A stretch of DNA of 64,000 bases from the NCBI RefSeq assembly GCF_009914755.1, contig NC_060928.1; one strand, 5' to 3'. This DNA is from the human T2T-CHM13v2.0 reference genome, Homo sapiens. Shown here in pieces: positions 1-64,000 of this stretch (position 1 is its first letter; each line of letters begins with the position of its first letter). The translations under genes and the position numbers were made by a program. The notes under the pieces are model-generated. The model saw only the letters and a program-made list of their open reading frames with translations. It was not told the origin of the DNA and searched no databases.

Positions 1-2313
1 TACATGATTTTTAAATTATAGTTTCTCTCAGAATTTTGATTAACATGATTGTATCAATCTTATGATATAGGAGGATGGTGACTTTCATTATTGTTTGCTT
101 AAGCAACAAGTCAAATATACCACAAGCCAGGAAATTAGAGAATTAATTGGAAATGAAACATAACCTAGATGGTAAAATTGGATACTAGAATATCAACATG
201 ATACTCAACGTAGAATATTTACTGTGAAATAAAGTGTACTAGAAGGGATCTTGGGAGTTTAATGAATTTTTCTACCAGTGGGCAATATCATTTATTTGTT
301 AATTTACTCAAATAAAGATCTGCGCAAAGCCAAAACCTATGAAGTAAAGCAGAATAAAAGAGTGCCATCCGAGGCTAAAAACATGTTTACTGTATTGCCA
401 CATGCATTCTTGGCAGTTTGGGGTCCTGTGTATATTTTGGAGGGGTAAAGAAGAATTAGTCAAAGGAAAGATTGTGGGAATAAATTTGTAGAATGGAGGG
501 TAGGTGAGGGATTAGAGATGAAGGAATCTGTTTATATGGATTTCAGCATGAAAGAGAGTTTAGAAAGAGAGTTCCTGAAGCTGCAATTGATGCAGTTATG
601 CTGGGCTGGAACAACTTGGGATAGGAAGTGTGGTGGGGAGGCAGAGTGGACTGAACTAAGCTGGCTGGAAGTGAAGTCTGGGATGAAGTTTACAGTGCGA
701 GGCAGAATCAGATGATGGAAGAACATGTGCTGTGTACACTGAGTTGTATTAATTGTTATATATATATTTTTAATCAATAGTGTACTAACTTGTGCTGCTG
801 AGTTTACTGAATTCATATTTTTAAAAACTCTAATTTGCCTAACTTTCAAAATAAAGCATCTAAAGCTTATTAAGCATATAGAACAGGAAACTTGGAAAGC
901 TGTTCTTGTGTTTGTGTTTAAATATTACCAAGTATATAATAGCTCACATTCCAGCAGACACAATACTGTGGCTTAGTCAGACCATGTTTTATATTACAAA
1001 TAGTTTTACGTAAAATGAATGTTCCAATCTATATCTCCAGAATGAAGACAGTCCTCTCTAAAAAGGGCTCCTTCATCCTGAAAGCTAGCTCAGAGGGTTT
1101 TTTGAGCTTTGTGTCCTGTTTGTCACTTCTTTGAGTATCTTAACCTGCAGTATAGTTACCCTTGCCACACTACAGTATCATAAAATGGGCATCTTGTATC
1201 TCTGTCTCAAGGTGATAATGGAGTTGAAATGTATATCAGGGAAAAGATCAGGATTTCATTGAAAAGATGGAATATACATTTTGCACTAATGTCTGAAAAA
1301 TCAACTTGCTCATAAGTTATTAAAGGACCACAGGTGCAAGCAGTGCAATTTTTGCAATTCCCTTTCCTGATATATTCTAGCAAGGTCATTTGCCCCTAAG
1401 CCTCAGAAGGTTAATTGGATCTCATAAGTGAATGCACCCAATCACTCATGATTTGGGAAATTTTAAAATTGTTGTTATTTAGGCATTAACATTGGAATAT
1501 CAAATTTGACTTTCTTTTTACTGAGTGGGATTGTTCTAAATTTGCTGGTTTTATGGCTCTTGTAATGAAAATTATTAAAAAAGAACACTAAAGGCCAACT
1601 TAAATAAAAACTACCTGTGTTGCTCAAATAAGTTTTTTACCTACATGTCTAGCAAATAGATTTATGGAAATTTAAATCTGCTTTGAGCTCTTTGGGACAA
1701 GCGTAATAGCCCTAAATCAAGTATTCAACATGCACCAGAGGTGGTCACTGTGTGGTAATTTTGTTGGTCAATGGAGTGACTCGTACTAACAAGGAAGAAA
1801 TAGGAAAAGCAGGGGGTCGAGAAGGCGAGGCTGGACACCACTGTGTGATTAAAGTAGAAAGTGTTTTTCTAATACAGTTCTGTGCCTTATTTGTCTGTCT
1901 TCCTTTTTTTTTTTTTTTTTTTTTTTTTACATCTTTTTGTTCTACAGTTTTGCTTTCTTTTTTCACCTGTTCTCTTTTGCTGAGATGGTAAGTTGCAGGC
2001 TCTATTCTGGGTTTAAGTTGATTGTACAAGTAGCAGAGATAATGACATTTTGAATTTGTTAAAAAGCTTTTATCTGAAAATTGACAGGGTATTTTTGTAA
2101 AACTAGCAGAAAACATGAGAGGGGCAATGAAAAAATATTTAGCCTTAAGACCCATAGATGTTTCTATTAGATCCATACAACTCAATAGAGAATGTCATGA
2201 AAATTCATCCATGAGTGAGAAAACTGGCTGCATGATATCTACCATGTAACTCCACATCAAGAGGGGCATCACCGTTTCATTCACTCTAGGCTCTCATTAA
2301 GTTCACTGCACTA

Positions 2314-2657
<344 letters not shown>

Positions 2658-2675
2658 GAAGAAAGGATGGTGAGC

Positions 2676-2786
2676 TTACCTAGATGACAGGTTGATAGGT
2701 GCAGCAAACCACCATGGCACATGTATACCTGTGTGACAAGCCTGCACGTTCAGCACATGTACCCCAGAACTTAAAGTTAAAAAAAA
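2676..2786 (+). mobile_element. L1PA 3' terminal fragment
   Basis: GGTTGATAGGTGCAGCAAACCACCATGGCACATGTATACC...CCCAGAACTTAAAG plus A-tail is the L1PA 3' UTR end. Confidence 0.9.
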
Positions 2787-3385
2787 TGCTCCATGTATCT
2801 TTAATGTATTTACCTTGACTAATTTTATAGACTATCTTATCTAAATACACTAGAACTATCAACTCTGTATTTGTTATAGTGTAGTTAATATGTAATATCT
2901 CATCCAAAAGTAAACATATTTAATATTTATTTTAAAACTCAACAAACATCATATATAATTTTACTTAATGGAGTAGCATATTATCTTCTCTAATGGCTTA
3001 TCGATCATGAAAAATTTATTTCAAAGAGGACCATTATACAGATATATCAGGAATTAGTGGTATCTTAGGTGGCATCTTCACAAGGAAGAGACATAAAGAT
3101 ATTTCTTATTATTGCAGCATATCTATACGTTAAAGCATGTTCTCTTAAGGGATCATATCTTTGGCAGAAGAAAAGATATAAAAGGATTCTAAAAGTGGCT
3201 ACGATATTCAATTCCACAGTACCAGAAGATTAATCTGCCACAATTTCTTTTGCTTTAATCACTATATGTCTTAGGTTTTCTCTTCTTTTTGGGTGCTCCC
3301 TTTCTTAATGGTAGTTGAATTCTCAGAGTTTAGCATATTGTACTTCTGGGGGAGTGGAGAGCTCTAGAGAAACTCAAATACTTCT

Positions 3386-4009
3386 TTTTACAAGATGTAT
3401 ATTTGTTTTATTCATAATTTGTCATGTTCTGGAATACAAAAGGTAATTGTAATGATGGCTGAATTTAACACAAAATTTTTAACTTCAACTTAAAACATGG
3501 ACTGATTAATCTCATTCAATGGCAATATTCAATGCTTAAAGGAACATAAACACGTACACAATTGTGCAGTTTTCATAAGGGTTTATTTTATAACTGGTGG
3601 ATAGCACATTTAACAGTTAAATACGTTTAAATAATGTATAGGTGACTACACAATTGCAGCACTGGTAACTAGATAGATAACCAATTCCACTAAAAACCAG
3701 CTAATGAGTAACTGTCTAAATATTTAAAAAACAGCTCTCGTTTGGGTCATCTTTCGTTTTGAACACCTTCTTAGGGGGGCAAAAGCCTGCTGGTCACAAT
3801 GGAAATATATTAAGGCTAAATCTTCTGATATCCATTCTCGGAGGCTACTTTCAGCTGGATTAAGTCTCTGCCTCTAGGGCAAGCACCAATTTGTGGCCTC
3901 CAGTATCAGTGCTCTTCCTGTCTACCAGAGCAGACAATGTAAGCTTTATACCAGGCCTCAGAATCTGAGGGTAGCCTGCTCCAGTCAATATAGAGTTGTT
4001 GACTTTTGC
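3386..4009 (-). pseudogene. VDAC2: Processed pseudogene fragment of VDAC2 (parent gene): last two coding exons, 3' UTR and poly(A) remnant
   Basis: Minus-strand translation [49 protein letters not shown] matches the VDAC2 C-terminus ([49 protein letters not shown]). Stop at 3862-3860 is followed by a VDAC2-like UTR (TAATCCAGCTGAAAG...GGATATCAGAAGATTT). No intron at the P-G exon junction. AATAAA at 3412-3407. 13-bp TSD CTCAAATACTTCT at 3373-3385 and 4175-4187. Confidence 0.93.
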
Positions 4010-4174
4010 ATTAAACAATTTATTGTAAAGGATGAACAGCCAGATAAAGTGATACATAGGGTGAGGTCTGGAAAAGTCCTGAGCATGGGGGCGTCTGTCC
4101 CTGTGGAGTTGGAGTGCGCCACTCTCCCAGTATGTGGATGTGTTCTTGTTCACCTCCCTGGAAGCCCTGAACTG
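4010..4174 (-). mobile_element. MER21 LTR segment forming the 5' part of the VDAC2 retrocopy
   Basis: Minus strand reads GAACACATCCAC...CCAACTCCACAGGGACAGA...CCAGACCTCACCCTATGTATC...CTGGCTGTTCATCCTTTACAATAAA, typical of MER21; it lies inside the same TSD. Confidence 0.85.
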
Positions 4175-4845
4175 CTCAAATACTTCTAATAAGAAGCGTT
4201 ACACAGTAGTTTGGGGAGAGATCATTGGATCACCATTGGAAGGTGATCTCCCATTTAGGAGATGAACTTTCATACTGGAAAGGATTGGCCTTTCAGATAT
4301 TTGATAGAGAGCTACATGAAATATTTATGATGTTCCTGAGACCTAGACCATCGGGGTAGTCACACTATTGAGGATAGGAACACTTCACACAGACTTCTAG
4401 ATGTGAAACTTTGTATAACTTTGAGGAGGAGGCCCAGAATTTAAAATACCAAGATTTTATGAGTACACAGGCCCTGGGAATTGTAGGTACTCAAGATAGT
4501 TCTCTGAGGGAAAAGTCCACCGTGGCATTCATTCTCAAGGAGTCAGATCCCACTAAAAATAGAAACATATCAAACCCCAAAAATCTCAAATGAATCTCAG
4601 TCTTAAGGGAAGAGGATTGTGTAGGCAGATTTTCCCAGTGCGGGGAGAAACAGTACATAGAAGCTTTTGAGTCCAGAGCAGTTTTTATTTTTGTTTTTGA
4701 AATCCATATGTGACAGGTACTGAGAAAGAGAAATATTTTGGTCTTTGCAAATTTAGGAGACTTTACAATTAAAAATCATAAGATAACAGTCAGAGATAGC
4801 TCATGAGGAAATCTGCTACAAATATTCAATGTACAAAATTCCTAA

Positions 4846-4908
4846 ACATTAGGCATTCACAGATATTGGAGAGTTCATATAGGAGAGAAACCTTTTAAAT
4901 GTGATGAA
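4846..4908 (+). pseudogene. Possible degenerate C2H2 zinc-finger linker remnant
   Basis: Translates ...HRYWRVHIGEKPFKCDE, resembling HTGEKPF/YxC; single unit with no intact finger. Confidence 0.35.
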
Positions 4909-5489
4909 ACTTCATCTAGGACTAAAAGACACATTTGTGCACGTTGGAGCATGTTGCCCCTTCCTCTGAGCAGACATAGCCTTGCACCAGGGCTTCCGGC
5001 TTGGTGAGCAGAGGATCACCTCATACTTTCCCCTTGTTCAGTGAATTGCTAGTGCAATCCTATCAGTCGCCCTCATTGTACTGAGTTTCCTGGCAGTTAG
5101 CAGGCCTGATGACATTCTACCTGGCTTTGTTAGTATTTTTTGAAAGCCTACTGCATGTATCTTTTGGATTCGTATGCAATATACTAAAGTGATAGATTGG
5201 GGTGATTATTTTCACTTTGGAAGTTTATTTGCTTTACAAAAGAGTATAGGATGATTTATTTAAAAAATCATTTCTTCTATGATTTAATTTATGAAAGATT
5301 AAGAATGCATCTAATAGTTAAAATAAATTTCACTCTTAAAATTTTTTGTTGTAAGTCAAGCAAAAATTATACAGATGGCGAGTCTTTGCCACATAATTAT
5401 CTCCCCTAATCAGAATGATTACAATATGGAGTGTCTACTCTTTTTTTCTTAGTTTAAGGAAGTTTCAGACATACTCACACACAAATATT

Positions 5490-5850
5490 TATGGTAGATT
5501 GTATTATTGTTCTAAATTATTTGCTCACTTCTTACCCCTGAGAAGACAATGCATTCTTATGCTGTTGATTTCAGGCTTGGCCTTGGGACCTGCTTAAACC
5601 AAGAGATATGCCACATCCGAGCAGTTCTTTTCCTTGTGGCCCCTGCCATGAGAGCAGCGTGTACAAGGTGGATGCTGCTCCATTAGCGTGGATCCTGGGA
5701 TGAGAAGACTCAGGGAGCAGGCTCTGCCAACCCACAGTCTACAGCAGAGCCACAGCCAGCAGTAGTCCTCATTCAACAGGAGGGGGAAAAAACTGCTCGT
5801 CATCCTTAGCTCTGAGATTTGGGGGTTGTTATCACAGAAGATACTGTCTC
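5490..5850 (+). mobile_element. MLT1 (MLT1I-like) MaLR LTR
   Basis: TGCCATGAGA...GCTGCTCC...GAGAAGAC...CTGAGATTTGGGGGTTGTTATC motifs. Confidence 0.7.
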
Positions 5851-5929
5851 ATAGAAGTTTTTAATATGACTGCTACTACAACAACTATTGCTATAATGTT
5901 TACAGCAATCATTGCTACTTTACGTTCCA

Positions 5930-6110
5930 ACAGTATTATTGCTTGCAAGGGGCTATCAAATAGATGATCTTGTTGGAAACTCACAGCTACAAGGGCAGGT
6001 GAGGAAGCTGAAGTAATGAGTAGGAGAAGTTAATGAATTATCCCAAGGTCAAAGTGCTAGAAACTAGAAGGAGAGGATTTGAACTCTGATTTTCTTATTT
6101 CAAGTTGTTG
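5930..6110 (-). mobile_element. MIR fragment
   Basis: GAGGAAGCTGAAG...GTTAATGAATTATCCCAAGGTCA...GGATTTGAACTC is the reverse MIR core. Confidence 0.65.
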
Positions 6111-6149
6111 TTTTTCTGGACCTTAGTTTACTAGTCTCCAATACACTTT

Positions 6150-6800
6150 ACAGATTTCTCAAGGCATCTTAAGTGTAGCATGCTATCTCAATTGTCCATC
6201 ACTTCACCTATAAAGACTCTGTCTTTTTAGGTACTTCATTATACAATTCCCTCACTGGCATTTCCAAGGCCTTCTAGTAGGCTCAAGGGACAGATGAAAA
6301 TCCTTAACATGTTTGACACAATTCTGACTTGTCTAAGTTCTGCACATCTCCCAAGCCTCAAATTCCTCCTTAGTTGCCTCCTGGATTGCTCTCTGGCCTC
6401 CAGCTATACTAACGTTTCTTGGAAGCCCATGGGGAAGTCATGCCTTTTTCAGCCACAGGACTTTGTGCGTATAATAATTTTTTTCTGCCAAAATGTCACC
6501 TCTGTACCCTAAATTCTTACCATGTACCATCCTTGTTCTCCTCACCATCTATTCTGGATCTCTACTCAATAGTCAATGGCTGGGAGACCTCCCCGGACTT
6601 TCTGATCAAGTCAGTCCCCATACTTAAAGGGCATTTACCTCTGCCTCAGTGGTGGTTGATGTGGTTCACTTTGTGTAATGTCTCTTTTTCCTTTATTATT
6701 CTATTTATAATTGCTTGTTTATTCATTTTGCTCACCCTAGTACCTAGCACACTGCCTGCTACATAGGAAGTATTCCGCAAACATTTCTTAAATCTCTGAA
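6150..6800 (+). mobile_element. L2 3' region, degraded
   Basis: CCCTAGTACCTAGCACACTGCCTG...AAACATTTCTTAAAT L2 tail plus upstream L2 motifs. Confidence 0.65.
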
Positions 6801-7746
6801 TACTCAGATATAATGCTGAACACTAAATATTCAGCTGCAGTGCTGTAGCTGAGCTGTCAGAAATGGGGTAGAAGTGTTTTGAGTTTTGATAAGGAGAGGG
6901 ATCTGCTTGTTACATGAACTGGAAATAGTGATGAGATGGAAATTTGGTGTGAAGAAGCCAAGAGGTCATTTGTGGTCATTGTAACATCACCAGGTAATGA
7001 TCAGAGAGGCAATAGAGAGCATCCCTCAGTGGCTGTGTCTACACAAGGCTCACCACTTTGAAGAAGCACATGCCAAGAACTCACATCCCATTAGTGGCTT
7101 AAGTTTTTGAACTTTCTTTCCAGTTTTCATAAAAGTTTTGTTTACAGACTTGACCAGCAGTAAAGCTAAGACGTTTGCATGTGTTTTACCAGCCCTATCA
7201 TTTTAGTAGGCCTTGATTTCTGGAAGATTATTTTTCTCTGCAGATTTTATTCTTTTTTCCCCATTTGTTTTAATAAATAGCATCTTTCAGGCCAAGTAGA
7301 AAAGAGGATGAAGTATATCCTGTAAGTCTAAGGATGGCACAATGGCAACCACTGTTATGGAGCACTAACTGCTTTCTGGTATTATTGTTTAGTTATGAGG
7401 GCAACCTAGGTTGTTCATGTCTATATTTTCAAATGTCTTTTCATTTTCTATCCTTTTATTTTTAGTAGAGATCTGTTAAGGATTTTCACTCTCTTTCACT
7501 GGGCTGCTTTTCAATCTTATTTCACAGATAGCAATATTATATTTCTACTAAAAAAAAAAAACGAACTAAAAACTGTTTGCAAGTTTTCTGACAAATTTAG
7601 GCATGTGTGGTGTATTGGACTTAGGCTTTTAAGAATAGTAGGTTAGTTTATGATGACAAAAAGAGAGAAGTGGTACGGGAATAGAAAAAAGTAGCAATTG
7701 TTTGCCTTCTAGGATCCAATTTGATAAGATGAGAGTGGCATGAATA

Positions 7747-8112
7747 TAGTATGTGCTGCAATCCAGTGTTTAAGTTAATGATGGACCACATATATGACGA
7801 TGGTTTCTTAAGATTATAATGGAGCTGAAAAATTCCTATCACTTATTGATGGTGTAGGGATCATAACATCATAGCATTGCACATAACCTTTTCTATGCTT
7901 AGATATATTTAGACACACAAATGCTTACCATTATGTTACAATTGCCTACAGTGTTCAGTACGGCAACATGCCATACAGGTTTGTAGCCTAGGAGCAATAG
8001 GCTGTACCATCAGATTTTTGTAAGTACACTCTACGATGTTCACACAAGAACAAAATCACTGAATGACATATTTCTTAGAATATATTCCTGTGGCTAAGCA
8101 ACACATGACAGT
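7747..8112 (+). mobile_element. Tigger3a (MER7A) DNA transposon
   Basis: AAGATTATAATGGAGCTGAAAAATTCCTATC...CAGGTTTGTAGCCTAGGAGCAATAGGCT...CATGACAG; TA at both ends. Confidence 0.85.
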
Positions 8113-8452
8113 AATGATGTGGTCAGGGAGCCACAGACCATGAACAGGAACACCCAAGCAATGGGCTAGCCTGGAAAATATCTCAATGTGAGTTACAGGG
8201 AAAGATAAGACCTCATCGCAATGCTGGGGTGACTGCATCAGGATGTGCTCAAATCCCAATATACACAAAAATTTCCCAACCTGGATCCTCCATTTCGGTC
8301 TAGAGTACACTCAAGTCATCTCTGATGTAGGTCCTGCTGCATGGCCCAGAGCCCCAAAATTTCTTTAATTGTCTAACGGTTCCCAGTCTTTGGGGAGTTT
8401 ATGGTCTGGTTAAGAAGACTTAAACTTTTTCTATTAAAAATGACACACAAAC

Positions 8453-8866
8453 TGATATAGTTTGGATATCTGTCCCTCCCAAATCCCATGTTGAATTGTA
8501 ATCCCCAGTGCTGAAAGTGGGGCCGGGTGGGAGGTGTTTGGGTCATGGGAGAGAATCCCTCATGGCTTGGTCCTATTTTCGTGATAGTGTGTGAGTTCTC
8601 GGGAGATCTAGTTGTTAGAAGTGTGTGGCACCTCCCCCTTCACTCTTTCTCTCACTTGTTCCTGCTTTTGCCATGTGATATGCCGGCCCCCTGCTGTGCC
8701 TTCTGCCATGACTGTAAGCTACCTTAGACCTTGCTAGAAGCCAAGCCGATGCCAGCACCATACTTCCTGTAAAGCCTGCAGAACCATGAGCCAGTTAAAT
8801 CTCTTTCTTTATAAATTACCCAGCCACAGGCATTTCTTTATAGCAATGCAAGAATGACCTAATACG
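8453..8866 (+). mobile_element. MSTB-like solo LTR
   Basis: TGATATAGTTTGG...CTAATACG termini; 5-bp TSD CAAAC/CATAC. Confidence 0.9.
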
Positions 8867-9959
8867 CATACCTTCTTTGCTTCCATGATATCTACAAAAG
8901 GTTACATCTAGTTAGCTGAATAGTCTAGAAACAATCCTACAGCTGCCAAAATAGTTGATGGCACAGGCTTAGTAATATAAAATAATAAGATTTGCTAATG
9001 TTTGCTGTCAATCAGTTGCCATTAGTTCAAGTAAGTTCTTCTGTTTGGTCTCTGAATCAACACAGTAACAAAAGTTGATTCCATGACTCATTCTGTCACC
9101 AAGTGGCAATGTCCCTGATCTGTCTTCCCTTTGCTTGGCCATGCCTATTTTCGGATCTTCTGGCAGAAGTCTAATACATATATTCCAACACTTTTAATTT
9201 TTTATCTTCTATCTTCAATTTGCTCTATCACTTTTCCTCTTTGATCTTTTCACAGTTCCTTTATCCCTTTATTCTGTTCTCCTTTTCTCTACCATTCTTC
9301 GTATAATTTACCCATCTTTGCCATCAGTTTTCTGGTCATCCTCAGCCAGGATGTGAGGGTACCTCCTTACAACATGTTCTTCATTGTAACGTAAAATGTT
9401 ACAGCAATTCAACAAAATTCATATATTTTTCTTTACTTAAAAATACTTATGACATTTCACTTACTTTTTTATATGGGTAGGTCTGTCCTCTGTGATGTCT
9501 TCTCAACTTGCTTAGGAGTTTATCATAGAGATTTTTCCTATGCCTAAAGACCACAGAATCTAGGCCTTTACATGTGGGAATAATAAGAAACAGCTTCTGT
9601 GTAACAGCTTCGTTTCTGAATAGGGACCAAAGATGTCCTAGGCTGGAATCCTTATATAATTTTCTTATAAATATAGAAAAATGATAATTTAAATAGGATT
9701 TTCATCATTGTAGGTTCTGGGTTTATCTGCAATGCCAGTGCCAAATGGTTTCATTTCTCTATTTTTCTATGTAGCTTCCATTGAATTATTCTGATGTCCT
9801 CTGAAAAATCAGAAAAAACCATTTTTCTCTGTTTCTGGCAATGAAGAAGAAAGATTCTTTAGGAATATTTCCTACTGTCCCCTTTTCTCTTTGATACCAA
9901 AGGAATGGGATGATTACTTCATTAATTATAATATGGAATTATATAACCAAATAAAATGA

Positions 9960-10520
9960 TTTTATATGATCCAGCAATTTCATTTCTGGGCATATACCTA
10001 AATGAAATAAAAGCAGGAATTTAAGGAGATACTCTACATCAATATTCATAACAGCATTTTTCACAACAGCAAAAAGGTGGAAGCAACCCAAGTGTCCATT
10101 GAAGGTTGAATGGATATACCAAATGTGGTTTGTACACACAATGGAATATTACTCAGCCTTGAAAAGGAAGAAAATTCTGACACATGCCACAACATGTATG
10201 AAACTTGACATTATGCAAAGTGAAATAAGCCCATCATGAAAGGAGAAAAATACTCTATAATTCCACTTATATGAGGTACCTAGAAATCAGATTCATAGCA
10301 ACAGAAAGTAGATGGTGGTTGCCAAGGCCTGGAGGAAGGGGTGAATAGGAAATTACTGTTTAGTGGGTACAGAGTTTCTGTTGTGCAAGCTGAAAATAGT
10401 TCAGTGGTGGTGATGATTGCACAACAATGTGAATGTACTCAATGCCACTGAATGGTACACTTAAAAATGGTTCAAAAAGTAAATGTTATGTTATGCATAT
10501 TTTATCACCACTAAAACAAT
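9960..10520 (+). mobile_element. L1MB (L1MB3-like) 3' end
   Basis: ATGATCCAGCAATT...GGAAGCAACCCAAGTGTCC...AATGCCACTGAATGGTACACTTAAAAATGG. Confidence 0.9.
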
Positions 10521-10554
10521 AATAATTTTGGATTTTACCTCTAACATGTGAAAC

Positions 10555-11060
<506 letters not shown>

Positions 11061-14000
11061 CATTAACCCACATCTCTGCTCTGCTACTACTCATGGGGAA
11101 CTCACGTATGTGTGCAGGCATGCACATACATTTCTGTATTTTTCTTTATATGTTTTATTCCCTAGCTTATAATTAATTTTGTTAGTTACTATAAATATGA
11201 ATGTTGAGGATAACCACTTAATTAATATCACAAAGTTAATCCATGTAATCGCCTTATAGTATGTGGCATGTACCAATTCTCATTGCCAAACGAATCTGTG
11301 AGGAAGAACTGCCCAAATACAAACAGCTTTATTGGATGCCTCAGGAAGCAGGGAATTAGAGTGATTGCTTAGGCTTCAGGCTTTGCAATTACAACCTGAC
11401 ATTTTGGTAACAGCAATTTAAAATTTAAGTTCCAAAAAGGCTTAAGACCAAGTCTGTCATTTGACACTTTTTTCCCTCCACATTTTTGGGAAAAGAATGA
11501 ATTGCTTAGAAATGGATCTTGTGGAACTGCTAGAAATTTTTTCTAAGTGTTTTTGGTCTCTGAAATGAGCTTACTTAATGTGTGATCATTGTGTAAAAGA
11601 AGCAATCTGTCTGGTATAGACAGGAATTGGATCCCCATGGTAAACAAAATTGCCTCAGCCTTGCTGGAGCATGTACTTTCTAAGCAGTGGGCACAGAGAC
11701 AGTGTAATTGGCTACCTCCTGCTTGTAAGTATAGGTATGTTAAATGTGGGCCTGAGGGGAACCTCCATTTTGGGTTGTAGTTTATTATTAGGTGAGGAAA
11801 TTACTGGACACCTCCAGCTGCCATTAATCAGCCACAGAGTCAGACTGGAGCCAAGGGAGAAGCCTGTGGGTGGATTCTGCCCAGTGCTGTGGAAATACAA
11901 GAAGACGGAGACAAATGTTTTCCAGCCTAGCAGCTCTAAACTCTGCCCTTTCACAGTCCTTAACATGCATGTTCAAATTGATTTAGTCCATTTACCCCCT
12001 CAACCTAACCATCTATTTTCCTTGAAGACTGACAGTTTTATGTGTTGCTACCATGTTATTATGTGTTGCTGCTCTGCCGGTAGCTATAGTATTTCAGAAA
12101 CATTTACTTCCAGACATAAAGGATGAATGAGGAGGGGGGGAATGTAGAGAAAGGGAGGTGAGGTTGAGTCATTTTAATTCCTTTTTTATAGGGTGCAAAA
12201 CATGCCCATCTTGGCACTGACTTTCTCTCTCCCTCTCGTTTTTTTCTTTATTCCTTTTCTCTGTCAATGATTTCCATGATAAAACCTTGAATAACATTTC
12301 CCACTTGAGAAACGCATCTGTCAGGTGATGTCAATGCCTGGCTTACTCCTCTTCCTGTTGGGTTGCAAACATGGCCTTCTCTCATGGTCCTGGAATGCTG
12401 ACATGGTCGGGCAGCCAGAGCCTAACACAGGTAGGGTCAAGCTGAAAACATGGGCAAGCCCTCCTGTCCTCAGCCTGGCTTTGGAGGGAATGGGAAGAAC
12501 CTAGACACAATTTATTGTCTTTGCTGTTATGTAAATTCAGAAAAGGGAAATGGTGGAGGTAAAAGCAAGACCCCAAATAGCCTCTTGTCAGCTGCAGGGA
12601 CGTCAGTCAAGACATTCCAAGTATTTGTCCAATGAGAGATATTTACCTCAGGGTAAGTGGGGATTCAAATCTGACCCCCACCCTCCACATTTTTGGAACT
12701 GGATGAAAGTGCCTTATCTGAACATGTAAGAATATTTCTGGCACTGAAGGCCAAAGACTAAAACTCTGAGTTAAAATAAATACTCAGAGATGGAAAGGAA
12801 ACAGTGAGGTGAAAGGTTTGATCATTTATGAACCTCTGAACTCACTGACTACCATACCCTTGTTTTATTCTATCTGGTTTTCATGTACGAATCTATGCAA
12901 AGGCAAACAGAGAGACTCTCCTTTTACTTTTCCTGCTTTTGTGTGGACAAGTAGAAAATGAAAATTCTATTGATTTATGCTACACAAATAAAAATAAAAC
13001 ACATAAAATAAGGCAATTTGAAGTATGTAACCAGATATGAGAATTTTCTGATATTTCCTGTGGATCAGGTCTCAGTTATGCATAGGATCTGATTCTATTG
13101 AGTAGTCATGATGATTACCTAGTAATAGAAAAAGGTTTTAAAATAGTACCTTGAGAGCAAATTATTTTATAGTGAAATAGAATCTGAGGAACATTGAGAC
13201 AGACATGCTTATATGGATATACACACATAAACCTATACATGTAATTTCTTTAAGGAAAAAACTTTATTACTCTAGCATAAATTAAACTTATGGTTCAGGG
13301 TTGTAGTCACCCAGTGACTTTCGACATGGGTCCACTTTGGGCTGCTGGAGGTTTCTGGGAGGAGTCCTTGAGTGGGTGTTGAGAGGGTGTTTGTGGTGAT
13401 CTTTACATCATCATCATTTAGATGACAGTCCTTGTTTTCCCGGCAGTTCTCAGGGTTTGCATGGTTGACTGTCCCTAATCAGAGGTCACCTCAGCGATGC
13501 ACTGAGATCCTCTGAAGCAGGGCACCCGTATGCCCCTAGGGAAATGAAGCATGTGGCTCCTTCAGCCATTCAGTCTCTGTTTGATGACTGTGGAATGACT
13601 GAGAAAGCCTCACAGACATTCACAGGCTTTTCTTCACCCTTGTGCTCAAGCACTGTTGTTGGTTTGGTGCTGGGAGCTTTGATGCAGACTGCCTTGCAAG
13701 GTCGAGGGTGGCCAAATGAATTACCCGTATTGCTTTCCGCAACAACTGAATTCTCTTTGATAGGATTCCATGAAAACACCATTTGACAGCACAAACCTCG
13801 TTCAGTTTGAAGAGCTGATGGATTGTAAAACTACTATAGGGAATCTTTTCCTCTTACAATGAACTTTAACAGTTACTTAAAATATCTCTTTAAAGGGCAT
13901 GGGAGCATGTGTCCATAAAGTACTTAGTCGTTTAGAAAGTTACCTTTGTTTCTGGCACTGTAATACAGAAGCTTTCGACACTATTGGCAAGTGGGAGATT

Positions 14001-15517
14001 GTCTGACTGTTTGTTCTGAATCCAAAATTGGTATATATGTTGTAAAACATTATGACCATCTTTATGGGAACCACAGAACAGTCTGTTTAAAATTGAGAAT
14101 TTTTCAGAAAATTGGAACTAACGATTGCCACAGTAATAGCTTAAATAATTAATATTTTGGCATCCTTCAGTCATATTTTACCTTTATAAAACTTTTCCCT
14201 AGCAAAGTATGATAAAAATTAACCAGTAAAAGCATTTCTATTTGAATTATCTAAGGAATTCTCTCAAGAGTCAGAGAGGAATCTAGATAGAGACAGCACT
14301 CGTGATAAAATTGGTTGCCTTAACCTGCCACTTTCTTCATGCTGGCAGAAAGTTAGTAACCCAGTATGGCTTTCTGGTGCAGAAACGAAGCTTGAGAATG
14401 ATTAGCAAGGTATGAACAACCTGTAATTGAAGACTTAGAAATTTTCTGTATTGTCTTTATCTTTTAAATAAGCATACCTCTTCAACTGTAAACGAAACCT
14501 CTCAGTGACAGTTTTTATCTGAATAAAATTCAGTATTTGATAACTGTTTTTAAACATGCAAGTTTTGGTGTACAATAAATAGTGACTGTTGTTTTCCAGC
14601 TATGGCCTTGTTATGAAGTATTCCTTAAAAAGACCTGAATCCATAAAGAATATGAGATGGTAATAACTGACCATAGTTTATACTAAATAAGGATTTATGC
14701 TTCACAGGGAAGATGAAAAGTAATAAAAGAGGCAGACTAAATCTTATTCCAAAGTGTAAATTGTCATAGTAAATAAAGCTTTTCTTATATTCTTTCTGCC
14801 ATATCATATTCATGGAAAGGGCCAGTCTTTTGCCTTTTCTCCTTTTCTGTAATTCTGCAGGACACTATTAGATATAATATATTAGATATTTTATATATAT
14901 ATATAAAACTACTACTTTTGACTGAAGGAAAATGGCCCTTGTCGTCCTTTAGGTTCAGTGAATTCAGGGAGCTAATTGTAAGATCAGGGTGTGTACTTTG
15001 ACCCCCTAAGGGTGAAACCCTTTTAGTTGTACAGCAGTATACTTAATCGTGGTAATACGGCATTACAGCATATAAACAAAAGAACGGGGATCAGGATAAA
15101 GAAGCCACGGAGAAAGGACACACAATCACCTGGATACTTAATTCTTTTTAGTTAAATACTTGTGATTGAGTTATGTTTAGACTACAAGAGGAGGCAAATG
15201 AGTTTGGAAGACTCAGTACAGACACCCATTACCAGTTTTGCCAAACAGTGTCTGACGTCGCATCAACACACTGGAAGAATACAGGTTACTTTCCAGAATT
15301 CTAGAAAATACAATCCAGTTAGAATAAGTAGCAGTGATTTCTTTTAGCTGGTTTGTAATCTTAAATCGTTCTACTCCACATACTTCAACACAGGGGTTGG
15401 ACAAATACTAGAGCTGGCCACCATCATTTCATCTCATCATTTTGTTCAAACTATAGATAATTTTATTCCATATCCATTTTTATTTTTAATCAGAGCGTAC
15501 CTGCCTTTCTACTCCCA

Positions 15518-15557
15518 TTAATGGCAAAAGCCACAATTACTTTTGCGCAGACTTCAT
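15518..15557. mobile_element. MADE1 half element
   Basis: TTAATGGCAAAAGCCACAATTACTTTTGC matches one arm of MADE1. Confidence 0.7.
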
Positions 15558-17170
15558 AGGTATTTATTCTTAGGGTACTTTGGTAAAATTCAGGAGCCTG
15601 GAAAGTAAACAGAGCATTTTGTTGTTCGACAAAAGGGAAACAGCAGAAGTGCTATGACAATCGTGTGTCCAAGTTGCCTTGCACTACAGGTGTACATACT
15701 GTTCTAGGACATTTAAAAATACAGAGAAAATTTCACCTAGAAATTTGCATTTTGATTTGAACTTCTCCTTGTGGGTGATCATCGAATTTACCCAAGAAAT
15801 TTAAAATACTACATGGTTTTTCTTAATTATGTCTGTGACTAGACTTTGTTTCTCTCTCCCAATTCTGATATTTTATTATTTTGTGATAAAAGACACTGGA
15901 TCTAGCTGCTTGCTGTGTAAGGAGCACAATGCCTAAAGAATAAGTAACACTCTCCTTACTCCTGTTCCTATTCTATTTTTTGATGACTGGTGAATTTCAT
16001 AGAACTTAGCCCCATATATGTTAAAGACAGTTTCAGAAATTTTGTGAACCTTTTAATAAATTATTACCTTGGTGCTCAACTTTGATTTAGTGATCATTAT
16101 ATTAATTAATGCTTTCAAAATTGCTGAGTTTTGGTTAAGTCTAGATTATAACAGCTTGAATTATGACATGTTTTATCTTATATTTTAGTTATCAAAACCA
16201 TACTGGATAAGCCCTCAGGAAATCTGGCCAGTTTTCATGATAAATTGACTCAGCCTTGTAATGCATAATTCAGTCGCACAGCTGTGTAGTCTGGTGTGTT
16301 CTCTGAGGGATGTAGTTTTACTTGTAGGTTTACATCAAGAAAATCTACTCCAAGAAGTTTGATTTATACCCCAGAAACATATAAAAATGTGCATACTGAT
16401 TTAACATAAATCCAAATTATACACTTTTTAATAAACACTGAATATATTTTTTCTTAAAACTCACATGCCAAGTTTTAAAGAAAGGCAGAAAATTTTGTGA
16501 ACGTTTTTTCACTTCATTCTAGTAATGGGTCCCTCATTTAGAAAAATCTTGTTTTTTTCTGGTTATAGTTCCAATAAAAATGTTTTTTGGTAGTAATTTA
16601 AAATAGGTGTTGAATTTTTTATTATGAAGAGGCTATTGGGCATAGTGGCTAACAGTATGAGTATTGAAATCATAGACTGGAAGTATTCCTTTCCTGTTTT
16701 CAAAATTGTTGAATGCCATTAACAATTATATTGCTGTTAACCGATATATGCGAATGTATGCTTTCTTTCATCCCCGTCTGTGATTGAGATAAGGACAACT
16801 GGGAAATGTAGAAATCCGCCTAGCATGGATTCAATCCCTAATGAAGTTATAGTCCTGGTTACACTTAGAAAAGGTAGGATTCCATGGACCTTATTAAAAT
16901 GACACCTCTTAGCCGTGAACAGCTCCAGGCATTTTATAAACTGTTGAAGTCCTGCAGTGATATCGTTTCAATGTAGAGAATATCTCATTACAGTCATTGA
17001 CATAAAATGTCTCCATCAAACTTTAGCAATGTGTAGTTTTGAAGGTTTTAGGAGGGAGGCAAGAGAGTTTTTCTGAATGTTTGAAAAATAATCGTTTTAG
17101 GCAGAATGTTTAGGAAATGAATTTTTACTTTGGTTGTCCTTACCTTTGAGGAAATTCAGAAATTTCAACT

Positions 17171-17298
17171 TAAGCAGTGGAAGAAATTGAATTTCAGGTG
17201 AGCCTTTTTTTTTTTTTTAATTTCTTCTTTTAAAAGACCTAAGCAGTGGAAGAAATTCAATTTCAAGTAAGCATTTTTTTTAACTTCTTCTTTTAAAG
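17171..17298. repeat. Two-copy tandem duplication, about 60-69 bp unit
   Basis: TAAGCAGTGGAAGAAATT.AATTTCA.GT.AGC-Tn-AA.TTCTTCTTTTAAA at 17171 and 17240. Confidence 0.9.
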
Positions 17299-17342
17299 GA
17301 TTGGTGGCATAGACATACCCTTCTTAACCAGATGTTCATTTA

Positions 17343-17747
<405 letters not shown>

Positions 17748-20700
17748 TTAATACTATATTTTTATTCTTTATTAAAATGTTTAAATGATTATTTGATGGA
17801 GATAAATTTATATAACTTAAATGTCAAGTATTCTTTTTATGATTTTATGTACATGCTTACTATTACATAATCAATTTTGTGAATAGGAACAAGGTAAGGT
17901 TGTTGTATAAATACCAAGTAATGATTATATTAAATACTTATTTTTTATGCATTTAACAATATTATAAACTGATAGCTGAAATCCGAATATTGTGTGCTTA
18001 GATAGTCTTTAAGGGTCACGATACCATTAGAATACAATCTTTGACCTGAACAATATAGCTAAACTTTGACAATACTTCAAAATTTTTAGGCAGTTTAATT
18101 TATGGATTCGCGGTTGTTATATTTATCTAGTATGATTTTAAAATATAGATAATTTACTAAAACATATTTGATAATGTAAAGTAAACTCTATTTCAAGCAA
18201 TTTGGTCTCTACTTTCTGTTCCTCTCAACAGTCTAAGACAGAAGAAAACTGCAGAAGATTGCTACCCGTTCAAGTAGAAAAACTCAAGCTGGAAAATTAG
18301 CACAGCTGGAAAGGCTAATGAACTTAGCATTTAAAAATGCTTGTAGAGCCGCCAGATCTACCCCTCAATCCCAGAGGTAGCTGTTTTTGACATAATCAAC
18401 CCAATCATGAAACTTCAGAACCATTTAAATATCACAGTGGTGAAATAGATTTGTTTGTACCACGACCTTCACAATTTTTCTCACGATTGTCTTTCACCAC
18501 CCATCATTTGCTCCTGACAAAGTGCCATTTCTTATTTTCTCTTTAAATAGACAAGTGGCAAATTGACCAGCAAGGTAGCTGGCCAGGGTTAGAACTCTGT
18601 TATTGAATTCCTATGGTGGGAGTGAAAACAAAAATACTGATGGATACCTATGTTATGCCTACAATTAACAGAGTAAACATCTTAATAGGCATAGAAGACA
18701 CAAACAGATGTTCTAATTGCATGTCTGTGAGAAACTGATGTTTACTAGTTCCACTCTGGCTTGGCCTTTGAGACCTCAGGAAGTTTCTCTCCCAGTGGGG
18801 ATTTCAGTGATTTATTGATTTCAGTACAATGAATATTTCAGAGACTCGCAGGATTTTTAAGAGGTTAAATACATCCTTACAAAGGTTAGCATTATTCACG
18901 CTTGAAGGGAATGCTTACTCTACTTTAACCAGGGTAGCTATGGCCACATTTGCCACATTCTTGCCTAAGTGGGAGAGAAGATGGATGGGGTAATGGAAGG
19001 GACTTTCTAATAGAAATTGTAGAAATAAAACATTGGCACAGAATTTTCTTTTCTTTTCTTTTCTTTTTTTTTTGCCTTGAGCTGAACAAAAAATGAGGGA
19101 GGTATAAATAACAGCAAACTCCTAAACATTCCTGGTTGAAACACTGAGTAGTCTTGATCCAAACAGTAAAGATATTTTTTGGCTCATATTTGAAATACTC
19201 AGAACCAAATAAAAATAATAATGCTTGGAAACTTGGAAGTTTTTTAAATGCTTAAGAAATGCTTAATTTATCACTCACATTCTGTATTGGTTTTCCAAGT
19301 TCATTCTCTTGTAATTATTTGGCTTTTTTTTTTTTTTTCCCAGAAAGCACCTAAAAAGTAATGGATGGGTACTTAGTACTCTTATGCTTTTTTCTTCTTA
19401 GTCACACTCATGGATATTGATAAACTGATGTGTTCTCATTGGTATTAATAATGATAATCCTTATCCAAAATGTACTTCATACCAGGTACTGTGTAAGTGC
19501 TTTAAACAAATCATCTCAATAAAATAATATCATTATGTAAGAAAAACAGGTATGAAATCATTTACAGACTATTTTGTAATAAACATAGACAGTATTTTAT
19601 CTTAGCTACTCTTTCAAATTGTGCTCGATTATTGGTTATTTGCAATAAGATTTGGCTAACTTTTTTCTTCTTAAGATTAAAAATAAATAGTAGATAAGAA
19701 TTTTGTGGTTGGCCAGGCCTCCTGCTTGTGTATTTTATGGCTCTAGGCCAGCACTGTCGAATACAGTAGCTGCTGGCTAGGTACAGCCGTTGAATGCCTG
19801 AAGCATAGTTGGTCTGAGTTAAAGATTTAAATATTTTCACTTAGACAATGTTTAAAACAGCATTTAATATTTTTGTATTGATTAGATGTGGAAGTGGTAA
19901 TATTTGGATATACTGGATTCAATTAAATAGATTATCAATATTAATTTTACCTGCTTTTATTGGGGGAAAGTAGCCCCTATTCAATGCGTGGTACAGGGAC
20001 AGCTGGCTAGCCATATGTAGAAGAATGAAACTGGACCCCTACATTTCACCATATACAAAAGTTAACTGAAGATGGATTAAAGATTTAGATGTAAGACCTC
20101 AAACTATAAGAATCCTAGAAGAAAACCTAGAAAATACCATTCTGCACATTGGCCTTAAGAAAGAATTTATGAGTAAGTCCTCAAAAACAATTGCGACAAC
20201 AACAAAAAAATTGACAAGTGGGACCTAATTAAACTAAAGAACTTCTGCTCAGCAAAAGAAATGATCAACAGAGTAAACGGACAACCTACAGAATGGGAGA
20301 AAATATTTGCAAATTATGCATCTGACAAAGGTCCCTATAAGGAATTTTTACAATTGAACAAGCAAAAAACAAATAACTCTGTTTAAAAATGAGCAAAAGA
20401 CATGAACAGACACTTCTCTAAAGAAGAATATTAAAAAATTGCTCAATCTCACTAATCATCAGAGAAATGCTAATGAAAACCACAATGAGATACCATGTCA
20501 CACCAGTCAAAATGGTGATTATTAAAAAGTCAAAAAGCAACAGATGCTTGTGAGCCTGCAGAGAAGGGGAATGCTTACACACTGTTGATGGGAATGTAAA
20601 TTAGTTCAGCCACTGTGGAAAGCAGTTTGTAGATTTCTGAAAGAACATAAACCAGAATGATCATTCAACCCAGCAATCCTATTATGGAGTTTATATGCAA

Positions 20701-20783
20701 AAGAAAATACATCATTCTACGAAAAGGGCACATGCACTCGAATGTTCATTGCAGCCCTATTATCAAAAGCAAGGACATGGGAT

Positions 20784-21377
20784 TGAAAACACCTTTGCAA
20801 AAATCATAACAAAAAATTATTACAATGAAAGAGATCTTACCTAACCAACCCCATCTTGCTTCTAAGCTCCAAGCTGTCCTTGGCGTAGGCCAAACTAACT
20901 TTGGGAGGAAGTTAGTTTATAGTTTAGCTTTGAAACAAAGATGAAAACAGCCCTTTCCCAAAACAAACCCCTTTCCTGCCTGGGGACTAGCCTGCCTTTG
21001 CAGGACTAAAAAATTAGCCACAAGATTAGAAATTATGGTTTAGGCGTCATGCAGCTGGAGGCTGCAAAATTCTAAACCTCCTCAGATTGCTCCCGGGGAT
21101 AACATCACTATGGTAAAACCTAAGATCCCTGCTTAAGATAGTTTGCAGACCCTGCACTGGATGGATCAGCTGGCACCACGCAGATGAATAAACTGGCTCA
21201 TCTGATCTTGTGGCCTTCGCCCAGGAACTGACTCAGCACAGGACAACTTCGACGCCCTATGATTTCATCTCCGACCCAACCATCAGCATTCCTGACTCAC
21301 GAGCCCCCTACCCATCAAATTATCCTTAAAAACTCCTAACCCCAAATTCTCCAGGAAACTAATTTGAGTAATAATAA
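20784..21377 (+). mobile_element. LTR8/LTR8A (ERV1) LTR, 3'-truncated
   Basis: TGAAAACACCTTTGCAAAAAT...GAAAGAGATCT...CCAGGAACTGACTCAGC...TTTGAGTAATAATAA. Confidence 0.85.
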
Positions 21378-21395
21378 TGCCTATCAATGGTGGAT

Positions 21396-21499
21396 TGGAT
21401 AAAGAAAAGAAATGTGACACAGAGACACACACACACACGTGTGTGTATATATATATATATATATACACACATATATATGGATAAAGAAAAGGAATATAT

Positions 21500-21535
<36 letters not shown>

Positions 21536-21620
21536 ATATATATATTGGATAAACAAAAGAAATGTGACACACACATGTGTGTGTGTGTATATATATACAC
21601 ACACATATATATACATGTAT
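21396..21620. repeat. Compound (CA)/(TG)/(TA) microsatellite with triplicated L1 flank
   Basis: TGGATAAA.AAAAG.AAT at 21396, 21478 and 21546, separated by dinucleotide runs. Confidence 0.95.
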
Positions 21621-22334
21621 GCTATGGAATACTACACAACCATAAAAAAGAATGAAATCATGTCCTTTGAAGCAACATGAATGCAGTTGGAAGCCTTATT
21701 CTAAGTGAATTAATGCAGAAACAGAAAACCAAACACTGCATATTCTCACTTATAAGTGGAACTTAAATAATGGATACTCATGGACATAAAAATGGCAATA
21801 GTAGACACTGGGGACTACTGGAAGGGGTAGGGAGGGAGAGGGACAAGGGTTGGAAAGCTGTAGGGTACTATGATCAGTACTTGGCTGATGGGATCAATTG
21901 TATCCAAACCTCACATCATGAAATTTACCTGGGTAACAAACCTGCATATTTATCCTCTGAATCTAAAAAGTTGAAATTGTTCATTTTTTTACCTGCTTCT
22001 TTTTACTTTTTAAAATGTGACTACTCAAAAGTTTAAATTTTCATAACTAGAATTATTTGTTGAGCAGCAATTTCTCAAACCTTGGAACCAGATTGGACAC
22101 TGACAGCTTAATTTCCTGTTCCACACTTATTATTGCATTTTACTTGCTTTTATTGCAGCAACCATAGAAAATCCAGCTCCACAAAGGTGTGGCATCATAA
22201 AAAATGTAGCATAACTTGGAACACAGTTTGGGAACCACAGATATATACTATTAAAAACTCAACAATTTTTAGTTTTGTTACATATGCCGTCTCTCAGTGG
22301 AATGATGAATTCTAAGATGTTATCAGAATACATA

Positions 22335-22900
22335 TCTCATTCACTTTTATACTCATTCATCTGTTCAGTCATTCATTTAGCTATTCATATTTAGTTCTAA
22401 AATGTGCAAAACATGAGTGCTGTGTGCTGGTGATACAGTGGTGAGAAATGCTGACAAAAATCCCTATCTTGTGGAGTTTGCATTCTAGTATATGGAAACA
22501 AAAAAAGAGAGAGAGAAACCTGAAGTGAACAGGAAAACAAGGTAATTGCAAGTCATGATAGGTGCTATGGAAGAGAGATGCCATGGAGCACTGCAGGGGT
22601 GGGGTGGGGTGGCCCCTTGGATGGGGGGGCCAGAGAAGTCCTCTGAAATGACGTTTGAATGAACACCAACAAAGGGAATAGTCAACCTGGAAAAGCATCT
22701 GAAAAGAGCATTCTGAAAGATTAGCAACAGCAAAGACCTTAAGAATGGAAATAACTTGGGGTGTTTGCACAACAGAAAGAAGACTTCTGTAGTTGAGGAA
22801 GGGGAAGCCTGATGTGACAAGCTGTAGAGCTTGGCAGGAGCCTCCGTGTAAGACATTGTATGCTACAATCAGCAGTTTCAGTTTTTATTTTCCAAAAGCA
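22335..22900 (-). mobile_element. L2a 3' region
   Basis: TCATTCA-type tail, GGAGTTTGCATTCTAGT, GTGCTATGGAAG, GCAAAGACCTTAAG. Confidence 0.8.
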
Positions 22901-23177
22901 AGGCTTAAGCTACCTAGTGCGATGCTTTTCCTATAACAGGCACCAAGTAAATGTTTGTTGAATTAATGTAGATAGGCAAATAATGGGTGCCTAAAATGAA
23001 TACAGGATCCAGCTTTTTAAAATAAGTCTTAAGTTTTTTTTTTTCTGATCAATTTAATCTTTTATTCTTTCAGAAATAGGCTTGTTTTATTGCAGGAAAA
23101 ATAAATGACTAATTATTAATGTCTTCATTTGCAATTAACCACGTTTTTTATATATGAGTTTGTCAGGAGTAGGAAGC

Positions 23178-23690
23178 TGTGATGGTTAATATTGAATGTC
23201 AGCTTGATTGGATTGAGGGATGCAAAGTATTGTTCTTGGGTGTGTCTGTGAGCCTGTTGCCAAAGGAGATTAACATTTGAGTCAGTGGGCTGCAAGAGGG
23301 AGACCCACCCTCAATCTGTATGGGCACCATCTAATCAGCTGCCAGCGTGGCTAGGATGAAAGCAAGCAGAGGAACGTGGAAGGACTAGATTGGCTTAGTC
23401 TTCCAGCCTACATCTTTCTCCCATGCTGGATGCTTCTGGCCCTCAAACATCACACTCCAAGTTCTTCAGCTTTTGGACTCTTGGACCTTTGACCAAGAAT
23501 GAAGGCGGCACTGTTGGCTTCCCTTTTGAGGTTTGGGACTCAGACTGGCTTCCTTGCTCCTCAGCTTGCAGATGGCCTATTGTGGGACTTCACCTTGTGA
23601 TTGTGTGAATCAATACTCCTTCGTAAACCCCCCTTTATATATATATCTATCCTATTAGCTCTGTCCTTCTAGTGAACCCTGACTAATACA
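23178..23690 (+). mobile_element. MLT2A (MLT2A2-like) HERV-L solo LTR
   Basis: TGTGATGGTTAATATTGA...TTGATTGGATTGA...GAACCCTGACTAATACA. Confidence 0.92.
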
Positions 23691-24010
23691 GAGGTTCTGT
23701 ATAGGGACCAACCAAGACTGAAATCTTTGGGGAATTACCTTAATTCAGTGGTAGCTTCCAGGTGTGCTACCAGGCAGGTAATCCAGAGCTCATGAAACAG
23801 AAAGACTGTCAGACCAAATAAAGATGCTTGGATAGTGAATTTATTAAATAAATCATAAACATACAGCAATAGCAAGGGTAAAGAGACTGAGTAGACTGAC
23901 ATACTTGGAAGATGGAGCAAGTGGCACGGAAGGCAAGTCCTAAATTATGCCATTTGTACATGCTCAGGATTTTCCTGCTGACAATGTGGCTACAAGAATC
24001 AGAGTGAAGG

Positions 24011-24576
24011 TGTGGTAGCCAGAATAATGGTCCTTGAAATGGCTCACACTTTAATCCTCAGAATCTGAGAATATTGGTGATTCCCTGAGTCAGTGTCTAT
24101 GCAAATGTCACTTTAAAGAGATCTTCTCTGGCCACCCTATCTCAGCTATCTTACATGGCTAAAGGGATTTTGCAGATGTGATTATGTTAAGGACCTTAGG
24201 AGGGGGGTTTTCCTAGATTATCCAGATGGACCTAATCTGATCACACAAGTTCTTAAAAATTGGACAACATTTCCTGGGCTCCAGTCAGAGAGAAATGTGA
24301 GGATGGATGGAGAGTCATAAGAATGTGATGCTGCTGCCGTTGAAGATGAAGGAAGATGTCCACCAGCTAAGGAATGTGGGTGGCCTCTAGAGGCTGGAAA
24401 AAGCAAGGAAGTGGATTGTCCCCATCAAGCCTCCAGAAAAAAATGCAGCTCAGCTGACATCTTGATCTTTGTCCAGTGAAATTTATGCCAGACTTCTAAC
24501 CTATAGAAGATAAGTCTGTGTTTTAAGCCACTATGTTTGTGGCAATTTGTTATGGCAGCAATAGGAAAGTAATTCA
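24011..24576 (+). mobile_element. MLT1D LTR with a 70-bp insertion
   Basis: TGTGGTAGCCAGAATAATGG...GATTTTGCAGATGTGATT...TTTGTTATGGCAGCAATAGGAAA. Confidence 0.85.
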
Positions 24577-24771
24577 GAAAGTGAAGCAGCAGGGCTGGGC
24601 AGGTGAGAGGGGCTTTAAGCCAACACTTGCTCTGTGAGAGATGCAAGGGCAAGATGCCGGCCATGGCCTGGCCACAGTTGTAGTTCTCTCTGCAGCTATA
24701 GCCTTTGCCTGAATTTTGCAAGCAGAGCACATCTGGGGAATGAGTTGGTGGCAGCATCCAAGACACCTTAG

Positions 24772-25227
<456 letters not shown>

Positions 25228-25248
25228 TGACTTACTCTTTGACATTAT

Positions 25249-25621
25249 TGTTAGGGTCTGAATGTTTTATGTTCCCCTATCGCCAAAATTCATATGTTGA
25301 AATCTTGATCCCCAAGATGATGGTGTTATGAGGTAGGGCCTTTGGGAGGTGATTAGATCATAGGGGAAGAATCCTTATGAATGGAATTAGTGCTCTTGTA
25401 TAAGAGGCCCAAGAGAGACCCTTTGCCCCTTCCACCATGTAAGAACCCAGCAAGAAGGCACCCTTTATGAACCAGAAAGTGGGCCCTCGCCAGACTGAAT
25501 CCACCAACACCTTGATCTTGGACTCCCTAGCTCCAAGATCTGTGAGACCTAATATTTTCTACTGTTTATAAGCCACTCAGTTTATGGTATTTTGTTATAG
25601 CACCCCAAATGGGTTAAGACA
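25249..25621 (+). mobile_element. MLT1A0-like LTR
   Basis: GGGCCTTTGGGAGGTGATTAG...ACCTTGATCTTGGACT...TTTTGTTATAGCA...TAAGACA; TSD ATTAT/TTTAT. Confidence 0.88.
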
Positions 25622-25650
25622 TTTATGATATTTGTACATTTCTTTTTCCC

Positions 25651-26418
25651 CCCTTGCACACTGTTAGTGGAAATATAGATTGGTGTAGCCACTATAGAAA
25701 ACAGTATGAAGGTGCCTTAACATTAAAAACAAAACTATCATATGATCTGGCAATCCCACTTCTGAGTCTATATTCAAAGGAAATAAAATCAATATGTCAA
25801 AAAGATATCTACACCCGCATATTCATGGCAGCATTATTCACAATAGCCAAGATATAGAAGCAATTAAATGTCCATCCAGAGATGAATGGATACAGAAAAG
25901 ACCATACAAACACACACAGGAATATTAATTCAACCTTAAAAAAGAAGAAAGTCCTGCCATTTATGACAACGTGGATGAACCTGGAGGACATTATACTAAG
26001 TGAGGGAGGCCACGCACAGAAAAACAAATACTAAACTACTTATGTGATGAATCTAAAAGAGTCAAACTAAAAGAAGCAGAGAGTGGAATAATGGTTTCCA
26101 GGGGCTGGGATGAGGCAGAAACAGGAGGTACAAAGTTTTAGTTATACAAGATACTAGAGATCTACTGTAACAATAATGTATTGTATACTTGAAAATATGC
26201 TAAGAAGATAGATCCTATATTAAGCATTCTTATCATATACACACAAAATTATAATAAATATGAAGGCAAGAATAAATTTTTGGAGGTGATGGATAGGTTT
26301 ATGGCAGATTGTGGTAATGGTTTCATGGGTCTATACTTATCTCCAAACTCATTGTGTACATTAAATATGTACAGCTTTGTGTATGGTAATAATACCTCAA
26401 TAAAGTGGTTAGAATAAA
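25651..26418 (+). mobile_element. L1MA10/L1MB1-like 3' end
   Basis: GCAATCCCACTTCTG, GGATGAACCTGGAGGACATTAT, TACCTCAATAAAG. Confidence 0.88.
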
Positions 26419-26931
26419 GAATCCCACAAAAGGCAATCCTCCACAGGTGTAAATAAGTTGAGTGTGTTCAGTGTGCCCCTTCTGTTGAGTATGTTTAGGG
26501 ATTCTTGCTTCCTTGATGAACCTCACTTTTGCCATACACCTCCCATGGAACTGAGGAGGATATTTTGAGAATTTTCCAGTACTTCAGGCTGTCTGACAGA
26601 CTCTCAGTAGATGTGCAAACTTTCCCAGGTGCTGTGAACTGTACATTCTGTTTATAGTCTGAAATTGAAGTACATTATTTGGTTATATCAATGCCTTGGT
26701 GAACACAATAATCTATGCGCAAGGACAAATTATAACTGTAAACATTTGTTACACATGTAACATACAGAGAGGTGAAATCAACTTGCACACTTGAATAATC
26801 ACATATTATGATAATTGTAAGAGAAGTAAAGGTAATTTAAAAAGTATATTTGGCTTTTGTTCAAGTTTTAAATATTAAAAAACCAACCACTAGACCATTA
26901 TATTTTCAGTGTAATATCAGATCAAGGAGGC

Positions 26932-27292
26932 TGATAATGGCGTGGCTGTGTCCCCACCCAAATTTCATGTCGAATTGTAATTTCCACAGTTCCCACCTTT
27001 CATGGGAGAAACCCAGTGGGAGGTGATGAATTATGGGGGCAGGTCTTTCCTGCACTGTTCTCGTGATAGTGAATAAATCTCATGAGATCAGATGGTTTTA
27101 AAAAATGAGTGTTTCCCTGCACAAGCTCTCACTTTGCCAGCTGCCATCCATGTAAGATGTGACTTGCTCCTCCTTGCCTTCCACCATGATTGTGAGGCCT
27201 CCCCAGCCATGTGAAACTGTATGTCCATTAAACCTAATTTTCTTCGAGTCTCGTAGATGTCTTTGTCAGCACTGTAAAAATGGACTAATACA
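26932..27292 (+). mobile_element. THE1 (THE1A-like) solo LTR
   Basis: GGCTGTGTCCCCACCCAAAT...TTTCCCTGCACAAGCTCTC...GGACTAATACA; perfect 5-bp TSD GAGGC. Confidence 0.93.
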
Positions 27293-27651
27293 GAGGCTGT
27301 TGTCTACTTAACTCGTTCAGAAAAATGCAGCTTTTGATAAAATTTTGAACTAAAAATTGGAGATTGGGCTACTTCAATTATTTTTCAAAAACACCACTAA
27401 TACATGATTGGGTGGTTGGAGATGGTCTGAGAGATGGATTTTTCCTGACATAGAAAATCAGCTAATATTCTCTTGAATCATACCTATGTAGGTGAAGCCA
27501 GATTTCTCGTTTAAATAATCTTTGGTTAGTGTGAGGTGCAGCCCATTTCTGAAAGGTTAGGAGTCAGCTTTTGTTAGCTGAGCTTAGTTCATTGATTCCA
27601 TACTTTCATTTAGAAGTTCCTTTTCTTCTCAATTTGTATTTTAGGAATGAG

Positions 27652-27871
27652 AAGACCATCCTGGATAACACAGAGAGACCCTGTATCTACCAAAAAAAAA
27701 AAAAAAAAAAAAGTATTAGCCAGGCATGGTGGTGCATGCCTGCAGTCTCAGCTACTCTGGAGGCTGAGGAGGAAGGATTGCTTAAGCCCAGGAATTCAAG
27801 GCTGCAGTAAACCATGATCTCACCACTGCATTTACGCCTGGGCAACAGAGTAAGACCTTGCCTTTAAAAAA
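27652..27871 (+). mobile_element. AluJ, 5'-truncated, expanded middle A-tract
   Basis: GGATTGCTTAAGCCCAGGAATTCAAGGCTGCAGT is a J-type right arm; flanks AGGAATG(A/T)GAA. Confidence 0.9.
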
Positions 27872-28882
27872 AGGAATGTGAAAACATTATTAATATTTAC
27901 TTATCTTAGCAAGGTTTTCTATCCTAATGCAGAAGTCAATATTATGTTAGCCTCTCTTCAATTACAAAAGAACTATTAAATAAGCCAAAATTTTCTGAAA
28001 GTCAATCTCCACTTAGTAGTTTTCTTAAAGAATTGATTAATGGCTGATATAATAAACCATTTTTCTTTTGGCTGGAAAAATACTGTTAAACCATTCAATT
28101 TCATACCAATAAAGCAGTTTTTAGACAAATGTTATAATTGAACTGGATAACTATTAATTTGATTCAGACTTGCTAGGATCAGCCAAGCAACCAGTATTTG
28201 CTAGTCTGTTACAATAAAGGCTTAACATTAAATTTTCTGTTCCTGTTGTCACCAGGTTATAATTTCCTCAGAGATCAGTCCTTGAAGAATTAAATAAAAG
28301 CCATTTAGCAATTAGTCCATGAAGGTGTTAAAATTGTCTTATAGTTCATTAGTTACACTTTGATGTTGCCAGCTTCTACTAAATAAATCAAGGTTTAGGC
28401 AGTAGGGAAGGAAGAATGTTTTAATGGAGACTTTATTGCAACTGGTAATTACAAAAGATGAAGAAAAGTTTAAGCTTATCTAATAATGGTAATAACATAA
28501 AGTCTGATATTCAAATGTCATTTAAGCACTTTTCATTAAGAGATGATATGGGAAATAGGAAGGAATACATTGACCCATGGAAAATTAATGATGCGGCATG
28601 CACACAGACACATCCCCACTTCTGATAAATGACACTCATCACCAAATACAGTGCACATATGTAGAGACATCATTATTAAGTTAGAGATTAGATACAGCTT
28701 TTTTTTTTTGGAGTATGAGTACCTTAATAATAGGCCTCACATTTATAATTCTAAAATCTAGAATTTACAGCTAGCCCTTTCATTTGAAAAATAGTCAGAA
28801 AGCTTAACCTTATTTAGGGTCACTGTAGGTCAAGCTGATTTCTGTAGAATTCAAAATAAGGGGCTGCAAATATGGCTCTTAC

Positions 28883-28990
28883 CTTGGGAATGGTGAGGAT
28901 GACTGCCAGCAGTCCCCATGGCTTTTTCCTCTCACTTTACTTTGAGAGGATTGGGGGAGGTAGGAATCACGGGAGGCTCTGGAGTCTTAG
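28883..28990 (-). other. Candidate 108-nt non-coding exon
   Basis: Acceptor TTTGTCTGTCTTTCCACTCTCCAG| and donor CAAG|GTAAGA; stops in all three frames. Confidence 0.3.
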
Positions 28991-31074
28991 CTGGAGAGTG
29001 GAAAGACAGACAAATCAAGTCATAGAACTTCTAAACCCTGCTGTCTCTTGCACTTGTCCTATGCTTCTCGTCCAAGTTGTATGGACTGATTCAATAGCAC
29101 CTCAAATCATCTTGTGTATGAGAATGGGAAGATTTGGGAGGAGCATAAACTGGGCTTAGCAATAGTTAGTAGTGCTTACTATTGGGAAGTCATTAAGAAT
29201 AGTGCCTTAGCTATTCAGAGAATTGACAGCTTACCTGCTTTCTTGAAATTGTCTTTGAATTTCTATTTTCAGAAAGAGGAGAAAACAAATATGCCTGCAC
29301 TATGTATGCCTGCACTATGACAGGACTATTTTTTTTTAAGAAACACCAGATACATAAACTTTGCAGTGGAGGATAAACCATGTTCAAAAAGAAACAAACT
29401 CAGAAAGGAAGAGGGAAGGGTCATATGTATAGAATATGAAAGTGGATTTAATCACATGTATATAAAGAATTGTCCAAATGGCTAGCCAGATAAATACGTC
29501 TCATATTTTACAGTTCTGGTGTGATGAAAAGATGTTCTTTTACTACCTTGATAATCACACTTATGACACATAAGAAAAAAAATACAAAGTCAACCAAAAA
29601 TAAATTCCTAGTTTTCAAGTCTGATGGTGAACAGAAATAGCCAGCCTTTGATAAGGTTTCTGATTTAATTATATACTTCCATATATCATAGAAAATATTT
29701 TGGTTATCATTGTTCTTCACGGAATTAAAAAGCATTACTAGATGTCTAAAAAGTTGCTACTTTAAAGAACTCTATAAGAACATTTGGGAAAAAGGTTTAG
29801 AAACCCAGGCAACTTTACAAATAGATAACTAATAATAATTATCCTAGAATCATGGAAATAAAAGATACTATAAGATCCATCCTTTTGTTTTTGTCCCACC
29901 TTTGTCTTCCCAGAACATTTTGTATTCTGTCCTATCAGGTAGTGTTCTTTCCAGGGTAATACATTGCGGTTAAAAAATGTAATAAAATATATATAAAAGC
30001 ATTTTATATAGATAAATAGGAAGCAATTCACTCTTTAAAGAAAACTTGTAAAACGAGTTGCTAATGCCAAAAGGAGTAGAAAAGCTGTGATTTGTATTAA
30101 CTCTGTTTGCAGGTTGAGACAGGGCTGGAGTGAGCGTGGAGCATGTTCTTCAACTGCAATTGCCTGTCTTAGGTAACAGGATAATTCTCTTTCCTTAGTG
30201 ACTGCCTCCATCACATTCACGTGAGCAGCCAGTACATACTGGGGTGAAGGTGGGGGTGAAATAGGGGGATCCTTAGGGTGTCTTCCTTCCAACCCATCTC
30301 AGTTGAGCATATTTGTTGTAAAAATCAAAGAAACTCTTCAGTTTTGCAATATAATTCTTTGCCATTTCTGATCATAGTGGAGATTCTTTAGGAAATCTTA
30401 ATGTCTCCGAAGCTTTCAAATAGAGAAAACAGAGCTCATATGTGTCCTTCACACTGTGGAAACAGGCTGTTTGTTGAACAGTCTTTTATGAGACTTGTCT
30501 TATTTTGTAATGTGACATTAGTCATTCTTGACCAATCATCTTGATGTCTCCATTAGGTTCTGAATGACCGGACCCTTCTAGGCACTGTTGTGTATCCAAA
30601 GTCTTAATCAGTAGTGTAAGTAATTTCTAAATTAGCAGGCCTTAGAAAACATTAATGTACCAAGCCTTACCTCAGTTTAGGTTTACAAGATATTTTACAT
30701 TATAAAGCTCATTAACATTACTAATACTTATCTATTTATAACAAAATACTCCATATTACTCACTCTCACTCTACAGACCATATCCACAAGGATGGACATC
30801 TGATATCCAATTTGTTACTGTAAACATTTGTCGAACATTTTATTTGACCCCATGTTAAGCCCAGGGATGTAAAGAAAACTAAAACAATAAAGAAGGCAGA
30901 CATCTATAGGAAAACAAAATAACCAAAGTAAAATAAAGCCCAATTGACTTTAAATATAGGGGTAAGGGGTTCCAGTCATATCATTAGACCTTGAAGTCAA
31001 TATTATATTTTTAACATAATAGTTTCTGAGGCTATCAGGAAAACTATAATGTTTAAATGCACATTCTGTTTAAG

Positions 31075-31172
31075 AAGGCATGGAACACAGGTATATACCT
31101 ATGGAAACATTCATCAAGCTATATACGTAAGATCTGTGTACTTTTGGTATGTAAATTATAACAATTAAAAGA
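31075..31172 (+). mobile_element. Old L1M 3' end fragment
   Basis: CATTCATCAAGCTATATACGTAAGATCTGTGTACTTT..TATGTAAATTATA. Confidence 0.6.
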
Positions 31173-32160
31173 AAGAACATATGAAAGTATAGATTATATC
31201 CAGCATCACTAAAAAAAGAGAGGCTCCTTTGGCCAGTCTTTTACCTATTTCACTCACTTATTTGGAATATTTGTTCTGTACAGCTCAGGATTTTTGTGTT
31301 CTAATGTGTAGTGTGCATTAGTATAATATTAAATTCTTTATCTCATCATTACTTTTGGTGAATAATTTTACTTCTTATACAGGATTTTTAAGTACCTGCT
31401 TATTTTTCTAATGCTTATAATATGCATACAATATAATTTTCATACTATATTAGTATCACATTCTTCAGTCTCATGTGAGAGACTAAATACTATAATTATG
31501 AAAAGAACTTCATGTTGTGTCATGATTCGGGGATTTTCTAGAACACTGGGTTAGGCCAGATACATTTTCCACAGTGGTCACAGATCTAGAAGAAATATTC
31601 TCATGCCCTGAAGCCCTGGCAGCACCCCAGAACCCCAGACTGTGGGGTTACAGGTCTTTATTCTGAACATTATGAAACTTCCTCCTAAACAATAGATAAA
31701 TTGATTTTGTGGTCAGAAAGCCTGTGCTTAGATATAAGACAGGCTACAAATGTGAATTTATGCAGTTTGGAGAAGGCATAGAGATAATGTCAACTTTAAT
31801 TCCTGTTTTTTCCCAAACACAGAGAATAGGCCAAAGGTCATGTGTGGAAATTAAAAAAAAATGGAAAACAGATGTTAGGAAGCTCACTATAGGAATGGAA
31901 ACACAAGCAGCACTGAAAATTATTTAAAAGCAAAGCAAAACAAACCTTTGCTTAAAAAAAATCTAGAAAGTGATTATCTTATGAAGGTTCTATTTTCATA
32001 ATGATTTGTTTAACACAGTTTGACTTTTTACTATTTTTCTGAAGTTTAATTTTATATAATCTTTATATATATAAAAGTTTAATTTTATATAATCTCTTCC
32101 TTACATCTAGAGACAGAATTTGGGAGCAAAACAAGATTTTAGAATCTGCCCATTATAAAT

Positions 32161-32271
32161 TCCTAAAAAGATGATGCCTGGAGAATAGCCTCTTCTCAAA
32201 AACCAAAATACAACCATCATCCTAAAAAGATGATGTCTGGAGAATAGCCTCTTCTCAAGAACCAAAATACA
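32161..32271. repeat. 52-bp direct repeat with 7-bp spacer
   Basis: 32161-32212 vs 32220-32271, two mismatches. Confidence 0.95.
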
Positions 32272-32807
32272 GTCACTTTATCCCTCAAATAATCAAACTT
32301 TAACTTAAAAAATGTTTGTCTTTCAGTTGACAGTGGTGTTACTTTTCAAAATGCTTATTATTCTTAAATTTTCATTCCATTAAGACACATTAATACATTT
32401 CCTTGACATTAGTAAGAGCCATGCCAATTTATTGTGGTGAAAATAGATAGGTATAATTTCATGTTAGATTATAAAATACACCCTAATGACTCTCAAATGG
32501 ATTGTCAATTCTTTTGTGCTTAAAGAAGATCTATGTATTTGACATGTTTTGACTTTTTATATATGATCTTCAGCCAAATAAAAGAAGATACTGCAAGATC
32601 AATGAAATGTATGGATGATGATCTGAAACTTTATAAACAAACACACAGTGGACCTCTAGACTCTATCTTGAAACTTTTCTCTGTGTTGTGTTTTAAAAAT
32701 CCAGATAAGATTCATAAAAATGAAAGAAATGTAATATGATTAAGAAGGAATTTCTAAAATTTTAATAAAACCAAAATTAAGAGGAATTATTAAAAATACA
32801 TATTCCT

Positions 32808-33582
32808 ATTGCTGTTGTAATCTTTGTGTAGGAATGCAGAATAAGCTTACTCAATGTTTTCTTAAATTAAATAGTTATTAATCTTCCAGATATCACCATT
32901 TGTTGGAATTCAAGAGTTATGAATGGCCCTCACCATACCAATGCTTTCTGACTGAACTCCTCTCTATGCTAAATGCAAGAGACCCAATAGTTAGGCAGGT
33001 ATAACTTCACCCCTATTCAGCCTGAAGAAGTTACAGAAGACTGATCGTCGTCCCTCTGCAACCCCTAGGATTAAGGGTTCTCTTATAAAAGGGAGGGGGG
33101 AAATGTCAGAGGCATTAGAACCAGAGCAACTCCATTTTGAATAGAGGCTGAGGAAAATAAGGCTGAGACCTGCTGGGCTGCATTTTCAGGAGGCTAAGGC
33201 ATCCTAAGTCACAGGATGAAATAGGAGGTCCGCACAAGATACAGGTCATAAAGACCTTGCTGATAAAACAAGTTGCAGTAAAGAGGCCAGCTAAAACCTA
33301 CCCAAACCAAGATGGCAATGAGAGTGTCCTCTGGTTGCCCTTACTACTACACTCCCACCAGTACCATGACAATTTGCAAATGCCATGGCAATGTCAGGAA
33401 GTTACCTATATGGTTCAAAAATGGGAGGCACAAATAATCCACCCCTGTTTAGCATATAATCAAGAAATAGCCATAAAAATGGGCAACCAGCAGCCCTTGG
33501 GGCTGCTCTGCCTATGGAGTAGCCATTTTTTTATTCCTTTACTTTCCTAATAAACTTGCTTTGGCTTTAAAAAATAAAAATG
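32808..33582 (+). mobile_element. Processed retrocopy of MER41 ERV RNA: internal 3' end, polypurine tract, MER41A U3-R and poly(A)
   Basis: Polypurine tract AAAAGGGAGGGGGGAAA at 33087-33103; LTR starts TGTCAGAGGC at 33104; ends 14 nt after AATAAA (33549-33554) in an A tail; TSD AAAAATACATATT(C/T)CT at 32792-32807 and 33583-33598. Confidence 0.9.
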
Positions 33583-34264
33583 AAAAATACATATTTCTCA
33601 GCTTATCTTTCTATTCAAAACCTCCCACTTATGGCTTTCTTGTGTGTCTATGTATTTGTTTGGTTTAGTATTAACCAATTGACTTAAATGATGACAAAGG
33701 AGAGTTGGCATGCATTTGCAGTCGGTGTGTAATTAAGAGGATGTAATTAAGGATTATTGCTGGATGTATTTACATTAGGGATGTAATTAGGAAGAAAGAA
33801 GAGTCAGTTCAATAGCCAAGGAATGGATGCCAATATGTGCTTGGAAACTCAGACACTGAAATGTATTTCTTTGTAGGAGGAACTTCCTTGGTCATCCCAG
33901 TCATGTGCTGTAAGGGCAATGAAAGCAGTGGAATAAGGAGGAGTCTGGGAGCCACTGTGCCCAGAACCATCAGCCTCAAGCAAATCATCTTCCCTTGTCC
34001 TCTTGCTCTCATCTTACCCTTCCAGACAAAATCTATGGTGTACTATTTTTATGTGCGTTCTTATTTCTCATGAGTAGACACATTAACGTGATGAGTTTAA
34101 CCATAGGTCATTTTGTTTATGAGTCTCTGGTTAAATGTTAATAGCCTGAAGTCAAGTATCAAACAAGAATTTAGAGCTAAAGATCTTGCAAGTTGTACTT
34201 ACTGCCTATCCAACAACGTTAGGATCCAGCCAATCCTGTTTCTTTATATGTTTTAATGTTATCA

Positions 34265-34503
34265 AGAGTGAACACTTACTATGCTTTTTAAATGCCAATA
34301 ACTGTTCTGAGCATCCTGGATATGTTAACTCATTTAATCTTCATGATGTGCACATGAGACAGCTACTATTATTATAATTTCTATTTTAAGGTTGAGGAAA
34401 CTAAGTCAATAGAGAGGTTAAGTAATTCACCCAAAGTCACATAGCTGGTGAGAGGCAAAGCTAGCTATGACTGCAGAATCTGTGCTGTTAACCACCATAC
34501 CAC
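34265..34503 (-). mobile_element. MIR
   Basis: AACTCATTTAATCTTCA...GAGGAAACTAAG...AGAGGTTAAGTAATTCACCCAAAGTCACATAGCT. Confidence 0.85.
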
Positions 34504-35087
34504 CATCTGTGCCTTTTTACAGTTGCTAGATAAATCTTTTGTGATCATCTCTTATCATAAGAAGGGGTAAAAATTATTGGATTGGATGTATGCTGCATTG
34601 TTCATATTGCATAGACAGTGATGGAGAGTTTTCTCCAACTGTGTAAGTCTGTTTTTTGTTCTGAATATACAGCTTGCGCCACTACAACATCACTTGACAT
34701 ACTCTCTAATATCACCATGCAGATTCATCGTCATCCTGTCTGTCGTGTGAATAACTCATAGCCTCAAGATTAGCACAATAAAAAGATTCTTAATAAAACA
34801 ACATGAGATTCTACTCAAAGACTTGAAGGAAGCTGATCTCATGTCCATTAAACTGCTAGTTGGATCTGTTTGAAAAACTTCCAAAGGGTTAGTATATGTG
34901 TTTCAGTGCAGTGTAACGAAAATTCAGGACTGGTGGGGGATTTAGTAAAAGTTAAAAGAAAAGAGAAGTTAAAATCTGAAGCAAAGCAGACTTTTCAGAA
35001 ACAATTTCTTGTTCCTCAGTTATATGGAGCCTTCATATGTAGAGAAAGGTTAACCTTAGATAGAGCTTGCCCTGCATATCAGTAATC

Positions 35088-35330
35088 TTTATTATTGAGA
35101 CACAACAACTTTATTTCATAATCATTTTCTTCCGGCCAACCAGCTGTGATTACTCAAGGAAGATTAACTAAAACCTGATGGATTTCAGCCCCTATTCAGC
35201 AATGCCAGCCAAATACTATAATTACACAGGATGCAGGCTGAGATAATGTCGACCTTGTACTTAGAGATTGTCCTAGATAAGTTGAACGGTCAGATTTGCA
35301 GGTCGGGTTTTTCAATCACTGGGGCTGTAT
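35088..35330 (-). other. Candidate terminal exon
   Basis: Long polypyrimidine acceptor ...TTTTCTTCCTCTTTTGCTGTCTCTTTCCCTTTACAG| at 35331; two AATAAA at 35115-35110 and 35093-35088. Confidence 0.35.
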
Positions 35331-36094
35331 CTGTAAAGGGAAAGAGACAGCAAAAGAGGAAGAAAAGCAAGCAAAAGACCTCTCATCATTTTAGCCATCC
35401 TGAAAGAAAGCATTTAATAAAGACAAAGACTTCAACAGATAGGAGTGGGTTCACCAGTGCAGATTTTAGAGGCTGTGTGGAGGATGTATCGTTCCTAAAG
35501 TAAATGTAATTTCTGCCCCTCCTGAGTCCATGTATTATGTGGATGGGGCGTGTGGGAGCCTTTCCATTTGGCAGTTTGCACGGCACGCTGCTGATGTTAT
35601 GAAATTTACATTAAGTTGGAAAAACAGTCTTTGTCATACCTTGTCCTTTTGGAGGAAATGGATTTCCTTAACAAGAGCACCACTTTATTTCCCCTATGAA
35701 TTCAGATATGGAACACATTGCTGCATGGCGTTCTACCAAATAGAAAGGCTGCTAAGGAAGGGCTTATTATTCTAAAAATTTTAATGACCCAGAAGCAAAA
35801 TATTTTTGGTCCTTATATTGTAGACATAAATGCTTAAGTTCAGATTTCAAGTGCCAAGACCTCTGAGATATTACTGTTGGAACTCAACCAAAGATGAGGG
35901 ATGCAGGAGGTATTTGTTAATGGTTAATGAATAATTCCCTAAATCATTTGGTTATTAACTAGTTCAAAATGCCTCACCTCTAGATCTTTGTAATTTTATT
36001 AAACTACGCAAAAGTTTCCCTGCTTTAATAAACTTTAAGTTAAATGTGAAAATATTTTACATATATCAAATGTGCTTTCCTTTTAGTTTAATGA

Positions 36095-36510
36095 TTTCTG
36101 AAATGCTGCATATTCAGACCTTTGTGCCTTTGCCCATGGTCCTTCTTTTTTAAGGGATAGCTTCGTTCCTACTCATTTTCTCCTAGTGAACTCCTATTCA
36201 TTTTTCAAAGCCTACATCAGGACAATATGTTTTTGTTATTTTTATTACAATGTTTCTTTTTCTTTCTTCTAGTAATTAATTGCTCCTTCCCCTTTGGGTT
36301 CATGGTATAATATTCCTTCCTCCATTATACTGTGTATCACGTTTTATTACTATTATTATTTTTATTAGTTAATTGGCCATTTCTCCAGCTAGAGCTCTTT
36401 AAGGACATTGATGGTGGCTTATTTTTCCTTTGATCACTAGCATAAAAGAACCAGGAACATGATAGGCATTTAATAAATGTTTTTTTGAATGCATGAGTGC
36501 ATAAGTAAAT
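36095..36510 (+). mobile_element. L2 3' region
   Basis: AACTCCTATTCATTTTTCAA...TAGGCATTTAATAAATGTTTTTTTGAATG. Confidence 0.7.
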
Positions 36511-36623
36511 AGTGAAACAGGTTATTCTAAAGAAACAGGTTAGTTTTTAGAATAGCTGCTAAATTTTTGATCTTTCAAAATATCAAAGAAGATTGTGTTT
36601 TTAATATGTAAGGCCAATTGTAG

Positions 36624-36827
<204 letters not shown>

Positions 36828-37109
36828 TGACATTGCTCTTAAAAGTATGTTAGAACACTTCCTTATTCTTCATGCATCCATAGAGAAAAGGAAAAGTCTT
36901 CTTAACTCTCCGGAAGAATTAATCAGAGGAGCATTTCTAACTTCTTTCCACCCACTCACTCACTCTCCTTCCACTGACCATTGAAAATGGGGGAAGAAAA
37001 AAGGTACGGTTGGCTCAAGGTTTTCTGGATCCTCCCCAAGTTTCTTTGGCTCTGCTGTTTACCTTCTGGCAGTCGCAACAGAGGAAACCAGCATCTTTAG
37101 ATGAGTGAG

Positions 37110-37909
<800 letters not shown>

Positions 37910-38564
37910 TTAATTTATCTGACTCCTATGTTCATCTTTACTAAGCATCCAATCTCAGGTAGGGGAAAGGAGGCATTAATTATTGTTCCCTACTACTACC
38001 AAATAAATCCAAAATAATGTCTCTAGTTGTACATTCCCAGAATATTGTGGAATTACAAAATTTTAGTGAACTCTTACTATGAATACACTGTAATTAATTC
38101 AAATTTAATATTTTAAATTACACAGTTGAGGCAGAGATACCAAACAATCTTATTTACTAAAAAAATTATTTGAGAATCACTTAATCGTCAGCCTTTTCAG
38201 AGAATGACGTCAGGCACGTAGGACTTGTAGAGGTCTAAACCCTCATCCAGTACAAGTGTTGAATAGAGACCACATTCTGGTTGAAGACACTAAGCCATCT
38301 TATTTCAGCCTGAATCTAGTAATCAGAAGCTCACTAACTCTTGATGCCTCCTGCTTGCTAGTTAGATAACTCCAAAGATTAGAGAGTACATTATTTTATT
38401 GAGTAATTTTTTTCTTTGTAAATTTTTCTAATTGTACTCTCTGGTGGAATATAAGCAAATCTATTTTATATTTTTTCCACTATAAATCTTTAGATTGTAA
38501 TGTTATTTCTTTGAAATCAGGGACCATATATCTTTCATATGCATATCCTTTCTCTGCTTAATAT

Positions 38565-39990
38565 TAATATAAAAAACATCTTTTGAGCACTAGGCACTGT
38601 GCCTGGTGTTTGTCATAAAAATGAATAAGATATGATTCCTTTCCTCAGGAAGGATATACAAAAAAAGGCTATACAAAGTATATACAAAGAAATGCATACA
38701 AGCTGTGGTATAAATTGCTGTAATGGAAGCATGTACAAAATGCTAAAGGAAGCTAAGAGAGCATCTAATATGGCTTAGGAAAAGAGGCTGACCTAGCTAT
38801 GGAGAAATTTTTTGGGTGAGTCTTAAAAGAGAAATTTTCCTGGCAGAAAAAGAGGGGAAGAATTTTGGAGTCAGTGAGATCAGCATGTCCAAAGGCACAG
38901 AGGAAAGAAAGTTGGCAGCACACATAGTAAACATCAGTGTTCAAGGTTGCTGAAGTGAGTGAGTGTGTGGAGGGTGGCAGAAGAGCCCACAAATGAAGGT
39001 GCTTAGAACATGAATGGCTTCCTATAACCTGCTAAGGATGTGGGTATTGACTTAAGGAAAGAAAAGCCACTTTAAGATGTAGAATAGGAAAGTGGCTATG
39101 TTACATATATTAGAAAAATCACATAAGCAGTAGTACAATGGAAATGTGATGAAATTAAAAGCAGGAAGATCATTTAGAAAGTTCTTGTTTGCTTGTTTGT
39201 TTCTCTTTGGATTTTTGCAATCATACAGATGACTGCTGAATAAGGGACAGTGGGAATGGAGATTACAAATAAAAGATGGACACGAAGGATATTTAGCATG
39301 TAGAGTATATAGAATTTGTGGTTGGATAAAGGTGGGATGAGGGACAAAAGAGATTTAGGAAATAAAAGAAGTTTGTACAGGTTTGTTTCTTCGGGGTTGT
39401 TCAGGTGAAAAAAAGTTCAGAATAATACAAGCACTAAGGCATGAATCTTCGAAGAGAGTTCCAAGACTGATAATATTATAGAATTGGGAACCTCTAATAT
39501 ATGAGTAGTACTTGAACCATAGAAGTGTGCAATGCAAGAATATGCCATGATTAAGACGCTGGGGAACATTGGCACTTCAGAGCCTATTACAAGAGAAGGT
39601 CAGCAAAGCAGACTTAGAAGAATTGCTCAGAGAGGTAAGAGGAAAACCAAGAGAAATTAGGGCTATGGAGGCCAAGAATGAAGAGATTTTTCTGGAAGTA
39701 GGGAGAAGTCATCACTGTCAGAGGACATCATTTCATGCCTGTGAAATTCCTTGTGGAAAGATACAGGTAAAATTTAAAGAAAAAAAGAGACACCATCTAA
39801 AAAGTTTAAAATACCAGTCTAATAGATTGATACAACTTTAAAAGCAATTAATGAAAAGAATAAAAAGATAAAAAGGTCATGTTAAACAAGGACTGATACA
39901 TTTCTGGTGGATTTCTTGATGAAGTCATTATCGACACTCTTACACAAGAGTGATTTGAGTGAGTTGAAATGGTCAAATAAAGAGCAGAGA
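38565..39990 (-). mobile_element. Long degraded L2, interrupted at about 39722-39869
   Basis: GGCACTGTGC..ATGAATAAGATATG, CAGCATGTCCAAAGGCACAGAGG; resumes AGGTCATGTTAAACAAGGACTGA. Confidence 0.7.
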
Positions 39991-40642
39991 TGCTGTATTA
40001 CAGATAGTGGCTGAGCTAGAAGATATTACATCAACGAATATATAAAGACTGTAAAAAGAATTGAGCTCCTTAAGGTCCTTTATTTGTCTATTTTATTTAA
40101 TATTTTGCCTTTTCTCCTTTTGAAAAAAATTACACCAAACAGATTTTAATACCATACTACATATTAAGATAGGAATATTTGAATCAAATACCCACAGTAT
40201 ATTTCTTTTATGGATATGTTTTAAAAATCTCTTTTCACTGATTCTGGGGAACCAAGTAAAATTTGCCACTGTCTCAGTCATAATAGAGTCAATGTGGCCA
40301 ACCTTGTTCACTGCCTATGGGAGGATGTATGAAGACCATTATTATTTCCAATCTTGCCCCATGGTTTGCCTGAGCAGCCATCACACCTAAAAGGTTTCCA
40401 AGATTTGCTACATATTTATATATGTAGTTTTCCATATTTGCTACATATTTATATACCTTTCTTGAATATAAAATCCATAACATAAAGTGTGTTATTGAAC
40501 TGAAAGTTCCCAACTGTCTTGTGGAAAGGTATAGGTAAAATTTAAAGAAGAAAAAAAAAAAGACACTATCTAAAAAGTTTAAAATACCAGTCTAATAGAT
40601 TGATGCAACTTTAAAAGCAATTAATGAAAAGAATAAAAAGAT
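39750..40642. repeat. Dispersed direct repeat of about 120 bp (39750-39869 and 40518-40642)
   Basis: Four substitutions plus an A-tract length difference between the copies. Confidence 0.95.
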
Positions 40643-41339
40643 TAAGTGAGAAATATCTATTCTGTATTTATCCAATTATTAGGAAGTGCCTATTAATGGC
40701 TTAATAATGGTAATAGAAATTTCTGAAAATTAATTGTTTTTGGAGAAAATGGATTTTTTTTCAAATTACTAAGTAATGCTCAATTTAATGCTCAATTTTT
40801 TATTTTGGGCTTTGTCAGTTGGAAAAGAAAAAAGTTAAATTTCCTGGAAATTATGTTTGATAACACAGTAATTTAATTATCTTATCATTGTGCAGACTGA
40901 TATTCAAGAAAATGATTTGCCATGGTAGATGTTTTGCTGACTTACTCTACAACTCAATTACAGCAGTATTTAAGGGCAAAGAGAAAATGGCTAGAAGTTA
41001 CATTAATTTCATTGCAACTTTGACTTGTAGTTATTTTCAGTCTGATTTGGTAGGAGTTGGCTGGAGCTGTTTCATGGAAATGATCCTTATTTTTCTTTTG
41101 TAACCCTATGACCTCTTCCTTGAAAATAAATCTCTTCATTGACAGGCTCATTCAGAGTTGGTCTCAAATATTTTCCCCATCTCTCAGGTCTTCAGTTGGA
41201 AACCTGCCTGCATGGCCCTAGGGAATAACAAGCTTCTAACTGCATTATATGATCACTTCTTTGGAAATATATTTTGGTATCCATAGTTTTGATTTTCTAT
41301 TAAGCAGTTGATTTTGCCATTAAGTTACGTGTCTATTAT

Positions 41340-41832
41340 GAGTAGATGCTATTTCACTTGGTAGAAAATCCCCAAAGCAGGGCTTCAACAGGATAGGCAT
41401 TCATTTCTCTGTTATGGAAATGAAATCTGAGGGTACTTATTTCAGGTGCGGATGCCACTGCATGGTGTCAGAGACTAAGGCTCCTTTGGTCTGGCTGCTC
41501 CACCACCCTCAGCACATAATTTCTATCCCAAATTTCAAGAAAACTCTTCTTGCTGTTGCCCCTTTGTCAGCATTCCAGCCAGCAAGGGGCAGGAAGGGTA
41601 GAGAAAAGGCAGGCCACTCTCACTAAGGACATTTCTAGAAAATGGCACACAATGTTTTCATTTACATTCTATCAGCTAAAACTTAAGCACAGGCCCATAC
41701 CTGGAAGAAATGGAGTCCGGGAAGTGTAGTCTTGACTCCAGGTGGCCACATACCCAGCTAAGCCTGAGAGTTTTATAACAAAGGGAAGAGGGGAGACTGG
41801 ATCCTGGAGAAAAAACAGTTATCTCTGCCACA
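41340..41832 (-). mobile_element. MLT1J LTR
   Basis: Reverse of TGTGGCAGAGA...TTAGCTGGG...AAGACTACACTTCCC. Confidence 0.8.
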
Positions 41833-42134
41833 GTTTTCTTCTCCCTGCTCAGCCTGTCACATCATCCCTGCCATTAAATCTCAGTTTCTGGTCTTCCTAC
41901 TCAACTAAAGCTTTTTTGGATATTAGCCACTCTTTTTCTTCGGCTTTTGGAAAAATGATTTATCTGCTCTTGTCTTTATATACTATATTTGTATTTGTGT
42001 TCATCATGTTTTTCTCATCTATTAAATAGTATTCCTTAAGGAAAAAAGTCTTATGTATTCCAAGCCTAGTTGCGGATATGCACCCGAAGGAAATTCAGTA
42101 ATACCATGACTAAAAGTCACAGGTACATAAATTA

Positions 42135-42505
<371 letters not shown>

Positions 42506-42934
42506 AGAAATATCATAAAATCTATTATGTGTTCCTAGCAGGCTGCTCTGCTCTATTTTAAGTTTTTTTGTCTGATGGACTTCTGAGCTCTGCTGTCTGT
42601 CAATGGCACTATGGTTTTCCATTCATGAGTGACGTCTGAACAGTTGTGTCCTGTAGCCTGGAAGGTGAGATCCAAGAGACAAGGTCCTCAGATATAAACC
42701 GGAAGAATCCCTGAAAATATCCATTTTCCACAGCAACAATGAAACCAACACTCTGTGACTGAATAGTTCTTTATTCTCTCAGAGTACTAGGAAGAGATGT
42801 GAGAATGAGAATAAATATAAATGAATTGGTGCATACTTATTGATTGAGGTTTCCTAAATCAAGCTATGACTGTTTTATGGACAGGTTAAAAGCCAGTGTG
42901 TGGTAAACCAGCTTGATAATAATAATAAACAAGC

Positions 42935-43120
42935 CACTAGATATTCAAGATAAAATACAGGACAGCCAGTTAAATTTGGAGTTAGATAAAGAGTGAATTT
43001 TTAAAAATTATATATATGCCCTATGCAATATTTGGGATATATTTACACTCAAAAAGTTTCTATTTTTCTAAAATTCAGATGTAACCATGTTTCCTGTATT
43101 TTTATTTGCTAAATGTGATT
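42935..43120. mobile_element. MER53 palindromic MITE
   Basis: ATAAAATACAGGA..CCAGTTAAATTTG...TGCAATATTTGGGA...TCCTGTATTTTTATTTGCTAAAT. Confidence 0.85.
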
Positions 43121-43134
43121 TATGTTTTACTCTA

Positions 43135-43444
43135 TCCATGGCACTTTGTAAGGCTCTTCTCTCAAAAGGTAGAGAGTATTTCTCTACTCTGCTGAATAGG
43201 GGCTGGCCTTAGACTTTCTTTGGCCAATAATATGTGGCCCAAGAAACACTGCAAATTGGGGTACCCAGGGTTAGGTTGCACTAGTAGACCCCCCAAATGA
43301 ATGAAGTTTCTCAGGTGAGCCTGGATGAGCCTGCAGATGGGCCACTCAGCCAAACCACAGAATCCTGTGAAAGAGTGCATAGCTTTAGTTTTAACCCACT
43401 GTATTTTGGTGTAGCTTGCTAGGCAGCAATAGATATCTGATATA
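43135..43444 (+). mobile_element. MLT1 (G/H-like) LTR fragment
   Basis: GGCTGGCCTTAGACTTTCTTTGGCCAAT...TTTTAACCCACT...GCAGCAATAGATATCTGATA. Confidence 0.65.
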
Positions 43445-44373
43445 ATTCTGATTAGAATGAGTATTTTTGAGCTCCTTTGAAATGATGAAGTTATTATAAT
43501 GTTTATTATAATACTTAGGACGGTGACCTACTGTTTCTGGCGTGATGGCTGGATACTGAATGACTCTTCCAATGCATAATGTATAAATAAGCCTAGATAA
43601 AATATTTTAAAATACCATTTTATAAAAGAAACATGTCTGTATTGGCACAAAAAGAAAAATATCAAGAAAGCAAGAATAAAGTGAAAAAACAAAAAACAAC
43701 CAGGAGGCAGTAGAGCACTGAGGCTAGAACAGATGAGATGAGAGCAAGGGCTGAAAATAGCCAAGATACTGATAAAAAAGAACACATTTTATTTTTTTCT
43801 TCTCATGCCTGCTCTCACCATTTATGAAGTACAAGTGAAAACTCACTTACCATGTATCTAAATACTTAAAAATAATACCTGAAACAAGCCCACAGCCTGG
43901 TCATGAATCCCACCAAGGATCCCACAGCCCATTCTCCAGGGATGGCCTTAGAAACTCAGAGGCTAAAGGACCGAATCCTTGCCCAAGCCAACCCTTCAAT
44001 CTGATCTATCAGGTTGATCTTCTGGGGTCAGGCAGGGCAGAAGCTGAGACCAGTCCAGGAATCCTGGCAGTGAATGGACCAGGTCAAAACCAGGCTGGAA
44101 ACTGAGTAGGACAAGCTCCCAGCTTCATCCTCCCCAGGCTGTTATATAAATGCCCCATGAATCCAAACATCATCCTGAGGATGAGGAGGGAGGGACAGGC
44201 AATCTTAGCAGCAATGGATTTGAGTATGGATCATTGAACTGACCGAATATAAATCCTAAATTAACTGAGCACAGACTCAACATATATCTGTTGTCAAACT
44301 GGAAGTGACTGAGTTGCTTTGAGGGGACAAGAGTAATTATTTTCTGCTTTATGGTGTTAATAAAACAAGTTAA

Positions 44374-44704
<331 letters not shown>

Positions 44705-45464
44705 CTAAATGAATCAATGCAAGGAATTACCATAGTGCCTTATCTGTACTAAATACTCAGAGATATTACTATTGCCATTGGTGCAAATCTGGACTCTAAA
44801 AAAAACTGAGTTCAATTTATGAAATGAAAGATTGCCATTTAGGTCTATTTCAGTCATATTGTATAAAGTAAACTCACTACAGTTGTGAAAAAGATATATA
44901 ACAATAATGACTCAGAAATGATACCTTATGCTCGAAATCAAAATAACCAATATTTCTACTATTAAATCCAACATTGATGGTTTAATTTCAAGATAACATC
45001 ATCCATCACATGTAATTCATTCTATTAGTTTCAATTGTATTATTTTTGCAATTTTTGAATTTAATTCATATGTATGCTATGATTATATAGTTTTACAAGC
45101 TGTATTCTCTGATTTAGTTTTTTTCTATATTTAAGTATTACCATTAAATAGTTAACACTAGTGGTCCTTAAAACATGTTCTCCTATAAGGAGGGTTCCTT
45201 GCAATTCAAGCATTCAACAAATATATAGTTTATTAAGCAGTATATTATGTAGTGAATACACAGAGGTGAATTAAATAGATGTAGTCCTTTCTCTTATGAG
45301 GCAGAGAATTTATGAACAAGATGACAATAGATAAAAATGTAGAACCTAGAAAGAAGTAAGAGGAAAGTAATAAAATCAACAGGGTAGTGCAGTATACTTT
45401 TATGAGAGGTTTTTAAGTTCCAAAAATAAATCAATGAATGATAAGAAAAAGAGAATTTTTCTTT

Positions 45465-45725
45465 CACATTTGTCTTTAGCTCACCTGAATTTTTACTTTT
45501 TATGATGCAAAGAAGAGATGCAGTATCATTTTCTTTCCTCCTGTGGGAATAGACTATTATCCCAGGACAATTTTTAGTGAGTTCTCTGTCAAATATAAAG
45601 TTTTATAAATATCTGGATCTGGGTTGTGGGTTTAGTTCCATCATTTCAGCAATACCATATTGACTTAAATGCTGTTTATCATAAGGTTTATAATAAGACT
45701 CAATTTCTGGTAAGGCCAGTAGCTC
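45465..45725 (-). mobile_element. Old L1M fragment
   Basis: CACCTGAATTTTT..., TCTGTCAAATATAAAGTTT, CAATACCATATTG. Confidence 0.5.
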
Positions 45726-45962
45726 ACTGGGTTCTGGACAAGAGGAGTCCTTACTTTAGTCTGTGCTTTAGCTGACCCACAGAAGTATTTTGTTTGGATT
45801 TGTTCGCATCTTGGTGTTCATAATTTTTTTTTTTTAGCAATCAGTTGAGCAAAAGAGAATTATGAGAGGGATTCATGACAGCTAAAGCCCCTAAGGCTAG
45901 AGGATAAAGGGGCTGAAAGCCACATACGTACATGAGGAAAGGAGAAAAATCAGTTTTGTCCT

Positions 45963-48312
45963 TGATATAGTTTGGATTTGTGTCCCTGCCAAAATCTCAT
46001 GTTGATTTGGAGGAGGGCCTTGGTGGGAGGTGATTGGATTGTGGGAGTGGACTTCTCCATTGTGGTTCTCATGATAGTGAGTGAGTTCTTATGAGATCTA
46101 GTTGTTTGAAAGTGTGTGACACTTCCCTCTTTGTTCTCTCTCTTTCCTGCTCTGCCATGGTAAGACATGCTTGCTTCCCCTTCACCTTCCATCATGATTG
46201 TAAGTTTCCTGAGGCCTCTCAGTCATGCATCCTGTTAAAACTATGGAACTGTGAGTCAACTAAATCTCTTTTCTTCATAAATTACCCAGTCTTAGTTCTT
46301 TATAGCAGTGTGAGAAAAGACTAATACTGAAAATTGGTACTGGAAGTGGGGCACTGCTATAAAGATACCTGAAAATGTGGAAGTGATTTTGAAACTGGGT
46401 AACGGGTAGAGGTTGGAACAGTTTGGAGAACTCAGAAGAAGAGAGGAAGATGTGGGAAAGTTTGGAACTTCCTAGAGACTTGTTGAATGGTTTTGACCAA
46501 AATGCTGATAGTGATAAGGACAATGAAGTCCCAGCTGAGGTGGTCTCAGATGGAGATGAGGAAGTTATTGGGAACTGGAGTAAAGGTCACTCTTGCTATG
46601 CTTTAGCAAAGAGAGTGGTGGCATTTTGCCCCTGCCATAGACTTCTGTGAAACTTTGAACTTGAAAGAGATGACCTAGGGTATCTGGCAGAAGAAATTTC
46701 TAAGCCCCAAAGCATGCAAGATGTGACCTAGCTGTTTTTAAAAGTGTATGCTTGTATGTGTAAGCAAAGAAATGGTCTAAAATTGGAATTTATATTTAAA
46801 AGAAAAGCACAGTATAAAAGTTTGGAAAATTTGTTGCCTGGCTATGTGGTAGAAAAGAAGAACCCATTTTCTGGTGAGAAATTCAAGTTGGCTGCAGAAA
46901 TTTGCATAAGTAAAAAAGAGCTGAATGTTAATAGCCAAGGCAATGGGGAAAATGTCTCCCGGGCATTTCAGAGACCTTCATGGAAGCCCCTCCCATCACA
47001 GGCCTGGATGCCCAGGAAGAAACAATGGTTTCCTGGACCAGGCCCAGGGCCCAGCTGCTCTGTTAGCCTTGGAACATGATGCTATGCATTCCAGCTGCTC
47101 CAGCTCCAGCCATAGCTAAAAGGGGCCAAGGTACAGCTCTGGCCATGGCTTCAGAGTGTGGAAGTCCCAAGCATTGGTGGCTTTCATTTGGTGTTGGGGT
47201 TGTAGATATGCAGAAGGCAAGAGTTGAGATTTGGGAACCTCCATCTAGATTCCAGAGGATCTATGGAAATGCCTGGATGTTCAGGCAGATGTCTGCTGCA
47301 GGGGTGCAGACCTCACGGAGAACTTCTGCTAGGGCAGTGCAGAGTGGAAATGTGGGGTTGGAGTCCCCACACAGAGTCCCCACTGGGGCACTGCCTAGTG
47401 GAGCTATAAGAAGAAGGCCACCATCCTCCAGACCCCAGAATGGTAGATCCACCGACAGCTTGCACTGTGTGCCTGGAAAAGCTGCAGACACTAAATGCCA
47501 ACCTGTGAAAGCAGCTGGGGGGGGGCTCTACCATACACAGCCAAAGGGGTGGAGCTGCCCAAGGCCTTGGGAGCTCTCTGCTTGCATCAGCATGCCCTGG
47601 ATGTGAGACATGAAGTCAAAGGAGATTATTTTGGAGCTTTAAGATTTAATGACTGTACTGCTGGATTTCAGACTTGCATGGGGCCTTTGGCCCTTTATTT
47701 TGGCCAATTTCTCCCTTTTGGAATGACAGTATTTTCCCAATGCCTGTACCCCCATTGTATGTTGGAAGTAACTAACTTGTTTTTGATTTTATAGGCTCAT
47801 AAGCAGAAGGGACTTACTTTGTCTTAGATGAGACTTTGGACTGTGGACTTTTGAGTTAATGCTGAAATGAGTTAAGACTAGGTGACTGTTAAGAAGGGAT
47901 AATTGTATTTTGCAATGTGTGAAGGACCTGAGATTTGGGAGGGGCCAGGGATGGAATAATATGGTTTGGATTTATGTCTCCACCCAAATCTCATGTCGAA
48001 TTGGTGGAGCCTGGTGGGAGGTGATTGGATTATGGGGGCAGATTTCCTCCACACTGTTCTCTTAATAGTTAGTGAGTTCTCATGAGATCTGATGGTTTAA
48101 AAGTGTGTGGCACTTCCGCTTTTACTCTCTCACCCTCTCTCTCTCTTCTGCTCCACCATGGAAAGATGTGCTTTGCTTCCCCTCTGCATTTTGCTATGAT
48201 TGTCAGTTTTCTGAGGTCTCTCCAGTCATGAGGAACTTAAGTCAATTAAACCTCTTTTCTTCATAAACTATTATTCTCAGATAGTTCCTTATAGCAGTGT
48301 GAGACTAATACA
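45963..48312 (+). mobile_element. Full-length MSTA/THE1D-type MaLR (5' LTR 45963-46328, internal region, 3' LTR 47957-48312)
   Basis: Internal region starts GAAAATTGGTAC and ends in polypurine GGGAGGGGCCAGGG; perfect 5-bp TSD GTCCT at 45958-45962 and 48313-48317. Confidence 0.95.
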
Positions 48313-48575
48313 GTCCTAAAACCCACAATGAAGTTTTACTTTGTATTTAAAGTTGTGTGCTCTAAATGAGTCAAAATAGTGTCCAAGAAGACTGGGTGCC
48401 CCAACTAGCTGTACTTGTTCCTTCCCATTTGCTTGGGAAGTAGTTTTGGGAGGCATTAGAACTGCCTGTAAAGATTCAAGTTAGAGTTCAGAAAGAAATC
48501 TGTTCACCTTGTGAGACAGAGTAAAAGACTCTGATCATTTCTCTAAGATTTGACCTCTAGAATTTTGTTCTAAAA

Positions 48576-49110
48576 TGTATCCACCACTTTTTATAATCAG
48601 GTATGGTAAGACACACAGACATGAAAATGAAGAAGTTTATATTCCCAGTTTGCTAGAAACAGGAGGCAGGGCATGCCACACAGGTCCATGTGGGGAAACC
48701 CCAGGGTCATTTAAGCAGCAAAGAGAGTGAGGGGAAAGCATGGGAAGAGCCTTTATTGTGGCTTTCTTGGAAAGGATTGGGCAGGGTAGGAGAGCAGCTG
48801 AGTAGCTTTGGGACTGGCTGGTTTGAATAATCTCAGCAAACTTCAGGGTATAAGGACTGCCCCTACTTTCCTGGAAACTGGCCCTGAGGGGATATTAGGG
48901 CAGGGAGATAGAGAGCTTGTCAGAGGAGGTAGTAGGGTATATGGACTGTGGGTTGGTTGGTTCAAATATGAAAGGCATGGCCTCAGGACAGTAATTAGCT
49001 CTGTTTAGGAAGTAGCTAGCCCTGGAAAGGGAAGTCTCTCCAGGATCAGTAAGATCCAAATTTCAGAGCATTATAAATTATAGACAATTAAAAAAACGAA
49101 ACCACTATAA
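48576..49110 (-). mobile_element. MER74 (ERVL) LTR
   Basis: Reverse of CCTGGAGAGACT..CCAGGGCTAGCTA.TTCCTA...CCTTTCATAT...AACCAACC. Confidence 0.8.
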
Positions 49111-49699
49111 TACAAATCAGTATATCATTTTTTTCTCTCGACAGAACCTGACTGTTAGATTAAAACCATATGTTGCATAATTGTTGTACCTAAAGTGGGC
49201 ATCAACAGATGATCTTGAAAGTTTGAAACCAAACAAACAATTGATCTTTTCTTGGATGAGTCTGGCCCTCCCCATGAAGCATGCCTCCACCTCAGTCAGG
49301 GGAGAGCTGTGAGAATGATTGTGAATGACAAATACAATGGATAATTTTTCAAAATACTTTTCCATAATAAAGTAGTTTTAAGCCATTGATTAAAGTAACA
49401 GCTAATGACAGATTACTCATTGCATGTTTATGCCTTTATTTTTTGCTACTGAAGTGCAAGTTAATATGCATGAAGATTGAATCCATGCAAGTAATACACC
49501 AGCATATTGACTATCATACTAAATGCAAGTTTAATATGGTACAGATAATTTTGTCTTTGGCATGCTTATAATTCTATCTACCTCTAGGAAACTGATCATT
49601 GAGAAATATTACCATAAATTTGGTAATACAACAGAAGATATTAAAGGTCATGATCAGATTCACTTTTTAGAACTACAATCCTACAGCAGAAGTCTGAAA

Positions 49700-49907
49700 A
49701 GTAGACTTAATGGGCCTATCTGGCATGACATCTGTTTTTGTAGATAAAGTTTTATTGGAATACAACCATGCCAGTTTAATTTATGTATTGTATATCTCAG
49801 TTTTTATACTACATCAGTAGAATTGAGTAGTTGAAATAGAGACCGCTGGCCTGCAAAGCTTAAAATACTCTCTAGACCTTTATGAAAAAAGTTTGCTGAC
49901 TCCTACT
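49700..49907. mobile_element. MER58A
   Basis: TGTTTTTGTAGATAAAGTTTTATTGGAA...GAGTAGTTG..AGAGACC...AAAAAAGTTTGCTGAC. Confidence 0.85.
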
Positions 49908-50559
49908 CTAGAAGATAGACTGAAATGAAGGTGAAAATATCTGAAAATAAAATACAATGAAAATGAATAAAAAAGTTATTGCTATGGTAAGACAAATTAT
50001 AAATTGAGCTAAGGAAGTAGCAACAGGAATAGAGAGCAATCAGATGATACAGAATTTGGTGACTGACTGGATAGATCATGAAGGCAAGGAGAAAACCAAG
50101 ATGAGTCTGATGACAGAGTGGAAGTTGGTGCCATTAACTGAGGTAAGAACCATATGATAAACAGTAAATGAGTGTGGATGTATGTATGCATGGCTGTATT
50201 TTAAAATAAGGATTGGGTGGTGGCTATGTATAAGAGTACAATGAAAATCATGAAGATTTGGAATAACCATCCTATGTCCAAGTGAGACCTTTGAAAACAT
50301 GTTTATCTCACTTGGACATAGAATCATGCATTTAAAGCCCAAGTGATGAACCAAGACTCTACTTGAATAGGATATCAATGAGCTCATAATATAAGGCTAT
50401 TGAATTTGGTTTTTCTTTATTATTGTATTTAAGTATTTTTTTCTTCTTTTTCAAAAACATTTAAAAAATATCAAGGATAAAGAGTAATTCCAGCACTTCT
50501 AATAAAAGTAGAAGCACTTTTTTTCTATTCAGTGACGTAAACTTCCAAAAGAAAAAAAA

Positions 50560-50945
50560 AAAAAGAATCTGGAAGAAAAAGAGCAAATTCAATACAGGGA
50601 GTAAGTAGAAGAGAGGAAATAAATATGAAGGCAGAAATCAATTAAACAGGAATAAAGAACAAAAATTAGAGAAATCAAAGAAACTAAAAGTTTGTTCTTG
50701 AAAATTTATAAAAACCTAGCTAGACTGTTGAAAAAAAAAGAGAACATAATTTGCAATAATTTGAACATATTAAAGGAGAAAATTTCTGTTTGGGGTGATG
50801 AAAACACTTTAGAAATAGGTGTTGGTGATGTTGTACAACATTGCAAATGTAGTTAATGCCACTGAACTGTATACATAAAATGATTAAAAAGTAAATTTTA
50901 TGTTATATATATTTTACCACAATAAAAAGGTTTTTTAAAAAGAAG
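50560..50945 (+). mobile_element. L1M ORF2 fragment abutting an L1MB 3' end fragment
   Basis: GCAGAAATCAA...AAACTAAAAG..CCTAGCTAGACTG, then TTTCTGTTTGGGGTGATGAAAA...AATGCCACTGAACTGTA...TTTTACCACAATAAAAA. Confidence 0.75.
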
Positions 50946-51565
50946 AAAATATAATTGAATTACTTTTAGTTAAGTTTAAATAATGGGCATTAGAGCCATA
51001 GCTTGGATTTCTGAATGTAATAAAATTCTAAATGAAAAATAATAATTAGATCTTGTTATTGCATTTCCATTTGGCAAGTAATTTTTGTGTTCCTTTTTCA
51101 GTGCTAGTGTAGCATCATAGAGTTCCATGGAGACACTCATCATATGAGTGTTAAAGAATAGAAGAAAACGTATAAATGCTACATCTCCTTTTCTTTGTCA
51201 GACTCCTTCCCCAGTGGTCTGGCTCTGTTCAGAACTGCCCCAAGTTGACTTGTTAAGCAGGTACCTATTATGAAATGAATTACTGATTCATGTCTTCTTC
51301 TCTTCAGGCTTAGAGTCTGCAGTTTTGCACATTTTGATTGTTTGATATATTTACCCATCCACCTATGAATATGAAGAAAATGTTCTTATATTCCTTTACT
51401 ACCAGTGGAATCAATTAAGATCACTAAATTCATTTCTTTATCTGTGATTAAAAGAGGTAGGCATTTAGAAGGAGCTAGGAAGGGAATTCTCTCACACCAG
51501 TGGCCCTCCTAGGAAACCATCAAAATGACGAATATCTGGCCCTGAAAGCTGACATCATAATCACA

Positions 51566-52148
51566 TGTTATGGTTACTTTTTCTGTCTGACAAACACCTT
51601 TAATTTAGCAATGTAAGAAAACAACCATTTTGTCATTTTTATGGATTCTGTGGCTCAGGAATTTGGAAGGGGACAGCATTGAAGGCTTGCCTTTCCTCTA
51701 TAATGTCTGAGTTCTTAGCCAGGAAGATTCAAAGGGTAGTGCTACCTTGAGGACTAGAGGCTAGAATCATCTGAAGGCTCATTCATTCAAATATCTGGTT
51801 CCTGGGCAAGGAGAACTCAAAAACCAAGATTGTCAAAAGCAGTGCCTACATTTGGTTTTGCCATGTGGCTTGGCCTACTGATAGTGTGGCAGCCTCAGAG
51901 TACATGGTAGCTCAGCACTCCTAGTGCAAGTGCTCCAACTGACAAGTTAGAAGCTTCACTGCTCTTTCTGACCTAGCCTTGGAAGTCATGCAGCTTCTGT
52001 TGGTTGCAAATGAGTCATAAGGCCACCCATATTCAAGGAGGGGATTCATAGAACAACACTTTTTGATAAGGGTAGAGAGCATGTCATAAATGAGAATGTG
52101 AGATAGGACATATTTTTGCTGCCATTTTGGAAAATTTAGTCTGCCATA
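51566..52148 (-). mobile_element. MLT1E/F-like LTR
   Basis: GATTCTGTGGCTCAGGAATTTGG, GCTAGAATCATCTGAAGGCTCATTCA, GACCTAGCCTTGGAAGTCA, terminal TCTGCCATA. Confidence 0.8.
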
Positions 52149-52394
52149 CTATATGATTTCTAGCTATCTTCCTGTTCAGTTATTCAGTTTCCATAATTCA
52201 GTATGACTAAAAACTACTTGAAATAGAATTTGAGCATTCAACCTTCTCCTTCTACTTTCATCTTCATTTCACCCTGGCCTCTATTGCTTTAGTATTCTGT
52301 GGTTGTAAGGCTAAGCACTAAGCAAAAGGTCAACTTTTATAATGGTATAGCATTTTGTTTTTTGTGGATGTGTTTATTTTTTATGACTTTCCAG

Positions 52395-52505
52395 GTCTGG
52401 AGAAGGAAATGTACTGTTATGACTATAAAGACATCCTGCTGAATATCCTGATGCTTGGGAAAGTAAAACTCAATATAGAAAAAGCATCACTAATCAAATC
52501 TACAA
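52395..52505 (+). other. Candidate 111-nt exon
   Basis: T-rich acceptor ...TTTTTTATGACTTTCCAG| and donor ACAA|GTAAGA; open in phase 1. Confidence 0.25.
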
Positions 52506-52699
52506 GTAAGATTTACTTTGATGAGGAATTTGATGCTCAAGAAATATTTTCTCCCTTTTATTGTAAATTTATAATCCTGAATTAGATTTCAATGAAAACA
52601 GGAGCCATAATAAGCCACTCTTTAAAAATAAATCATGTATTGTTATGATTTTATTTCAGGATGTGAATTTAAGTTGTAAATTAATTCATTCTGCTAATG

Positions 52700-53560
<861 letters not shown>

Positions 53561-53759
53561 AAAATAACTAGGGAAATAATTTTCTAAGAAGAAGAAATAA
53601 AAGACCTTCCAAAATTTCATAATTACTACATAGAATTTGTAATGTAGTACTACTCATTACTACACTCAACCCATAATTAGTATGCTCAACCCATAATCTC
53701 ACCTGAGGGGTACAAAGGATAGTAAGGGTCTATACTCATACAATATCGCAACTAGAAAC

Positions 53760-54125
53760 TTTCCCATGCAACGTCTTGCATGCCTCTTGAGTTCTTCCCT
53801 TTTGCCTCTGCAGGTAACTTTTTCTGGAGAAAGCCCTCCTCTCTTTGATCGTCTGTTGAAATCGTAGCCATCTTTCAAATCCCAATTTTAGTGCTCCCTC
53901 CTCCACAAAAGGTTGATTCTTGCTAACCAAATATTTTCTCTTTCTTGACTTTAGCTCTACCGCACTTAATTTTAAATGTTTCTTATGCCATTTTTCTACT
54001 GAGTGCAGGCCTGAATTTACCTGTGTAATGCACCATTCCAGATTCCATTCACCATTGTAGACCCAGGGCCTGGCAGTGTCTGAAGGAGAGGTGGTGCACA
54101 ACAAACATTGGTGAAATGAATTAAT
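53760..54125 (+). mobile_element. L2 3' region
   Basis: CCCAGGGCCTGGCAGTG...AACAAACATTGGTGAAATGAATTAA. Confidence 0.6.
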
Positions 54126-56779
54126 TTCCAACTGCAATTCCAGTCCTGAAACATAATCATCAAAGTACATGGGTGGCTTATTATAACTCCTTTTTTTCAT
54201 AAGTCATTCTTCTATAATCAACTCCCCAGTGTGTGTCTTCAATGGTGTCTTGATAAGTATTTATTAAATTACATTTGACTTTCAATTTAAATGATATTTT
54301 AAATTTATTTTGAAGGTGGTTAACTAGGATTTACTCATTTACTTGGATAATATGCACTCTTACTGCCATTCTGAAAGAAACTTTGCATAGATAAAACTAT
54401 GTTAAAAATAGCACAAACCCATGAAACAAAAGTATTTAAATATTATTTTTCATCCTTAGATATAATCTAGTTAAGTATCAGCTAAATTGGTGCCCTATTG
54501 TGAATTTATCATTTTATCACTCTTAATGCCTTTAAACCTGTTTTTATTAAAGTAAGCAGTTCAACCGAGTCATTAGGAGGGATTACATGCAAATGTAGTT
54601 ATGTAGTGTTGTGTAATGTAACTTGAAGTTTAGGATGAAATCAATACATGTTTAAGAAATTAAAAAAGAATGAACAATCAATTGTACAACAGAAACAATA
54701 TAAAATATGTTGTATTTAAAGTAAAATAATTTTTTTAATTCAGGAAGTTGTGATCAAATACTTGCTACAAGCGTTTCATATTAGTTCATAAGGAGCTACA
54801 GCTAATTGACACATCAATAGAAAAACCTTTTTGATGGTTTGTTCAGTCTAATCTAAGCACCACAAAACTTCCCACAAAAAAACTGCCCTGAAGTCCACTT
54901 TGATAAGATTATCAATGAAACTTACAGTATATTTCCAGTTCTCACATTTTCCTTAAAATTTGTTAAGCTTAAGAAAAGAGATAGTGCTCTTATTTATTCA
55001 GTGATAAGTAAGCAAACAAATAACAGGCTAATTTAGATCTCTTTAGAATTTCTTTTGTGTAAGTAGTATTTGTAACAAATAGTTGTCCATTTCATAATTT
55101 CTAGTTATAACAGTTTTTACCATTCAACTTTGTGATTTTATAATGCCTAAAACATAGCAGTACTCAGTAAGGTATAAAAAGAACCAGTTATTCAGTGGAA
55201 TGAGGGTTGAAAAAAGCAATGTACTAAGTCACAAGATTCAAATCTCTTCTTGGTTCCCTCACTCGCAGTTATGTAATTGTGAACCATTTTTTCCCCTAAT
55301 AACATGACTTAGGAAGACTTGTTTTCTTCTTTTGCCAGTAATCATACTGATGGATCAATTAACCATATTGTTTTGTTTTGTCCTCCCTTTCCCCAGATTG
55401 CTTCTAAGTATTAAAAAAAAAAAAAATCACAGAATCAGCATTCCACTTGGTAGCTAACAATGGCTTAAAACATGTCAGTGAACTTATTTTTGCTTTAAAA
55501 TATGGTTATCACTAAGGTTTATTTTTAGCTAGGCTGATTGCAGATTAGCATATTTGGAGAAATGATTAAATATTTTACCTGCTTGCATTGGAAGTACGTA
55601 AAGAGAGCTCCTGGATGATATCAGGTGATAGATAATTAGTTTGGCACCTTACCAGAATGAGGTCCAGCTATGAATATTTTATTACTTACTAACAAAAGTG
55701 AGCATTCAGCTTTTGGGTCCACTCAGATACCTAAAAAACAGCTATTCTGGCACATTTACAACTTGGTAAGCAAATTTATGCAATTTTAGGTCCCTCTGCT
55801 GATTTACCTGGAAAGGCCATTATGTAAGATAATGAATTCAACAGATGAAAATCAGTGAATGCATTTGCACAATGTCACTTTATATTATAAGGAAAGATCT
55901 GGCATTTCCTCACTGAGGCATGTCCATCTTCATGTGATCTACATATTAGAGATGTGGCCCCTACTTTGGAATTGAAAAGTTCTCTTGATTAATTTTTCCT
56001 TGAATATTGCATATATTTAACTTGGGTATTTTAAAACTGAGTCAAGTGCGTGTATTAGCCAGATATCATCAAATATTCAGGCTAACATGGTAGTTAACGA
56101 TGCAATACAGAAAATATTTCTTTTTTCCATTATTTGCACTTCAAAAGCTAGATGAATCTCTAATCCAAGCATTTCTTAATTGGGGTGAGGGCTGCAACTG
56201 GGGTTGGAGTGAAGAAGGAAAGTGGCAAATAGAGTATCTTTTCTTCTTTTAATGTCTACATTTTCAGGAATGATGACCCAGATTATTCATTTAAATATTC
56301 TAATATTCATCAGTAAAAGGGAGTTAACTAAGCAGTTTGTGAGAGGGAGAAAATTGAAAAAAAAAACATAGAAAAGACTAAGAAATAAACTGAAATGAGT
56401 CAACTAATAAAATATTCAGAAGAAAAGAACACAACAATTACATCAACAGAAATTGAAAATCACCAAATCCAAGAAGATAATTAAGAGTAGGAACATAGAA
56501 GAGATTTGAAACAGACACTTGAAGACCCCCTTGTAAAAGTCTAGAAAGAATAGAGTGAAAGGAAAAGAAAGAATGAGACGAAAAGTTGAAATTTTAAGAT
56601 GGGTTCAAATTACTTTATTAAAGAGTGGTTTTATTTGCAACATGTGTTGGTGTGACGATCATCCTCTGATAGTCTTAGCCACCTTGTTGATAGAAAAAAA
56701 ATCAGATTTATAAACACTTGGGTATCTTTTATATTAAGATCATCTCTGAATGGCATTCCTGATTTTATTATTTTCAAAT

Positions 56780-57325
<546 letters not shown>

Positions 57326-58189
57326 TAGGATTATTATGTTTGGAGGAAGTCTTACAATACAGTATACATTATTGTTTTCTTCTCTAGAATCGAATAAATT
57401 ATTTTTTCTTTGTAAGACATCTCAAGGAATTTAGAAGTTGTAAGGTATTTTCTTGATTTTCCATCATGTTCATGTTTTGAACTGAGGGGCGGATGGTTTC
57501 AAAAATTGTGTAAATGATAGAGATGATGGGGCAATCATTTTGAGGAGTTTTATTGGACGTAACTAGAACAAAGGAGATGGTTTGGGGTTGTCAGCATACA
57601 CTCGTCGTCTGGTAAACTCTCCGAGCTCAATTTTCTTTACTTTAAATCTCCTTCTCTTCCTGGTCAGGGAAGAAGCTGGGATTGAGTTTGATTAGAAATT
57701 GAAATAAATCTGCTGAAAATGTAAAATTTGTGTTGGTTGATCACATTTCTTCTATAATCAACGTTCCTTGAGGAGTGATACTGGATGATTAGAATTGCTG
57801 GTTTATAGAAACAGCTGGTATGGGTTTAACAGTTTAAAACTGCGCTGAGAGCAGAAACCAACCTCACATATGTTTTAGCTTAATCACATATGAGTTAGCT
57901 TAATCTCCTGATAGGAGTTCAATTGATTTGGAAAGAGTTAATCAGAATTCACGATGCATTCTTGTTTGCAGCAGTGATTGGCCATAGCACCAACAGACAA
58001 AGAGAAGCGCATTACTGAGAAAGTTTGCTATATGCAGTTTTTGTTTCTGGAATTCTACATGTGACTGGCAATAAAAAGGTTTTGCCTTTTTCCCACAACA
58101 ATAGTAAAAACAGCATGACTGTTTACACTACTGTCTTTGCTACTACCGCTTTTACCCAACCAAGACTAGAACATAATAGCCTTGGTTGG

Positions 58190-58410
58190 TTAAGTGGATA
58201 CTATGACAGACTTATGTTAAGTGCATTTAAAATACAATTTCACATAATCCTCACAAAAACTCTGAGGTAGTCACTAACAAGCTAGATTTATAAAATTAAC
58301 GATCAAAGCTATTAAATTATTAATCCAAGATTATCCCAAAAGTAAGAAATAGAGTTGGGATTTGAACCCAGCCTTGTATGATGACCAAACCATATGCCCT
58401 TTCTATTGTA
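58190..58410 (-). mobile_element. MIR
   Basis: AATCCTCACAAAAACTCTGAGGTAG...GGGATTTGAACCCAG. Confidence 0.7.
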
Positions 58411-58549
58411 CTTGCCCCTTGTTTTGTTCCCACAATTTTCTATTCCAAAGATCTTTATAATTTCCAATGTTGGAATCATTTATAGGCCTGAGTCAGGATG
58501 TTTCTAAAAAGCAACACATATAACCTCAGAATAAAATGAATATAATTCG

Positions 58550-58848
58550 TTTTGTTTGTTTGTTTTGAGACTGAGTCTCACTTTGTTGCCCAGGCTGGAG
58601 TCTGGTGGTGTGATCTCAGCTCACTGCAACCTCCACCTCCCAGATTCAAGTGATTCTTGTGCCTCAGCCTCCTGAGTAGCTGGGACTACAGGTGTCTGCC
58701 ACCACACAGGGCTGATTTTTGTATTTTTAGTAGAGACTGGGTTTCACCAAGTTGGCTAGGCTGGTCTCGAACTTCTGACCTCAGGTGATCCACCCGCCTC
58801 GGCCTTCCAAAGTGCTGGGATTACAGGCGGGAGCCACTGTGCCTGGCC
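58550..58848 (-). mobile_element. AluSx/Sz with (GTTT)n tail
   Basis: Reverse Alu; flanks TGAATATA(A/C)TT. Confidence 0.95.
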
Positions 58849-59334
58849 CTGAATATACTTATTTTTAAATTTGTTTATATACTAATATAATTGAATGTGT
58901 TTAGCCTTATGAAAACTCATTACATTGTCCTTAAGATTCCAAATAAGAAACAATTCTTATTTGTATATGCACAGGGGAAAACTTCTGGATTGGCATCAGC
59001 CTAACGATTTCACATTTGGGAACCATCACATGACACCCCAGTGACTTAGTTGCTTCTTGCTCTAGGTTAAATCCTTGTTTTTTATTAGAGGAGTTACTGA
59101 AAAAAAGATATGTGTAAACTGACTATGCCTATATTAGACTACACTCTCTCATTTGTTTCTATCATAAGTTGAGAAATGTACTTCTGTGGGAAATAATTTG
59201 GCTCTAACTCATAATACACATTATTCTTAAAAAGCCTAGAATCCTTGTGATTTTCATAATAGGAGGTTGATAGGTATGATAAAATTTTTAAAAAATAAAA
59301 ATCTGGCTAAATTTTAAAAAGGTGAGACAATTTA

Positions 59335-59570
59335 AACAATAGGTAGCTTACTCTGTTCCAGGTATTGTTCTAAAAACATATACATTGAATTCCCATAGCA
59401 ATGCTAAAAGGAGGCACTATAATGATTCCCATTTTATAAATGAGGAAACAGAGGCCCAGAGATGTTAAGTAACTTGTTCCAGGTCTTGTAGCTAGCCAGT
59501 GAGGGAGCTGCAGTTTGAGTCTAAGCAGCCTAGCTTTAAGACTCCATGCTTTTAATTAACACGCCACACC
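59335..59570 (-). mobile_element. MIR
   Basis: CCCATTTTATAAATGAGGAAACAGAGGCCCAGAGATGTTAAGTAACTTG. Confidence 0.88.
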
Positions 59571-60209
59571 TTGTGTTTTGTGTGCTTGTTTGCTTGCTTT
59601 TCTCTATGCTATGCTGTGCTCTGCCATGTGAGAAAGGGTTAGTAATACTTCTTTATAGTTTTTTTTGAACATATTCTGTTTAGCATCAGCATCTTGATAC
59701 TATCTTTTTCTATAATGCTATTTCAATTTTAAAAATGTTGCTTTGTGTTACTTTTTATTTTAAATATTACATAGGGCCATTTATCCTTCTTTTTCTATTC
59801 ATTACCCACTCCTCATAAATTATTGATTGATAATAAATATTGAATGGGAAAGTCACCCCTAATGTGGAGATAAAACAGGGGAATACAGAAAAGGACTTTG
59901 AATATTCTACTCTCATTGGCAAAACTTTCTCTACTGTGAGTTAGATATCTCACAGCATCTTCCCCTGTTGTTATTTAGTGTTGGATTTTAGAACTGTCTT
60001 TGTTTTGATTTGATGATGGTCACTTGTCATTTTCTGGCTTTCCATTTAGGAAGGTCAGGTCAGGTTATGTTGCTCTCTGCCTAGAGAAAGAGGATGCTGT
60101 ATAGACATTGAGGTATTCCAGTTCATGTTGCAGTTACTTATCATTATAAATTAATTAAAACCTACCTGGTTATGATATGAATTTCCAAGTAGATGTGACT
60201 AATAACAAA

Positions 60210-60330
60210 AATAATAATAGTAACCAACTCATGGGTTCTTGTGAGAACAGAATGAGCTAATCTGTATGAAGCACTAGAGCAGTATGCAACATAGTGAGCT
60301 CTCAATAAATGGTGGCTGTCGTTATTATCA
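60210..60330 (+). mobile_element. MIR 3' half
   Basis: AATAGTAACCAACTCATGGGTTCTTGTGAG...GAGCTCTCAATAAATG. Confidence 0.75.
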
Positions 60331-62417
60331 CTACTGTTGTTTTGGGAAGTGGTGCTGATCCAGTGACCGATTATGTTGTCGCCTATGACAGCTTTTCAAA
60401 AATTTTAACAATGAAATAGATACCTTGGAATTCTGGATTAAATATACATACATACATATATGTATATTTAAAAATAGCACTTAATTTTCATAATAGCATA
60501 TAAGCTTATGCTCCACATAGGTTAATGAAGACTTGTTAAGAACTGAGCATTGCCATTACAGGCCATTTAATAACAGTGAGGGAAGTGATAACAAACTCGT
60601 ATGAACAATAAACACAGCATGAAAGCATATATAATTAAATTCTCTATGGTATGGTCTAAGTATTGTGTGGTGTTCAGAACAGAAAAAGCTCAGCTAAGGT
60701 TGAAGTATTCAGAAAGAATTTAGTCATGGAAGTGCTGGGACATGAGATTTCCTTTAAAGAAAAGGGTCTGTCTAGTAGAGAAGGAAAAATATAAGCATAC
60801 ATCTCTACGCAGAAATAAGCACGGTATACTTGTGGAATAACTAGTAAATTATCATTGCTCTGTATGCCTTTCTTATCGCTTATCATAGGGACTGAGCAAA
60901 ACTTTTTCCCAGGAATGAGAACAAAATAATTTTAAAACAAATCCCAGATCATTGTTTCTGTCAAAGTCAATGTTACTTTCTAAGTAAATGCTGAAGCTAG
61001 TGGCTTTATAATGATATTTCTACAGACTTGACTTATTTAAATAATCTCATGGCTATTAAATTACTACATTGGATCTGGCAGATGAAAGTATCTGTGTTTT
61101 GCTTTACAAACTTGTTCATATCAAAAACTGCCTCTTCAAAAAAGGATAATGACCTTAGGGTGTAGTGATCATGTCATCCCATTCTAAATAGATCTGTGTT
61201 TCTCACTTATAAATTGGAAGAGCAGGGTGGTAAACCTGACTGCAGAATAAGTCATATTTCATTCGGAAATATCCAGGCTGGCATTCATTTGAGGACAGGA
61301 AAGAAAACACAGAGAAACATTCACAAATGAGAAGAAAGATTACAAAGGGTACAGTAGGTTGGTAAAGATAGATAGACACCTTTCTTTCTCTCTCCCCTCC
61401 TCTTCTTCCTCCTCGCCACCTCCTCTCCTTCCCTCTTAACTTTCTTCTTTGTGTCTAATATGAGTTAGTATTACTTACACACATACCAGCTTTATTGTCA
61501 GATGTTAATGCCCACAAAACATTCCCTACGTAGATATGAGAATTCCTCAGGTTGTGCCTTAATCTGTGCTCAAAAACAAACTCCCAGCCTGCTCTGCTTC
61601 TGCGTCTTGCCTTGCTGTTTTTTAGGGAGAAGACTATTCCCACTTGTGAATCTGGCATTTTTCTTGGAAAGCTGTCTTCCATCATTAGTCACCAGAGTGA
61701 TCACCACCTTGATCTTGGAGAAAGAAACATTGCTATCCATTGGGATAGTCCCGTTTTCTGTAATTTCCCACACAATGAGACCAGCTGTAATTTTTAACAG
61801 GGTTTATGGAAGGTTAAGGAATAATGGACAGAAGCTACATCAGGAGCATTACTCACAGCTATTGGCCAGGCTCAGATCCATGTCTTGCTAACCACACTGT
61901 CTCCCTGTAACACTGTCTCCCATACAGGAGTGCTACCACACTGTCTCCTGTATGGTAGGTGAGAAGCGCTGCTCACCTCCCATATCTGAGACTATTTCGA
62001 CTGTCTATAGGCCAAACTAGTTTAAGTTCTTTTTCAGTTTAAGATTTGCTGCTTAGATCTTCATTTTCTGTCATAAGATTGATATCTTTCCAGGATTTTT
62101 GACAACAGGAATTTCATTCTCTTATATTGATAGGTCTTCCTTTGGGGTGAGGGTATGTATCTGGGATAGTTGTAGGAACCTCATCCCACTCAAGGAAACA
62201 TGCTCTGCCTTTCTGCTTCTTATAAGGCAACCTTGCAGTAGTCCAAGACTACGATGTTTTTGAGTTACCTGGTCTAATAAAAACCACAGGTGGCAAATAA
62301 TTGTGTCCAGGTTAGCCCACACTAAGCTGAGTCCAGTCTCTCTTCCATCAGCCCTTTCCAAAGATTAAAACAATCTTGGTGTCTAGACTCAGGTTACTTG
62401 ATACATATATTCATATA

Positions 62418-62567
62418 TTTTATTTTTTTATATTTATTTTATTATTATTATTTTTAATAGAAACAGGGTTTTATCGTGTTGCCCAGGCTGGTCTCAAACT
62501 CCTGAGATCTGCCTGCCTCAGCCTCCCAAAGTGCTGGGATTATGAGCATGAGCCACCGTACCAGGCC
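62418..62567 (-). mobile_element. FLAM / Alu left monomer
   Basis: Single arm with T-rich tail; flanks TATATT(CA/TG)TATATTTT. Confidence 0.85.
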
Positions 62568-62926
62568 TATATTTGTATATTTTAAATAATTAATTAATCT
62601 AGTTTTAATTGAAAAGTAAAGATTGTATATATTTATTGTGTACAACATGTTTTGAAATATGTATGCATTGTGAAATGATTACTAGAGCTAAGTAACATAT
62701 GCATTACCTCACATAATTGTCATTTTTTGTGATAATCAAATCTTTCAGCAATTCTTCAGAATACAATACATTGTTACTAACTACAGTCATCATGTTGTAT
62801 GATGTATCTCTTAAACTTATTCATCCTATCTAACAAACTTTGTATTCTTTGACTAACATCTGCCCATCTCCCCCCTCCCCCAACCTCTGGTAACTGCCAT
62901 TCTACTCTCTTCCTACAAAATACACT

Positions 62927-63249
62927 TTTTAATTTTAATTTAATTTTATTCTATTTTGAGACAGGGTCTCACTCTGTCACTGAGACTGAAGCAAGTGGTG
63001 CGATCTAAGCTCACTGCAGCCTTGACCTCCTGTGCTCAGGTGATCCTTCCCCTTCAGCCTCCGTGTAGCTGAGATTACAGGTGCATGCCACCACATTTGG
63101 CTTGAAAATTTTTTTTTTCATGGGGTTTTCTTACAGATGGGGTTTTGCCATGTTGCCCAGGCTGGTCTCAATCTCCTAGGCTCAAGTCATCCTCCTCTCT
63201 TGGCCTCCCAAAGTGCTGAGATTACAGGTGTGAGCCACTGCACTTGGCC
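62927..63249 (-). mobile_element. AluJ
   Basis: GAGACAGGGTCTCAC..GCTCACTGCAGCCTTGACCTCC...GGCTCAAG. Confidence 0.92.
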
Positions 63250-63264
63250 TGGTTTGATTCCACA

Positions 63265-63609
63265 TTTTCTTACTATGATAGAATACTGCACACTGGGAAA
63301 TTTATAAACAATAGAAGCTTATTTGGTTCATGATTCTGCAGGCTGGAAAGTTCAGGATCGAGGGGCTGAATCTGGTGAAGGACTTCTTGCTGCATCAGCC
63401 ATGGCAGAAAGACAAAGAGAGTGAGAGAGAGACAGCCAGAGATTAAATTTACAGCCCCAAGCCCTTTTATAATTGGTTTTAATCCATTCATGAGAATGTA
63501 GCCTTCATTATCTAAACACTTCTTATTAGGCCCCACTGCCAAACGTTGTTGCACTGGGGGATTAAGCTTCCAGCACATGTTTTTTGGAGGACATATTCAA
63601 ACCGTAGCA
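63265..63609 (-). mobile_element. MSTC-like LTR
   Basis: CTGGGAAATTTATAAAC...GGCTGGAAAGTTCAGGATC...CATATTCAAACCGTAGCA. Confidence 0.85.
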
Positions 63610-63901
63610 TACAGATAAGTGAGATCATGTGTATTTGTCTTTCTGTGCCTGGCTTATTTCACTTGGCATAATGTCTTCCAGGTTCATCCACGTTGTTGAA
63701 ATGACAGGACTTTCTTCTTCTTCGTCTTTTTTTTTTTAGACTTAATGGTATTCCACTGTGTATATATACTATATTTCCCTTATCTAATTATCTGTTGATG
63801 GACACTTCGGTTGATTCCATATCTTGGCTATTGTGATAATGCTGCAGTGAATATGGGAGTGTAGATATGTCTTTGAAATACTAATTTCATTTCCTTTGGA
63901 G

Positions 63902-64000
63902 ATATATATATATGTGTGTATATATATATGTGTATATATATATGTATATATATGTGTATATATGTGTATATATGTGTATGTATATGTGTATGTATATGTG
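63902..64000. repeat. (TA)/(TATGTG) microsatellite running off the window edge
   Basis: Directly visible. Confidence 0.97.

What the first reader, a model, noticed from the sequence alone, without database searches (positions are those of the whole stretch)
3373..4187. Fossil of an LTR-initiated, spliced VDAC2 isoform: MER21 segment joined to the last two VDAC2 exons inside one TSD
Seen in the sequence: one perfect 13-bp TSD (CTCAAATACTTCT; minus-strand target TT/AGAA, L1-endonuclease-like) encloses MER21 (4174-4010), VDAC2 (4009-3390) and an A tail, all in the same orientation, so this is a single retrotransposed RNA. Recalled knowledge: VDAC genes have a 58-nt penultimate exon starting at the Ala of AKVNNS and ending in the first base of the Gly of PG. 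Here VDAC2 begins exactly at that Ala codon, and 4009-3952 is 58 nt. The MER21 consensus as I recall it reads AATAAA-9 nt-GTAAGT; here AATAAA (4024-4019) plus 9 nt is followed directly by the VDAC2 exon, so the join coincides with both a splice donor and an exon start. The 5' end also appears to fall shortly downstream of the TATA-like CATAAAA of the LTR consensus. Inference: the template was a germline transcript that started in a MER21 LTR, probably in the preceding VDAC2 intron, and spliced to the terminal exons, rather than a random RT template switch. MER21 LTRs are known alternative promoters (CYP19A1 placental exon I.1).
Basis: partly seen in the sequence, partly recalled or inferred. 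Interest (0 to 1): 0.85.

Follow-up and report, generated by a model that had tools for sequence, protein, structure and literature searches.

The report
Fossil retrocopy of LTR-started VDAC2 transcript
This is a dead, L1-made copy of an ancient RNA that joined a retroviral LTR to the last two exons of the VDAC2 gene, and together with a sister copy on chromosome 17 it preserves a record of LTR-driven germline transcription tens of millions of years old.

Summary
A perfect 13-bp target-site duplication (3373-3385 / 4175-4187) encloses, on the minus strand, 165 nt of an LTR, the 58-nt penultimate VDAC2 exon, the last exon with 3'UTR, and a 4-nt A tail.

The 7,245-nt VDAC2 intron before that exon contains a sense LTR of the same type. 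It has a GT exactly where the fossil switches from LTR to exon.

New here: the same intron holds a second sense LTR of a sister type. A second, independent retrocopy on chr17 joins that type, at the same LTR coordinate, to the same exon start. It has its own 13-nt TSD, an 18-A run, and a different poly(A) site.

Two fossils matching two intronic LTRs rule out random RT template switching.

Both 5' ends lie 15-38 nt downstream of the LTRs' conserved TATA-like motif. This favours LTR-initiated transcription (about 0.75) over 5' truncation of a longer RNA.

No private mutations link either fossil to its proposed source LTR. The link rests on position and LTR type.

The "MER21" name is only circumstantially supported. 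Verdict: a real and tidy new member of a known kind, of moderate interest.

The parts
4175..4187 (-). Upstream copy (in insert orientation) of the 13-nt target-site duplication, AGAAGTATTTGAG on the minus strand. The L1-type nick site TTCT/AATAAG lies on the + strand at 4187/4188.
   Evidence: perfect 13-nt repeat.
4010..4174 (-). It starts 15-17 nt downstream of the position of the LTR's TATA-like motif. It ends at the LTR coordinate that is followed by GT in genomic copies.
   Evidence: 32 genomic copies at 76-84%; 32 of 32 F2 copies hit only 4006-4178 in the window; it falls in the F2 clade with split support 1.0.
4019..4024 (-). The LTR's AATAAA hexamer, 9 nt before the join. The source RNA read through this poly(A) signal.
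   Evidence: copy alignment.
3952..4009 (-). VDAC2 penultimate exon (58 nt), starting at the exact first base of the exon (GCAAAAGTC...).
   Evidence: 84% identity to C10 locus positions 33129-33198, where the gene intron ends TTATTTTAG; exon map; four normal retrocopies show the same exon start.
3860..3951 (-). Coding part of the last VDAC2 exon, joined without the intron. Stop codon TAA at 3862-3860.
   Evidence: 49 aa plus stop; Porin_3; VDAC2 residues 246-293.
3390..3859 (-). VDAC2 3'UTR, with the poly(A) signal AATAAA at 3412-3407.
   Evidence: 81% identity over 570 columns to the gene's last exon. K2P 0.161 to the present gene.
3386..3389 (-). Remnant of the poly(A) tail (4 A).
3373..3385 (-). 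Downstream copy of the 13-nt target-site duplication.

Best explanation
Window 3386-4174 (minus strand) is an L1-made processed retrocopy of a chimeric, spliced RNA from the VDAC2 gene.

In a mammalian ancestor, an LTR sat in sense orientation in the 7.2-kb intron before the penultimate VDAC2 exon. It still sits there today (C10:76100409-76100737). Transcription started in that LTR a little downstream of its TATA-like motif and ran through the LTR's own AATAAA. The RNA was spliced from an LTR-borne GT donor 9 nt past that hexamer to the normal acceptor of the penultimate exon. It then continued through the last exon and was polyadenylated at the VDAC2 site. L1 reverse transcriptase copied this RNA into chr4 in the germline or early embryo, leaving a 13-bp TSD and an A tail.

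A second LTR of a sister type in the same intron (C10:76097290-76097561) did the same and left an independent retrocopy on chr17.

Shown: the retrocopy structure, both exact junctions, and the presence, orientation and GT of both intronic LTRs.

Inferred: that those LTRs are the actual sources, and that transcription began inside them.

The copies are decayed and no function is implied.
For: 1. The structure is that of an L1-type retrocopy.
- It has a perfect 13-nt TSD.
- The last intron is absent, and AATAAA and an A tail are present.
- The nick site is TTCT/AA.

2. The exon side of the join is exact.
- The gene reads TTATTTTAG|GCAAAAGTC at locus position 33137/33138.
- Four other retrocopies (chr1, chr2, chr12, chr21) join the preceding exon to the same base.

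3. The LTR side of the join is exact.
- Both intronic LTRs read CTGGTAAAT followed by GT. GT follows that block in 27 of 51 genomic copies, from 53 fetched, 2 of which lack the block.

4. Position argues for these LTRs as sources.
- In the 40-kb VDAC2 locus, only two segments are hit by many LTR copies (47 and 48 matches).
- Both are on the + strand, like the gene, and both lie in the one relevant intron.
- No other copy is found in the remaining roughly 33 kb of the locus or in the rest of the 64-kb window.

5. The LTR types match one to one.
- A tree of 57 rows splits into two clades with support 1.0.
- The chr4 fossil and intronic LTR#2 fall in one clade; the chr17 fossil and intronic LTR#1 fall in the other.

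6. The chr17 copy is independent.
- It has its own TSD, AAAAGCTTCTGCA / AAAAGCTTTTGCA (12/13).
- It has an 18-A run and uses a poly(A) site about 180 nt further downstream.
- It carries a later Alu insertion, and its flanks share only Alu-like repeats with the chr4 flanks.

7. Both 5' ends are close to the TATA-like motif.
- Distances are measured from the T of the conserved CATAAAAA-like motif.
- The chr4 copy starts at about +15 to +17. The chr17 copy starts at +35 to +38, or about +22 to +25 if the 13 nt of target/LTR microsimilarity are counted.

8. The ages are compatible. K2P to the present gene is 0.161 for chr4 and 0.139 for chr17. This is similar to four other old VDAC2 retrocopies (0.128-0.172).
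Against: No sequence-specific link ties either fossil to its proposed source.
- chr4 versus LTR#2 shares 0 rare variants and is 76.6% identical, mid-range among 33 comparisons.
- chr17 versus LTR#1 shares 2 rare variants and is 63.7% identical, the lowest of 22 comparisons.
- Neither pair is sister in the tree.
- Several indels differ. LTR#2 has an 18-nt insertion and blocks that the chr4 copy lacks. LTR#1 lacks 9 nt that the chr17 copy has and carries a 12-nt block that it lacks.

The 5' ends do not fit a simple TATA-directed start.
- The chr4 5' end lies only 15-17 nt from the TATA-like motif, closer than the roughly 25-30 nt expected for such a start.
- The chr17 5' junction shows significant microsimilarity between target and LTR: a mean of 8.1 of 13 positions, reached by 1 of 2181 control 13-mers. 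As I recall, this is the signature of 5'-truncated L1-type insertions, so the RNA may have extended further upstream.

Other weaknesses:
- The present LTR#2 donor (GTGTTA) is weak.
- No RNA evidence could be consulted.
Confidence: 0.75

Rival explanations
1. The RNA was the same spliced LTR-VDAC2 chimera, but it did not start in the LTR. A longer transcript came from the VDAC2 promoter, with part of the intron retained or with the LTR exonized. It used the LTR-borne GT as a donor, and both retrocopies were 5'-truncated during L1 reverse transcription.
For: The chr17 5' junction shows target/LTR microsimilarity. As I recall, this is typical of truncated insertions. The chr4 5' end is nearer the TATA-like motif (15-17 nt) than a TATA-directed start should be. 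5' truncation is common in L1-mediated copies (established knowledge).
Against: Two independent copies from two different LTRs both end within about 25 nt of each other in LTR coordinates, just downstream of the conserved TATA-like motif. With random truncation over an RNA of 0.8 kb or more, this is unlikely: a few percent per copy (my estimate). Neither copy contains any U3 or intron sequence upstream of that point.
Confidence: 0.2
2. L1 reverse transcriptase switched templates from a VDAC2 mRNA to an unrelated LTR-containing RNA. The LTR part would then come from another locus.
For: Such chimeras exist (recalled literature). No private mutations tie the fossil LTR parts to the intronic LTRs.
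Against: The switch would have to fall on the first base of an exon and on an LTR coordinate followed by GT. It would have to do so twice independently, and with the two LTR types that happen to sit in sense in the intron just upstream. Published family sizes are in the thousands: MER21C 5,501 and LTR33 9,260 in the table seen in PMC4419796. At that scale, a sense copy in a given 7.2-kb intron is expected about 0.01 times per type (my estimate).
Confidence: 0.02
3. Either retroposition was mediated by an LTR retrotransposon (host mRNA captured between LTR sequences inside a virus-like particle), or a truncated VDAC2 retrocopy landed by chance next to an older LTR fragment.
For: LTR-mediated retrocopies with microsimilarity at fusion points are described (PMC5131818, abstract seen).
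Against: The 13-nt TSD directly flanks the 165-nt LTR piece on one side and the A tail on the other. LTR homology stops at the TSD, and there is no LTR downstream of the copy. The chr17 copy has the same architecture with its own TSD and an 18-A run. These are L1-type hallmarks.
Confidence: 0.02

Closest known systems
MER21A LTRs as alternative promoters of CYP19A1 and HSD17B1 (placenta)
   Same: In both cases an LTR of the same broad family, in sense orientation upstream of host exons, supplies a first exon spliced to a host acceptor. Passages in PMC10113160 and PMC4419796 state the promoter role. One LTR homologous to the types studied here lies in gene orientation about 126-128 kb upstream of the last P450 exons at C15:49.02 Mb. 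It is matched by 21 F2 and 13 F1 copies.
   Different: Here the LTRs are intronic and drive only the last two exons (49 codons), so no useful protein is expected. The evidence is a pair of DNA fossils, not RNA. The CYP19A1-side LTR has lost the AATAAA/donor segment used in the VDAC2 fossils, so it must use a different donor.
Processed pseudogenes as fossils of ancestral splice variants
   Same: A retrocopy preserves an isoform that is not the canonical mRNA, allowing exon junctions of an ancient transcript to be read from DNA.
   Different: The preserved isoform here has a transposon-derived first exon. It is recorded twice, from two different LTRs in one intron.
Chimeric retrocopies made by L1 RT template switching (U6-L1 and similar; recalled literature)
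   Same: Two unrelated sequences sit in one orientation inside a single TSD with one poly(A) tail.
   Different: In template-switch chimeras the join is not expected to coincide with splice sites. Here the join sits on an exon's first base and on an LTR position followed by GT. The partner sequence lies in the parent gene's own intron.
LTR-mediated retroposition (Tan et al. 2016, PMC5131818; abstract seen)
   Same: It also produces a retrocopy fused to LTR sequence, with microsimilarity at a junction (seen at the chr17 5' junction).
   Different: Those retrocopies sit between discontinuous LTR-element sequences. Here there is a single 127-165-nt LTR piece at the 5' end only, an A tail, and 13-nt TSDs typical of L1.
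PIPSL-type retrogenes from read-through or fusion transcripts (recalled)
   Same: A spliced chimeric RNA was retrocopied by L1.
   Different: In PIPSL the partners are two host genes and the product became a gene. Here the partner is an intronic LTR and the product is a dead fragment.

Membership tests
L1-mediated processed retrocopy | Target-site duplication of about 7-20 bp directly flanking the insert | tested here: met
   Perfect 13 nt at 3373-3385 and 4175-4187. The chr17 sister has a 12/13 TSD.
L1-mediated processed retrocopy | Introns absent; 3' end at a poly(A) signal followed by an A tail | tested here: met
   The penultimate and last exons are contiguous although about 1.2 kb apart in the gene. 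AATAAA lies at 3412-3407. The A tail is only 4 nt here, versus an 18-A run on chr17.
L1-mediated processed retrocopy | T-rich/AA endonuclease target | tested here: met
   The + strand reads ACTTCT/AATAAG at 4187/4188.
Retrocopy of a cis-spliced LTR-host chimeric transcript | The LTR of that type is present in sense orientation in the parent gene upstream of the joined exon | tested here: met
   LTR#2 at C10:76100409-76100737 (+) and LTR#1 at C10:76097290-76097561 (+). Both lie in the intron 25893-33137 of the fetched locus. Type match has split support 1.0.
Retrocopy of a cis-spliced LTR-host chimeric transcript | The join coincides with a GT donor on the LTR side and an AG acceptor/exon start on the gene side | tested here: met
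   Both intronic LTRs have GT immediately after the last LTR base kept in the fossils. The gene intron ends in AG before GCAAAAGTC.
Retrocopy of a cis-spliced LTR-host chimeric transcript | The fossil LTR part shares private variants with the proposed source LTR | tested here: not met
   0 rare shared variants for chr4/LTR#2 and 2 for chr17/LTR#1, both within the range of unrelated copies. There is no sister grouping. This is expected if retroposition soon followed LTR insertion, but it leaves the source inferred.
LTR-initiated (promoter) transcript | The 5' end of the RNA lies at the LTR's transcription start | tested here: inconclusive
   The 5' ends lie 15-17 nt (chr4) and 22-38 nt (chr17) downstream of the conserved TATA-like motif. 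The true start site of this LTR family could not be obtained; the literature search gave nothing usable.
LTR-initiated (promoter) transcript | RNA, CAGE or reporter evidence of promoter activity of these two LTRs | not testable with these tools
   No expression data are available here.
   A single homologous LTR lies at C15:49146241-49146428 (-). It is in gene orientation upstream of P450 exons at C15:49018613-49020307, within the 80 kb fetched. That this gene is CYP19A1, and that its placental promoter lies there, rests on recalled map positions. Papers seen state only that MER21A is its promoter.
RT template-switch chimera | Join independent of splice signals; partner RNA from an unrelated locus | tested here: not met
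   The join sits on splice signals in two independent copies, and partners of both types lie in the parent intron.

The most novel reading that the evidence does not exclude
Two different LTRs in one VDAC2 intron were both strong germline or early-embryo promoters in an early placental mammal. This LTR family carries a ready-made first exon: a start site, its own AATAAA, and a GT donor 9 nt later that overrides that poly(A) signal. If so, retrocopies of the form 'LTR R-region | host exon' would be a minable fossil record. The start sites, splice choices and target genes of LTR-driven germline transcription of roughly 60-100 million years ago could then be read directly from DNA.
Probability: 0.45. 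Interest if true: 0.65.

Novelty: new member of a known kind. Interest (0 to 1): 0.5.

Why it matters
LTR-initiated chimeric transcripts are usually studied as RNA in living cells. Whether old, now-silent LTR families behaved the same way when they were young can normally only be guessed. Here two independent DNA fossils record, base for base, the same event type from two LTRs in one intron: an LTR segment beginning just downstream of the TATA-like motif, read-through of the LTR's own poly(A) signal, use of an LTR-borne donor, and splicing into a host gene.

This is direct evidence that these LTRs supplied a working splice donor in heritable cells deep in mammalian history, and it points to promoter activity as well. 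It also suggests a simple genome-wide search for LTR-exon retrocopies that could turn this anecdote into a data set.

The locus itself has no sign of function. Neither copy is among the four named VDAC2 pseudogenes listed in PMC10286422.

Tried and rejected
1. Rare-shared-variant counts and a tree, meant to tie each fossil to its intronic LTR, were uninformative. They gave no specific affinity, but also no better candidate.

2. A regular-expression census of the donor mis-anchored in several copies. It was replaced by an alignment-column census.

3. I first placed the chr17 5' boundary at about L005:1406-1410, where LTR homology begins. The poly(A)/TSD analysis showed that 1407-1419 is target-site duplication that merely resembles the LTR. 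The first unambiguous insert base is 1420.

4. I first took the chr17 3' end to be the canonical poly(A) site. It actually runs on to a downstream AATAAG site.

5. Fixing the chr17 boundaries through the surrounding MIR-like repeat was not done, because it would have needed a consensus from memory.

7. Literature searches found no description of this fossil:
- VDAC2 + MER21 gave 1 irrelevant paper.
- Retrocopies + LTR + chimeric transcripts.
- MER21 + splice donor gave 3 papers, seen only as a listing.
- Processed pseudogene + alternative first exon + LTR.

8. A search for the CYP19 exon I.1 start site gave nothing usable.

9. Rfam found nothing in 2000-6000.

10. LTR#1 and LTR#2 as the two LTRs of one provirus: considered and judged unlikely. 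They fall in different clades with support 1.0, though they are 71% alike over 339 columns. The sequence between them was not examined for internal retroviral genes.
Full report
**1. What is in the window**

Read on the minus strand, the stretch is bounded by two perfect copies of a 13-nt repeat. On the + strand this is CTCAAATACTTCT at 3373-3385 and 4175-4187. Between the copies lie four parts:
- (i) 4174-4010: 165 nt of a dispersed repeat.
- (ii) 4009-3952: 58 nt.
- (iii) 3951-3390: the rest of a coding end plus a 3'UTR, with AATAAA at 3412-3407.
- (iv) 3389-3386: four A residues.

The frame from 4009 gives AKVNNS...LEAET and a stop. It matches the last strands of Pfam Porin_3 (E 6.2e-7, 29.5 bits against a cut-off of 28.4). 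Its best match among solved structures is VDAC2 residues 246-293 of 294 (E 5.6e-16), ahead of VDAC1 (5.9e-14).

A search of the window's own genome with the 789-nt insert scored 40 of 341 candidates. The matches were the insert itself, the VDAC2 gene on contig 10, six other VDAC2-like loci, and 32 loci matching only the first roughly 145 nt at 76-84% identity. Part (i) is therefore a member of a repeat family, and parts (ii)-(iv) are VDAC2.

**2. The exon side of the join**

I fetched 40 kb around VDAC2 (C10:76070001-76110000) and mapped its exons with a nearly identical full-length retrocopy from chr2.
- The penultimate exon is locus positions 33138-33195 (58 nt). It is preceded by the intron end TTATTTTAG.
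- The last exon starts at about 34391.
- The intron before the penultimate exon runs from 25893 to 33137 (7,245 nt).

The window's VDAC2 part begins on the first base of that exon and lacks the intron between the last two exons. Four other VDAC2 retrocopies (chr1, chr2, chr12, chr21) carry the preceding exon joined to the same base (...TTCCATTTCT|GCAAAAGTC in the chr2 copy; the other three are close variants), which confirms the boundary.

**3.

BLAST of the insert against the locus found the repeat part in sense orientation inside that very intron. Insert positions 8-115 match 30500-30607 (76%), and 117-143 match 30626-30652 (85%). That element, called LTR#2 here, reads ...AACTGGTAAAT followed by GTGTTAG.

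I aligned 32 genomic copies of this type (F2) and 21 of a sister type (F1). Natural copies typically read an AATAAA-like hexamer, a 9-nt block such as CTGGTAAAT, then GTAAGT or GTG; L022 is an example. Of the 53 copies, 51 retain the block. In those 51 the next two bases are:
- GT in 27.
- AT in 8.
- TA followed by GTAAGT in 3.
- Other in 13.

The window's LTR part ends exactly at the end of that block. The block itself is decayed to TTGTTTAAT, 6/9 to CTGGTAAAT. On its own it is equally similar (6/9) to the VDAC2 intron end, so it is not decisive alone.

**4. A second fossil**

One of the VDAC2-like loci, on chr17 (locus L005), does not carry the preceding exon. It reads ...TATCCTTTATCATAAACCAGTAAAT|GCAAAAGTCACC. 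This is an LTR ending at the same coordinate, joined to the same exon base. Here the 9-nt block is well preserved (CCAGTAAAT) and unlike the intron end (3/9).

Its LTR part belongs to the sister type F1: 39 other loci matched at 75-82%, from 40 scored of 730 candidates. The VDAC2 intron also contains a sense F1-type LTR, called LTR#1, at locus positions 27290-27561. It reads ...AAAACTGGTAAAT followed by GTAAAT.

A scan with all 53 copies shows that these two segments are the only ones in the 40-kb locus hit by many copies (47 and 48 matches). The window contains no copy other than 4006-4178. The many single hits in that scan are Alu pieces carried in a few copies' flanks.

A FastTree of 57 rows on 205 columns splits into two clades with support 1.0:
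- F1: 21 copies, the chr17 fossil and LTR#1.
- F2: 32 copies, the chr4 fossil and LTR#2.

Three F1 rows (L018, L026, L062) are near-duplicates of one another, so they count as about one independent copy.

**5. Independence of the two fossils**

- The chr17 copy has its own target-site duplication: AAAAGCTTCTGCA at L005 1407-1419 and AAAAGCTTTTGCA at 2815-2827.
- It has an 18-A run (2801-2818).
- It runs about 180 nt past the poly(A) site used by the chr4 copy, to an AATAAG site of the gene.
- It carries a later Alu insertion.
- The chr4 and chr17 flanks share only Alu-like repeats.

A search with the VDAC2 part alone scored all 9 candidates. They were the two gene exons, chr4, chr17, the four ordinary copies, and one 165-nt 3'UTR fragment on chr1. 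In this genome, then, 2 of the 6 retrocopies that reach the penultimate exon are LTR chimeras.

**6. What this excludes**

Template switching by reverse transcriptase would have to hit an exon's first base and an LTR position followed by GT. It would have to do so twice, using the two LTR types that happen to lie in sense orientation in the preceding intron.

Published family sizes are in the thousands: MER21C 5,501, MER21A 1,921 and LTR33 9,260 in the table of PMC4419796 (passages seen). At that scale, a sense copy in a given 7.2-kb intron is expected about 0.01 times per type. This is my estimate, and it assumes sizes of that order for these two types.

LTR-mediated retroposition (PMC5131818, abstract seen) and insertion next to an older LTR are both excluded. 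The TSDs hug the short LTR piece and the A tail, and LTR homology stops at the TSD.

**7. What remains inferred**

(a) The source. Neither fossil shares private variants with its intronic LTR.
- chr4/LTR#2: 0 rare shared variants and 76.6% identity, mid-range of 33 comparisons.
- chr17/LTR#1: 2 rare shared variants and 63.7% identity, the lowest of 22.
- Several indels differ.

This is what one expects if retroposition followed LTR insertion closely and both sides then decayed. K2P to the present gene is 0.161 and 0.139, and LTR copies are about 75% alike pairwise. It is nonetheless an absence of positive evidence.

(b) The start of transcription. Distances below are measured from the T of the conserved CATAAAAA-like motif.
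- The chr4 copy begins at about +15 to +17.
- The first unambiguous chr17 base is at +35 to +38.
- The 13 nt of chr17 TSD match the LTR sequence just upstream at a mean of 8.1 of 13 positions over 20 copies. Only 1 of 2181 control 13-mers does as well. The cDNA therefore probably reached about +22 to +25 and was joined by microsimilarity.

Two independent 5' ends within about 25 nt of each other, right after the TATA-like motif and with no U3 or intron sequence, argue for initiation in the LTR. Two observations argue for caution: the short chr4 distance, and the microsimilarity, which as I recall is a mark of truncated insertions. I put LTR initiation at about 0.75 and a truncated longer RNA at about 0.2.

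**8. The family name**

No repeat library was available. As a proxy I located P450 exons at C15:49018613-49020307 on the minus strand. I take this gene to be CYP19A1 from recalled map position. I then fetched 80 kb further upstream. A single LTR homologous to both types lies at C15:49146241-49146428, in gene orientation. It is matched by 21 F2 and 13 F1 copies. Papers state that MER21A acts as a CYP19A1 promoter (passages in PMC10113160 and PMC4419796). That the promoter lies about 100 kb or more upstream is recalled. This supports "MER21-like" but does not prove it.

PMC4419796 lists MER21A as primate-specific and MER21C as eutherian. Given the divergences, an older subfamily seems more likely here.

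**9. Age and function**

K2P values of 0.14-0.16 are in the range of four other old VDAC2 retrocopies (0.128-0.172). They are far from the young chr2 copy (0.002). With commonly assumed neutral rates this suggests very roughly 60-100 million years; this is an inference.

The copy sits on the strand opposite to LINC01091, in an intron of it (hub annotation). It has no Rfam match and encodes at most the last 49 VDAC2 residues. A stop-free frame of 112 codons (3860-4198) with an in-frame ATG at 4057-4055 exists, but it owes its continuity to private deletions in the LTR part.

**10. Comparison with the literature and verdict**

The kind is known: LTR-started chimeric transcripts, and retrocopies that preserve non-canonical isoforms. 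The case appears not to be described.
- Four searches found nothing.
- The four named VDAC2 pseudogenes in PMC10286422 Table 1 are on chr21, chr12, chr1 and chr2, not chr4 or chr17.
- Supplements of these papers were not consulted.

This is a new member of a known kind, of moderate interest.

Noticed in passing
L005 1420-2814 (G000 C17:64983418-64984812): A second LTR-VDAC2 chimeric retrocopy. It has a sister-type LTR piece (127 nt) and the same LTR|exon junction. It uses a downstream AATAAG poly(A) site of VDAC2, has an 18-A run and a 12/13 TSD, and carries a later Alu insertion at 2245-2713.
   Followed up: yes
L005 1407-1419 and 2815-2827: The chr17 target-site duplication resembles the LTR sequence that would have preceded the insert start: a mean of 8.1 of 13 positions over 20 copies, reached by 1 of 2181 control 13-mers. 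This points to a microsimilarity-guided 5' junction.
   Followed up: yes
L004 (G000 C2:65215510-65215948 and upstream): A very young, full-length-looking VDAC2 retrocopy. Its exon segments are 98-100% identical to the gene (K2P 0.002 over 433 sites). It is not at the chr2 position given for VDAC2P4 in PMC10286422.
   Followed up: partly
L009 (G000 C1:160079124-160079289): An isolated 165-nt fragment of the VDAC2 3'UTR only (K2P 0.155). Its origin and boundaries were not examined.
   Followed up: no
window 3860-4198 (minus strand): A stop-free frame of 112 codons runs from the flank through the LTR part into the VDAC2 C-terminus. It has an in-frame ATG at 4057-4055. This is probably chance, created by private deletions in the LTR part.
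   Followed up: partly
G000 C15:49146001-49146650 (minus strand; loci L071): The LTR upstream of the P450 gene taken to be CYP19A1 lacks the segment that holds the AATAAA and the GT donor used in the VDAC2 fossils. It passes directly into the downstream LTR region.
   Followed up: partly
L018, L026, L062 (G000 C1:142.96 Mb, 121.11 Mb, 148.92 Mb): Three copies of the sister-type LTR on chr1 are nearly identical to one another. This suggests they lie in segmental duplications around the chr1 centromere.
   Followed up: no
G000 C10:76097290-76100737 (loci L015, L016): The two related LTRs lie in the same orientation 3.2 kb apart in one VDAC2 intron, with two Alu elements between them. Whether any internal retroviral sequence lies between them was not examined.
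   Followed up: no
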